DNA of 64,000 bases from Rhynchobatus australiae. Lineage: Eukaryota. Of this stretch, positions 1-64,000 are shown in pieces (position 1 is the stretch's first letter; the number at the start of each line of letters is the position of its first letter). The notes below the pieces were generated by a model, which was not told the DNA's origin, searched no databases, and saw only the letters and a list, made by a program, of their open reading frames with translations. The position numbers were made by a program, and so were the translations under genes. The stretch covers positions 15,489,471 through 15,553,470 of the forward strand of contig JAUZTB010000065.1 of assembly GCA_034780895.1 (NCBI GenBank), in the 5' to 3' direction.

Positions 1-759
1 TCTCCTTCCCCCTCACCCACCCAGCTCTCACCCACTGCCCTGCACACCCTACCTCCTCCCTGCGTCCTTACAATGTTGAAATGAGAACTCCTCACACCCT
101 CTCTGAATCCAGTTCATTCTCTTTGAAGGCTACAAATTGCTCCATTTTCACTTCCCCCTGAAATGCGAAGGCCTTTCAAGGGTTTCTTTTTGTTCACTGT
201 TTTAACATACAAGTAGCCTGCAGGGTTTAAAATGGGTCTGTTGATCTCTCCCGAGTCTTCTGTTCCATGATACTCTGTCCTCTGGGATGGCAATCTGTCA
301 TTTCCTCTGTCATCTCTCACAAATACCTTCCAGTCATGATTTGCCCATATTTCTAAAGCAGATGTTACAATGTTGGAACTAGAGAAGCCAGTTGTACCAA
401 AGCACAAGCCCATGCTCAGCTCAAATTTCTCATATTGTCTGATGTTAATCCAGCCGACGAGGCAATCCTTCAATTTACAAAATAACGGCGCTCATCCTAA
501 AATGAAGTATCTTGGACTATAATAACAGGTACATCTATTTCCTTTAATCTTACACTGTGTTTCAGAGATTGACATCTCCGTCCTAGATATTTGTGTACAG
601 TAATCAACAGAACCTTAGCTAAACAGACACAGACACAAAGATGATTATAATGTGTCATTTGTGGGTTAATAAGCAAAATGAAGTGTGTCACATACAACAT
701 GTATATTGGAATGTTCCCTAATTTCCATTCACCTATCACCTATAGGCCCAGTGAACTTA

Positions 760-990
760 ACTTACCCCTAAATACAACACCTAAATTCAAAATTTCTCAT
801 TCTTGTTTCCAAATCCTTTGCCTCTCCCACCTCATGCCTTTCTAACCTTTGTAACTTCCACTAGCCCTGCAAATCCTCCACGATCTTTACGTCTATTATA
901 GCCTTCTGCACATCAACCATTCCCATTGCTCTACCATCAGAAGCTGAGAAACAGCCAGTAACACTAAGTAATTTTCCTCCCCTCTAACTG
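760..990 (+). mobile_element. Decayed L2-type LINE 3' fragment
   Basis: Resembles the L2 3' region (tttaaaattctcatccttgttttcaaatcc...ccctgca...). Similar pieces occur at 6640-7170 and 20640-21040. Confidence 0.45.
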
Positions 991-2619
991 ACTTCACACG
1001 TTCTGAGATCAGTGATTGTACACAGGGTCAATGTTAAGACCAAGACTCTGGTTTCTGGGCTGACTGTGAGCTGAGCTTCTTGGTGGGGCGGGGGGGGGGG
1101 GGAAGGGTAGAGGGTGGGAGATAGCAAGCTGCACAACCCGGCAGTGAAACTGAGCAATGACTTTGCAAAGGAAATCAGATCCTAGCCAGACCTTCAACAG
1201 CAACAAAATAAATAAAAAGCCTTGAAGTCCTGGAACTTACAGAAGAAGCATTGAAACAATGCAAATAATACTGGCTGTCTTGGAGTTATTTCCACAGTGA
1301 CAGCTCTCGGATGCTAGGCAACCCTTGCCACTCTGCTTGACCTTTCCCTTGCTGTGACCCTTGTTAAACCGTAGCTGAAGACAATTATTTCTTGGCATTT
1401 GTTTTCCTTTGGTTAGGGGGCCACAGTATTGGACACAGACTGTGTCAGAGCTGCTGGCATGGAATTTAGTTGTTCCATCCATTTTCAACAACTGCTGCTC
1501 ATAAAGTGGGGGGTTGGGTGTAGGTGGTGGGCGGTGGTGGGGGAACCTGGTGTTTAGTCTGAACACAAGCCTGATCTCTGATTACGCGACACCAGTCTTT
1601 TGCTGTCGTTGGAAGCTTATTGAGAGAGAGAGAGGCAGCTGCAGAGAACACAATGGAAATTCATTCTTGATCACATGTGCTACATGCACAATATGGTGTT
1701 GTACGCATGTTGTACTCTGCTTCCAGAATTCAGGTCTATCTAACTGAAGATAGTACAATATGCATATGTTGTTGCAATGTGCCTACAGCACATGTGGCCA
1801 AGGACAAATTTCAACCTTAATGTCTGTTGAAAAGAGTCTTGAATAAGACTCTCAATATTTCAGCCTCACAAAAAAGGGGGTGGAATACAGAAACATAACA
1901 TAAGCAATCGTGTGCAAAATGGTGTCAACCATACCTTTACCTCTGAACCTCAATGTTTTGGATTCAACTCCCTGTCTGGAGACCAGAGCAAAAAATTCTA
2001 ACTTGCACTTGCAGAACAGTATCAAGTAAGTTGTGCACTGCTGGAAGTTCTGTTGGCAGGATGGGATAATGAATGTGCTCACCTAGATGTTCTAAGAGAT
2101 CCCATTTACTATTTCAAAGAGGGCAATGGGGGTGCAATTTCCCTTGGAAAAAGCCAGTATTTATCTCTCAACCAACACTACCAAAAATAGAGGGTTGAAG
2201 TACCTAAAGGATTCACCTGAAGCATTGGTGGGACTTGGACCAAATCTTCTGATTACTGGAAACTACTTTAAGTAAACTTCAGTGGCAGAGTAATGATGGG
2301 TTGTTTGTTTCTTGAGAAAGAAGATGCTTAAGTGCACTTGTTTGCCATTTGCCACTGCCTAAACTTTGTCCAGAATTAGCTGATTTCAAGTCATTTAGTT
2401 GTTTGGAAGGACTACAGTTAAATACAGTGTTCATGAACAATGAAGAAGATGTGATGGGGTTGGGATATGTAGGATGGTGTTGGTGAGGGCTGGAAGGGAG
2501 TTGGGTGCAGTGGCAACCAATGCTCTTGCCAAGAATTATTATTCTGTAATTCCAATGCTGCCATTTAATTTAGTGACCTCAAAGTTATGTAGACTTGGGA
2601 GAAAGGAATCCTGAACAGG

Positions 2620-3015
2620 CTAAAGAACTTATATTTATATTGTGTCCATCTTGACCTCAAGACTTTCCAAAGCATTTCGATCTGGGCTCACTACTCCATG
2701 ATAGGAAATCCAGCACCAATTTATTTGGAGCAAGCTCTCACAAACAGCAGTGACCAATTCATCTAGTTATAGTGCTGTTGGGTAAGAGGAAATACTGAAG
2801 GGGTTATAGTGAGAACCCATTCTCTTCCTCAAAATAATGTGATGCAGACAGGGCATTAGTTTAACCTTTAATCCGAGAAACGGCACTTGCAATAGGACAG
2901 AACCCCAGCAGCAGGAGGGCTATCCCAGATTATGTGCTCTGGTTCATTGTACGTGATTTAATCCAACCACCTTCAGGATTCAAAGAAAGGGGTGTTACCA
3001 CCAGTGAGCCACTGC
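2620..3015 (-). mobile_element. Deu-domain tRNA-derived SINE (SacSINE1/AmnSINE-like), decayed
   Basis: Reverse-complement similarity to the copy at 15890-16315 (cagcaagctctcacaaacagca; tail ending atatttatattgtg). Confidence 0.6.
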
Positions 3016-4689
3016 TTGACATGCAGCATGTAAACTCAGGATCAAACTAAATGGCATTAGTTAAATGGTCAGTGCATAGTGGGCTGATGAATACTTGTTT
3101 AAGAGACTATTAGCACATAATTCAATAGTGCATGAGGCCCAAGGTGTTGGGTGCTGCTGAAGTGATGTTACACAGGGAAAGCCCTTTCCTTTAAACACTT
3201 TACTGTTGCTGAAAATCAAAAGGAAATCAGGTAAACCCAGGTCAAAGTGAACGAGGGAGAGATCCTCTTGGTGTTGAGGCTTGATAGAAGGGGTTGATAT
3301 CTAAGGATCCATAATGGGCTGGACAGTCTGAGGAGATTGAGGATCAGCAGTGCGATCATAGGGTGAGTCTGAGGGTGTTGATTCTGGAAAGTTAGAGTGG
3401 GATAGGGATTGGGAAAGGGAATGGTAGTCAAAGGGAGATTTGCTTTGGAGAAAGGTAGGGGAATTGATAAATGCATTGGTAATGGGTCATCTGGTTAGTG
3501 GATTCGTTGATGGGGCTTGGTTGGCGGATCATTGAGGGTTAGAATGGGACTGGTATGGGGGTCCCTAAGGGAGCACCCTTGGTGGGTTCCCAGCTCTTGA
3601 CTCTCTGGTAATGGACAGGTAAGGCATGTCTCACTAGTGTTGTGAAGATGCATTGTTGGGCACACTGTCCATGGCATTGAAAACATGGAAGCATCCAAGC
3701 AGGCCCAACACACTCCTGGTTGATACTGCCCCCATCCAGGCTTCTCTGTTAGTGTGTCAGACACATGGAGGATCCAAAAGGTAAAGTTGCTGACTTGGTG
3801 CAGTAAATCCCAAATTCTCATGACAAAGCATGGCATAATGTGGTTCAGTTTCTAAGCACTGCTGTTTGTGCTGAGCACTTGCAATGATCCCCATCTGCCT
3901 CCGCAGAACAGATCAGCTGGTTGTTTCCTGTGGAATCTTTCACCCATCACATAACGTCAGCCAGTGGAAAATAAAGCTCCACAGCATAGAATAATTGAAC
4001 ACACAGATGGTGAAGTTTCTCTGACAGCCTCAGCTCCATCAGTTGCACACGTGCTGTCAAAACCACTGCTGTGTGTTTGAGCCTACTCCGTGACTCCCAT
4101 CTCATGGGGTGGATGCCATGGAGTAGCACTGAGGACAGGTGTTTGAGTCTGGGATTTGGGGTGCGCGGGGGGAGGTCACTATATGTTGGAATCAAGCATG
4201 GTGAAAAACCAAAGCCCTACTTGCCATTAAAAGACCCCTAGGCTTTTTTTTGGAAAAGATTTCCCACCTATCCTTCACCTAACCCCATACAGAGATTAGT
4301 TGATACCCTCTGCCACTTGTGGGATCTTGTTGTGCGCAAAACAATCTCTCCTGCATTATCCTATATTTCAACTACTACACTTCATGGTAATTGATTGCAT
4401 ATGAAGTGCTTTGGGGTGCCCCTAAGAAACTTGGTTATGTCCTATATAAATACAAGGCTTTCTTTTAGTTCCAGGCCGATGTAAACATGTGGATTCAAAA
4501 GTGACAGGGTAGCACCAAGCAGCACTTTAAAGAGGCCTTTAATTAATAAACTAAAACACTTTCTCTCAGACGTTCTATCCTTCCCTCGGATTTTTTTCCT
4601 CTCCAGATTCCTGCCACCATTCCCCAGACACCTCATTTATCATGGTAAGTTGAACTCGTGCTTACAACTGGATGGCAACAGATACCCAT

Positions 4690-5100
4690 CTTGTGAGGGA
4701 GGAGGGGGCGGGACGGGTGAAGGGGGAGAGGAGAGGCAGACAAGCCACATTCCTCGGGAGGCCACTGCCGCTGGCTCTGTAGTCTCAGCAGCTGTTGTGT
4801 TCTTTGCTAACAGCCTCACTCCCTCTGTCCCCCTTCCCTATTTTTTTCAAAAACATTCAAAGCTGACTACAATTTATAGAGGTCGGCAGGAGCTAAGCAA
4901 AGATTGTTGAAGGGGGAGGGAGAGGAAGAATGCTTTTTTTTCCGACACCTAGTCTGTAAAGAAAATATTGAATAGCGTTCGGGGATTTGCAAGCGACCCC
5001 GGGCAGTATGCTAAGAATCTCTGCAAGACACAATTCACTTCAAAGCTCACACAGCCATTCTAGGAATCAGCTCAGTCGGTCTGTGTTATAAAGCTGAATA
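4690..5100. promoter_or_regulatory. Promoter/enhancer-like non-repeat block
   Basis: GC box ggagggggcgggac near 4700-4715, purine-rich tracts, retained CpGs and an ACTACAAT motif near 4866. Confidence 0.4.
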
Positions 5101-5339
5101 TCTTTTCATGTAAAAGTTTATTTTATTGTTTTTTGATCATTTTGTTAAGATTTCCTTGCACCACATTTTTTTAAAATCTCTTTTGAACTTTGGAAGTTCT
5201 GCTACCCCAGGGAATAATTAGACAATTCTATTATCTTTCCAGCATTTTCACATGCCAAGGATGGAAGCCCCTCCACTGAGGCTGTTGCTTACACTTTGCT
5301 CAGTGCTGTATTAAGCCAGTCAGGGCAGTAAAACCAAGT

Positions 5340-5710
5340 TTAAGCTGAAGTTCAGTGGGGAGTCAGAGCTAGAATATTATGGGCTCAATCTCTACTCCAA
5401 TCCACAGTACAGTACAGAGGGAGCACAATACTGTTGAAATTGCAGTTTGAAAGGCAGCATCTTTCCACTAAGTTTTAAACAGTGTTGAGTGTTAAAGATT
5501 TCATGGCACTATCTGGAGGAAGAGTCCTGACCAATATTTATCCCACAGCCAACATCACTAAAAAACAGATGATCCAGCCATGCACACATTTGTTACATGT
5601 GGGACTATGCTGTGTGCAAATTGGCTGAACTTCAAAACTAATTCATTATCCGTGAAGTTCTTTAAGACTCCCCGATGACATAAAAAGTGCATTAACCATG
5701 CAAGTTCTTC
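5340..5710 (+). mobile_element. Deu-domain SINE, decayed
   Basis: atggcactat...gaagagtcctgaccaatatttatcccacagccaacatcactaaaaaacagat...gtgtgcaaattggctg...tgcaagttcttc. Confidence 0.65.
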
Positions 5711-5773
5711 CTGGCTTCTCTGAGTTGGCTAGTCTCAGCTCAGGGTCTTACTATTGGCTGCTGGGCTGGGGAA

Positions 5774-6058
5774 TAGAGATTTGTGAAAGGCCAGCATTTA
5801 AAGCTGACCTGACCTACCCAAACCTGACACACATGATCAGATCCTGTTGGGCTTGGGTCATGTAGGCAAGCTCTAAATAGCTGTAGTACATTTATTGATG
5901 AAGAGCCAGCCCTGCCTGATTTGACCTGACCCCAAGGACTTATCATTTTTTTTTGATACCCGACCAGACCTAAATCTGACACATACAGTTGGATCTTAAT
6001 GGGCTACATTCAGTTAGCCAGCCCCAACTGGGTCTCCTGCACGTGTGCAGACTTTAAG
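5774..6058. mobile_element. Non-autonomous DNA transposon-like element (hAT-like) with ACCTG/ACCCG subterminal repeats
   Basis: Repeated tgacctgacc/cccgaccagacc units and ends tagag.../gcagacttta. Related sequence at about 17590-17920. Confidence 0.4.
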
Positions 6059-6084
6059 AGAATATAATCTGGAAAATGAAAATT

Positions 6085-6296
6085 GCTGATCTTGGAAATC
6101 TGAAATAAAAACAGAAAATGCTGGAACTACTCAACAGAACAGGTTGCATGTGTGGAGAGGGAAATTGGGNNNNNNNNNNNNNNNNNNNNNNNNNNNNNNN
6201 NNNNNNNNNNNNNNNNNNNNNNNNNNNNNNNNNNNNNNNNNNNNNNNNNNNNNNNNNNNNNNNNNNNNNAAAGTTTCAGGTCATTTTCTGTTTTTA
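6085..6296. mobile_element. Palindromic Penelope-derived short element spanning an N gap
   Basis: gaaatctgaaataaaaacagaaaatgctggaactactcaacagaacagg...[N]...cattttctgttttta: inverted arms on both sides of the gap. Confidence 0.55.
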
Positions 6297-6639
6297 TATA
6301 ACACCGTCCTGGAGTTGACTGTGAAGCCTAACGCAGCCCACCAACCTTCAGAGGCTAAGTCAGGCCTCAAATGAATACATTATAACATCACACAGAGATA
6401 TTTCAAGCACATGTGCAAAAATATTTCTTCAAGTACTTGGGAGGTATTCAGATGTCTTCTGTCCATCCCCACTGTAGTTAATATTTACATCAAGACACTG
6501 GGGGTGTCTCGTATCTGTGGAAGCTATAATCTGAGGTGACAGTGTGCTTCAGTGAGCCAACACCCCACAATCAAACACTGACTCTCCATTGCCAACACCT
6601 CCTCCCTCCAACCTCCTTAATGTTACCCTTCTCCAGCCT

Positions 6640-7170
6640 GGCCTCAGCTCATCCGCTGATGCCAAAAGTCTCATCCGTGCCTTTCTCATGTTGAGTCTCA
6701 ATATTCCATAGCACTCTTGACCAGCCACACATCTTCCAATCTCTATCCACTAGCTCATCCAAACCATACTGTATTCTGTCTCACTCAGTTGCCAAGCAAT
6801 GACCTGCATTGGATCGTGGTTTCCCCAGTGCCTCAAATTCTCCTTCTTGTGCTGAACCCCCTCCATTGCCCCCTTTCTTTCTACCTCTTAAATCCCACCA
6901 TTGCTGTAATATCTTTTCTTTGCTTTGTATTTTCTAACTCTGCCCCCCAAATCCACCCCCCTTTACTCTACCATTGGAGTCAGTGCCTTATGATGCCCAG
7001 ACCATATAGAGTGGACTTCCTTTTTTGAGGTGCTCCACCTAGACCTTCCATAAATCTATTGCTTTAGGTGAAGGTTCAGGGCACCCTTATCTCCTCTTTG
7101 AGATCAGTGTTCATTTTTATCCCCCCTTGTGTTTCAGTACAGCATTGTGGGACCCTTGTCACTGTGAATG
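6640..7170 (+). mobile_element. Decayed L2-type LINE 3' fragment
   Basis: ctcatccgtgcctttctc..., gacctgcattggatcgtggtt...caaattctccttcttgtg. Confidence 0.5.
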
Positions 7171-8119
7171 TAAGATGCTGCTCACTCCTACAACAAGTAG
7201 TGCACACCATCACTGAGGCATTGCAATGTTGTGGGGGTGCAGGGGGTGGGGTGCCTCACAAAACACAGTCGCCCTGACAACTGAGAATGGCTTTGATTAA
7301 ACTGTAATGGCAGGACAACAACGGCTGCTCCACAGGCAGCAGCGAGCAAAAAAACAACAAGAATCAGATCTGACAGGAGCCTCTTCAAAGGACCAGCCAC
7401 TCACACTGCTTTTGTTCAAAGTTTCAATCAGTTCTCAAATATCTCTGGGTGCTGTCCTCAATTGCAGCATAAAGCCAGATATCTAGGCACACAAGACATC
7501 TTAACAAGCCAGTTAATATAAACTGTGTCTGACAGAGGCTCTTTAATAATGTACACGTACACACAGACTGTTTATCTGACCTGACTGTAGATCCAAGTAC
7601 ACTCGCTGTCTCCTCACTACTTGGGATATTTGATGTCTTACATGATTTTGAATCATCCATCAAAGAGCTACATGTCATACCTCTCAAAGGAATCAAATGA
7701 TTTGTTATTTGCTTATTTTTTTATAAAAAAAACCTACACATTCCTTTAATGGCTCAATTTTAAAAAAGAACAGCCTACATGGAAAAATAACCTAGACACC
7801 CCAGGATGGCCACTGGTTAGCAGTAAGGCAACTTGATAGGTAATGGCTCTTGCTTAACAGATAGTCCTCTGGATCCAGTTCCCTTCAACATCCTGCTGAA
7901 TGGGTGACCCTGGAGATACAAGTCAAGATGAGGAATTTGGCTGGCAATCAGGAACAGGAATCAAGGCTGCATTTTCCCCCTCTTAAGCCTGGGGACAGAT
8001 TGACTATAAAGTAAACCTTGCCTGTGCAGCAGTACGATACACTCAGGTATGATCCCAGATTGTTGTTAGGGCTACTGACACACAAATGAAAGCTGTTGAA
8101 CTATAGAAGATGTATAGAA

Positions 8120-8390
8120 TGGGAGAAAATATATGACATTGAAGGAGACTATTCAGCTTGTTAAGTCTCTACCAGTTGAAAAAGAGCTATAAACTTCACC
8201 TCACTTTCCAAAATCATAGCTCTGCTAAGTAATGGGTCTTCAAATACATAACCAAGTACTGTTTAAATGTGATGAAGGTTTCTACCTCCATCAGTTTTCC
8301 AGGCAATGAGCTTCAGACCCCTAAGGTTCTCTGGGCAAAAAATATTTTCCTCACCTTCCCCCTAATTCTTTGACCAACTATTTTAAAATA
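8120..8390 (-). mobile_element. CR1-type LINE 3' fragment
   Basis: ggcaatgagcttcagacccctaagg..ctctggg..aaaa..ttttcctcacctt, the reverse of the FFTQRVV..WNSLP region. Confidence 0.55.
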
Positions 8391-8769
8391 TCACAAACAA
8401 AGAAAAAGGCTTGCTTCCTTTCCAATTTTTTTCTATTATTATATGTGAGAGAGAAAATAAGATCTGTTGCCATTGGTGACTTCCAAGAAAATTGCCAGAT
8501 TTTGATGATTTTCCAACTTAGCTATGCTGCTTTTATGTGATTTTAAGATGTCACTCTCATTAACACAATCATCTCATAACACAGTTAAGTCTGTATAATC
8601 TAACTAAATACAAAGAACCAATAAATGGATTAGTAAAGAACTTTNNNNNNNNNNNNNNNNNTATTAGGCCTGACAAGTCAGTTCCTGTTTGATAAATAAG
8701 CAACCTTCTGCCCATTTGCTTTAATCTCACCAACCTATTTCCACGTTAAATTCCCGAATCCTGTGCAAC

Positions 8770-9160
8770 CATCCAAGAAAGAAAGACATACATTTATAAA
8801 GCACCTCTAAAGCTTCAGGACATCTCCATAGTTTACAGCTAATTAAATACTTCTGTTGTACTCTTGCAATGTAGTAAATGCTGAACAAAGAGTAATAAAT
8901 AGCAACCAAATCAACTGTTTTTAATGATACCATGAACAACATCTTCAAAATAGGCTCATGTGAACTTATTCATCTACTTGAGAAGGCAAGCTGGCTCTTG
9001 ATTTAATCTCTCACCAAAAGGGAGCACCTCCAATAATACAGCACTCTGACAGAACTGTAAAGCAGCCTCAGCCTAAATTTTTGTGCTCAAGTTTCGAGTG
9101 CATGACTCAAATCTTCTAACTCAAGAGGCAATAATCCCACTAACTGAACCATGGCTGAAA
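8770..9160 (-). mobile_element. Deu-domain SINE, decayed
   Basis: aaagacatacatttataaagcacct...tttgtgctcaagt..actcaagaggc...ccactaactgaaccatggctga (tRNA-like head in reverse). Confidence 0.6.
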
Positions 9161-9424
9161 ATTCACCCTCAATCCCACCTGCCCACCTGGAAATGTCCCC
9201 ACCCTAAACTTTCTGTTTTGCTTCCAGCTTGGTCACTTGTAGCTTCTGCAGCTGATATTTGAAACTTTCAGCACAGGGAATATTGCAAGTACAAGGTGAA
9301 AGGGAATCCTGAAGATGCATGGAATACAGGATCCTGTTTGAATAAGACTTGATGTGACCAGAAACAACTGGAGGAATTGGGGACATAATCCTTCGCACCC
9401 CTGGCCTGACTATTATCTGTGACT

Positions 9425-9650
9425 AAAAACAAAATACTCAAAACCCTCAGAAGGTCAGGCTACATCTGTGGAAGGAGAAACAGTGAACATTATTGGTTCA
9501 GTACCTCTTGTTAGAACTCTGAAATAAATCTGAAAAAGGGTGTTGGACCTGAAATGTTAGTCGTTCCTCTTTCTACAGATGCTGCCTGCCCTGCTGAGTA
9601 TTTGCACCATTTCTGTATTTATTTCAGATTTCTAGCATCTGCAGTTTTTT
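9425..9650. mobile_element. Palindromic Penelope-derived short element with hammerhead-like core
   Basis: Inverted arms ctcagaaggtcaggctacatctgtggaagg / cctctttctacagatgctgcctgccctgctgag. Core CTGAAAA-A-GGGTG-TTG-GACCT-GAAA at 9530-9554. Confidence 0.65.
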
Positions 9651-10594
9651 TTAAATTTTCTAATATTTGTGCCGATTCCCCTCTGTGCTATTCTGTACTA
9701 TAAAAGGCTTCACATAAAATAAAGAAGATTCCAAATTTCTGCAGAACCGTTAATATTCTTAGGACATCCTAATTTGTTTTACTGTGAAGTGCAGTAACTG
9801 TAAAATGCTCCTTCTTTGCTTGATTGGCAAACCCAGGGGCAATTTATACACAGCAAGCTCCTACCAACTGCAAGTGAGATACACGACCAGTTAATGTGTT
9901 TGGTGACGTTGACTGAAGGTGCAGTCTGGTGTCGGCATCAAGAGAACTAGCCCCCACATCTTTTCATAGTGCCTCTTTTGCACCAGTTTCCTATGACATT
10001 GAACCCTCTAAAACTTGTGCTGGCCTCTTATTTTTGACATTAGCACCCTGTAATGCACCTCCAACATTCTCTATCTTCATTCCATAACAATCAATCTTTT
10101 TCTGAACACTCCCTTTAGAATGAACCCATTCGTGAGGGAGCTTTTCAATAAGTGACTGAACTAAAATCTATCAGCCAAATTATGACATTAACCTAAGCAA
10201 AGTGAAGGTGAAATTTGAAGGGGAAAATTAAAAGGAGAACAGATCTAATTGTCCACCCAATAACAAGTAACAGATTTGCAGCACATGTTAGCCTGTCTAG
10301 ACCACACAGCCTGGCACCCAGTGAGAATCTCACTTCAGTTGGTTACTGGCTTTGAGCCCAACAGTTTCATAAAGAAACAGAGCTTATATTCTGGATGTCT
10401 GTGATATAAAAAGAAGGCTGACACGTGGGCTGAAGTGAAAGGCCATGTACTCGACCGGGGTTACTGTGTTAATGCAAATGGTATTTTGGCACTCACGGAA
10501 GTATTGGGAGTGAATTGGACTCTGGACAAAGATGCAAATGGCACTGAAAATACTAAAAGACATCACCTGCATTGACAGACTGCCCTTTTCGGCC

Positions 10595-10830
10595 TCAGGA
10601 CTTCCCAAAGGAGTTCACATTTTGAAGTGCTGTCACTGTTGTAATGTAGTTGTAATGTAGTGAAATGCAGTAGACAGCTTATACACAGCAAGATCCCAGA
10701 AAAAAAGCAATGGGATAACTGCCAGATCATCTGTATTAGTGATTTTGCTTGAGGGATGTTAGTCGTGGAAAATTTGATGACCCCCCCCCGATGATTTGAA
10801 CACCAGGAAGAACTCTTCTTTGGTTAGAGC
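10595..10830 (-). mobile_element. Deu-domain SINE, decayed
   Basis: caggacttcccaaag...tttgaagtgctgtcactgttgtaatgtag...cacagcaagatccca. Confidence 0.65.
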
Positions 10831-11317
10831 CACAAGGCCTTTCTGAAAGACCTCAAGAATGAGAGATAGAATGACACAAAATTAAGATGGACTAGGATTT
10901 ATCTTTAAGAATAAACAGCTCATTTTTGCTGAAGTATTTCTCTCTGAGTGGAATGGTTGATGCTATGGTTTAGAAAGACAATTGCCATTTTACCTCAAAA
11001 CCTTGTTTCACTTCCAATTTGGTGGCATGAATGAAAGTGCAATGAACTTGACGGCTGTTCAGATTCAGGAATAAAGTACACATGCTATTCAGCTTCTGCT
11101 GGATGTGAATCTATAGAGCATAAATTGGATTTAAAGATATTAACATGGGGGAAGAGTAGGAATCAAATGTATTATGCCACACAAGCCCTCTGTGTGTGTG
11201 TAATTGCAGGTAAGTAAAATCAGGAATTTGATCCTGGAACCAAAAGGTGCGAGTTCAAACCCCACTCTTGACCTGAAGCATGCAACCTAGGCTGGTGTCA
11301 TTGATAATAATAGAGAA

Positions 11318-11508
11318 TCATGGAAATACTCAGCAGATCTCCAGCACCTGTGCAGAGAAAAAACATTTCATCTTTCAGATCACTGATCTTTTGTCAGAAC
11401 AGTTAATTCTCTTCCTCTCTCCACAGATGCTGCCTGGCCTGCTGAGAAATTCCAGCATTTGCTGTTTTTATTTCAGATTTACAGCATCTGCAATTTTTGC
11501 TTTTTGAT
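11318..11508. mobile_element. Palindromic Penelope-derived element nested in a Deu-SINE (about 11230-11735)
   Basis: Arms ggaaatactcagcag...gtgcagagaaa / ctctccacagatgctgcctggcctgctgagaaattcc. Minus-strand core at 11373-11397. SINE head (B-box gagttcaaacc) lies upstream and the Deu body downstream. Confidence 0.7.
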
Positions 11509-11754
11509 TCGTTGTAGCGATGGAATGTGGAAGTGAAGTCCCATTTGCTAATTAAGACTGATGCTAAAGATCTCATGGCACTATATGAAGAAGAGCTGGG
11601 CTGTTTCCGCCTACAATATTCCTGACTGAGTTTTTACCTCATTGCTGTTTGTAGGATCTCCCTGAGTTCAAATTGTCTGCAACATTGGTGTCTGCAAAAC
11701 TATGGTGACTGAACTCAAAAGCACTTTAGGATCGGGGAAGTCCCAAGCAGGAAA

Positions 11755-12580
11755 GAATCATAGAGTTATACGGCACAGAAATGGGCCCTTCGGCCTATCA
11801 CGTCCATGCTGGCCGTTTTGACCAGCTACCCTAATCCCATTTGCCAGCACTAGGTCCATATCCTTCTTTGCCTTTCCTATCTAATTGCCGGCCTAAATGT
11901 CTCTTAAATATAGTGATTGTATCAGACTCCACCCCTTCTCTGGCAGTGAGTTTTAGATACCAGTCACTCTCAGTTTAACAACTTTCTCACCAAATCCTCT
12001 TTAAAACTCCTTCTTCTCATCTTAAACCTATGCCCTCTTTTTTGGATACCCCTACTATGGGATAAAAATTCTGACTATCTGCCTTACCTATGCCTCTTAT
12101 AATTTTATACCTCTCCATCAGGTCACCCTTCAGCCTTCTTCACTCCAGGTAAAACAAGCTCGGCCTATCCAATCTCTCCCAATTCCTAAAGTTCTTCAAT
12201 CCATTCAATTTCTCAAGCAGTTTGTTTTTTTGCCCCAACTTTTACATTCAATGCCGTAATCTATGAAGGCAAGCAGTCCAAATGCCTTCTTCACCTCACC
12301 GTCTACCTATGTTGACACTTTCAGGGAAATATGGACTTAAGTCCGAAGGTCCCTCTGTTCATCAACATTGCTTAGCCCCTACCATTTGCTGCATATATCC
12401 TCTCCCTATTTGACTTCTCAAAATGCATCGCCTCACATTTGTCAGGATTAAATTCCATCTGCCAATGCTCTGCTTATCTTTCCAGATGATCTGTATCCTG
12501 CTGTGGCCTTAGACAGCCTTTCTCACTAACCACAACAGTGCCAACTTTTGTGTCATCCGCAAACTTACTAATCATACCCC
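11755..12580 (-). mobile_element. CR1/HER1-type LINE 3' half (RT C-terminus and tail)
   Basis: ttgtgtcatccgcaaactt is the reverse of KFADDTK. gaatcatagagttatacggcacagaaatgggcccttcggcc is the typical tail. Confidence 0.8.
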
Positions 12581-14894
12581 TGCAAGATGAATGGCATTGG
12601 TAGAACACAGATAAAATCTAATCACTCTCCAAAGAAAGTTACCAAATAACATGCTTGGACCTATTGTGATCTGGGCTCATATTCTCAAGACTTGTGCCAT
12701 GCAGATAAAGCACAATGATTTCTCCTTGTAAACCTTTGGTTAAGTTAGGAGAAAGGCAGCCAAGAAAAGAGTGGGATGTTGGCAATCAAGTTGCTGTGTT
12801 TCCATTAGGTTGACTCAAAGGGCATTGGATACTGGGTTAGAAATGTCTCTTAGTAATGCTGAGGGCGTACTTTAAATAATAATTTATAGTGTGAAACATG
12901 TTGGTCTAGGAAATCAGATTCATCGTGCTGTTACTTTGGACTGGAACATAATTGCCATCAATGTTCAGTTAATTTGCACCACTCTGAATATTCAACCCAA
13001 TGCTACTGGTTGGAATCACCCTTGTATATCTGACATAATTTCTATACCAGGTGGACATGGAATAATATCACCCGTTTCCAGAGCATTGCCCAGGCAAAAT
13101 AATACTTCTTGTTCTTCAACCTTCTTGCCCATTTTTAGCCATAAGCACAGGCCTATAAACTCTTGTGCACCCAAAACAGGAATTGGATTGGCCAGTGGCC
13201 ACGGGTGCCTATTCTGTGGCCAGCAGAACAGGGTTCTCAGGGTTCTGTGATTAATGATTGGGGTGGGGGAACCTGGTGAAGGATGACTGGGAAGCAGGAG
13301 AAAGACACATTGGGGTCTGGCGATGGAGGGTTGGGTGGCGATGGGGAAGGAAGTTGATTGTGAGTCATTTCGTGTCCAAGTGATGAATTGTTGGGAACTG
13401 TGGAGGGAGACACTTCAGAGCCCACTGGCAGATGGATTGACTTGGGCAGGGCAGAGAGACTTTGGAGGCTAGTGATGGATGGCCAATGGGGAGACCCAAT
13501 GGGGCCCAATTGTGAATGGTCAGAGAGGAATGTCAGATCAGGGCCCAGAAATGGACAGATAATCATATGGCCACACTTCTGGGACCACAGAATGGGAGAG
13601 AGATCGTGAAGGGGTGGTATGGTGCAGGTATGTACAGAAGGGTGATTCAGTGCTCTACTGAAGAGGTAGCGTGTTGGAGATTGGGAGAATGGGGGCCACA
13701 GTTTGCAAAGTAATTGGGGGACTGGAAATTGTGATTAATACTTTTAACTCTGGAAAAAAATCAGTTTCCAACATGGGGAAAAAAACATGCAAACAAGCTT
13801 GGTAGTTCCAGGCTCAAACAACATTCAGGTGAATCCTGTGATTTTTCTCCTTACTTTTTGGGGGTCAATCCTTCTACCTCTCTGCTTCATCCCCAACTGC
13901 AATGTTACCCCAGCCCCTGAATCCTCAGTCAAGCCCCCAATTTTCCACAGACGAAGGTTGCTGATTTTGACCAGCTACCACCCACATACCTCTCAGAAGG
14001 TCCAAACCACTGGCCGTCTCTTGCTCCCAGAACCCCAGCCCCAGTCCAGTCCAATGCCAGATGTCATATTTGCCTTGTGCATTCCTCAGCATGTGAAGGA
14101 AAGTGTGGTAAGTGGGTGTTGCTGGTAGGGTCTATATTTATTGCTCATTGTTAATTGTCCTTGAGAAGGTGGTTATGAGCTGTCTGTTATTATAGTCCAT
14201 GTGGAGAAAGTAATCCCAAAGTACTGAGAGGATAAAGAGTTTCAAGGCTTTGACACAGTGACTCTGAAGTAATGACAATGTATTTCCTTTGCAACGTTTC
14301 AGTTGCATAACAAGCTACAGAAAAACAAAGATAAACTACCCTAGTGGACATAACATATAAGACAGTTCCCTTTTATATTCAACAATGGAAATTCACACTG
14401 TTAAGTAAAATGGTCTGAAATGTTCAGTTTAATTCAGAAGTGAATGTTCATTTTAATTCAGATGTCGAGTTGGCTTTGAGTGCCAGGTGACTGCAGGAAC
14501 AGCCTTACATTGGTAGATAATCTGGGATAAACCAAAAGCTGGGATCCACTTTCAGCCAACAAGAATGAGGCAGAACTACCCACTGAATTTTTGCTAAATG
14601 CTTATTTACTGAATCAGGCACTTGCATTGCCTGAACTAATTACAGTTGTGGAAGATCATTTGACCCATCTTAATTCAGCAATATATTGAAAAAGGTTCCA
14701 AGCCCTGGTTCATTCTTACATCCAATTATTGTTAAGTAACTCCTGAGTTGCTTTCTTTTCATTATCTAGCTTTGTATTCCACACATTAGTCATAATTAGT
14801 CCAAAAAATTACATCCCAATATCTTCTTTTACTAGTTTGAAGCTCTATTCTTTGAATTGACTCCTTGTTTCAATTTAAAGTAATGTTATTGTTA

Positions 14895-15095
14895 GAAACA
14901 GAAAATGCCAGAAACACTGCTGATCAAACAGCATCTGTGGAGGGAGAGACAGAATAAATATTTCAGGTCAATGACTATTTTTCAGAACCAGTTCTAATGA
15001 AAGGTAATTGAGCTGAAATATTGCAGTCCGACCTGCTGAGTGCTTCTGACATCCTCTATTTTTGTTTCAGATTTCCTGCATCTGCAGTGTTTTAC
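14895..15095. mobile_element. Palindromic Penelope-derived element with two divergent hammerhead-like cores
   Basis: tttcaggtcaatgactatttttcag-aaccagtt-ctaatgaaaggtaattgagctgaaa (14961-15018), flanked by inverted arms. Confidence 0.7.
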
Positions 15096-15889
15096 TGCAA
15101 TATATATTCTGGTTAAATGTTTTCTATTCCTGGAAAAAATTATTATATCAGCTTTTTAGAATCAGATTTCCACATCTCTGGTCTTTCCAGAGAGCCCAGA
15201 ACTCTGATCCTTGCGATTAATCTTGTGGTTCCTCTGTGCACTGCCTCCAGTGTTTGAATGTCTCCTCCGCCCCTCTGTCTCAGTGACCAGAACAAGACCC
15301 AAAGTTCACCACTTGCAATGACCAGAGGAATTTGAACACACGCTCCCAGAATCTGTGCTGCTGGTGATGGCTCTTCGGGTTTTATGCCTTCTGCTAGTCC
15401 CTGAGGCCTATCAGTAAATGTAATTTACACCAGCAATGAAAAAGGAACAGCACCTTCCCAAAAGGGTTAATTAAACTGGCAGCGTGATGGTGACTGGCTA
15501 GAAATTGCTGGTGAATAATGGGGTGTTAAAGGAACCTATTTAGGCCAACAATTTGCAGATTAACATTTCAAGAGGTGAAGACTGGAACCATTAATCTCCT
15601 CTTAACTCATTCATACTGTCAGGCTCTGGGACAAACCCCAGGATTACATACACAGATACTTTTACTTGACTTCACAGCATTTAATTCCTGAAGTCCTGAT
15701 CCTCCAGAGTAGCTAGTACAACCAAACATATATTACACATTAAAACAGACAGAGGTGACGCGAGGAAGTCGGGGGTGGGGGGGTTGGTGGTGGTGGTGGA
15801 GGTGGGGGGAGTGTTTGGGGAAGTGTATACTTTCAATTCCGTAATCCATTACCAGAACACCAACCACCCCTTAATTTTCCAGATGCATT

Positions 15890-16315
15890 AACTGTGGCTC
15901 AATGGGTAGCACACTTGACTCTGAGTCAGAAGGTCATGGGTTCAAGTCCCTCTTCAAAGAGACTTGAGTGTCTAATTGAAGCTGAGGCTCCCAGTGCAGC
16001 ACTGTGGGAACGCAGCAGTATTGGTGTTGCCCTCTTTCAAATGGGATATTAACTAAAGCTCTGCTTCCCCTCTCAAGCGTATGTAGGGTAATCCATGGTG
16101 CTGCATTGAAGAAGAGCAGATGAAATTCACCTCCCATCTGTGCCTTGGCTAAAATTTCTCTCTCAAATAGCAACACAAAAGATAGCTGTGCTTTTTGTGA
16201 GCACCTTCTGTTCACAAATTGATTGCTGTTCTCCCACAACACTGACTACACACAAAAAGCACTTTGATGACTAATAAAGCACTTTGAACACCTCAAGGTT
16301 GGGAAATGCTATTTC
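15890..16315 (+). mobile_element. Near full-length Deu-domain tRNA-derived SINE
   Basis: Pol III A-box tggctcaatggg and B-box ggttcaagtcc, Deu core ccatggtgctgcattgaagaagagcag, and tail gactacac..aaaagcactt...aaagcactttg. Confidence 0.75.
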
Positions 16316-18929
16316 TTAAAATGTTTAGCACAACCACGTGCGCACTGCAATGGGAAGTCAATGAACCTCTCAGTTGTGGTTACCCCCACTATTTTCATTA
16401 AGCTTGAGGCCTAAGATATTTCACAGCCGATGACTTGGGGAGGAAGTGCCAATGATCACAGCTGATGATCAGCCAAGTGTCAGTGGTGGCCATGTTAAGT
16501 GGTGGGGTATGGTTTTGGAGTTTGGAAAATCTTGTGGTTGGGTGTTCAGGAGTAGGGCTGGGAGATTAGAGCATTAGGGGATCAGGGCCCATGGGTGTGA
16601 TGGAGGTGGAAACCAGAAGGATGTAGCTCACCTAACAGGCTGTCAGGTTACAAAGAGCTAGCTGTTCCTTGAATAGCTAGCGATGGAACAACTTTGTCTT
16701 GATTCTCCCACAAGACTCCAAAGGAAACCTTGCATCGTGAATGACATTATTCCATGCACCCCAGTGTAGAAGTCACATCAGGGGTATAAGTGGTGACTCA
16801 TGTTAGAATGGCCTGGTCAAATTTCCAGAGGGGTGCAAAACAATTTCTATTTGCATAATACTGAAAACGTGCGTTATGACGTCATATTTCTCAGTCACTA
16901 TACAAATGCAGGTCTTTCTCTATACACATGAAATTTGCAAATCAAAGGGGGACAATTTATAAGTCACAATAAATTCCCTGACACTATGCTTCCAAATCCA
17001 TAAATCCATATCTATTCTTCAGCAAAACTTTCACCTGTATAACAAAGTCTTTATCCATTAGCACCTCTGCTTACCTCTAATGTGTAGCCATNNNNNNNNN
17101 NNNNNNNNNNNNNNNNNNNNNNNNNNNNNNNNNNNNNNNNNNNNNNNNNNNNNNNNNNNNNNNNNNNNNNNNNNNNNNNNNNNNNNNNNNNNNNNNNNNN
17201 NNNNNNNNNNNNNNNNNNNNNNNNNNNNNNNNNNNNNNNNNNNNNNNNNCCCAAACCCTGTTGCTTCCTACAAGTATCTGAAATCTCTGAGCTCATACGG
17301 TTCCTGGCTTTTAATGTCTCCCCCATTCCCTCTGTCCCATCATTAGCACCCATGCTCTGAAACTTCTTCTTGAAACCTCTTCATCTCTTCAAGATGCTTC
17401 TTCAAACCTTTTACCAAGCCTTTGGTCCTAATGTCTTCTTTAAACTACCCTGGGGCATTTTAGCACATTACAGAAGACTCGTAAATGCAAGTTGTTGTTT
17501 TCATCAATGTACTGAGGCCTGCACACTAGGAGTTCCCAGGTCCAGTTCTGCTCCTTGCTGAGTTAGCGGATATCAGATACTTATGACCAGCTCGAGCATA
17601 GCATTAAAAATCAGCCCAAACTGATCACAAACAACCCACCTCAACCCAAATTTTCCCATTAGACATAACTGAACCTAACCCAACTTGACCACTGCCATAA
17701 GCATCATTGTCCTGAGGATCCCTTGCTAGACACACCACACATGTTCTCTCTAACCAATACTACAAGCAAGGAGAAACACTTACTAGAATGTGGTTAGTGC
17801 ATTTCAGTATGCTGACCTGCCCAGAATCCATGGATATATAATGTTTCTCAGGCCTGGCCCAACCCAAATCCGACACAGATAAATGGGTCCCATTGAGGTC
17901 AGGTCAGTAGCCAGGCTCTACCAGCCAGAGATGCACTTGGAGCTACCTTGGTTGTCTTCACTGCTGGATTGGGAAAGAGGATGGGCTACATGGAATGAAC
18001 AGCTGCATCTCCCAATGCTAATTGCTATTCTGCACGTGCTGCTGGAACAGCAGTGCCCATTATCCACAGGTCATGGCTCACCGTTCTCAGCTAAAAGGAT
18101 CTTGCACTGTAATGGTCAGCTGACTCACCATACACTATATTACTTAAATATACTGCACCATAACGAGCTATTCAGCCCATCAAACCTCCTGTCAGCTATT
18201 TACCACAATTAACCCTATTGGTGTATCATTCACTTCTCCCTCACTTCCTTTTCAAAATGGAAGGACACAGTTCCTGATAACTTACATCAAGGTCACGATG
18301 GACTGGAGCTTTGCATTCTTTCGGGAGAGAAAGAGAGGAAACCAGGAAAGGAGAACAGAAAGAGGAAGAGCTTGGAGAAGCTCTTAATATTTACAAAAAT
18401 AGAAATCAATAAACAAGCCACTTCAACTCAAGTAGGCACTTGAGTTAAGTGGAAGGTCCCTGGAGTGGAGAACAATTTAAAGAGTTAGAACCAGTCTGAG
18501 ACCTTTAGCAAGTATGGAATCCCTGTGTCTAATCTGAATGATCCATTACCTGCGCACAGCTGTTCCCAGCTGCTGAGCCACTGTCTCCTGATCAGAAACA
18601 TAATCAGCCATGAAAGCCTGTAAGTGTCTCTCTGTAGAAAGCTTTCTATATTCCTGTTCCTTCACGGTGCAGTGTATCACAATGTGACACATTGGATTGC
18701 CTCAAGGGAATAGAATAGCATAAAATTCAGTTAGCAATTTGTGTATTACAAATTCCAAGGTAAATAGTGGACACTTATTCATGGATAGCAAACCCTAGGC
18801 GAATGAAGCACAGTACAGCCTGCTCTGAAAATTTAAATCCTTTGCATCTTTTGCTAACTCTTTCACATTCAGACTTTGCACTGTGGTATAAAACAGTGCA
18901 TTCCTTTGCTCCACTACTTCCAGTAATCA

Positions 18930-19290
18930 TGGTATTATTACAACCTCATGCATACATATTGTGCCTTTTACATTGTATAATATCCCAAGGGCTCATACAA
19001 ACAAAGTATAACACTGTGCCAATAGGACTAGTAACCAATAGCTTAGTGAAGGAGATAGGTTTGAAGGCATGTCATAAGGTAGACGGAAATAGAGGAAATG
19101 TGGTTTGGGAAAGGATTATGAGAGGTCAACTGACAAGATGATCACCAATAGTAGAGCCAAGAAACCCATGAGTGCACAAGAAACCAGGACTGAAGGAATA
19201 CAGAAATCTTGAAGCATGATTGGCACAGAGGAAGTTATGAACATAGAGCAGTGTGAGGCCATGGAAGGATTTGTACATGAGGATGAGACC
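18930..19290 (-). mobile_element. Decayed L2-type LINE 3' fragment
   Basis: agtgaaggagataggtttgaagg...gtgtgaggccatggaaggatttgtacatgaggatgag. Confidence 0.5.
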
Positions 19291-20303
19291 AGGAGCCCAG
19301 GTTACACACTCAAGCTCTGGACTCAGGCACTCAGTGGGAGTGCAGGGCCAAATCGGCAGATAAAGTCTCAATTGTGCTTCTAAACATCTCTGCTGTTTAA
19401 TCTTGTTCAGGTTTGGTTACAATTGTGCTGGAACTAGTCTCACAGCACGACCTGATACAACTTCCAGGTCACAGCTAATTCAAGTGAAAATGTTCAGCAA
19501 AATAAATGCAATTCAGCAAAGGCCAGCATCCCTGGAAGACTAGGAATAAATGGTCTTGTACAGTAAATTCACTAGCATGATACCATGGATCTAAGATAAT
19601 GAGGGAGGGGTGCATGGCTTCAAGGAGCAATATTTAGCTTGGAAAGGAATAAAACATTTTCATGTTATTCTGGGATTAGGAATTCTGTGTGATGGGAGTG
19701 GATGGGAAGTGATCTGGCAGATTGGAATTTAATGCTTCGATCGCTCACTTGCCAGGTCAGGTTTATTCTCTGCATTGGGCGTGTTACGGAATAAATGGAC
19801 TCGAGTTCAAAGTGGTTCTTGCACATCAGGATCGCAGACCAGTTTATGATGGGCAGGCTGTGATCCCACAGGTCTTCTGACCGCACCCATTTCACATGCA
19901 TAAAAACAGGTTCTTGGCTTTTAATGTAGTATGCAGGTAAACTGAATATACACTGCCAGCTATACCAGTGAGAAAAGAAAGCTTCCAGGGACCACGCCTG
20001 AAGTACACACTGTTTCAGAGTTAATAGAGTAGCCGGGGGTGGCTGGTCACCCCAGGGCTTAAAATTAATACGAGTGGCACCTTGCGTGCACACACAAATA
20101 CATGCACCTTGAAGTATGTTCCTTGCTGAGTGGTTAGCTTTTTCAGGGCTCATTCAGAAGGTTAAGAATTCATTTCTCACTCTGGAGACTTGAGCCCATA
20201 ATCTTGGCTGGCACTCACAGAGTGGTACTGGCAGAGATACTATCTTTCAGATGAGACGTTGAATGAAGGGGCTATTTGAGGGGGAGCAGGGGAGTTCTAG
20301 CTA

Positions 20304-20440
20304 GTGGAGGCACAAGTAACTGCAGAGGCTGGAACCCGGAGCAACAAATAATCTGCTGGAGGAACTCAGTGGGTCAAGTAGCATCTGTGGGAGGAAAGGA
20401 ATTGTTTTGGGTCAAAAATCCTGCATCAGGACGCTTTATT
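20304..20440 (+). mobile_element. Penelope-derived short element (second subfamily) inserted in a Deu-SINE
   Basis: cacaagtaactgcagaggctggaacccggagcaacaaataatctgctggaggaactcag...ctgcatcaggac, flanked by AGTTCTAGCTA at 20293-20303 and 20441-20451. Confidence 0.65.
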
Positions 20441-22042
20441 AGTTCTAGCTAATATTAGTTCAAGCTAATATTTATTCCACAACTAATTTCACTAAATTAG
20501 ATTGCTCACTCAAAAGCACTACATCAGTAGTTGGTGAGGTGTCCTCCAGCCATGAAATATGTTAAAAAGTTCCAATCTCTGTAAACATGTTATTTCCAAA
20601 CTGCTAGCTGTGTTCTAATGCATTCCAAGTACTGCTCAGCTCTCACTATTGAGTGTTGACTTGTACTGGCTCCTAGTTAAGCAAAGAGCTGATTTAAAGA
20701 TGTTCATTCCTGCCTCAAACTCCCCAAAGTTTCTCTCCTCTCCATCTCTTTGATCTCATCCAGCCCCATAACCCTCCAAGACTATCCTGAATTTTGTTGC
20801 AACACCACTGTAGGTTGTGCCTTCAGTGACCAAGGATCTAATCCATGGAATGTCACCCCCAAATATTTCTGCCTCCCCACCATTCTTTTCTTTTTTTAAG
20901 AGGCTCATTAAAACTTGCCCCTTTGATGAAATCTTTGGTCACCTGCCCAGATATCTCCTTTGGTGACTCAGCACCTGCCTTGTGAGGAACCGAGGGATGT
21001 TTTTGCTGCACAATAAGTGCCTTAATAGTGGAAGTTGTTGAAGTTATTGTTCTTCTACATGCAAATAGTCTTTTTCTAAGACTTGTTTAATGCATGCACT
21101 ACTTCAAATGCTGCAGAGTAAGTTTCATAGCCTCTTTAAGAATGCCACAGTAACGTGTTGACTGGAAAGTGAGGTCACATACTGCAGATTCCAATTGGGA
21201 CTGTGGATTTCTGGAATTCCTGGCTCCTGTCAATTACCTACAAACAAAGACACATTCAGAGAATTTTTTTTCCCAGAAAGATGGGGAGTGGGGATGTTTA
21301 TGTGAAAAACCATCAGGGTCAGAACCTCTGTACTGAACAAGCATGTCAACAGATCACAGTCTCCAGTGGGCTTCATTCTTGTGGCCTTTTGTTTGAACGC
21401 TATCAGAGGGACACAGAAACCTGTCAGACTAACTCTCGACAGAGTGGAGAGGAAATCTCGCTGAACACTATGGACCAAGGATAATCATTCTTAGATTTTT
21501 GGCAACTCTCTGCACTTGTGCTGGAAAGGAAGAAGATAGAAAAAACATACAACACTGCACTGGATAACTAATACTCTTTTTAAAGGAACACCTTCCTTTG
21601 ATTAACTAAGAGCTTTATAGTGAGTGCTAAATCAAAGACTGCATTACAAATACTCTGTGACTTTCCTTCCTTCATTCAATGTCTAAGGAGAATTACACAC
21701 TGCCAACATTGCCATGCAATCGAGCTGTAGAGGAAATGATCAAAAGCCCTTCTGAGAGTCAGAGGCAGTGTCAATGCAACAACCGCCTTCATGGATGTCA
21801 CCAACATTTGAGAAGAGCCAATGGCATGAATAGGACGCTCATCAAGTAGTCAGTTGTATTGTTTCGGGCCAGTTCTCAGCCATTGCCTTTTGACTGATTT
21901 GATGGAAAAGTCTGGTACTAGCCAGACCGCAGAGGACAGATTTAGTAGCTGGACGCTTTCACTCAGTCCATTGAGTTTGTGTACATGGGCAGCTTTTGTC
22001 TAAACCTAAGTGCAAATTTCTTGTTGTTGAAGCAAGTTTGTA

Positions 22043-22240
22043 TTTTGGAGCAACAAACAATCTGCAGCAGGAACTCAGTGAGTCGTGCAGCATCTGTGGG
22101 AGGGAAGAAACTGTTGATTTTTTGGGTCAAAGTCCTGCATCAAGACTTTCCTCCTTTAGATGGTGTTCGACTGGTTGATTTCCTCCAGCATATTGTTAGT
22201 TCCTCCAAGTTCCAGTATCTGCAGTCTCTTGTGTCTCCAA
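22043..22240. mobile_element. Palindromic Penelope-derived element (second subfamily)
   Basis: Inverted arms ggagcaacaaacaatctgcagcaggaactcag / ttcctccagcatattgttagttcctccaagttccagtatctgcagtctcttgtgtctc. Confidence 0.65.
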
Positions 22241-23319
22241 ATCTGTATTGTGCCTGATAAGGAAATCAGACACTAACTAACCAACTAACTTCATGTGAGG
22301 AAAACTCCCAACTTACTCAAGCCCAACAAATGAATGTAGTGATTGGAAACCCAAATTTATCAGGTTTCTGCTTTGTAGCCAAACCAAACCATGCTGCTTT
22401 GCAGCATAAGATTATAGGAGAAATTGTTTGCTGTTGCTTGGCCATCCAGAGTCCTAGAGCGCTCACATCTGCAGTATTATCTGAACCATGTGAACAGGTC
22501 TAGCCTCCAGACCAGCCCTGGATTACTACAACTTTCTCTGAGTTAACAGCTAATTCTTTCTTCGACTAAGAGCTAACTTGCTTCCAAATTCCACTTCAAA
22601 TATATCATATGGTCGGTCTTACATGCTTTCTTATGCTTAAAAGTCACCACTTGCTCATTACAATGTGATAGCTCTTTCAAGGAGCTGGCACCGACACAAT
22701 GGCCTCCTTTTTGATATAAGATTCTGTGACAGCTTGAGCTGTCACAAGGTGCACAGGAGATACCTAGAGTTCCTCATGCACAATGCACCTTGAAATGTGG
22801 GTGTAAATGACACAATCTACAGGAATACAGAACAGGTTTATGTCAAACTCCTCAGAACCTGGCAGAGTTTTGAATATAAGAAAACACTGGGACTAACTTT
22901 CACTTCTGTAGAATGGTGACTGACGTGGTATTGCATTCACATAGGGTGGAGGTGTGACAAACATTTGTTGCACGGTGTGCTAATAACTGGCAATGTCTGT
23001 GAAAGGCCCTTAACACTTTCCTTCATGTGCTGCACCTTTGCAGAGTGCACAAGGCAACATCTTAAATCAGTCCAGGAATGGGACAGGTTACAGTGGGGGT
23101 GGGGGGGGAGGTTTTGTGGGTTGGTGATTGAGGATCAGGAGTTAGAAGTCTATTTAGGCTTGGGATAGATGTGGGGGGAGATGAATATATCAGAGAACTG
23201 ATCATGCTTTGAAATGTTAAGGATGAGTTTTGGAAGTCTAATTGAGACCTGAGAAGGGTAGGTGGTGTCAGCAATCAACCAGGACCTGTGGGCAAGGAAT
23301 TCTGAATGGAGCTTGGGCA

Positions 23320-23972
23320 AGAATGGGATGTTAGCTTTCATATGTCGTGGGATCGAGTTTAAGAGCCACGAAGTAATAATGCAGCTTTACAAAGCTCTGA
23401 TTAGATCACACTTGGAGTACTGTGTCCAGTTCTGGTCGCCTCATTATAGGAAGGATGCGGAGCCGTTGGAAAGGGTGCAGAGGAGATTTACCAGGATGCT
23501 GCCTGGATTAGAGAGTATGGATTATGAGGAGAGACTAAAGNNNNNNNNNNNNNNNNNNNNNNNNNNNNNNNNNNNNNNNNNNNNNNNNNNNNNNNNNNNN
23601 NNNNNNNNNNNNNNNNNNNNNNNNNNNNNNNNNNNNNNNNAGGAATAGATAGAGTGGACAGCCAGCGCCTCTTTCCCAGGGCACCAATGCTCAATACAAG
23701 AGGGCATGGCTTTAAAGGTAATGGGTGGGAAGTTCAAGGGAAATGTCAGAGGGATGTTTTTCACCCAGAGAGTGGTTGGTGCATGGAATGCACTGCCTGG
23801 GGTGGTGGTGGTGGCAGATAGATTGGTCAAGTTCAAGAAATTGTTAGATAAGCATATGGAGGAATTTAAGATAGAGGGATAAGTGGGAGGAAGGGGTTAG
23901 ATATCTTAAATGTGGTTTGAAGGTCAGCACAACATGGTGGGCAGAAGGGCCTGTATTGTTCTATGGTTCTAT
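23320..23972 (+). mobile_element. Young 5'-truncated CR1/HER1 LINE (with N gap)
   Basis: ORF GMLAFICRGIEFKSHEVIMQLYKALIRSHLEYCVQFWSPHYRKD...VQRRFTRMLPGL is the CR1 ORF2 C-terminus. Tail ttctatggttctat. Confidence 0.92.
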
Positions 23973-24567
23973 TACGAATCAAGGGGAAAAGAGAATTGGT
24001 GATTATGGGACAGAAGTCTGCTCAAGGCCTGAGGACTGAGTAAGGGCAAGGGGGAAAGGCTAATCAGTGTTAGTAGTATCGTGGATCATGGTTGTGGGGG
24101 CAGGAGATAGAAGATGGCATAGGGCCTGATCATATTGGATAATCAATAGATGGGGATGTCAGCTGAGGGTTGTCATCCAGTTGGGGGTTGGTGAATACAG
24201 TACAGAAGGAGAACACATAAGAATTAGAACAAAGGAGACCCACTTGAGTTCGGTTGCCAGTGCAGGACTGGGACCTGCTCAGAGAGGCCTCCTTTAAATT
24301 GTTCTAGGATAATGACAACCTATAGTTGTTCAGGGGATGCCCAATGACAAGTGTACTTCAGAACAACGTGACCTAATTTCAATGCTGTTGCTGTAAAGGA
24401 ACCTTAGACTGGGGGTGATGTCATGTTATCTGGGGCTAACGTGAAAATCTCATCATTGGCACAAACAAGATTTGTGACTGCAAGTGATTGGCTAAATTTG
24501 CCACCTGGTGCAAAACTACCCAGAAGCTATTACAGTTCTTTCCAGCCTGGAAGTAACTGGATTTCAT

Positions 24568-25108
24568 TTGCATAATTGTGTTCAGTTCTGGTCGCCTCAT
24601 TATAGAAAGGATGTGGAAGCTTTAGAGGGGGTGCAGAGAAGATTTACCAGAATGTTGCCTGGATTGGAGAGCATGTCTTATGAGGATAGGTTGAGTGAGC
24701 TAGGCCTTTTCTCTTTGGAGAGGAGGAGGATGAGAGGTGACTTGATAGAGATGTACAAGATGATAAGAGGCATTGATCAAGTGGACAGTCAGAGACTTTT
24801 TCCCAGGGCGACAATGGCTAACACAAGGGGACATAATTTTAAGGTGATTGGNNNNNNNNNNNNNNNNNNNNNNNNNNNNNNNNNNNNNNNNNNNNNNNNN
24901 NNNNNNNNNNNNNNNNNNNNNNNNNNNNNNNNNNNNNNNNNNNNNNNNNNNNNNNNNNNNNNNNNNNNNNNNNNNNNNNNNNNNNNNNNATGTGGGGGGG
25001 GGGTGGGGAGAAAGATTAGAAAGATCTTAGAGCAGAATAAAATGTAAGCACAACATTGTGGGCCGAAGGGCCTGTACTGTGCTGTGGTTTTCTATGTTCT
25101 ATGCTCTA
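24568..25108 (+). mobile_element. Young 5'-truncated CR1/HER1 LINE (with N gap)
   Basis: CVQFWSPHYRKDVEALEGVQRRFTRMLPGLESMSYEDRLSELGLFSLERRRMRGDLIE...TRGH. Tail gggccgaagggcctgtactgtgctgt..ttctatgttctatg. Confidence 0.93.
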
Positions 25109-25384
25109 TAATGCTGTCAAACCAGCAACTGAATAATTAGGTCAATGACTCTGGTGGAAGTAAAAGTGGGCAGTTATAAAATAAATGGTCTTTCACTATC
25201 ACCAAGTTTACTCTATTTCACTGTCAACATTATTCCTTTAGTGGGCGAATAGCCTGTTTTGCCGATTAGGGCCCAGGTAGTTCACACTTAATTTCTGTAT
25301 GAATACACCCCTTTTCCAGAGGCAATTAATCAGAAGAAAATATTCATCCTTCTTCACTAGAGGTGAACAGAGGATGGTTTATCC

Positions 25385-25600
25385 CACAGCTGATTGTGCT
25401 CTACTTGACCTGGGAGAGTTTGATGCAGCAGTGTAGCAGAAGTGTTTGGTAGGACAGAGTTGCAAGAATTTTACCCTGTGTCTAACCAATGCTACCGCTG
25501 TCCTGGATGTGTTTAACAGGACAGTTTAGAGGAAAATTGACTCCACATCAGACTCATTCTGGGGAGTGCTTGATGGGACAACGTGGGGGCTGCAGTTCCA
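25385..25600 (+). repeat. Decayed tandem repeat (ctgggagtgtttgatgggacagtgtagag unit)
   Basis: Three degenerate units here and another at about 25920-25995. Confidence 0.55.
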
Positions 25601-26929
25601 TTTGGGAATCTCTGCATCACCTGCCCTTGGACTGAGCCAAGGCCACCAATCACAGGCCCAGGCAGCAGGCCGTCAAGGAGCCTGTCTAGACCAACTATTT
25701 GCCCTCTTTCAAGGTTTCATTCATGCTCATGTGTTTCTGGAGAAGAAGCACATCATGTCCATTGTGGGTCCACAATGTACCTCAAAGATCTGAGTGCATC
25801 CTGGACATCAAGAATAAAGTTTTAATTTAAAAAGAAGACAAATAGAAAAATAACACAAAAAGGGGTCCTGGAGATAAAGATTAAAAAAAAGTATGGGATG
25901 GGGTATAAATTTGTATTATGGCTGCCCTGGGACTGTTTGATGGGCTCTGTGGAGTGAGCTTTACTTTGCAGCTGCTTGGCCTTTTACCTGATTTGAGAGA
26001 AAGAATGAGGAAGAGTTCTATTTTGAACAGTTAATTTATTCATGAGAATAATCACAAAATAATCACCAAAATGATTCTACCAGCAGCAAGGATATGAAGA
26101 AGTACCTTATTTATTGCTTTAGGTTTGAACAGTCTTGTGTGTAATCTAAGCATCTCTAAATCTGCATTACCTACTACTCCAGTTTAATTGTGAGTAGAGA
26201 AAATAATGTCATGAGATGGTCACTTGACCATTTATGAAGCAATGCAAAAAATAATTGTTGACAAGTATTACAATCCACGATTATATCGTCACATTCCAAC
26301 AGAATAAAATGGGAGAAATCCAAAATTGTCACTGATCTTCACAGTAAAAAAAAGCAGCCAGCTGTTTAAATAATGATCATTCATCCTCCACTGTCACAAT
26401 TTGCACACTGATCCATTCAGATTTCAATTCGCCCAGACTGTGAGAATAAAAGAGCCAACAAAAGCAAAATATTGAGTAAATACTTGGCCAACATCTCGGC
26501 CTTCAGTCAAGGTGACCTTTCAATGCGTTGGGCTCAAGTCTCAGAGGTCCTGGAGGTTAAATGGAAAAATGATAATAGGGCTTTCACTTCTGTTAGTCAA
26601 ATAGTTCACCTCAAGTAATCATTTGCTAACCTTCATTCTCACTTTGTGTCCCAAAGGTTGATGCCACAGGATTTAATGCTACTCCTACAACAATAACAAC
26701 CTGCATTTACTTAGTACCTTCCACATAGAATAATCTTACCAGTGCCTGTCACTCTATCACTCACTTGCAAGGAACAGGCAGTAGAGAAAAGAAATCTGAT
26801 AATCGTTTCTTTTAAATTTAACTTCAAAGTTCAATATTAGGGAGAAAATTATACAGGAAAGCTGTGGTTCAATTTCCCACCTGGCACTTGGGAAAAAGTC
26901 TTGTACATAAAGAAAATGATGACTTTACA

Positions 26930-27255
26930 GATGTGCTCCTTTCAAGGAGATTTAAGCTAATGCCTCATCTGCTCTCTCAAATGGACAAAATTATTACCGG
27001 GCACTGGTTTGGGTAACAGAAGGCAGTTCGTCCCAGCGTCTGATAATATGTTTGTCCATCTGAGAGAGATGAGGCATTAGTTCAATAGTAAAACAATCAG
27101 ATTATGTGACCATTATCTCATGGGACCTGCGGGATCTTGCTATGTTCAAATTGGCCAATGTGTTTCCTGCAATACTAATGTGACTACACTTCAGAAAGTA
27201 GCTCATTGGTCAAAAAGTACCTTGGCACATTCTGGGTTCAGAAAAGATGCCAATG
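26930..27255 (+). mobile_element. Deu-domain SINE with internal inverted duplication
   Basis: Deu body cagattatgtgaccattatctca..gggatcttgcta..caaattggcc..gtgactacacttcagaaagta. Inverted repeat at 26957-26997 and 27042-27080. Confidence 0.65.
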
Positions 27256-27869
27256 AACAACACATTGTTTTACCCATCCTTTTGTTGCTCCCCAGAACCA
27301 AATGGGTCAACTTTATGAAATAATCAGATTGCAAATAGGTCTTCTTCTCTCACTTAACGTACTCAGTGCCAGATTTCAGAATTGGGGAAGAGTCCTCATT
27401 TTTAGTAAATGGGATCAGGTAGTTACTACCTCTGCCTTAAGGATGGTGTTTTCAGTCAGGGGTTATCCTTCCATCATAGACTGCAAACAAAAACAGAGAG
27501 AAGAAGGAACTACTCTAATATATCTCTGTTGGTTCAGACATGTCGGAACAGATCTGAGCGTTCAACTCACAAAATTTGATCCTGGCTTCAGTTCAAGGTA
27601 AATAGGAGGAAATGTAGGAGTCCAGAGTTTGTGTTTGAGTGAAATATAAACTTTAACAAATTTCACTGATCTTAATCTTGGGTATCATCCAATCACACCT
27701 ACAGGAAGGAAGATTCTGACAGTTGGAAAGGCAAGATGAGGGATGAGTGAACATTTTCAGAGTTAAATCAGGCAGAATAAAAAGAACTATCAACATACAT
27801 CACACACAGGATCATTTACTGTTCCTATTTAACTACAACATAGGCTCTGTTCATGTACTTTCCAATCAT

Positions 27870-28250
27870 AAAACATAAGAAATAGGAGCAGGATTCAGCA
27901 TTGCCTATTCCAGTATTCAATACTGTCAATTAACCTTTACAACAGCTGCTCTTTCCCACTTTGAATCCAAATACCTTGATTCCATTAATGTCCAAGGGAC
28001 TGTTGACCTCAGCATACTCAATAACTGAGTCCTCTAAGGTCCTCTAAGGCTGAGATTTTCAAAGATCCCTAGGCCTCTCATGAAGGCATTTTTCTTCATT
28101 GCTGTCCAAAATGCTTTATAACGAGACAAAGATTCCCTAGTTTTACATTCTCCAGCCAGGGATCAGCATCTACTCTGTCAGGCCTCTAAGACTTTTATAT
28201 ACTTTAGTGACAACAACTCTCATTCTTCAACCTCCTTCGAGGATAGGTCT
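27870..28250 (-). mobile_element. CR1-type LINE 3' fragment
   Basis: aaaacataagaaataggagcagga tail followed by decayed ORF2 end. Confidence 0.6.
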
Positions 28251-29233
28251 CCACACTGAATGACACTGAAAACAAAATAGTTCTTGTTTTAAGGGATCTA
28301 AACTAAAAGGCACACATTCCTTCTACAATTCTCCATCGGGCTGTGTGTTAGCTTTTTCCCGGTTCTTTTCAACTTGAGTCTGTTTGAAAAATCTTGCTGC
28401 ATTGGCTCTCAAGCTAGTGGGACCTGGGCTTGAAGCCAGGCAGACTTACAGAGCAAAAGTCTCCACCCTCTGCTGACTGTGAGAATGCTGTCAACAGTGA
28501 CATTGGGACATTTCTCATAGGTTTAGCCTAAAACCCAATGGCTGTAAAACCATGGAGAATTTATCTTTATCCTTGTCTAAAGGAAGAAAAGTGGCAGGAA
28601 GTTGGAGGAGGGGGGTAAACATTGCCAGCATGCTTGGGTTTCTGTTTCATTATTTTTAAACCCATTCCTAGCTATCCTGCCAAGGTAATCGATCATTGTG
28701 TGAGCTCCCAGCAGAGGGCCATAATTGCAGACTGTTAAACACTTCACAAAGTGATGCCATGCAAGAGACCAGGTCTGTCACCGTACATATTCCCCTGGTG
28801 CAGAATTTGTCTCACCTCANNNNNNNNNNNNNNNNNNNNNNNNNNNNNNNNNNNNNNNNNNNNNNNNNNNNNNNNNNNNNNNNNNNNNNNNNNNNNNNNN
28901 NNNNNNNNNNNNNNNNNNNTTATGTCTCTGTACTGTACTGCTGCTGCAAAACAGCAAATTTCATATCATATGTCAATGATATAAATCTGATTCTGATGAG
29001 TATTGCAGTATTCCAGTAATAATACACTAATAATATACATTTTCAATAAATATTAACAATAGTCCCAATCCCTCTCAAATACAAATTATTGATTTTCTTT
29101 CTCATCACAATATTTTATATTGCTTCCTACACTACTCTCTCACCTCAGGAGACTGGGTCATTTTCTTATCAAGCATGGCTCATTAGTTTATCATATTACG
29201 TGCAGATTAACAAGTAAGAATAACAAAACCAAC

Positions 29234-29407
29234 CTGAACTTGCTGCTGTTGCAAATGCAACAGGTCCACGGGACTCACTTCACCATTTGCATCCCCATTT
29301 GAACTACCTTCTCGCCCTCCACCATCTGACTGGCTACTTAAACTACTAACTCCGTTCTGATTGGCTGAAGTGCTTCGTATTGCCTCTGATGCAGACTCCA
29401 CCATCAT
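29234..29407 (-). CDS. FOXP4: Forkhead box P4, first coding exon (58 codons, phase-0 donor)
   Basis: Translates to [58 protein letters not shown]. This matches the FOXP4 N-terminus as I recall it ([12 protein letters not shown]...NGEMSPAELLHFQQQQ); FOXP1/2 begin MMQES. Donor CAG|gttggt at 29234/29233. In-frame TAA 6 nt upstream of the ATG. Confidence 0.93.
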
Positions 29408-29417
29408 GGCTTAAAAC
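29408..29417 (-). other. FOXP4: 5'UTR part of the FOXP4 first coding exon with splice acceptor
   Basis: Minus strand reads tttttactgttatccccttttag|GTTTTAAGCC-ATG: pyrimidine tract, AG, then a 10-nt UTR. Confidence 0.85.
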
Positions 29418-29519
29418 CTAAAAGGGGATAACAGTAAAAAACAAATAATTAATGATCTCCTGCCTTGCAGTTCAGCACATTCACCATGCATGCAAGTTAA
29501 AAATTTCCTGACTATAAAT

Positions 29520-29920
29520 CACAGAATCTTATAGCACAGAAAAGTGGTCCTTCAGCCATTAAAAGACCTGCCCAGTTGATCTCAGTCCTCAGCTCTTTTC
29601 GCTTATAACCCTTCAAGTATTTAAAAGTTACTGTTGAATCCCTTTCTGACATTACGTTCCATATCATAACAACCTAGAGTGTAAAATAAATTCTACTCAT
29701 TTTCTTTTCAGTTCTAATAATCTGAAAACTGAGTTCTCTGGTCTCTTGCCCTATGCCAGAGGCAACAGTTACTCTTAATTTTATCCTACAGGTAACACCA
29801 GTATTAAATCTTCCTTGATCCTTCTCTGCTTTAAGGAGAAGAACCCTGTGTTCTCGAGCTAGATGAAGTTCTACAATTGTTGTGGGATTTGCATAAACCT
29901 CCTCTATACACTTTCCAATC
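29520..29920 (-). mobile_element. CR1-type LINE 3' fragment
   Basis: cacagaatcttatagcacagaaa..ccttcagcc...ccttctctgctttaaggagaagaaccc...aaacctcctctataca. Confidence 0.6.
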
Positions 29921-32900
29921 TCATGTTGCGTGGAACCATACCGATCAGAAATCCCATTTTGACTCCCAACTAATCCTGCATTAAGTGTTCATACTTTGGC
30001 AGCATTTGGTACTGCTGCCACAGTTGGATTCTGGAGCCCGACTGCCATCAACTGAATACATGTGTTAAGCATATCAGAAGGTGAATAAGCAAGGTAAGAT
30101 CTGATGTCCTCTCCTGGCCTGGCCACATTGATTGCCTTGACTTAATAATTTCTGTTCTCTTCTCACTTTTTGTTGGTGGATTAGATTGAAATAAATTTTT
30201 CAGCTGGTAGTAACCTTCTTATGTATTTACGATAATTATAAGTGAAATACCTGTGGTAACAGATCATTTGTGGGCTCCTCAAAGTTGCTTCTTCTTTCTA
30301 TAGCCAATAGCAACAGCTCTCCAGAATAATGTAACAGTGCAGTTTTCCACCGGCTCACTAGGTATGTTTCTCAGGATCATGTATGCTCAGTGCATAATTT
30401 TATGATGTGTTCGCCCAGTGAATGAGAATCAGCACCACTCCCGGAAAAGCCCAGCAACAAGCTTCCAGCCTGTTGACAAGGACTCTGAATACTGGTCTGG
30501 ATTCTCTGGGAATTANNNNNNNNNNNNNNNNNNNNNNNNNNNNNNNNNNNNNNNNNNNNNNNNNNNNNNNNNNNNNNNNNNNNNNNNNNNNNNNNNNNNN
30601 NNNNNNNNNNNNNNNGCTGATGTCCAGGATGTAGGTCCGAGTAACATCCGGGGGGAAGAAAAAAAATCAGGGCATTAAAAAAAGTGATTTTATTAAATTT
30701 TCTTTCAATACTTCAGTTTTACAGAAAATGCATGATCTAAAAAAAAATGTCTGATGGGTAAACCAGTATTATCCAGCTGAGGAATGGAGAGTAGGCTCAC
30801 TATCTGATTTGTGTGTCGAGGGAGTACACCATGAAGATTGACATGTTTGTTTGACCAGTTAGGGATGGGGTGAGGTCAAGTGATGAAACCTCCATGAATA
30901 TGCCAAACCAGAGTTGGCATCCCTGCTGCCGATACTTTTACAAGCTATTAGTAGGTCAGTCTGACCGTGATCTTGGGCAGGAGTCAAGAATTATGACACG
31001 AGAGAAAATTTTTTTTTGACACAACAAATGATTAAGGTCTGGAATGAACGAGCAATTGATTTACATAGGCATAGGCTCCAGGCCAAGTGCTGGAAGATGC
31101 GACTAACGCAAGTTGGTGCTCCCTGGTCCTTGTGGATATGATGGGTTGAATAGCCTGTATGGAGGCAGATTCCATTTTAGTGTTCAAAAGGGAGTTGGAT
31201 ACATAAATGAAAGGGAAGAAAATTGAGGAGGCTAATGGAAGGCAATGGGGAGACTGGACAGGCTACACTGCTCTTAATTGGAGCCAGTACTCACTGAAGG
31301 GGCGAACGGCCTCCTTCCATGCTGTAGCCATACTGTGACTCTACAATTCTTGTTATTTTTCCCCTTCTCTCCCATTTCCAGGTGCAAACTCCTGTTCTGA
31401 CTATTATTTAGTTCTTTGCTCATCCTATGTCCTTGCTAGCCTGAGATTCCTCAATACTAGACAACAAGATGAAGAGCACCTTATCTAGAAATTGAAATGC
31501 ACCCATCTTCGGTGAGCTGAGACACTGCCATATTTAGTGCTAGTACCAAATCAAGTTGCTGGAACAAGTCGAGATTTTGGTCATGATCCAGCTTGAAACA
31601 GCATTAGGGCAGTTTATAAGCAAAGGCGATATTTGCTTGTGGGACCTCAGTACTTCAATGCATCTGCCTCTGCATAGGAATCAGAGAAGTGCGCAAGTCC
31701 TTAAAGGCACATAACAGACAAACAACAGCAATACACATTTGGCTGCCACAGAGAATAGAGAAGATGCAGGGAGAATGTATGTCAGCAGTGAGATCCCAAG
31801 TGTCAGGGGACCAGAGCATCTGCCAAGGTCACTAGAATATCCTGGCAGGAGGTGGCTAGAGTCCACTGGCCTTGGATAGAGCTCAGATCTGCCAACCAGC
31901 CTCAATGGCACATCAACGGTTCAATGGGAATTACTTCTTGGCTTTCCTTCAGACTCGGTGCAGAGACTTTTACTCTGCTGTCAATGTATTTCTTAGTTCA
32001 ATCAGTGAGAGGTGTTACGTTATTGAATTACTGTAATGCAAGAGGGGCATTCTATTTCTAAGATGGGCTTGCAGAGTTAAGCCTAGCACTATCAAACACA
32101 GAGCCCATTCAAAATCCTCTGCCCAAGTTTCAAATATGTCACATGGAACCTGAGCCAAAGTCAGGAGGAGAAACTAATTCCCTTCTCAGCTGGCTCCCCA
32201 TTTCTTCCTTGCCACAGTGGTTTGGAGTGAAGGTTTGTTACTTAGCTGTGATCTGGTAATTTATGGCTATGTGATCCCACCTTTGTGGCATGCAAGAAAT
32301 GTTTACTCCCATCAGTTTCAACATGTTGCCAGCCATAAATCCAAAGGATTTCTCAACTTTTGAACTTTTCAGTCTCTGGGAGCTGACAGGGTAATTACAG
32401 ATATAGGTGTCCCCTTGAAGTGAGGAGTGGTTTTTGGTAAGTGAAAACACTCCAATAGCACTGCATTAGTCCAGCTGCTTCATCAGGATCATGCTACAAT
32501 TCTGCTCATTTCATTAAACCCACTAATTTCCCATTCTGGAACCCCCTTTTTCTTGCCTGACTATTAAAATGCACCCACTGTTGTTGTATTGCACCTATCG
32601 CTGGAGTGATGTCACTTGGTGTGCACTTGAAGCTGGGAAATCTTTGGACACCAACATAGATTGTTGGGCTAAATGCCCTGTTTCCATCATATAACATCCG
32701 AGGTGTATAATCTCTTGATCCTTTAAAGATCTCAGGTAACCCCAATTCTATCCTAAGAATCCTACTAAGATATAAACAAACTATCTTGTCATGTCTCTTT
32801 TTTCATTCAGAGATGTTACTAGATGAATATTTATTCCTTGACCATCAAATTGTCTGGTCATTATCTCACTATCTGTGGAAACTTACAATGCACAAATTTC

Positions 32901-33644
32901 CTGATATATTTGTTACTTAGCAGTAGTGACTATACTTCAAAAGTAATCATTGGCTTTAAAGCTGTTTGAAATGACCTAAGGGTTGATAAGTACTGTATAA
33001 ATGTGAATTATATGCATCTATGTATTGTACAAGAACTCCAAATTGGATCCAAATTTTCAGCACAGCTTTGTGGACTGAAGGACCTCAATTGTGCTGTAGT
33101 TTTTCTATGTTTCTATGGATCCCTTAAACCTAAAATACAGTATTAGGGCACAACTTAAAGCCAAACTACTGACAATTCCGTGAATGAAATAATCTTTGGA
33201 ACTATATATTCACTTTCACAACAAAACTGCCAGCACTTTTCAATCTGTACACCTGACTTCCCAGCTCACTGCTATGATGTAAAACAGCTTCACCTAGGAA
33301 CTGTGAATAGAAGTGGCTGACTTAGAGTGAAGAATCAAACACACAACCGTTAAATCATGGCTGATGAACATTTGACGTAGTAGGGACCTGTGGGAGTAAG
33401 GTTGCTAACTCTGGCTAGACGAATTCCTGGAGGTTTCCTAACCTGACCTTCTACCCCTACTGCCCCGACGTCACAGTTCTTGCCATTAGTCACCCAACAT
33501 GAAATCATACATACAGTGACCAGGTCACTTGGCCATTGTGCCTGTCCTGGCTTTTTGAAAGAGCAAATCATTTAATCTCACTTCCCTGCTCTTTTTTCCT
33601 AGTCCTGTAAACCTTCTTTCTCCCTTCCAATGTTTGTCCATTTC

Positions 33645-33784
33645 AGAGACTTTTTCCCAGGGTGACAATGGCTAACATGAGGGGACATAATTTTAAGGTG
33701 ATTGGAGGAAGATACAACAGGGATGTCAGGGGTAAGTTTTTTTTTACACAGAGAGTGGAGGGGGCGTGGAACACACTGCCGGCA
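33645..33784 (+). mobile_element. Young CR1/HER1 LINE fragment running into a large N gap
   Basis: MANMRGHNFKVIGGRYNRDVRGKFFFTQRVEGAWNTLP. Confidence 0.88.
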
Positions 33785-36700
33785 NNNNNNNNNNNNNNNN
33801 NNNNNNNNNNNNNNNNNNNNNNNNNNNNNNNNNNNNNNNNNNNNNNNNNNNNNNNNNNNNNNNNNNNNNNNNNNNNNNNNNNNNNNNNNNNNNNNNNNNN
33901 NNNNNNNNNNNNNNNNNNNNNNNNNNNNNNNNNNNNNNNNNNNNNNNNNNNNNNNNNNNNNNNNNNNNNNNNNNNNNNNNNNNNNNNNNNNNNNNNNNNN
34001 NNNNNNNNNNNNNNNNNNNNNNNNNNNNNNNNNNNNNNNNNNNNNNNNNNNNNNNNNNNNNNNNNNNNNNNNNNNNNNNNNNNNNNNNNNNNNNNNNNNN
34101 NNNNNNNNNNNNNNNNNNNNNNNNNNNNNNNNNNNNNNNNNNNNNNNNNNNNNNNNNNNNNNNNNNNNNNNNNNNNNNNNNNNNNNNNNNNNNNNNNNNN
34201 NNNNNNNNNNNNNNNNNNNNNNNNNNNNNNNNNNNNNNNNNNNNNNNNNNNNNNNNNNNNNNNNNNNNNNNNNNNNNNNNNNNNNNNNNNNNNNNNNNNN
34301 NNNNNNNNNNNNNNNNNNNNNNNNNNNNNNNNNNNNNNNNNNNNNNNNNNNNNNNNNNNNNNNNNNNNNNNNNNNNNNNNNNNNNNNNNNNNNNNNNNNN
34401 NNNNNNNNNNNNNNNNNNNNNNNNNNNNNNNNNNNNNNNNNNNNNNNNNNNNNNNNNNNNNNNNNNNNNNNNNNNNNNNNNNNNNNNNNNNNNNNNNNNN
34501 NNNNNNNNNNNNNNNNNNNNNNNNNNNNNNNNNNNNNNNNNNNNNNNNNNNNNNNNNNNNNNNNNNNNNNNNNNNNNNNNNNNNNNNNNNNNNNNNNNNN
34601 NNNNNNNNNNNNNNTTAAAACCCATACAAATACAGCAGAAACAAAAACAGAAAATGCTGGAAGCACCCAGCAGGTCAGGCACCGTCAGTGGGAAGAGTTA
34701 GTCAGAACAGGGACCCCTTCGTCACCTCTGAGCACTTCCAGTATTTTGCTTTGGATTTCTAACAAAGCAGTGATCTGCTCCAAGTACAGGTAGAGTTTCT
34801 GCAACAGTGCTCAGGAAGTGATTACAACTTCTGGTTTATTTGGCAAATCAGGTCAATCTTCTACCTAAAACAAAGAAAAAAGAAAATGCTGGATAAATTC
34901 TACAGGCCCAGCAGCACCTTTGGAAAGGGAAGCTGAGATAACTTTTCAGAGTATTTGTCCAGAAATTTAATTGAATAACTATGGATCTTTTTCACCATCA
35001 TTCAATGGAAAAATGATTTATTTTCTTTCCCCAGAGTGAAATGCATTACTGACCATTTTTAGGTTGTTTCATGTCACTTTGGAAATTTGACCAGGTGTGA
35101 GTCACCCTTGGCCCTTGTTGGGATTTAATTTTGATGTACTGCAGGGTAACCTGGGCTTTGTTGTTTTGTGAGTGCCTGTCATTGGTACTGCCAGGATAAC
35201 TTGGTCTGCCCAGTGCAGTGCTAGATTGGGATACCTGCCAGGTAAGTCAATTATTTTCATCAGTCAGCCTCCACAAACTCCTTTGCTGCACTGCACACCC
35301 CCCACCCACAATACTCACCAATTCCATTCTGCCCCCTTCCTCTTTGACCCTGTGGTTGCTTGAGGCCAGACCTCGATTCCCCGATGTGTTGCCTCAGCCT
35401 CCTGTCCATCCATCTCTGCAGGCCCCATTCCCTAATTCCTGATCTGTCCCACCCCCAGACCCAGATATCCCCTTGACCATTCATGTTGCTGGCATCAAAT
35501 TCTACAACCATTCTATCCCCAGTCATCAATCCTACCCTCAGCAATGTCAGAGAGCACACAAATTCAAACCCCAAAATGGGCAAAGCCCAATTAGTTGTGC
35601 TTGAAGGTCTTGGACTTTGGGCATAACTGTGGTCTGCAGCATGGTGCTAAAGATGACGTTATACCTATCCAATGGATCATTTCAGGTTCACAGAGTATTT
35701 TTTGCCAGTGTGTCTTAGAATGAAATGGCAGTGAATTAGGGATGAGATGAGGACAAATTACATCACCAAGCAGGCTGCTAATCTTTAGAATGTTGTCCTC
35801 TAGTGCATTATGGATGCTCAGTCTTTAAATATATTCAAGAGAGAGATCAATTGGTGTTTGCAGACCAAAGGACTCAAGGGAAATGGGGGTGGGAAAAGTG
35901 GAGTTGAGTTAAATGCTCAGCTATTTCCTTAATAAATATTAGAGCAATTTCAAAAGGCCATTTGATCTTATCTAGCTCCTGTTCCTTATATTTTAATATT
36001 CTTGGAAAGGGCTCAAGAGAACAAGTGCAAGCAAGCACTGAGAGACAGAGAGATACACCCACAGTCAGAACTACAACAATCCCATCATAAAGGCTGCCTT
36101 TCACTGACACCAGGTGCAGTGGCACTGGATTGAGACAATATCTTCTCTGTTGCTATATCCAGCACCCTAGTTGGTTCTCCTAGTGTCAGAGGAGAAACCA
36201 CACCCTTCAACATACACCTGAGCTGCACTTAAAATTTCAATATAACATCTCTGACTATCAGCCTTCTACCAGCAATACGAAGCATGATTTCCAATTGTTC
36301 AGCCTCAGTGAAAGACAATGTGAAATGTGGGGGCAGCAACTTATATATCCAACATATGGCTGTGACATCGACAAGATAGAACAGCCTGAGCTACAGAAAG
36401 AGGCCGACTGGGACACAAGCAAAAAAAAGGTTGAACTTTCAGTCTCACATTTAGAAAACACTTCAAAATTCTGAATTAAAAAGAAGAATCTTTAGGATCG
36501 AATAATTCATTAATATATTCTGGGACAATTCTTTCAAAGTAGGCTTGGTTCTGTTCCAAATGCACTAAAGGGTTTTCTGCATATTTTCAAATCCATTATC
36601 TTCAGCCGATTTCATTATGCTATCATGCACACATCACTTTCAGTGTTGAAGTCTGACAGAAAACAAAAGACAGCAATTGTACCCACTGGATCCTGTACAT

Positions 36701-38679
36701 AATGAATGATAATGCCAGTCATTAGGGTATTTCAATTCCTAATAGTCATTTGATATTTTTCAAGATCTCTCATTGGCAAACTCTCTTCCACCATGTGTAC
36801 TGGGTAGATGGCCAGTAATGATTATAAAGGCCAAGATTTTCTTCAGGGATAAATTCTCATCCACAATTTTATTCCCTTAAAATAAAACCTATCAAAATGG
36901 CAGAACTGAAAATAGGGTTGAAATATATATCTGTCTTTTAATTGTGCCAATTAATTCCATTGTTCCATGCAGTCAAATGGGGAAACACACTGACACTGAG
37001 AAATTGAAAGTAAAGCTATGTGCATAAGGTAAAAGATTAAGAAAGAATAAAGGTGCAGTATTTCAGGTTTTTGTGCAGTCATGAGAATGCACCCAAAATG
37101 TGTTTGAAACTGAATTGATTCAGTTGCAGTTCAAAGTTTTGTTAAAATTCATTTCCATACTCACAAATGTAAATTCTTCAATGAACTAATGCAAATAGCA
37201 AATAGGACATAATAGTTTAATTATTTTCATTAAGAAAATGTGCCTTAATGTACTTAAGAGAGATAACCTGGTGCAGCTCTTTAATAAAGCTCAAAAAGAA
37301 TTTCTTTTGCTTATCCAATCCAATTTTGATGAAAATTGCAATACATGCCTGAACACCACGGCTGGAATTTTCAACTGTGCATGTTCTGTCTGCAGGACAC
37401 TCATGCAGAAGCAAGCTGTCTCATCCAGCTATGAAGTCTGATTCAGCACAACATACAGGAAAACTGCTTGAGCAAGTCCCAGCCTGTTCTGGGAACCCAC
37501 CTTAGAGAGGTCCCTTTAATGATGAGTACTTATCTGGCTCTCTTTCGGATCCCATCATCCCCTTACATGAGCCCATGACCCTCACCTGCGCCAGTGCCCG
37601 CATCCACCAATCCACTGCGTTGATTTGTTAACCTCACCCACCCCGCCACCAATGACCATTAATCACACCCTGATCACCAATTGCAACCTTTGAATACTGT
37701 CATGAATAAAGTAATTGTTGGCCTGCCTCTACTGTCTAACGATAGAAGACCTCACCAGACTAACAAAGTGCTTTTATAAAGTTTGATTCCACCAACTGAG
37801 ACTAACTAAAATCACTGGAAATCTTTAATAACCATACTGTGCAACTTAGCAGTTTCATTGATGTTCCACGTTCAATTTCTTATGAAGCATTTTGTTACGA
37901 AAATAAATATTTAAGATCTGCCTAATTGTGTCTGTGCAACCAAGGTTTTTGAATGCTTCATGAAGAGCCTTTTGAACCAGGGTAACCAGCAGAAACTTAA
38001 TCCAGTTTGTGTGCAAGGCCAAACCTGGTCTAACTCACATCTTGAACCAGCGTATGAATATAAGTGATTGTAGGAGTGGCTGGTTTTCTGTTTAATATTT
38101 CCTGAGCTATTGTGCAGGTTCAGCCAATTCCTGGATTCCATCATGTTGACTGGAAACTTGAGCCTAAAGGGCCAACAAATATTTTATTCATGACATGAAA
38201 AGGGATGATGGAGAGAAATGGTGGGAGAAACAATGAGTAAGAGGCTTGGAGAAAGGTCATAAAAGAGTAAGATAGTGAGAGAACATTTGAGAGAATGGGC
38301 TTAAGGCAGTGAATGACCTACTCTTGCTCCCATTTAATCACTATAAGAAAGGAAGAGAAAAGGGGGAAGCTCACATTAACAAGTTCATCATCAGGACATA
38401 TCCAAAATGCTATGGGCATAGTAACGGACCCCACAGTTGGGGACTCCCTATCTTCCCTTCCTGATGCCAGATAGATAGCCCCAGTCCCACAAGATCTCCC
38501 AGACTACTAGCTATGAGTTGCCTGATATTTGTCCTTCCTAACTGAACACCGCCACTAATTAGCAGAAACAGGTGATCAGCTGAATGGTAGGATTCAAGTG
38601 AGGTCTATCTTTTAACAGTTATTCAGTTTCCAACTCATGGGAATTCAAAATGGCTACAAAGTGACAGAGCAAAATCCTT

Positions 38680-39120
38680 TTATTATCTCATTCTATTAAC
38701 ATAGTACTTCATCCTCAGCCACTTCATGGAGTTATCCAAAATCAGAGGACATAAAGTGATGTTAGAGAAGGTGATCAAAATATTGAATCAGGTCGCATGG
38801 CTTTGTCTAAACTGATGAGGGAGTGATAGGGAGATGTAAAAGTTCAGAAGGTGACTTCAAAGTTGAGGGAGTAGAATGCACAGTTGCCATTGATGAAGTG
38901 ATGTGATTCCAGTTTGCCCAAGAGGTTGGAATTGGAGGAGTGCAGAAGTCTCAGAGGGATGGAAAGCTGGAGCTTATAGAGAAAAGGGGTTGGGGTGAGG
39001 CTATGGAGAAATTTGAAGATAAAAGTAAGAAGTTTAAAATGAGGATATTGCTAGGCAGGGATGAAGGGTGATTGGAACTTGGTGTGAGTTGGGATGCAGA
39101 CCATTAGCTGTAGACAAACT
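38680..39120 (-). mobile_element. Decayed L2-type LINE 3' fragment
   Basis: aagaggttggaattggaggagtgcaga..tctcagaggg...ggtgaggctatggagaaatttgaa. Confidence 0.5.
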
Positions 39121-42100
39121 CGTTCACAAGATTGTAAAGAAAATAAGACTGGTGGTGGATGAGAATAAAAGGGCTTGTATGATAAAAACGATCAAGAACA
39201 ACAGTACAAGGAGAAGGGAGAGAGAAACAGAGACAAGGACATAGACAGAGACAGTGCAAATTGATAGTATGTGAGAGCAAGAAAACAGAGAGACAGGAAG
39301 AAGCAGTCTAAGAAATGCACAGTTACGGGGGGGGGGGACAGACAGATGATGAAAATACACAGCAGATGTTCTCAAAGAAATAAAAATACATTACAAAAGG
39401 AACAAGAAGTAAATCACAAGGCTGAATCTGAGCACAGAGAATCCATTTTGCCAGGAAATGCTCCTCTTGGATCTGGATTTCTATCAACAGTATATTAAAA
39501 AGCAGACAATTTGTAACCCTCTGTCCCACTGTCTATTTAATCATTCATTCAGTCGGTAACTGACTCTAAACAAAAACAATAGGAACACAGGGCACATTGT
39601 ACACACAAATTATCACACTTTGAGAATGATGTGAACTCTTATCATGAAGTGTTATACTGCATTTGGTTTATTAAAGAGTGCAGATTAAACAGACTGAGAC
39701 TATCTTATATCATTATTAGAAATCCTATTCAATGAGTTTAAAAATGAAAGAGGTTTGGTCCAATGGGGCTTTGTGTACCATATATACTATTCCCTGGCCA
39801 AAACCAGGACACTAAGCAAAACCTACTTATTGTCAGTTTTGTTTCCTCTCTGCCATATTTACATTTCAGGTGAGGTGCTTTGGCAAATAGCACAAAACAC
39901 CATGTTTGAAAAGATAGGGCGAGATAATCCCAGAGCTGATTAGGATGTGATGTATTTGTAACTTTCTTTTAAAAAGAGGGACAGAGTGAAAGTTATGGAA
40001 AGATCCAGAGGGTAGGAATGTTTTCAGGCAATGGCCGGGGGAGGAAACTCATTCTTTTGCTTCTGAATCTGACCAGTTAGCTGCTGTCAGAAAGCAGAAG
40101 ATCCTTTAAAGTGTGAGGGCATACAATTCCTGAACAAACCACAAGATTAAATAGGTCATCTGTAACACTGGGAGTTTCAGTGTACTGGGCACTTCATCTG
40201 AAAAGGAAAAATAATTAAAAATAATTCTCTACCTCCCTACATTATATTAAAATTTTCCTCTCCCAACGCAAAAGGGCCTATTTTTATATCTAAAAACCTA
40301 CCACAAAAGGGTGATGGAATTGCTGCCTATAATGACAGTGGAAAAAGATGATAATTTGTATTAACTAGGGAGCAACGAGTCAAGCTCATTTGCATCTTTT
40401 AGATTATATGCATTTCAGAAGTAATTTCTGGAGGGGCAATGAATGAGTATTAATTCCCGCGTGAATTCACAATATAGAAAAAAAACCATCAAACACCACA
40501 CAGGGAAGGAGAGAGAAATTCGCAGCATAATAACGGTAGCTTGCTTGGTGAGAACTAATTCACGAAGAGCATATTTCACCCGCGCATTTAGGATCGAGCA
40601 TGATGGCTATAGAAAGACTGTTCCTTCAGTACTTTAACATTCTCCCAGATAATTATCATATCATATTTCATTTCTCTGCTTACAATGCTAGTCAGTCACT
40701 CTGCTCTCTTTGCAATTACTAAAGTAGAGAGAGAAAAGGTGAGTAAATCCCAGTGCATTCGATCTCTTCTTAATACCAGCCACATTTGGAGTTGGTGAAC
40801 ACATTGACTGAAATTTGACAAACAAAATTTGTCTTCAACCCTAATTATGACATATTTATTTGCCCTTTCCTGCAGATAATATTGGGCCTCATCTTTCAAT
40901 TAGTAATTATGAAAATTAATAGCAAACAAAAGCAATAATGAATATGGCTTCAGTAATGGTGACAGCACTGCTGCAAATATGACAAGGTCAAATTATTTTT
41001 TTGTGTGTAATTCAATGAATGTCATTAAGAAACATCCAGCATAATCTGTATCCTTTGTTCGCCGTGAAACATATTTCTTTACTTTGCTGATGCATCTTAT
41101 AAATTCCTTCCCATACACTGATTTTCTCCTGATGGCGTTGACTCTCAAAAGTGAACTATTCTATCACCTCTCTGGCTTGTCTTCCAGTGGCCATTTGAAT
41201 GACCGTGTGTGAGCCCAGATAGTCAGCTCCAGCAGCAAGTCAGCTGAAGCAGGAAGCACACAGGCTGACTTTTCTCTCTAACCTAATTACATAACAACAG
41301 GAACTTTATCCGATTCCTCGCTCTCCCAGTGCAATGACTTTCCATTTGCTTTATTAAGGGGGCGAAAAGCCAACATTATTCCACAAGAATGAGGAATAGC
41401 CAGCAGGATAGGATGAGACTGGTGATAATTTGGAAACTGGTAAACAGGCAGCTGGCAGAGGCAGAAGTTCTGGAAGTGTCACATCTAGAGAAGTCAATGG
41501 TCTCAGTGGCAGTGGGGACAGAGGCAAGGATTAGCAATTTCTAACCATCCACCCTTAACAATGGGATTTCAATATATAACTGCAGAAATTCAGACAAATT
41601 AATTCAAGAATATTTCCCTCAATAAGAATGCCGTGTTTCCAAATTCCTCTCCAAGTCACATCTCATTTGCAATTGGACATATCAGCTGTAACTCTGTCAT
41701 CATATAACAGGATATATATGAGAAATCCCTACCAACCAGCATGTTGGCACTAGCTTTACCACACAGACTGCACTGGTTCAAGAGGAAGGACACCACTCAC
41801 TCTCATGCCCCTCTGCCACCCACTGCACACCCACCAGCTACCAGGGCATCTACGTTTTTAGCTAAAAAAAAATCACTCATAGATAAGTGCTGTTGGAGGA
41901 GAACATTGCTTGGCAGTTCATGTTGTTTACTGATTGTTATCACTGGTTCAAGGAATAGGAGGAGGCCACTGGTTGCCTCCAAAATGTTTTGCCCTTCACT
42001 TTGATCACAGAAGATCTGTAAACTTAACTTTACTTACCTGTTTTGGTTTCTTAACCCTTCATAACATTCATAACAAAGATTGTTAAATCTCACATCTGAA

Positions 42101-43349
42101 ATTTTCAAATGATTCCCCCCAACCATAATGTCTTGGGACAACTCTGGACTTTTTGTGTGAAGAATTTCTTCTTGATATCAGCTCTGAATAGTCTAATTCA
42201 ACAAGAGGTTATGCTTGGATTCTAGAGGAAGGAGTTTCTCTCTAACCAAATGGCAGAGTTACGACAGGGCCTGGAACTTAAAGCTTCCATCTTTCTAAAG
42301 TTGAAGTATAGGCACTTTCGAGTCCTTGCCTATGTTTGATGGACAATCTAACAGCACAGATATGGGTATGAGGTCAAGGGAAGTGACAGAGTGTAAATCT
42401 GGATGTCAATAGTGTGCGTCTGGAAGCTGAGCCTGTACATGAATGAGTGACCGAAGATGGACATACCCCATCATAAGAGAGAGACAAAAGCCAAGGCAAC
42501 AAATGGCACAAGAGAAACATTTTAGGGAGTTAAGGAAGAGAGCAAGAGGCAGTAGAGTCTGTAAGAAAGTTTCTTCTGGATTTCAATACCACNNNNNNNN
42601 NNNNNNNNNNNNNNNNNNNNNNNNNNNNNNNNNNNNNNNNNNNNNNNNNNNNNNNNNNNNNNNNNNNNNNNNNNNNNNNNNNNNNNNNNNNNCTTCTGGA
42701 TTTCAATACCACATCCTCAAAATGGATAACATAAAGTAATTCAGAAAGGGGACAACATGCATAATTCCATTTCTGATTGTTTATCCTTTACTAGCACATT
42801 TCCTTTTACGTCTAAACTTTCTGGAAGTATTTTGTTCTAATCACATAGTTTCAGCCAGTTTAAGTTGCCCGCTTAAAATAGTCTTGGCTCCTCATCAAAC
42901 TTCACAAATATTTTTTTTTAAAAAAGGCACAGAGCACATAAAACTGAACATGTACACTGCAGCTTTTGTCGGAGTTTGGATTATTCACAGTTTGAGTATA
43001 TGCTCCCTCCTCCACAGGTTAATACTTTACATAAATACAGGCTTCCTTTGTTCATGATCCCAGCTGGACTTTCAGGAAGAACTGCTGCTCAGGACTGTTG
43101 CCTCTGGGTCCTAATTGAAGGTTGCTCCTGTCTCAGGTACACTGGAGTTAAAATTGCAGAGTCTGTCTTCCCAGTCTTTTTCCCACAAGACTGGATTCAT
43201 GCTTCCAGTACAAAGCTTGTTAAATCTATGACATTGTGTACCTGCAGGCTATTCCAAAATTTAGGGCATCACATGCTACTGAAAATGGTGCGAGACTTGC
43301 TCATGATATATATTTCCTTCTGACATTGAAGCCGGATGTTTGGCACATT

Positions 43350-43620
43350 GCGTTCATGCCAACTCTCAGGGGAATCCCATTCCCCACTTATTTCCCTGTA
43401 ACCTACTCATATACACATCGACACTCCCCTGCCACCATGCCAGGGGTAAGATACAGGAGACGATTAATCTGCCAACCAGCCATCTTTGGAACGTGGGAGG
43501 ACACCGGAGCACCTGGGGAAAACCCACACAGCTGGAGAGAGAACATGCAAACTCCACACAGATGACACTGAAGGTCGGGATCAAACCTGGGTCACAGGAG
43601 CTATGAGACAGCGATGTCAC
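43350..43620 (-). mobile_element. HE1-type V-SINE
   Basis: V-domain tctttggaacgtgggaggacaccggagcacctggggaaaacccacac...catgcaaactccacacaga and tRNA head in reverse. Confidence 0.85.
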
Positions 43621-43659
43621 ACACTTTTTGCCATTGTGCTGCTCATGATAGATTTAATG

Positions 43660-44025
43660 CAGCAAAGTGGAAAATTTACTACTGGACTTGTAATCCAAAG
43701 ACATGAGTTCAAGACATTTTTTGGAGACATGTTCAAGTATCAGCATGACAGTTAGGATATTTAAATCTAGTTAATTAAATAAATCTGGGATAAAGAATTA
43801 ACAACTATGGCCAATAAATTACCAGATAACTGAAGAAACCCATCCAGTTTAGTGGTGTCCTTTAACAAAAGAAATCTGCTATCTTTGCCTAGTCTGGCCT
43901 TCAGACCCACTGGAATGCCTTCTGAAGTGGCCAATCAAGAGAATTTCAGTTGAAGGGATATAAGGCATGGGCAATAAATGCTTGCTTGTCCCGAGATGCC
44001 CATATCCTATGAATGAATTTTTTAA
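43660..44025 (+). mobile_element. tRNA-headed elasmobranch SINE with LINE-derived tail
   Basis: actggacttgtaatcca...aaatctgg...aaacccatccagttt..gtgtcctttaa..gaaatctgc...gggcaataaatgct. Related copy at about 47030-47500. Confidence 0.6.
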
Positions 44026-46049
44026 ATAGTTACTTTTCTGAAATAAGCTAATCAACTCATGCAGAAAGAATGGCCACTCAATGGTAGTATCAGAGAGAAG
44101 CTGGCACCAGTCTGACTTTACACGGTTGGTCACTAGATTCAAGAGGCAAAGGTGAATGGAGTATACTGAAGAACAATAGTCAGTTGATAACATACTGCAT
44201 GCGATTCTTAAGGCACAGCAGGCATTGCCTCATCCAAATTGTTTGTTCCCAACAGCTGTTCTCAAATTATTAACATTCCACTAAGCCTTATAACAATGAT
44301 ATGGAACGCAAGGGTCAAGAGCACAACTGTCTTTGCTGGTCATTGACCTGAGCTGGCCAAGAGGAAGCTTAGCTTGAAAGCTGAAAGCTAGCCAAGGTGA
44401 TTGACCATGGCCACTTGAAAATGGAGGAAGACATTCAGCATTTTGAGCATATTCTGTCATTCAATAAGAACATGACTGATCTGTACCTCAGCTCTTCTGA
44501 CCTTCCTTTGGTCTGTATTTCTCAGTGCATTCATCCAACAAAATCTGTCATCCTTAGTCTGGAGAGCTCTAGTTGATCCCTTAACAGTTACTGTTTTGGG
44601 TGAATAAGCTCAAGATTTCCAAAATCCATGGTGTCAAAAATTGTTTCCTGCTTCCATTCCTAAATGGCATAGTTCTAATTTTGGTTCCTACCACTGACCA
44701 CTTTCCAGTCATTCCTGTGGGACGGTGAATATAAATGTCAGATCAGTTTCAGCTTGGATGCATTCTGTCTTCAAACAACTTATTTGATGACGTCATGGAT
44801 GACAGACAGAGGCAGAGGTAGTGCATCTTGACTTGAGCTAAAATCTCTTGGAGAGATAGCAAGAAAGTATAAGAGTAAAAATGTAGAATAAAACCAAAAA
44901 TAAAACTAAAACCTAACAGGAAACAGGGGAATTTGGACAAATGAACTAGATGTGATTTAGACATTAGGATTTTGGGAACAGTCCAAGGATTATAATATAA
45001 ATACTAAACTAATAATGGGATTGGGTTGGAATGTTTCACTGGAAGTCAACTGGGATGATCTTGGATTCAGGTTTGACTGCCCTGTATAGGACTGGCTGGA
45101 CCAGTGTGTAACTAATAATCCTTTCTGCTGACAGCCCTTTGTGGCTACAGTTAGGTTACTCGCTGCCAAGACTTTCTAATCATACAACTGTGAAACAATG
45201 AAGCTTTAGAACTCAAGTACTGCTTTCATCCCGGAGCCTAATTAACTAAATCAGGAAGACAAAGCATTCAACTATCTCCTGTAAAGAAACAAAGTCAGTC
45301 CCGTGTAATTTAGCCTGGCTTTGATTTACTCAGTTGTTGTGTTCAGTAATCTCTTTTTCTCAGGACACAGAAGCCAAACCTTCCCTGCAGCTTTTAATTT
45401 GCATTATTTTCCCCTTAGTTTCTTTTGCCCAGTTGCTGTCACAGTCTATAGCAGCTGGGCTTGGTTTATTTCAGGATGAGGTGAGGGGTTCCAGAGGTAT
45501 CACACTGCATAACAGACCCTGTCAGTCTCACTTAATTTGAATCTTTACTATTTCTTCTGACCCATCTTACATCAATGTTATCTTACACTGTATCGTTTTT
45601 CACATGTTCCAGTAATTCACCAAATAAACCCAAATACTAACATGGACACTGAATGTCAGAAACTATTCAACATGAGGAGAGTTATAGTGCCTTTTCAATT
45701 TATTTTACTCAAAATATTTGATGCTGTGTCTCAGCTTCTACCCTTGGATTAGATGACACACACTTCATATTTTCTTCATGATAGTGAACAGAAAATAATT
45801 CCAATAGATATGTGGCAGTTCCTATTCTTTCCTGCATCTCTGTGGGTTTCTTATCTCAGCCTTCAGAAGAGGTTGATCCTTATTGCTTTGAAGTTTGTTC
45901 TAGTCTCCAATTAAACAATTGAAAAGTAGATAGCCCAGTAAAAGAACGGAGGATTTGCACTGAATTTTCCATTAAATGAAGGGTTGTACGTGTCATTGCC
46001 AAGGGCAACTATATTGTTTAGGTACCATAGGAAGCCCTAATTGGTCTTG

Positions 46050-46990
46050 ACAATGTGGTGGTGAATCATTTCTTTCACAAGAGTGATAGTTTGAGGAGAT
46101 TCCTGGACTTTGACCCAACAACAATCAACAAAACAGTGTTAGATGTCCTTGGAGGGCTTACGCATGCTACCCTTGTCCTTCTATGAGTGGAGATCATCAG
46201 TTTAGGGGGTACTATTGAAGCCCTGCTGAGTTGCCATGGTGCATTTTGTAGATTGGATACACTGCAACCAGTGTACACAATGATGGAGAGAATGAATGTT
46301 TAAAGTAGTGGTAGGACACCCATCAGGCAGGCTGCTTTGTCCTGGATGACATTGAGGTACTTGAGTGTTGTTTGAGCTCCACTCATCCAAGTAAATGGAG
46401 GGTATTTTGTCATACTTTTGATGTTCCATTTAGATGGGGAAATGGCTTGGTGGAATAAGGAGGTGAAATATTTAGTGTAAATAATCACAGGAGCCACAGT
46501 ATAAATGTGTTTGATCCAGTTAAACTTAGGAGGTCAATGATCAGCACTGACTCAGTGGGTCAAAGAACCCATTTCCATGCTGTATGTCTCCATGACTCAA
46601 TGACTAATTCTGCTCAATACTCTTGTCCAGGATTTTGATGGTGGGTGACTCAACAAAGGTTATGCTCTTGAATCTCAGGGAAAGATGGTTAAACTCTCTC
46701 TTGATGTAGGTAATCTTTGCCTGTTACTTGCCAAATATCAGTCTTAATCTTGTCTCATTCTTTCTGCCTGCTCTGTCATTGGAGAAGTTGTGAATGGAAT
46801 TGAGCAGTGCAATCATCAGCAAACATCTATACTTCTGGCTTTATTAAGAAGGGAACCTCATTAATAAAACAGTGGAAATAGTGGAATTTGGACAGAACCC
46901 TGAGGATTCTTGCATCATCATCTGGGGATTTGATGAATGATTTCCAGAAAACACAAGCATTTGCTTTTGTGCTCAGTATAACTCTTGCCA
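46050..46990 (-). mobile_element. Decayed LINE (RT 3' region)
   Basis: caggctgctttgtcctggatg..ttgag..cttgagtgttgtt.gagct.cactcatcca (IQDKAA..., WMSxA.TTLK) and catcagcaaacat (MFAD in reverse). Confidence 0.7.
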
Positions 46991-47208
46991 ATGGTGCGTT
47001 TTCTGTCCTGTTCTGATGAAATACAGTAAAGTAGTGGGATTACTAGACTGATAATCCAATAGGCCCTGATAAATGATTTTTGATTATCAATTCAAATTCA
47101 ACCACAGAAACACAGAGAATTTAAAATCCAATTAATGAAATAAATCCGGAATAAACTGCTGGCATCAGAAATGACGACTCTGAAACTACCATCTGTTGTC
47201 ATTGTTAC

Positions 47209-47327
47209 CACTCTATACTAACCCAATGTAACTGCACTATGTAATGAATTGACCTGTATGATCAATATGCAAGACAAGTTTTTCACTGTACCTTGGTACG
47301 AGTGACAATAATAAACCAATACCAATA
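47209..47327 (+). mobile_element. Young LINE 3' end with (ACCAAT) tail, nested in an older SINE
   Basis: gtaatgaattgacctgtatgatcaatatgcaagacaagtttttcactgtaccttggtacgagtgacaataataaaccaataccaat. An inverted copy lies at 51254-51552. Confidence 0.7.
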
Positions 47328-48449
47328 TGACAAGAAAATCTGTAACTCTTGCCCACTTTGGCCGATTTGTGACTCACTGTAATTCAATTTACTCTTAACT
47401 ACCCTCTATAATGACTCAGAAGGGTGCACCAGCTTGAAAGTGCAATGCAGCAACTTGCTAAGACTTCCTCAACAGAATTCCTAAATCAGCTATTCAAGGT
47501 AATTCTGGCAGTAAAGTTCTTTGGGATTCCTTGAACTTGTGAAAGGGTGTGTTTGCTGCAAATTAATCTTTTAATGTTTTATCCTAAAAATGTTTAGGAG
47601 TTGATACGTCTGAATTTCTCTTCCAATGGGAGTCATCAGGATGGTGGGGCCAGGGTCAGAAGTAGGAAAACATTACTCTGGTGTAGAATTGGCTGAATAT
47701 TTGCCTGATTTGAGGGTGTGGATAAAGAATAAAATATCACTTCAAAACAAAATATGTGGAATTGTGGTTCAAACCAAATAACTATGACAAAAAACAATTT
47801 TCTACACAGTTCTGAATGGCACTTGAATAAATTATCTTGACAGTATCCGTGGCTTTCTGGAAAATGCAGGGGTTACAGTTTCTTTGTTGCTAACAACTAT
47901 TTCCTAACAAGAGCTGGAAAAATATCATCAGACCAGGAAAACAAATCACATCGCTAACTCAACAGAAATAAATCTAATCCAGCTCATACAAGATAGTTTA
48001 AAGAAAGTGCTCTGACTCTTATTGGAGTGCAGGTCCAAGATTTTAGGAGAAATTAAAGGAGCTGGAGTTAGTGCAGGAAAATGATGCTAAAATAACAAGT
48101 CAGCTGTGAGCTTATTGAATAGTGGAGAATGCACAAGGAGCCAACGACCTACTCATGCTATTATTTATATTCTTAAGAACGCTGACTCTCACGGGGTAGT
48201 GATCCCATGAGCACAGATTCTCAGTAGGTATGGGTTCCACCGGTGCTAACTCTCATTGGTTTATGGGGTTTGGGGCACAGATTTTTCCACAGGCACTGAC
48301 TGTCACTGGGGCAGGAGTTGCCCTGGCAGGGACTTTCACTGGTGTATGGGTCCCATGTGCGTTGGCTGCTTCTGGGGGACAAGTTCCACAGAAACTGACA
48401 CTCTACCAATCTTGTCCCAATTATCAGCAAAACAATGGAAACAATATTG

Positions 48450-48534
48450 TCCTCAATCCTGAGGGAAGAAGAGTCATTGGAAACAATATTGACAACATTG
48501 TTTTCAATGACTCTTCTTCCCTCAGGATTGAGGA
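48450..48534. repeat. Near-perfect inverted repeat (42-bp arms, centre 48492)
   Basis: Base-by-base pairing shows 40 of 42 Watson-Crick pairs. Confidence 0.95.
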
Positions 48535-51253
48535 TGATTTCCTTACATCCATGGATTCTGAGAGTAGCTGATGAGGTCAATGTGGGCACGGCAGATGGGT
48601 TGGTAGTTTGAAAGGTGGTGCACTCCTTCTGCAACTTACACAGAGCTTATGTTTATTTCTGATGGATGTACTCAAGGTTGTCAATAGCATCTGAAATGCT
48701 CCTTCTCCACTTTATACTGTTATGGGCCAGAGATTCTCAATGATCAGTGAAAATGTTGCACTTCCTCAAGGAAGCTTTCAGCACACTTGTACACCTACTA
48801 AGATATGAAACTTTAGTTCCACACCATTGCTATATTTCAGACCACTTTACAACCCTACTCTAAACTTCACCAGAAAAGCTAAATTCCAGAGATTGAATGC
48901 CCTGTGCATCAGTGCAACTTTTTTTAAGCATAGCATCAGAGCAAGAGGTGCATGGGAAAACCATCATCTTCATCCCTTCCATTTCTCTACCTTATAAATA
49001 GATTGCTTTCTCTTCACTATTGTTGGTTCAATATTAAACTCCTTACTTATAAGTGTGTCTGGTGGATCTTCACCACAGAGACCACAGAAGTCATAATCTT
49101 TACAAAGGCAATAAGACTGACAATAAAAGTGTCCTTGGCAGCAATGCCCACAAAGTAAGTGAATAATAAGTATTTTTTCAGATTAAACCTCTGATGTTGT
49201 TTAGGATACAGGCTCCCAAACCCTCACTCTCTTTGAGGTTACATTTCATAGGCTTGGACATGAGATATGGATCTATGGACACTGTCTGCTACTGGAACCT
49301 CTCACAAGGGTATGGATTGCTCCCACATCCACTCTTTCTGGGATGTATGTTCCAGATAAACTGCAGGATGTTGAAATTACTTAACAATAAAATCAGATAA
49401 TTGTATCAATGGCATGGCATTTCATTCAGTTGACTGCAGGATAAAGCTGTAAACCAGTGTGTCTCACTTCTGCTTGAGAGAGGGTTAAAGCACACTTGGT
49501 GATGAATGATTTCAGTTTTCACTCAAATCTTACCAAGGCCTTGGCACAAAATTTACTACAATAATAGAAGGTGACCTTTCAGTAATATTTGAAATAATCG
49601 GTAGGTAAAGCTGGCATTTAAAAAGCAATCAGAAAGTTTTATAACCTAGGATATCCCACAGGGTCTTAAATAGACCAAGACCTTGTTGTGCCTCAGTAAA
49701 TGTCTCTGTATTTCAGGTGGATATATGTTTACCAAAGACAGTCATGGATTTTTAACTTTGATAGGTGTTAAAGACAAGTATGAATTCTCTTTCTGGTGAT
49801 CTAGTTGTACTCAATGGATACTGAGAGGACTCTGGGAGAACATTATCCATCCTGAATCATCTCATTAGCCTCTCAGCTTTCCCACTTACCCCACGTTTAA
49901 TCTTGAAGTTCACAGGAATGTTGATGGGAGCACTTGCTCTAGGCATGTACGTGTGTTTATACGTGTGCATGCATGTGCCAACTCTTTTTTGACAACACCT
50001 TTCATATAGACAAAGTCTACCAACACAGCACAAGGGCAGCAGGCACATGGCAAGATCACTGTCTGCAGCTTCTCCTCCAAGAAACAACAGTTTCACAAAT
50101 ATATCCCATTAACTTCATGTCATTTAGTGTCAATACTAAACTTTCTTACCCAGCAGCACAGTAGGGGAATCTTCCTAAAAGACAGCTCGCCACCATCTTC
50201 TCAAGGGAACTTAAGGATAGGCAAGAAATTCTGGTCACATCCCAAAAATGAACTTAAGTCAAAGTGTGTGGATGTGCATGTGCACATTTCCAAATGTGTG
50301 TGAAATCTTACGTGTGTGAAATTTTATGTGTGCATACAGATTTGATGACAAAAAAGGCATTTCTGATGCCTCATATAGTCCAATTTCTCACCCATGTTCC
50401 CTGTGAACAATGGCTATTTGGGTTTGACTACACTTACCAGTCGCTCTCTGCTGTGCTACAATTTAAAGCTAGAAGGAAAGGAAATTGGCAAGATAAAATG
50501 TAAAAGTTCCCACAACTCTGCAGCCAAGATAACGTAAACTGTAACCTAATTATCGGAAAATCTCACTCGGAAAAGCTGGAAGCCAGAGGGAGCTGCCAAA
50601 CCATGCTATAAAGTTAAACAGTAAACACATTCAGAGACCAAAGCAAAATAGCAATCCCACTAAACAGGTACAACTCAATGGCAAATAAGATGGTTGGCAA
50701 CAAGACAGGAAATAAAAACCAGGCCTTGATATTTACAGGGAATCAACAAGGGAGGGAGAGATTTAGGCAGCATGGAGTGTTGTGGAAAAAGGGAGGGAGC
50801 AGGCAAGGGACCAAGCATGTCAGCAGCTCAGAAATTGGAAAGACTGGAGCAGTGGAAGTATCAGCAAATTTAATGGAATAATATCTTTTAAAGCTAGTTA
50901 TCCATCAGATTGAAAGGATGGGCTGAGTGTTTTGCAGGAAACCCTGCCCACAAAGGCAGCAAGTGGTGTCTAGTTGAATGTCAAGATGACCTGGTGGAGG
51001 AGGGAGGGAGGAGAAAAGGAAGTGGAGAATCCATGGAGAAAATGCACTTGTGAGGGTGGTGGGTACTCCTGGAAGAGACTGGGAGGCAGAAGCAATGGAC
51101 ACAACAATAGGAGGGTCTCGTTGCATGGACAGAGACAAAAGTAAGGAAGTGATCATGGGAAAGAAGGAATGACAGAGGAGATCCTTGCCTGGCTGCTGTT
51201 ATGGATGTTGTCACAGTGCAGGCACACTGACAACGCAAAACTTTTGCGAAAAT

Positions 51254-51552
51254 TGGCATTGGATTATTATTGTCACTTGTACCGAGGAACAGTGAAAAAC
51301 TTGTCTTGCATACCGATCGTACAGGTCAATTCATTACACAGTGCAGTTACAATGAGTTAGTACAGAGTGCATTAAGGTAGTACAGGTAAAAACAATAACA
51401 GTACAGAGTAAAGTGTCACAGCTACAGAGAAAGTGCAATACAGGTAGACAATAAGGTGCAAGGTCACAACAAGGTAGATTGTGAAGTCAAGAGTCCATCT
51501 CATCGTATAAGGGAACCGTTCAATAGTGTTATCAAAGTGGGATAGAAGCTGG
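51254..51552 (-). mobile_element. Young LINE 3' fragment (same family as 47209-47327)
   Basis: ttattattgtcacttgtaccgaggaacagtgaaaaacttgtcttgcataccgatcgtacaggtcaattcattacacagtgcagttaca..., with CpGs retained. Confidence 0.75.
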
Positions 51553-51659
51553 GACAGTGGGATAGAAAATATGTTCTCAGGTTGTGGTGAAGCTGGAACT
51601 ATTGCCCATCCTCACTATCCCAAGTAGAATTTGGCACAGCAATTAATCATGAAATCATG

Positions 51660-54385
51660 TCAATGATAGAGGTGAGCAGGGAATGGAAACCAATAGCAGT
51701 CAGATTAAAAAAAATTCTAGTGGGTGTTGCATATAGGCCCCAGGTAGCAACTGTGAAGTGGCAAAATGTACCAGTCCAGAAATTAGAAATATTTGTCACA
51801 AAGGCAGAATGGTCTTAATAAGGGATTTTAATTTCTATTTTTCTTGTGATGGGTTGATGATCTCATGTCTGAGAGGCAGTGAAAATCTAGAGTGTGTTAA
51901 GGACGCAAAAATATGTTCTTGAATTAAAAGGCAGCAGGCTATATTAGATTTAATAATGAGTAATGAGCAAGGTTTAGTTAAACAGCCTGAAGGTACATGA
52001 ACATTTCTCTAATATTGATTGAAATATGACCGAGTTCAAGGCAGGGAGAAACATTAAACATTAAAGCTGACTTTACTGAATTTTTGTAGAGACAAAAATT
52101 GTTCATGGCAAACTTGGGGCTTGGCAAATCTGCTCAAAAAACAATTGAATGTGATACAAATCATTTTAAAACCCTAAGGGGCAAAATATCTGCTTGCCAA
52201 AACAAATACTCATAGACAAGTTAAATGGTAAGGGACAACAAAATCTTTGAAAAAGCACAAAAAAGGCAAGAACTAGCACAGATTCTAAAGAATGGAAGAG
52301 ATATAGAGAATGCCTTAAAGAAAGCAAATCAGATATAGAATTAAAAAAAGGGATTATAAAGAAACTTCCAAACTTATGAAAATCAATTCAAAAATGTTTA
52401 CAATGAACTAAAAGAGGGTAGTCAGGTGCAATGTGGATTTCTTAAAAATGGTGAATAATCACCCTGTAAAGGAAAATAAGAAATGGTGACCATGTAGAAT
52501 GATTACTTTGTTTTAATATTTACATTTGAGAAAGAGGATAGTATCTCAAGAATGCCATATTTAACCAGGAAGAGACAACAACTAGACATCAACTAAATAG
52601 CAGTGATGAAGAAAATAATGGAACTTTGGAGTGACAATTCACCCGATCCAGATGATTTCCAACCCAAAACTTTAAAAGAAGCTGTTAAAGATGCATTGCC
52701 CATAAAACTTGTGATGTTCTTTAAATCTGGGATCAGTTCCCTTAGATTAAAAAATCTGGACCTATCACTCCAACATTTACATGTAAAAGGGACAGCTGGG
52801 AATTGCAGACTTGTTTAACATTTGTTGTTAGGAAGTTATCTGAGTCTATAATTAAGGAGAGGGTGACTGAACACCTTGAAAACTTTCAGTTGATCGGAGA
52901 GAAGAAGCATGAGCTTGTGAAGGATAGGTCAAGTTTGAGGAATACAGCTGAATCTTTTGAAGATATGACGAAAGCAGTGATGGGCAATATCTATGGATGT
53001 TAATTATGTGGACTTCCGGAAAGTATTTGATAAAGTCATCCTTAAGAGATTGTTAGTTAAATTGGGACTGAGGCCAGTTTACTTACCATGCTGGGATATT
53101 GGTTGAACAACAAGAAAAAGTGTGCAGCAATAAAGGGCAGGAACTTAAATTGACTGGGTACTCATGGTGTCCCACAAAGACCTATGCTTGGGCTACAACT
53201 ATATTTACAAATGATTTGGCTGGTGGGATAGAAAGCTATGCATCGTAAACAAGGAGAGAGAAACATTAATTTACAAAGAAATATTAGGAGAGTGAGCATA
53301 TGGATACATGCAGCATATGGATTTCAATGCAAGTAAGTGTGACGGTGTCTGCTTTGGATGTAAAAAGAAGATTATACTTTATAAATAGTTAAAAGATAAA
53401 AGTAGTGGAGGTCCAATGAGACTTTGGGGTCCATAGAATATAAAATGAGACACGAGAAAAGGGAGCAGGAGTAGGCCACACGGCCTTTGAAACTGATGTG
53501 CCATTCACCAAGATCCTGACTTTGGGCCTCAATTCCATTCCACTTTCCTGTGTGATCCTTATCATCCTTGATTCCTCAAGCGATGAAGGACTTCGATATC
53601 TCAGGCTTAAATAATGATTCATCATCCGCAGATCGCAGATCCAAGGATTCATAATCCACTGACAGAAGAAATTCCTCCTCATCTCTCTCCTAAGTGGCTG
53701 CCTCCTTATCCCGAGACTACACCTAGTAATTCTAGAATCTTCTACCAAGGGAAATTATCCTAACAGTATTCTTTCTGTCAAACTCTCTCAGAATCTTACA
53801 CATTGAAACAAGATTATCTCTAATTCTTCTAAATTCCAGAGCATGTTGCCCTATTCTACTTAATCATTATTCACAGCCCAGCCAGTCTAGTGAATGTTCG
53901 TTGCATCTTCTCAAATGCAATGGAATGGTTCAGAAATAACCAAAATGACAAATGGATTACTAGAGGAAACAAGTTAGGTTATAGCTGCACAAAGCCCTGA
54001 TTAAACCAGGAACATAGTGAACAATTCTGGGCACCACACGCTGGACCATTGGACTTGGAGTGGGGGGCAGTGAGGATATTTTAAATGATATCTGGATGCT
54101 AAAGTTTAAATTATGAGGAAATGTACAAATTAGTTTTGTTTTTCCTCAAATTTAGAAAGTTTATGGATGAGATAATTGAAGTTTACACAATGGTAAGATG
54201 AAATGACAGGGCAGACAGAGCAAAACCAGTGATTTTGGTTGGAGCATTTGCGGCTTGGGATTTGGTCAGGCCTTTCAGGCTGAAATTAGAACACAGTGAT
54301 AGAAGTTTGGAACTCTCTTCCACAAATGGGGATTAATGGTTGATCAATTCTTAATTTTAAATCTAAAATTGATAGATTTTTGATA
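51660..54385 (+). mobile_element. Long, heavily decayed CR1 LINE ORF2 (endonuclease to RT to 3' end)
   Basis: Relic motifs in correct order: VGVAYRP (about 51720), DFN, AILDLIMSNE (about 51940), SPDPDDFQPKTLKE, DFRKVFDKV (about 53010), GVPQ, QFWAPH. Many stops and frameshifts. Confidence 0.85.
53445..53920 (-). mobile_element. CR1-type 3' fragment nested antisense inside the long CR1
   Basis: ggagcaggagtaggcca tail and agaagaaattcctcctcatctc (EMRRNFF in reverse). The host ORF2 resumes afterwards. Confidence 0.75.
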
Positions 54386-55159
54386 ACCAAAGATCATGTT
54401 GAAAAGGTCTTCAGTCATTTATCTCCCATGATTTTGAGTGACTGTGTGCGCGCACGTGTCCCCACATGCTCACTTCCCTACTTTCTGACTTAGTTTCTTT
54501 CTTTGATAGACCAAAACACACTTACATTTCACCCACATAAAAAAAACGCACACAAATGCTTATCCTCACACATGGAATATATGCGGCCATGCTATTTATC
54601 ACCTTCTCTCATACACACATACCACTCTTCTCTCTCCTACACAGACTGTTTTTCTTTCATGGTTTAGTTCAACAAAGTTTTTCACTGTATTTTATGTTAT
54701 TTTTCTGCTCTGTTTCAATGTCCCAGGACCCAACCACCATAAACAGCGCTGCTGGACACCCTTCCTGCAAAAGCTGGGAACCGTCAGCAGCAACAAGCTG
54801 AGAAGCTCAAATCAATTATAGCGGAGCCCAGACTACAAACACAGGTGAAATTAAACCTTCACAAACACTTCAAACAGCTGCAGCACTATGACAATAGTAC
54901 TCTCTGTTTACATTAAATATCTTTTTAAACCAAAAGGAACACGACATCATTATAAACAGCATTTTTCACTTAACATTACTGCATATTTAGTGAATGACTA
55001 ACTGGTGGTGTCATGGTAACTGAAAGAAAAATAATGATTACAGAGGTCGACAAGACCCCAAGAGAAGGAGCATAGTACAGTTAGACTGAATAAGCAAAAG
55101 CTTGGGATTATAAGGAAGGAAGGTGGAGGTGAGAGAGGGGGTGGAGGAGAGAGTGGAAT

Positions 55160-55395
55160 TATGTGTAACACAAGGAGTTACGCTTACTAAACAGTGGTGT
55201 TACATTGGGAATTGTATGTATTAAACTGAAAGCTGTGCATACTGAAGAGTGGGTTATGTAGGGAACGATGCACATTGTACAGTGCATTAACACACAGAAC
55301 TGTGCATATTAAGTGCACTGTTGCACAGGGAACTGTGCCTATTGAAGAGTGTATTGCATAGGGAGTTGTGCACATTTAACAGTGTCTTGTACAGG
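55160..55395. repeat. Degenerate minisatellite of about 33 bp (gggaactgtgcatattgaacagtgtgttgcaca)
   Basis: About six diverged units, continuing at about 55735-55790 after an inserted element. Confidence 0.55.
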
Positions 55396-55733
55396 AATAA
55401 AACAACATAAAATGCTGAAGATACTCAGCAGGTCAGGCAACATCTGTGGAGAAAGAAAGTTAACATTTCAGGTTGATAACCTTACATCAGAATTGAAAAA
55501 CTCAGAAAAGAAGCATATTTTAAGTTGCAGAGCAGGAGGATTAGAGTGAGGAAAGGGAATGTCTGTGGTAACGTACAGATCAAGACTGTCCAGGTGATAC
55601 AATAGCTATTGGTGCCATCTAAGAGAGGGTGATATATGCTTGTTAATCATAACTAATTGTCTGGATTGAGTATCTCTGACTTAATCTATTTTTATTTCAG
55701 ATTTCCCACATCTGCAATATTTTCCTTTTTGTT
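55396..55733. mobile_element. Penelope-derived element with best-preserved hammerhead-like core
   Basis: aaaatgctgaagatactcagcaggtcaggcaacatctgtggag. Minus-strand core at 55466-55490. Closing arm tttttatttcagatttcccacatctgca. Confidence 0.7.
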
Positions 55734-58700
55734 TACTGTTTCACAAGGAATTGCATATTTTGAATAATGTGTTACAAAAGGGACTATGCAAAAGAGTGCA
55801 AGGATTCAGGTCCAAAATCTCCAGCGAGGTGCGGTGGACAGTCAAGCACCTCTGCATCAACTAGTTTGTGTAACATAGAGTGGAACATGGCGGTGAATGC
55901 AACGGCTACTGTGCAGGGATTGTAGGAGCCATGATAAGTTGAAGGACTGGTACACAGGCACTCAGTTAGAGGAGTGAGAAGGCTAAGTGATGAGAGACTG
56001 GAGAGTGATGCAAGTGCAAGAAGGTCAGGTTATTAAAAGCTATGGAGATACACGAATACCCTACATTGTGCATCTTCTTTCAAGTGCTTCGGAGCCTTTT
56101 TAATCAACATCAAGGCTTCACCATTGTACAATATGCACTCCCTGTTGTATGAAATGCAGCAGCCAATTTACACATGGCAAACTCCCACAAACAGTAATGT
56201 GTTAATTACCTGTTGTAATAATGATTGGTTGATGGCACCAGGTGGCAAAACTGATTGCACATTCTGCTTTCAAAAGAATTGAATTTGAACCCATAACTAT
56301 TTGGCTCAGATTGTATCCATGTGAGCCACTGATAATATAAATCTTGAAGTGGAGAGGTAGTTTTAGTGCTTTGATTTATCAGAGGGACATCGCTTGTAGG
56401 TCTGTCTCTACTTTTTCATGGTGCTCACCAAGGGATTGGGATCAGGATTCTTCACAGGCTTTTCCATTCCATGTATAAGTAGATCAAGTACTTCCCTGAC
56501 CAAGCTGATCTGCCTCACCACAGGTCTTGCTTTATATCTGATGCCTTATCTTGTATAATGTCACTGACATAGGATGATATCAGCAGCTTAAATAAAGATC
56601 CACATAAGACCCTTGTTCATTTGGTTCCCAGTCCAGTCAAGCATCATTGTTATTAAATGGAAATAGCAGTGACCACTCTGAGGATGGAACAAATGTCCTG
56701 ACAACTCTGGCCATTTCTGTCTTCATCTCCACCAGGATCCAAAGGGACTGTTTCCAATTTAATTCATACAGCATGCTTAAAATTAGATTTAGACAAATTT
56801 TATTTTCTCTATCATCTAATTTTCTTATTTGCAATCCCAAGGGATCAGGAGTAAAATTAATAGAAGTCTCTCCACAGCAGCTGAATCAAAAATTCACCTT
56901 CTTGGAATGTGCAAATAAAAAAAGACGCTTTCAAGTTGTGATGTTCAAGGAACCTGAGCACAGGGCTACACAAATCCCATGGACACAAGGAGGAGTACAA
57001 ACAGAGACTTTCCTGAGAACCTTGGATAGAGGTCTCCGTAAATATCAACAAGATAATTCAGCGAGGAGAAGGTATTCCTTTATCCTTGTCCTAATGATAT
57101 TGATAGGTTGCAGTTGCACAAATATTAGTTACCACTGATAATCTCAGTTGAAGGCAACTCCTCATCTACAAATTTAAACAGTGATTAATAACTGGCCAAT
57201 CAAGATCAAGGGTTCACAATTGTACCTGGCCTAACAGAAGGAGAAGCCCTGTTGGCTTCTTACCTCTTGCTCAGGTTCTGAGGTTTACCATTCATTACCA
57301 GATCTGAAGCTAGCAGCTTTCCTCAGTCTGCCTGAGAAAAACATAGAAATAGCTTTGTTCGTTTCCTGATAACTACTCGTTCATCCCACATACAGTTCAG
57401 GTGGATGTATAGGATTCCACAGTACAATTCAAAGAAGAGCATTTATTACTCAGTCTACACTGCCAGTAAATGGATTCACTTGCCAGTTGTCTCATGTGGG
57501 ATCCTGCTATGCATAAACAGCTGTCAGATTTGTTTAATCAACCACTGCATTTCAAAGGTGAACCTATGTGTGATGTGTTTTGGACAAATTTCACTGCAGC
57601 CAACTTTATTCCACAAAGAGTGCAGAATGAAAGGAAAGAACATGAACTCAAAATGCAGTATAACATTCAGAAAGCAGTTAAATGATTCTAAAATGATAAA
57701 AACCACCAGACTAGAAGGAAAGAAATAAAATGAAGTGATAAATGAGGATAAAATAAACTGAAGGGGGAAGTCTGAGTGAAGGAAAAAAGGCAGTTTGAAG
57801 ATCAGAGGCAAGAGAGAGAAACAAAAAGAATAGCACTAATCATGTAAGAGAAGGAAAGGGGTAGCAATAGAGGCAGACAAAGGAGGAGAGAGTACAGACA
57901 GAGAGAGACTGGAATAGTGTCAGCTAGTGATGAAGACAGAGAAAAATCATAAGGGAGCAACAGAAGACAGAAAGTGAGCGATAATGGTTGTGAGTAAGGA
58001 GGGAAAAAACAGGAATTAAGCGAGAATCAACATGTGTGGGGAAAATGAAAGAAAAGGGATGAGTGGACATGTATGATTTTTAAGGGAGCTTGAAAGTTTT
58101 AAGATATTATTGCACTCCATAAACTCTATGCACTTTCTCTGGACTTTTTGTATTGATCCCTTCTTTNNNNNNNNNNNNNNNNNNNNNNNNNNNNNNNNNN
58201 NNNNNNNNNNNNNNNNNNNNNNNNNNNNNNNNNNNNNNNNNNNNNNNNNNNNNNNNNNNNNNNNNNNNNNNNNNNNNNNNNNNNNNNNNNNNNNNNNNNN
58301 NNNNNNNNNNNNNNNNNNNNNNNNNNNNNNNNNNNNNNNNNNNNNNNNNNNNNNNNNNNNNNNNNNNNNNNNNNNNNNNNNNNNNTAATCAGAATTAACT
58401 AACTTCCCTCCATATCCAGCAATACATTTCCATCCAAATTAGAGCTGATTGAATCGGAATTAGAAAGTATTATGGAAATGGGGCTTGAGACTCAAATTTG
58501 ACAGAAACCAACTTCATTTACAGATACAAAAAGCAATTTAACACAATTTTCTGATTACCATAAGTTTCCTAATCACCTTCACAGATCAGAAGAGTTCATG
58601 TGGGAATACAAAGGCTTGTTCTTGTCGAGGGGACTCTGGGTCACCTTACATTCATCTCTAAAAACAAGGGCAAAGGAAGAACCAATGCCAGCATCTGCCT

Positions 58701-59514
58701 AAAACAGGCAGATTTTTAACCCTTTAGGCTTTTAACTGTTCAGGTTTGGTTCCTTCTGATCTCATCTCTTAGTCAAAATTTTGTTACTTAAATGGGACAA
58801 GTGACTTCCAGCTAAAATCATCTTTAACATGGAAACCAAATGCGGCAGTTGTTGTGGTGTTTAGCTACGGGACAACAGTTACTATATTGCATGATGTCAA
58901 ATGAACAATCAGGGTTTGCAATGCCCATCAAGGGGTTTCCTTTATCATATCCCTACCAATTACATTCTGCAAACAGCTGTCACACAAAGAAAATTCCATC
59001 CAGTTTACTTTTGAATTTGCCAATTACCATCCAGCCTCAAACATTCCCCTGCAGTCATCCATTGTCTGAAGTGCTGGCAAATGTTTCACCTTACTAGAGT
59101 GCTACGGAATAGGAACACAGTCAACATTGGGGCATATGAAAGAAGTGCAGAGTTGGTCTTAATGTGTGTTCAATGGGCTGCTTCTCAATGGGACATCATT
59201 AACAGCTGTCCTACCAATGGGCCAGTGCCTCATGAGAATGGAGAGAGAGCACATGGGCAGAGGTTGCACACCTAGCTTGACTGCTGTGAGTGAGTGAGTG
59301 AGTGATCAGACCAATTTAGCTGCGATTGCTCCAATTATTATTAAGAAGACACCACAATTTGTTTGGCAGAGGTTTGGATGCTACCTAAACATGCTCAATG
59401 TTTGTGGAAGCAGAGCTGGATGAAGCTCTAGCTCTAAAGTTAAATGAAATACAGAAGTAAAACTGTTCTTTTAATAACTAATATCCAAAGTCCACAATTA
59501 CCACATTTTATAAA

Positions 59515-59745
59515 AGATATTTATTTATTAGTCACATGTACATTGAAACACATAGTGAAATGCATCGTTTTGCATTACTGAGAATGTGCTGGAGGCAGCC
59601 TGAAAGTTCTGGCGCTAACATAGCATGCCCACAACTCCTAACCTGTACACCTTTTGGAATGTGGGAGGAAACCGGAGCATCCGGAGGAAACCCACGCAGA
59701 CACGGCAAGAACATACAAACACCTTACAGACAGTGGCCAGACATC
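59515..59745 (-). mobile_element. V-SINE (young subfamily)
   Basis: ggaatgtgggaggaaaccggagcatccggaggaaacccacgcagacacggcaagaacatacaaac. Confidence 0.85.
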
Positions 59746-60439
59746 AAAAAGAGACCCTGCTGTTCTAGAATTTTACAAAAGGCAAAGCCAATCAGCCTAA
59801 CTGATTTGTGCTGCTGCATAAGTTCCACATTATACTTCAACTCACTGCACTGGGATATCCTTCTATTCCTTTCTTCTTCATTGAACTCACTTAGCTTAGG
59901 TTTAAATGTATCTGCACTATTTGCCTCAACTACTCTCGTGGACATTCTCATTTTTGACCACCACCAGCCAAACATGGGATCACCAATGCTTACTAGTTCT
60001 GTTCCAAGACAACGTTGGCCTAACTTGGAAATGCATCACATTCCTTTGTTATCACTAAGTTCATATACTGAAATTACCCACCCATCAGAACAATGGGAGA
60101 ATCTTCAACAGTAGGACAACCAAAATTCAAGATGGCAGCTTACTACCACCTTCCCAAGGCAAGTAGAACTGAACAATCAATACTGGCTTTCCCAGTAATG
60201 CCAAATAAGTGAATTAAAGAACACAGAATGAAAAAAGNNNNNNNGATGTATTAACCATTCTTACATTTTGAAATTCCCCTTTAAAAGAAACAACAAGTTT
60301 ATTTCTAATGCAGAGCCCCTTCATGATATTGTGTCAATCCTTAAATGTCACCTTTCAGTCTTCTGTTTTCCAGTGAAAAGAGCCTCTGACTGTTCAACCT
60401 CAGTGCTGGTATCATCAGTTTTGCACTTTTTCCTTTGTT

Positions 60440-61070
60440 TATTTATCCTTTTCTATATTATGAAGATTAGAAAAGTACTGTGTGTATGTTTTATTTAAAT
60501 TTAATACAACTTCCTTGTGTTTGAAGTCTATTGCTCTAGAAAGGATCCCAAGTGTTTGTTTTTGCCTTTTTATGGACCTATTAACCTGCATTGCTAACTT
60601 AATAGTTTGTCAGTCTGTAGCTCCAGATCTCTTGCTCCCAACTCCATTTAGACTCATTTCTCCCCAGGGGTACATGGCCTCATTATTCCTCCTACCAAAA
60701 TGTGACACTTTGCACTTCTCCAAATTGAAACTCATTTGCCAATTACACAGCCAATCTGCAAGTTTATTAACACCATCCTGTACTCATGTAATGTCCTTCT
60801 CAGTATTATCTATTTGCATCAATTCACTTCAAGATTCTGCCACAGTATTTCCAATTCCCATATCCTTATCATTAAATGGTGAACAACAACTGTTCCAGCA
60901 TTGACCCCTGTGGAACATCACTTCTTCTCTTTCAACAGTCTGGCTAAATACCTTTGACCTCTCAGTCCCTTTCTTTTTGCTTTTTAGTTAGTTTTATATC
61001 TAGATTGCTACATCCCCTCACTCTATCACATGATCTGACCTTTTACATTATTTTGTCTGAGTGTAAAATA
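60440..61070 (-). mobile_element. Decayed CR1 RT fragment
   Basis: tgacccctgtggaacatcact (SDVPQGS in reverse) and cacttctccaaattgaaactcatttgcca (WQMSFNLEKC). Confidence 0.7.
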
Positions 61071-61080
61071 TTGAATCACT

Positions 61081-61240
61081 GGGGGTAACTTTCAACTTCA
61101 CAGCTTAGGCAGTTATGTGGCTACAGCATCTTTGGAAAACAAGCAATCTTAACCTAACAAAAAAGTTGACTGGAATTGTAGAATAAGTAGATGATCAACT
61201 CCTATAGACAACCAGAGGTGGTGAAAGTGAAAGTTCCCTA
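61081..61240. mobile_element. Decayed MITE with imperfect terminal inverted repeats
   Basis: Left end ggggtaactttcaacttcac, right end gtgaaagtgaaagttccc. Confidence 0.5.
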
Positions 61241-61595
61241 ATAGAATCAGTGATACTGTCATAATTATTTTGTATTTGTTATTGTCACAAACTGTATCTC
61301 TACTTCTATTTTGCTTTTTCTTTCCTTCTATGCCTTTTGCTCTCTTTTCTCTCCAGATGCCCCACTTACTCTCTCCCGTCAGCATCTCTCCACCTCATTA
61401 TGTGGCATTCTGTGTCTCTCTGTTGGTGCATTCACCATTCCTTTCTTTCTCAGTGATTCCCTTACATTACACAATGTTCCGCTGTCTCTGAAATCNNNNN
61501 NNNNNNNNNNNNNNNNNNNNNNNNNNNNNNNNNNNNNNNNNNNNNNNNNNNNNNNNNNNNNNNNNNNNNNNNNNNNNNNNNNNNNNNNNNNNNNN

Positions 61596-61680
61596 CAGAT
61601 GCTGTTCGACCCGCTGAGTTCCTCCAGCAGATTGTTTGTTGCTCCAGATTCCAGCATCTACAGCCTCTTGTGTCTCCTGG
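61596..61680 (-). mobile_element. Penelope-derived element arm beside an N gap (young copy)
   Basis: cagatgctgttcgacccgctgagttcctccagcagattgtttgttgctccagattccagcatctacagcctcttgtgtctc, with CpGs retained. Confidence 0.7.
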
Positions 61681-61819
61681 CCTCCTTTTCTTTGCACCTT
61701 GATTTAGATTGAGAGATTAAAACATCCCCCAGGTCAACATTTTAAATAGAGTAACAAACAGATGCTTGCCTCACACACATGCCCCCTGCTAAAGGGCTAT
61801 AGTTACTGAATAAGACGTT

Positions 61820-62590
61820 GCCCTTTTAAGTCTGAGATGAGGAGAAATTTCTTCTCTGAGGGTCATGAATCTTTGGAATTCTCTACTGCAGAGCCTTGTG
61901 GTGGTGGAGTCATTGAATCTACTCAAGGCCATGATGGACAGATTCTTGGGCCATGAGGGGATCAGACAGAAAAGTATTGGGCAAAGTCTAGATTTTCCAC
62001 GAGTTTATGGAATGGTGAAGCAGCCTCAAGGGGTGTCATTTTCTTATTTGTTATGCTCTGTGCCTGCCCAACATGCTTTGAGAGTTCCAGAAGTTTGCAC
62101 TGGAGGGAACTGAACGTGGGTATGTTGAGTGTCAAGCTGTAGTGGGTAGAAGGATGGTCTGGAAACATTTCCAGTTTGCTTCTAAATCCAACCAATTACT
62201 TAAAATGATTTGGAACACTGAATTTGCACTGGTTTTGGCCAGGGTCTCCTGTGATTAGTGGCTCCTCTGCACAGTTACCGGAATGAAACTGGGGCTCAAG
62301 GAGTTAAGTTACGAGAACAGGTTGCTTAGACAAGTACTGTATTCCCTTGAATATAGAAGATTAAAGGGTGATGTAATTGAGGTGCTTAAAATGATTAAAG
62401 GATCTGATAGGGCAGAGAGGGAGAAACTATTTCCTCCAGTGGGAGAGTTGACAACCAAGGCGTAACCTTAACGTTAGACCTCGGTCGCTCGGGGGATTGG
62501 CAGAAAACAATTCTTCACACAAGCAGCACGAGTCTGGAGCTCTTCCCCCAAAATACTGTTGAGGCTGAATCAATGGAGATCAGGACTGAT
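61820..62590 (+). mobile_element. Two CR1-type LINE 3' fragments (about 61820-62060 and 62275-62590)
   Basis: MNLWNSL... and GLKELSYENRL..LYSLEYRRLKGDVIEVLKMIKG. Confidence 0.8.
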
Positions 62591-63644
62591 AGTGCACACT
62601 GAGCACTTGGTGACTGCTGCCTAAATTCCTGCGGCTCTGATGCAAGATCAGACACCACAAACAATTGCTTCCACTCAGCCCACATGGTTAATTTACAAAA
62701 GGATGAAGTCAGCAATATAATTGACTTCTTGCAGATGCAAGTGAAGCATTTGCTGAAAGAGTCTCCTGATAATTCAGCTGCTGTGCAAGACTAGAAGATC
62801 GGCGAGCAAGCTTCTACAAGTTGACATGTGTATATAAGTGCAGCCTCCCACACACTCAGTTGTAGGGCATTTCACAGGGTAGAACTGACACATATTCTAT
62901 TGTAGCAGCAGTAGTCAGCCACAAGGCACCTAAACCTGACCATCTTTCATAAGACCATTGCTGATCCTCCACCTCATATTTGATCCACATATTCCTTGAT
63001 TCTCTTTGAATCCAAAACTATCAATCCAACTGAGAATCTTATTCTTCTCAGACCAAGTGAGTATAGCATTCTACTTCATTCTCTTCCTGTGCAACCTTCT
63101 CATTTCAGGAATCAATCAGGTGAACCTATGCTGCAATGTTGTTAGACACAAAGACTAAAACTGAATGTATAGGGATTTAGTAAGTGCCCTGTACAAATGC
63201 AGCATGACTTGTTGTACTCCAAGCCCCTTACATAGAAGGGAAAATGGACCATGCTGATTTAGCTGACCTTGTCTAAATTGACCTTGAAAATGCTATGTGG
63301 AATTCTGAGGTTAGGGCAGGGACAACTCAGCCAGGCTGTGTCCTGATCTCTAGCTAATAACGAGATGTACATATAGAGTGGGAACAGTATCAGGCTTGTA
63401 ACTCGAATACACCAAGAGGAATGGTCACAGATGCTCACAGGAGCTGAGAAATATCAGTCCAAAGCAGTTTCCAACACCCGTGGCACCTTGTGCAGTGAGG
63501 ATTTTACTACAGTGATTACAGCTTCTAAATTGTCATTAGAAACGGGACATTAATCACGTTTAAACACATTCATGCCAGGATCCCCATTAAAGAGAAAGCA
63601 AATCGAACTGTGGAGTGAATTTATGGACTGCCTGCTTAATGTGT

Positions 63645-64000
63645 GTCAGCCGTGGATCAATGCCTAGCACTTTTGCCTCCAAATCAGAAGGTTGTGTGTT
63701 TAAGTTCATTCTACAAAACCCAGCTTCACATTCCCAGCAATGAAGGAATACTATATTGGCCACAGTGACATCTTTTGAATGAGATGATAAAACGAGACTC
63801 TATTTGCCCACTCAGTTGGATATAACTAATCTCTAGTAGAGTTCTCCCTAATATCCTGCTCCAATATATATCTCATAAAACAGACTATCAGATCATTATC
63901 ATATTGGTGTGTTCAGGAGGTTGGTGCGTAGAAGTTAACTGCTTATTTCCTATAATACAGTGGTAATCATACCTCAAAAGCAATTTACAGGTTATAAAGT
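63645..64000 (+). mobile_element. Deu-domain SINE, decayed, truncated by the window end
   Basis: tcagccgtggatcaatg..tagcacttttgcctcc..atcagaaggttgtg head, gagatgataaaacgag..ctcagttgga Deu core. Confidence 0.65.

Follow-up and report, generated by a model that had tools for sequence, protein, structure and literature searches.

The question raised by this locus is whether the hammerhead-like motifs scattered through it are working ribozymes, a separate family of palindromic insertions or the remains of a larger retroelement. The window (the whole 64,000 nt stretch of Rhynchobatus australiae DNA analysed here) had been described in a preliminary description as carrying five hammerhead cores with an identical 7+1+5+3+5+4 spacing, none of them intact. 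All five were found letter for letter, on the strands claimed, at 55458..55490 (minus), 11373-11397 (minus), 14961-14985 (minus), 14994-15018 (plus) and 9530-9554 (plus), and each is indeed damaged. The core at 55458..55490, a member of what is called family A below, carries A9U and a CpG-decayed ACGU palindrome, and its stem II is fully paired (5/5) via two transitions. G8A was found in the cores at 11373-11397 (which has also lost H17), 14961-14985 and 9530-9554, and G5A in the core at 14994-15018, which is followed by a deletion. Stem II is Watson-Crick paired at all five positions in two of the five cores (55490 minus and 11397 minus), has three of five pairs in each of 14985 minus and 14994 plus, and consists of three pairs, one wobble and one mismatch in 9530 plus. 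Positions G5, G8 and A9 of the hammerhead are held to be essential for catalysis. Mutation of G8 inactivates a hammerhead from a Penelope-like element (PLE), according to the available text of PMC11167929. Judged from their sequences, the five cores are likely dead as ribozymes. An Rfam scan of the window returned no hammerhead family at E<=5, and BLAST of the window showed the cores embedded in a longer repeat, often arranged as inverted pairs.

The abundance of this repeat was determined using a profile seeded on copies with intact cores. In an unbiased sample made up of the window, eight neighbouring stretches and 92 blind 10-kb stretches (101 stretches not picked for the repeat, 869,102 non-N bases), the profile found 217 matches, and 0 in reversed sequence. 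As the repeat is present far beyond chance, the common spacing of the five window cores is a product of common descent and does not amount to five independent observations. Clustering of 231 near-complete copies, out of 438 matches, on only the columns downstream of the ribozyme produced families A (149 copies), B (34) and C (48); four clusters were picked by inspection and two were merged as A, while an information criterion favoured fewer. The matches in the 92 blind stretches comprised 113 from family A, 58 from C and 19 from B. Family A has a density of approximately 150 matches per Mb, which corresponds, to an order of magnitude and provided that the large contigs are representative, to 2-3 x 10^5 matches in the 2.23-Gb genome.

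The majority sequence of each of the three families contains an intact minimal hammerhead with the CUGANGA ... GAAA ... UH core, and median divergence from the majority is 17% in A, 14% in C and 5% in B. An unpaired nucleotide between A9 and 10.1, a palindromic 15.2-16.2 and a short helix I make up the family layout, and these majority sequences bear out the earlier proposal of a minimal type I hammerhead in which A9 is followed by an extra nucleotide and helix III survives as a palindromic ACGU. The ancestral unit proposed from the window copies lies near one subfamily and exists intact elsewhere (8 exact matches genome-wide, 0 for a control pattern), but its stem II is not the commoner form, which in family A begins with G (G.U at 10.1-11.1); the A-U form defines a subfamily, A2. 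A looser intact pattern had 253 genomic matches against 0 for the control, and an intact 35-place pattern was found in 36 genomic copies and 0 in the control.

The window contains 13 profile matches, ten from family A and three from sister family C. The core at 55458..55490 is part of a 5'-truncated PLE pLTR (55396..55574, minus) consisting of about 85 nt of pyrimidine-rich 3' UTR, the hammerhead and the 3' part, which finishes at a short (tail-less) end; an opposed, tail-bearing partner arm fragment without a core was found at 55664..55730 (plus). The other four cores lie in head-to-head pairs. In the pair at 14892..15093, a short minus arm (core 14961-14985) faces a long plus arm (core 14994-15018), and both arms begin at the front edge of the hammerhead. 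The pair at 11294..11497 has a minus arm with the core at 11373-11397 and a long plus arm truncated inside the core. The pair at 9421..9651 has a long plus arm with the core at 9530-9554 and a short minus arm; a 10-of-12 direct repeat at 9410 and 9660, which alone is not significant, may be a decayed target-site duplication (TSD). A family A copy without a core (6079..6165, minus) has the long (tail) end, a degenerate head-to-head family A pair (34634..34772) has a weak plus arm (E=0.066), and a family A fragment at 34872..34949 (minus) has the short end. The family C matches are a copy with a decayed core (20312..20432, minus) and an exact 11-bp direct repeat on either side (20293, 20441), a second copy (22052..22142, minus), and a fragment without a core (61596..61668, plus). 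In a subgroup of family C, C replaces A9 (12 of 47 copies, including those at 20312-20432 and 22052-22142 in the window and others at loci L135, L238 and L278), and this variant, common to several copies, was possibly present in a source element.

Longer copies elsewhere in the genome contain, in order, a reverse transcriptase (RT), thumb, cysteine linker, GIY-YIG endonuclease, a 3' UTR of about 300 nt, the hammerhead and then about 70 or 95 nt. At three loci (L229, L230 and L160), remnants of RT, thumb, linker and GIY-YIG precede a family A hammerhead in this order. In 11 of 149 family A copies, five of them from blind stretches, the same strand carries the C-terminus of the GIY-YIG domain 200-380 nt upstream, and the pyrimidine-rich UTR is upstream in 43 of 149. 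The Penelope origin suggested earlier is confirmed by the colinear arrangement of RT, GIY-YIG, UTR and hammerhead at the three loci, and the join of copies to a Penelope RT/GIY-YIG ORF was found both there and at the 11 endonuclease ends. What is left of the ORF in the genome is broken, gives weak matches (E 1e-4 to 1e-18) and by itself scores only sub-threshold for GIY-YIG. Full-length relatives of the linked ORF match Pfam RVT_1 and GIY-YIG; those relatives of the linked protein that have names come from a skate and a bamboo shark, and a cluster look-up returned no name for seven full-length proteins. The linker in the family A locus L229 reads C-x4-C-x2-C and loci of the sister families also fit CX2-5CxxC, a linker given for Neptune and Nematis between RT and endonuclease in the available text of PMC8557442. 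By this motif the endonuclease-bearing element would be a Neptune-like PLE.

Families B and C sit behind longer frames at six or more loci, and an endonuclease query gave 38,620 first-look candidates in the genome. A full-length family A element with two direct pLTRs and an open frame was not found among 30 N-terminal loci and 10 extensions, in an assembly with many stretches of N, and no PLE coding remnant was found in the window. In L245 and L271 a family A motif is upstream of the frame, but it was treated as a neighbour, with unrelated DNA in between. Internal deletions that join the RT or endonuclease closely to a family A hammerhead were seen in L237 (4973-6340) and L044 (1346-1600). We conclude, with a probability of roughly 0.88, that the repeats are 5'-truncated, decayed pLTR copies of an abundant PLE encoding RT and GIY-YIG, with the hammerhead likely selected only in active source elements and the window copies likely dead.

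Covariation in stem II had been put forward for the window copies. When 118 family A copies not selected by core were examined by permutation, stem II pairs 10.2-10.5 showed 9 double changes against 8.25 expected (p=0.45), and the same approach gave no significant overall excess of stem II double changes in families B and C. Pair 2.1-1.1 in family C reached p=0.015, and both its sides are CpG sites. The claim therefore fell away; the two versions of stem II are ordinary transitions, one of them at a CpG, and a G-to-A transition of CpG type is common at 11.5 (30 of 118 family A copies). An alignment-level covariation score (2/500 shuffles) was set aside because it pooled families and used rows chosen for intact cores, and so was not independent. 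Compensatory change is seen only between sister families, as one or two events: family A has U-A at 2.1-1.1 where B and C have C-G, and at 10.1-11.1 the G-C of B and C corresponds to G.U or A-U in A. This fits selection on source elements.

The earlier view that the units are subject to CpG decay was confirmed, not only by the changes at 11.5. G12 is the general base of the hammerhead. In families B and C it lies in a CpG, and its loss (16 of 34 copies in B, 18 of 45 in C) is as frequent as that of non-catalytic CpG sites. A rival reading is that selection on host transcripts maintains the genomic copies as functional ribozymes. In its favour, the family A core is somewhat less diverged than the tail (10.7% versus 15.4%, p=1e-5, with a profile itself seeded on intact cores; 10.8% versus 15.5%, p=0.005, in the blind subset). 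In a core-blind set of 28 family A copies found by UTR and tail the difference was not significant (9.6% versus 13.1%, p=0.14) and no single base class differed between core and tail; weak constraint on the family A core is conceivable. The 36 intact copies genome-wide would also agree with function, but among copies of order 10^5 they are a small residue. All core letters are retained in only 18 of the 100 copies that reach C3, and two of these also keep the palindrome; in the core-blind set the count is 3 of 28 against 1.2 expected. There is no covariation at the level of copies, and each core in the window has a mutation at G5, G8 or A9. In addition, folding predicts that hairpins sequester the paired motifs (z -3.1 and -6.2). 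Selection for function in host transcripts is thus a very improbable explanation for the copies. In folding of short pieces, 0 of 7 were better than shuffles, and in nearest-neighbour folding, a model that ignores the tertiary core, the hammerhead monomer and dimer targets were above the predicted minima, in intact copies too.

The arrangement of neighbouring copies was then considered. Among 161 clusters, neighbours are head-to-head in 32 cases, tail-to-tail in 5 and direct in 19. The palindromes had been thought to permit cleavage as dimers. The two motifs of a head-to-head pair are on opposite strands, so a transcript through it includes a single sense motif, which is predicted to lie within a long hairpin, and a pair cannot supply the dimer needed by minimal hammerheads. 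The activity of PLE minimal hammerheads as dimers is in any event described as low in the available text of PMC4209133. In L064 (1500-1720), a family A hammerhead unit occurs as a short tandem duplication in direct orientation, with a period of about 90 nt, the only geometry observed that could permit a dimer.

The 3' ends of family copies are bimodal, falling into two groups about 25-30 nt apart, and the two kinds of end occur together in pairs more often than expected. Classification was possible for 51 of the 64 head-to-head pairs, and 38 of the 51 joined a long and a short arm, against 25.5 expected (p=3e-4); among pairs from blind stretches the count was 21 of 26. The arms of a pair are slightly more alike than random copies (0.741 versus 0.718, p=0.002). 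Direct repeats scoring at least 9 were found beside 9 of 58 testable pairs, compared to 0.3% of 344 mismatched controls. They are 9-14 bp long, one of the nine overlaps an arm end, and some pairs have TSDs of 11-14 bp. The 5' starts were examined in 99 family A copies from the unbiased stretches, keeping in mind that local alignment blurs ends by a few bases. Starts were found within the 5 nt before C3 in 22 copies, in the 15 nt from -25 to -11 in one, and in the 15 nt around the cut site in nine. The pile-up is thus at the front edge of the hammerhead (22/99) and not at the cut site (9/99), and the cut site was rejected as the 5' boundary of copies. A spliced RNA template was also discarded, as 32 front-edge copies compared by eye had no common upstream exon, though two may hide a decayed UTR.

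These ends can be compared with an in vitro PLE system, in which RT starts at two sites that are the source of the optional tail, and both DNA strands are cut and extended (available text of PMC11167929). Drawing on that system, the PLE protein would bind its own RNA and nick both strands of the target, and reverse transcription would begin on uncleaved RNA, downstream of the hammerhead, at either of two sites. Most cDNAs would halt early, often at the front edge of the hammerhead, where the RNA probably has its 5' end. If both nicks prime, one per start site, two short cDNAs could be joined head to head to create a palindrome of unequal arms, one long and one short, flanked by TSDs. We favour this origin of the palindromes, from two cDNAs primed at both nicks, one from each start site, though by a modest margin over doubt. 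The inserted copies would then decay, and no excess of compensatory change was observed among them. In the source element, the hammerhead likely serves to process tandem transcripts, as a dimer or with the aid of protein, a role that has been proposed for other PLEs.

The inverted arm might instead arise when a single cDNA or antisense template folds back or primes itself, as put forward in the available text of PMC3846280. Both arms belong to one family in 58 of 62 pairs, they share the loop subfamily in 16 of 19 pairs against 9.6 expected, and several pair centres are near-palindromic, all of which such a process would produce. However, fold-back alone leaves the fixed internal end of the second arm, about 25-30 nt short of the first, unexplained, and the cutting and extension of both strands from two start sites in vitro also speaks against it, making it unlikely. 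Priming from both nicks remains the preferred account. More tentatively, and with the odds somewhat against it, the stubs may be a fossil record of coordinated two-strand priming by a dimeric RT-endonuclease, with run-off before the hammerhead on an uncleaved template in the manner of a retroviral strong-stop product, perhaps together with a free-standing, ribozyme-bearing 130-nt SINE-like subfamily that is still young in other cartilaginous fishes.

The preliminary description regarded the insertions as a non-autonomous family of their own. Both the UTR and the GIY-YIG end are found joined to this sequence, and the palindromes have variable centres, with spacings of -89 to +104 and centre sequences that differ; most copies are therefore truncated insertion products of the autonomous element. 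A MITE-like hairpin family with fixed centre and length was rejected on the same variation in spacing. A short non-autonomous element derived from the pLTR (SINE- or MITE-like, about 130 nt as a single copy or 230 nt as a hairpin) and mobilised in trans by the PLE protein is nevertheless conceivable for at least A2. It would account for the absence of the UTR from 106 of 149 family A copies, the 13 of 64 pairs with a centre spacing of 7-11 nt, and the presence of 24 of 56 A2 copies in pairs when only 7 have the UTR. The sharp 5' edge in front of the hammerhead also suits such an element, but is equally expected from cDNA run-off at the 5' end of the autonomous RNA. In a sequencing run from another organism, compared with L287 (1498-1600), many contigs are 95-99% or more alike, start at the hammerhead edge and have no UTR cover, and these contigs, taken by themselves, are possibly a young short form of family A. 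Weighing against a short source are the variable pair centres and the fact that A2 is joined to the UTR (window 55574-55396) and to an RT remnant (L237). A non-autonomous source therefore appears doubtful, and truncation of the autonomous element is retained as the origin of most copies.

The family is a cartilaginous-fish addition to a ribozyme class described in 2014. In the available parts of that report (Cervera and De la Pena 2014, PMC4209133), the minimal type I hammerheads of metazoan PLE pLTRs have the same CUGANGA followed by one unpaired nucleotide and helix II, the same GAAA, palindromic 15.2-16.2 and NUH, and a short helix I. They too occur mostly as single dispersed motifs, with some pairs on opposite strands and several families per genome. 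The Crassostrea PLE row in Fig. S3 has nearly the layout of family B, and the G.U and A-U of family A at 10.1-11.1 occur in the Xenopus and Latimeria rows. The families found here differ in a helix II of 5 bp with a loop of 2-3 nt, in the absence from family A of the G10.1-C11.1 pair usual in the class, and in a copy number of order 10^5 remnants against 4,000-9,000 motifs, which were counted differently. The available part of the supplement has no chondrichthyan row, and the words 'shark', 'Callorhinchus', 'Leucoraja' and 'skate' are missing from its searchable portion.

The insertion units of endonuclease-bearing PLEs, as given in the available text of PMC3846280 and PMC8557442, share with this family the 5' truncation, head-to-head inverted copy, tail on one end, TSDs of about 8-14 bp, C-terminal GIY-YIG and CX2-5CxxC linker. 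Unlike those units, the commonest one here consists of two arms of 60-130 nt with no ORF between them, and the tail is about 25-30 nt rather than 30-40 bp. PAc (Poseidon of Anolis; Frangieh et al. 2024, PMC11167929) also has two 3' ends downstream of the hammerhead and copy ends without a pile-up at the cut site. It belongs to a different clade and its mechanism was studied in vitro. For PAc, the available text describes neither the pairing of long and short arms within one insertion nor a stop at the front edge of the hammerhead. Non-LTR retrozymes (bioRxiv 10.64898/2026.07.22.740005; see also PMC7229834) are, in the available text of the preprint, likewise non-coding, with a type I hammerhead and a PLE pLTR origin. 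They form direct tandem arrays, while copies here are scattered one by one or paired in inverted orientation (of the 161 clusters, 19 have direct neighbours), and for the window copies, all singles or inverted pairs, a retrozyme identity was rejected. According to the available part of the preprint, tandem retrozymes and PLEs occur across vertebrates, one chondrichthyan among them, and its supplements may list this family. A literature search, with Repbase, Dfam and most subscription journals outside its reach, found no paper on the family.

The copies examined here give no sign of ribozyme function. The value of the family is mechanistic, as PLE integration is poorly understood. Short insertions of order 10^5 with measurable ends offer in-genome predictions for the existing in vitro PLE system, and the ends on record are two 3' ends paired long with short, a 5' edge before the ribozyme, none at the cut site, and duplications of 11-14 bp. 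Hammerhead scans of shark and ray genomes would return many dead PLE ends.

A developmental gene had been suggested as host of the insertions. A Pfam scan of the 300 longest of 538 stop-free frames of at least 45 aa in the window gave 0 matches and did not bear this out, in a test that is insensitive, as it missed a LINE-like frame at 24496-24852. That frame, which has no Pfam match, reads like what we take to be the end of a CR1-type LINE reverse transcriptase. Other features of the window are a near-perfect 85-bp hairpin at 48450-48534, which is 94% self-complementary, unrelated to the family and matched only sub-threshold by miRNA models, a 118-bp inverted pair (47209-47326 and 51252-51369) that is 90% alike and 4 kb apart, and repeated fragments at 23421-25089, 12058-12147 and 33643-33705.

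In D. virilis, an intron of Penelope ends at helix I (available text of PMC4209133). A splice-acceptor-like pyrimidine tract followed by CAG was seen directly before helix I in all three families (window 55491-55510; L028, L046, L051 and L060), and two further sites with a pyrimidine tract and CAG were found in the 3' part of family copies.
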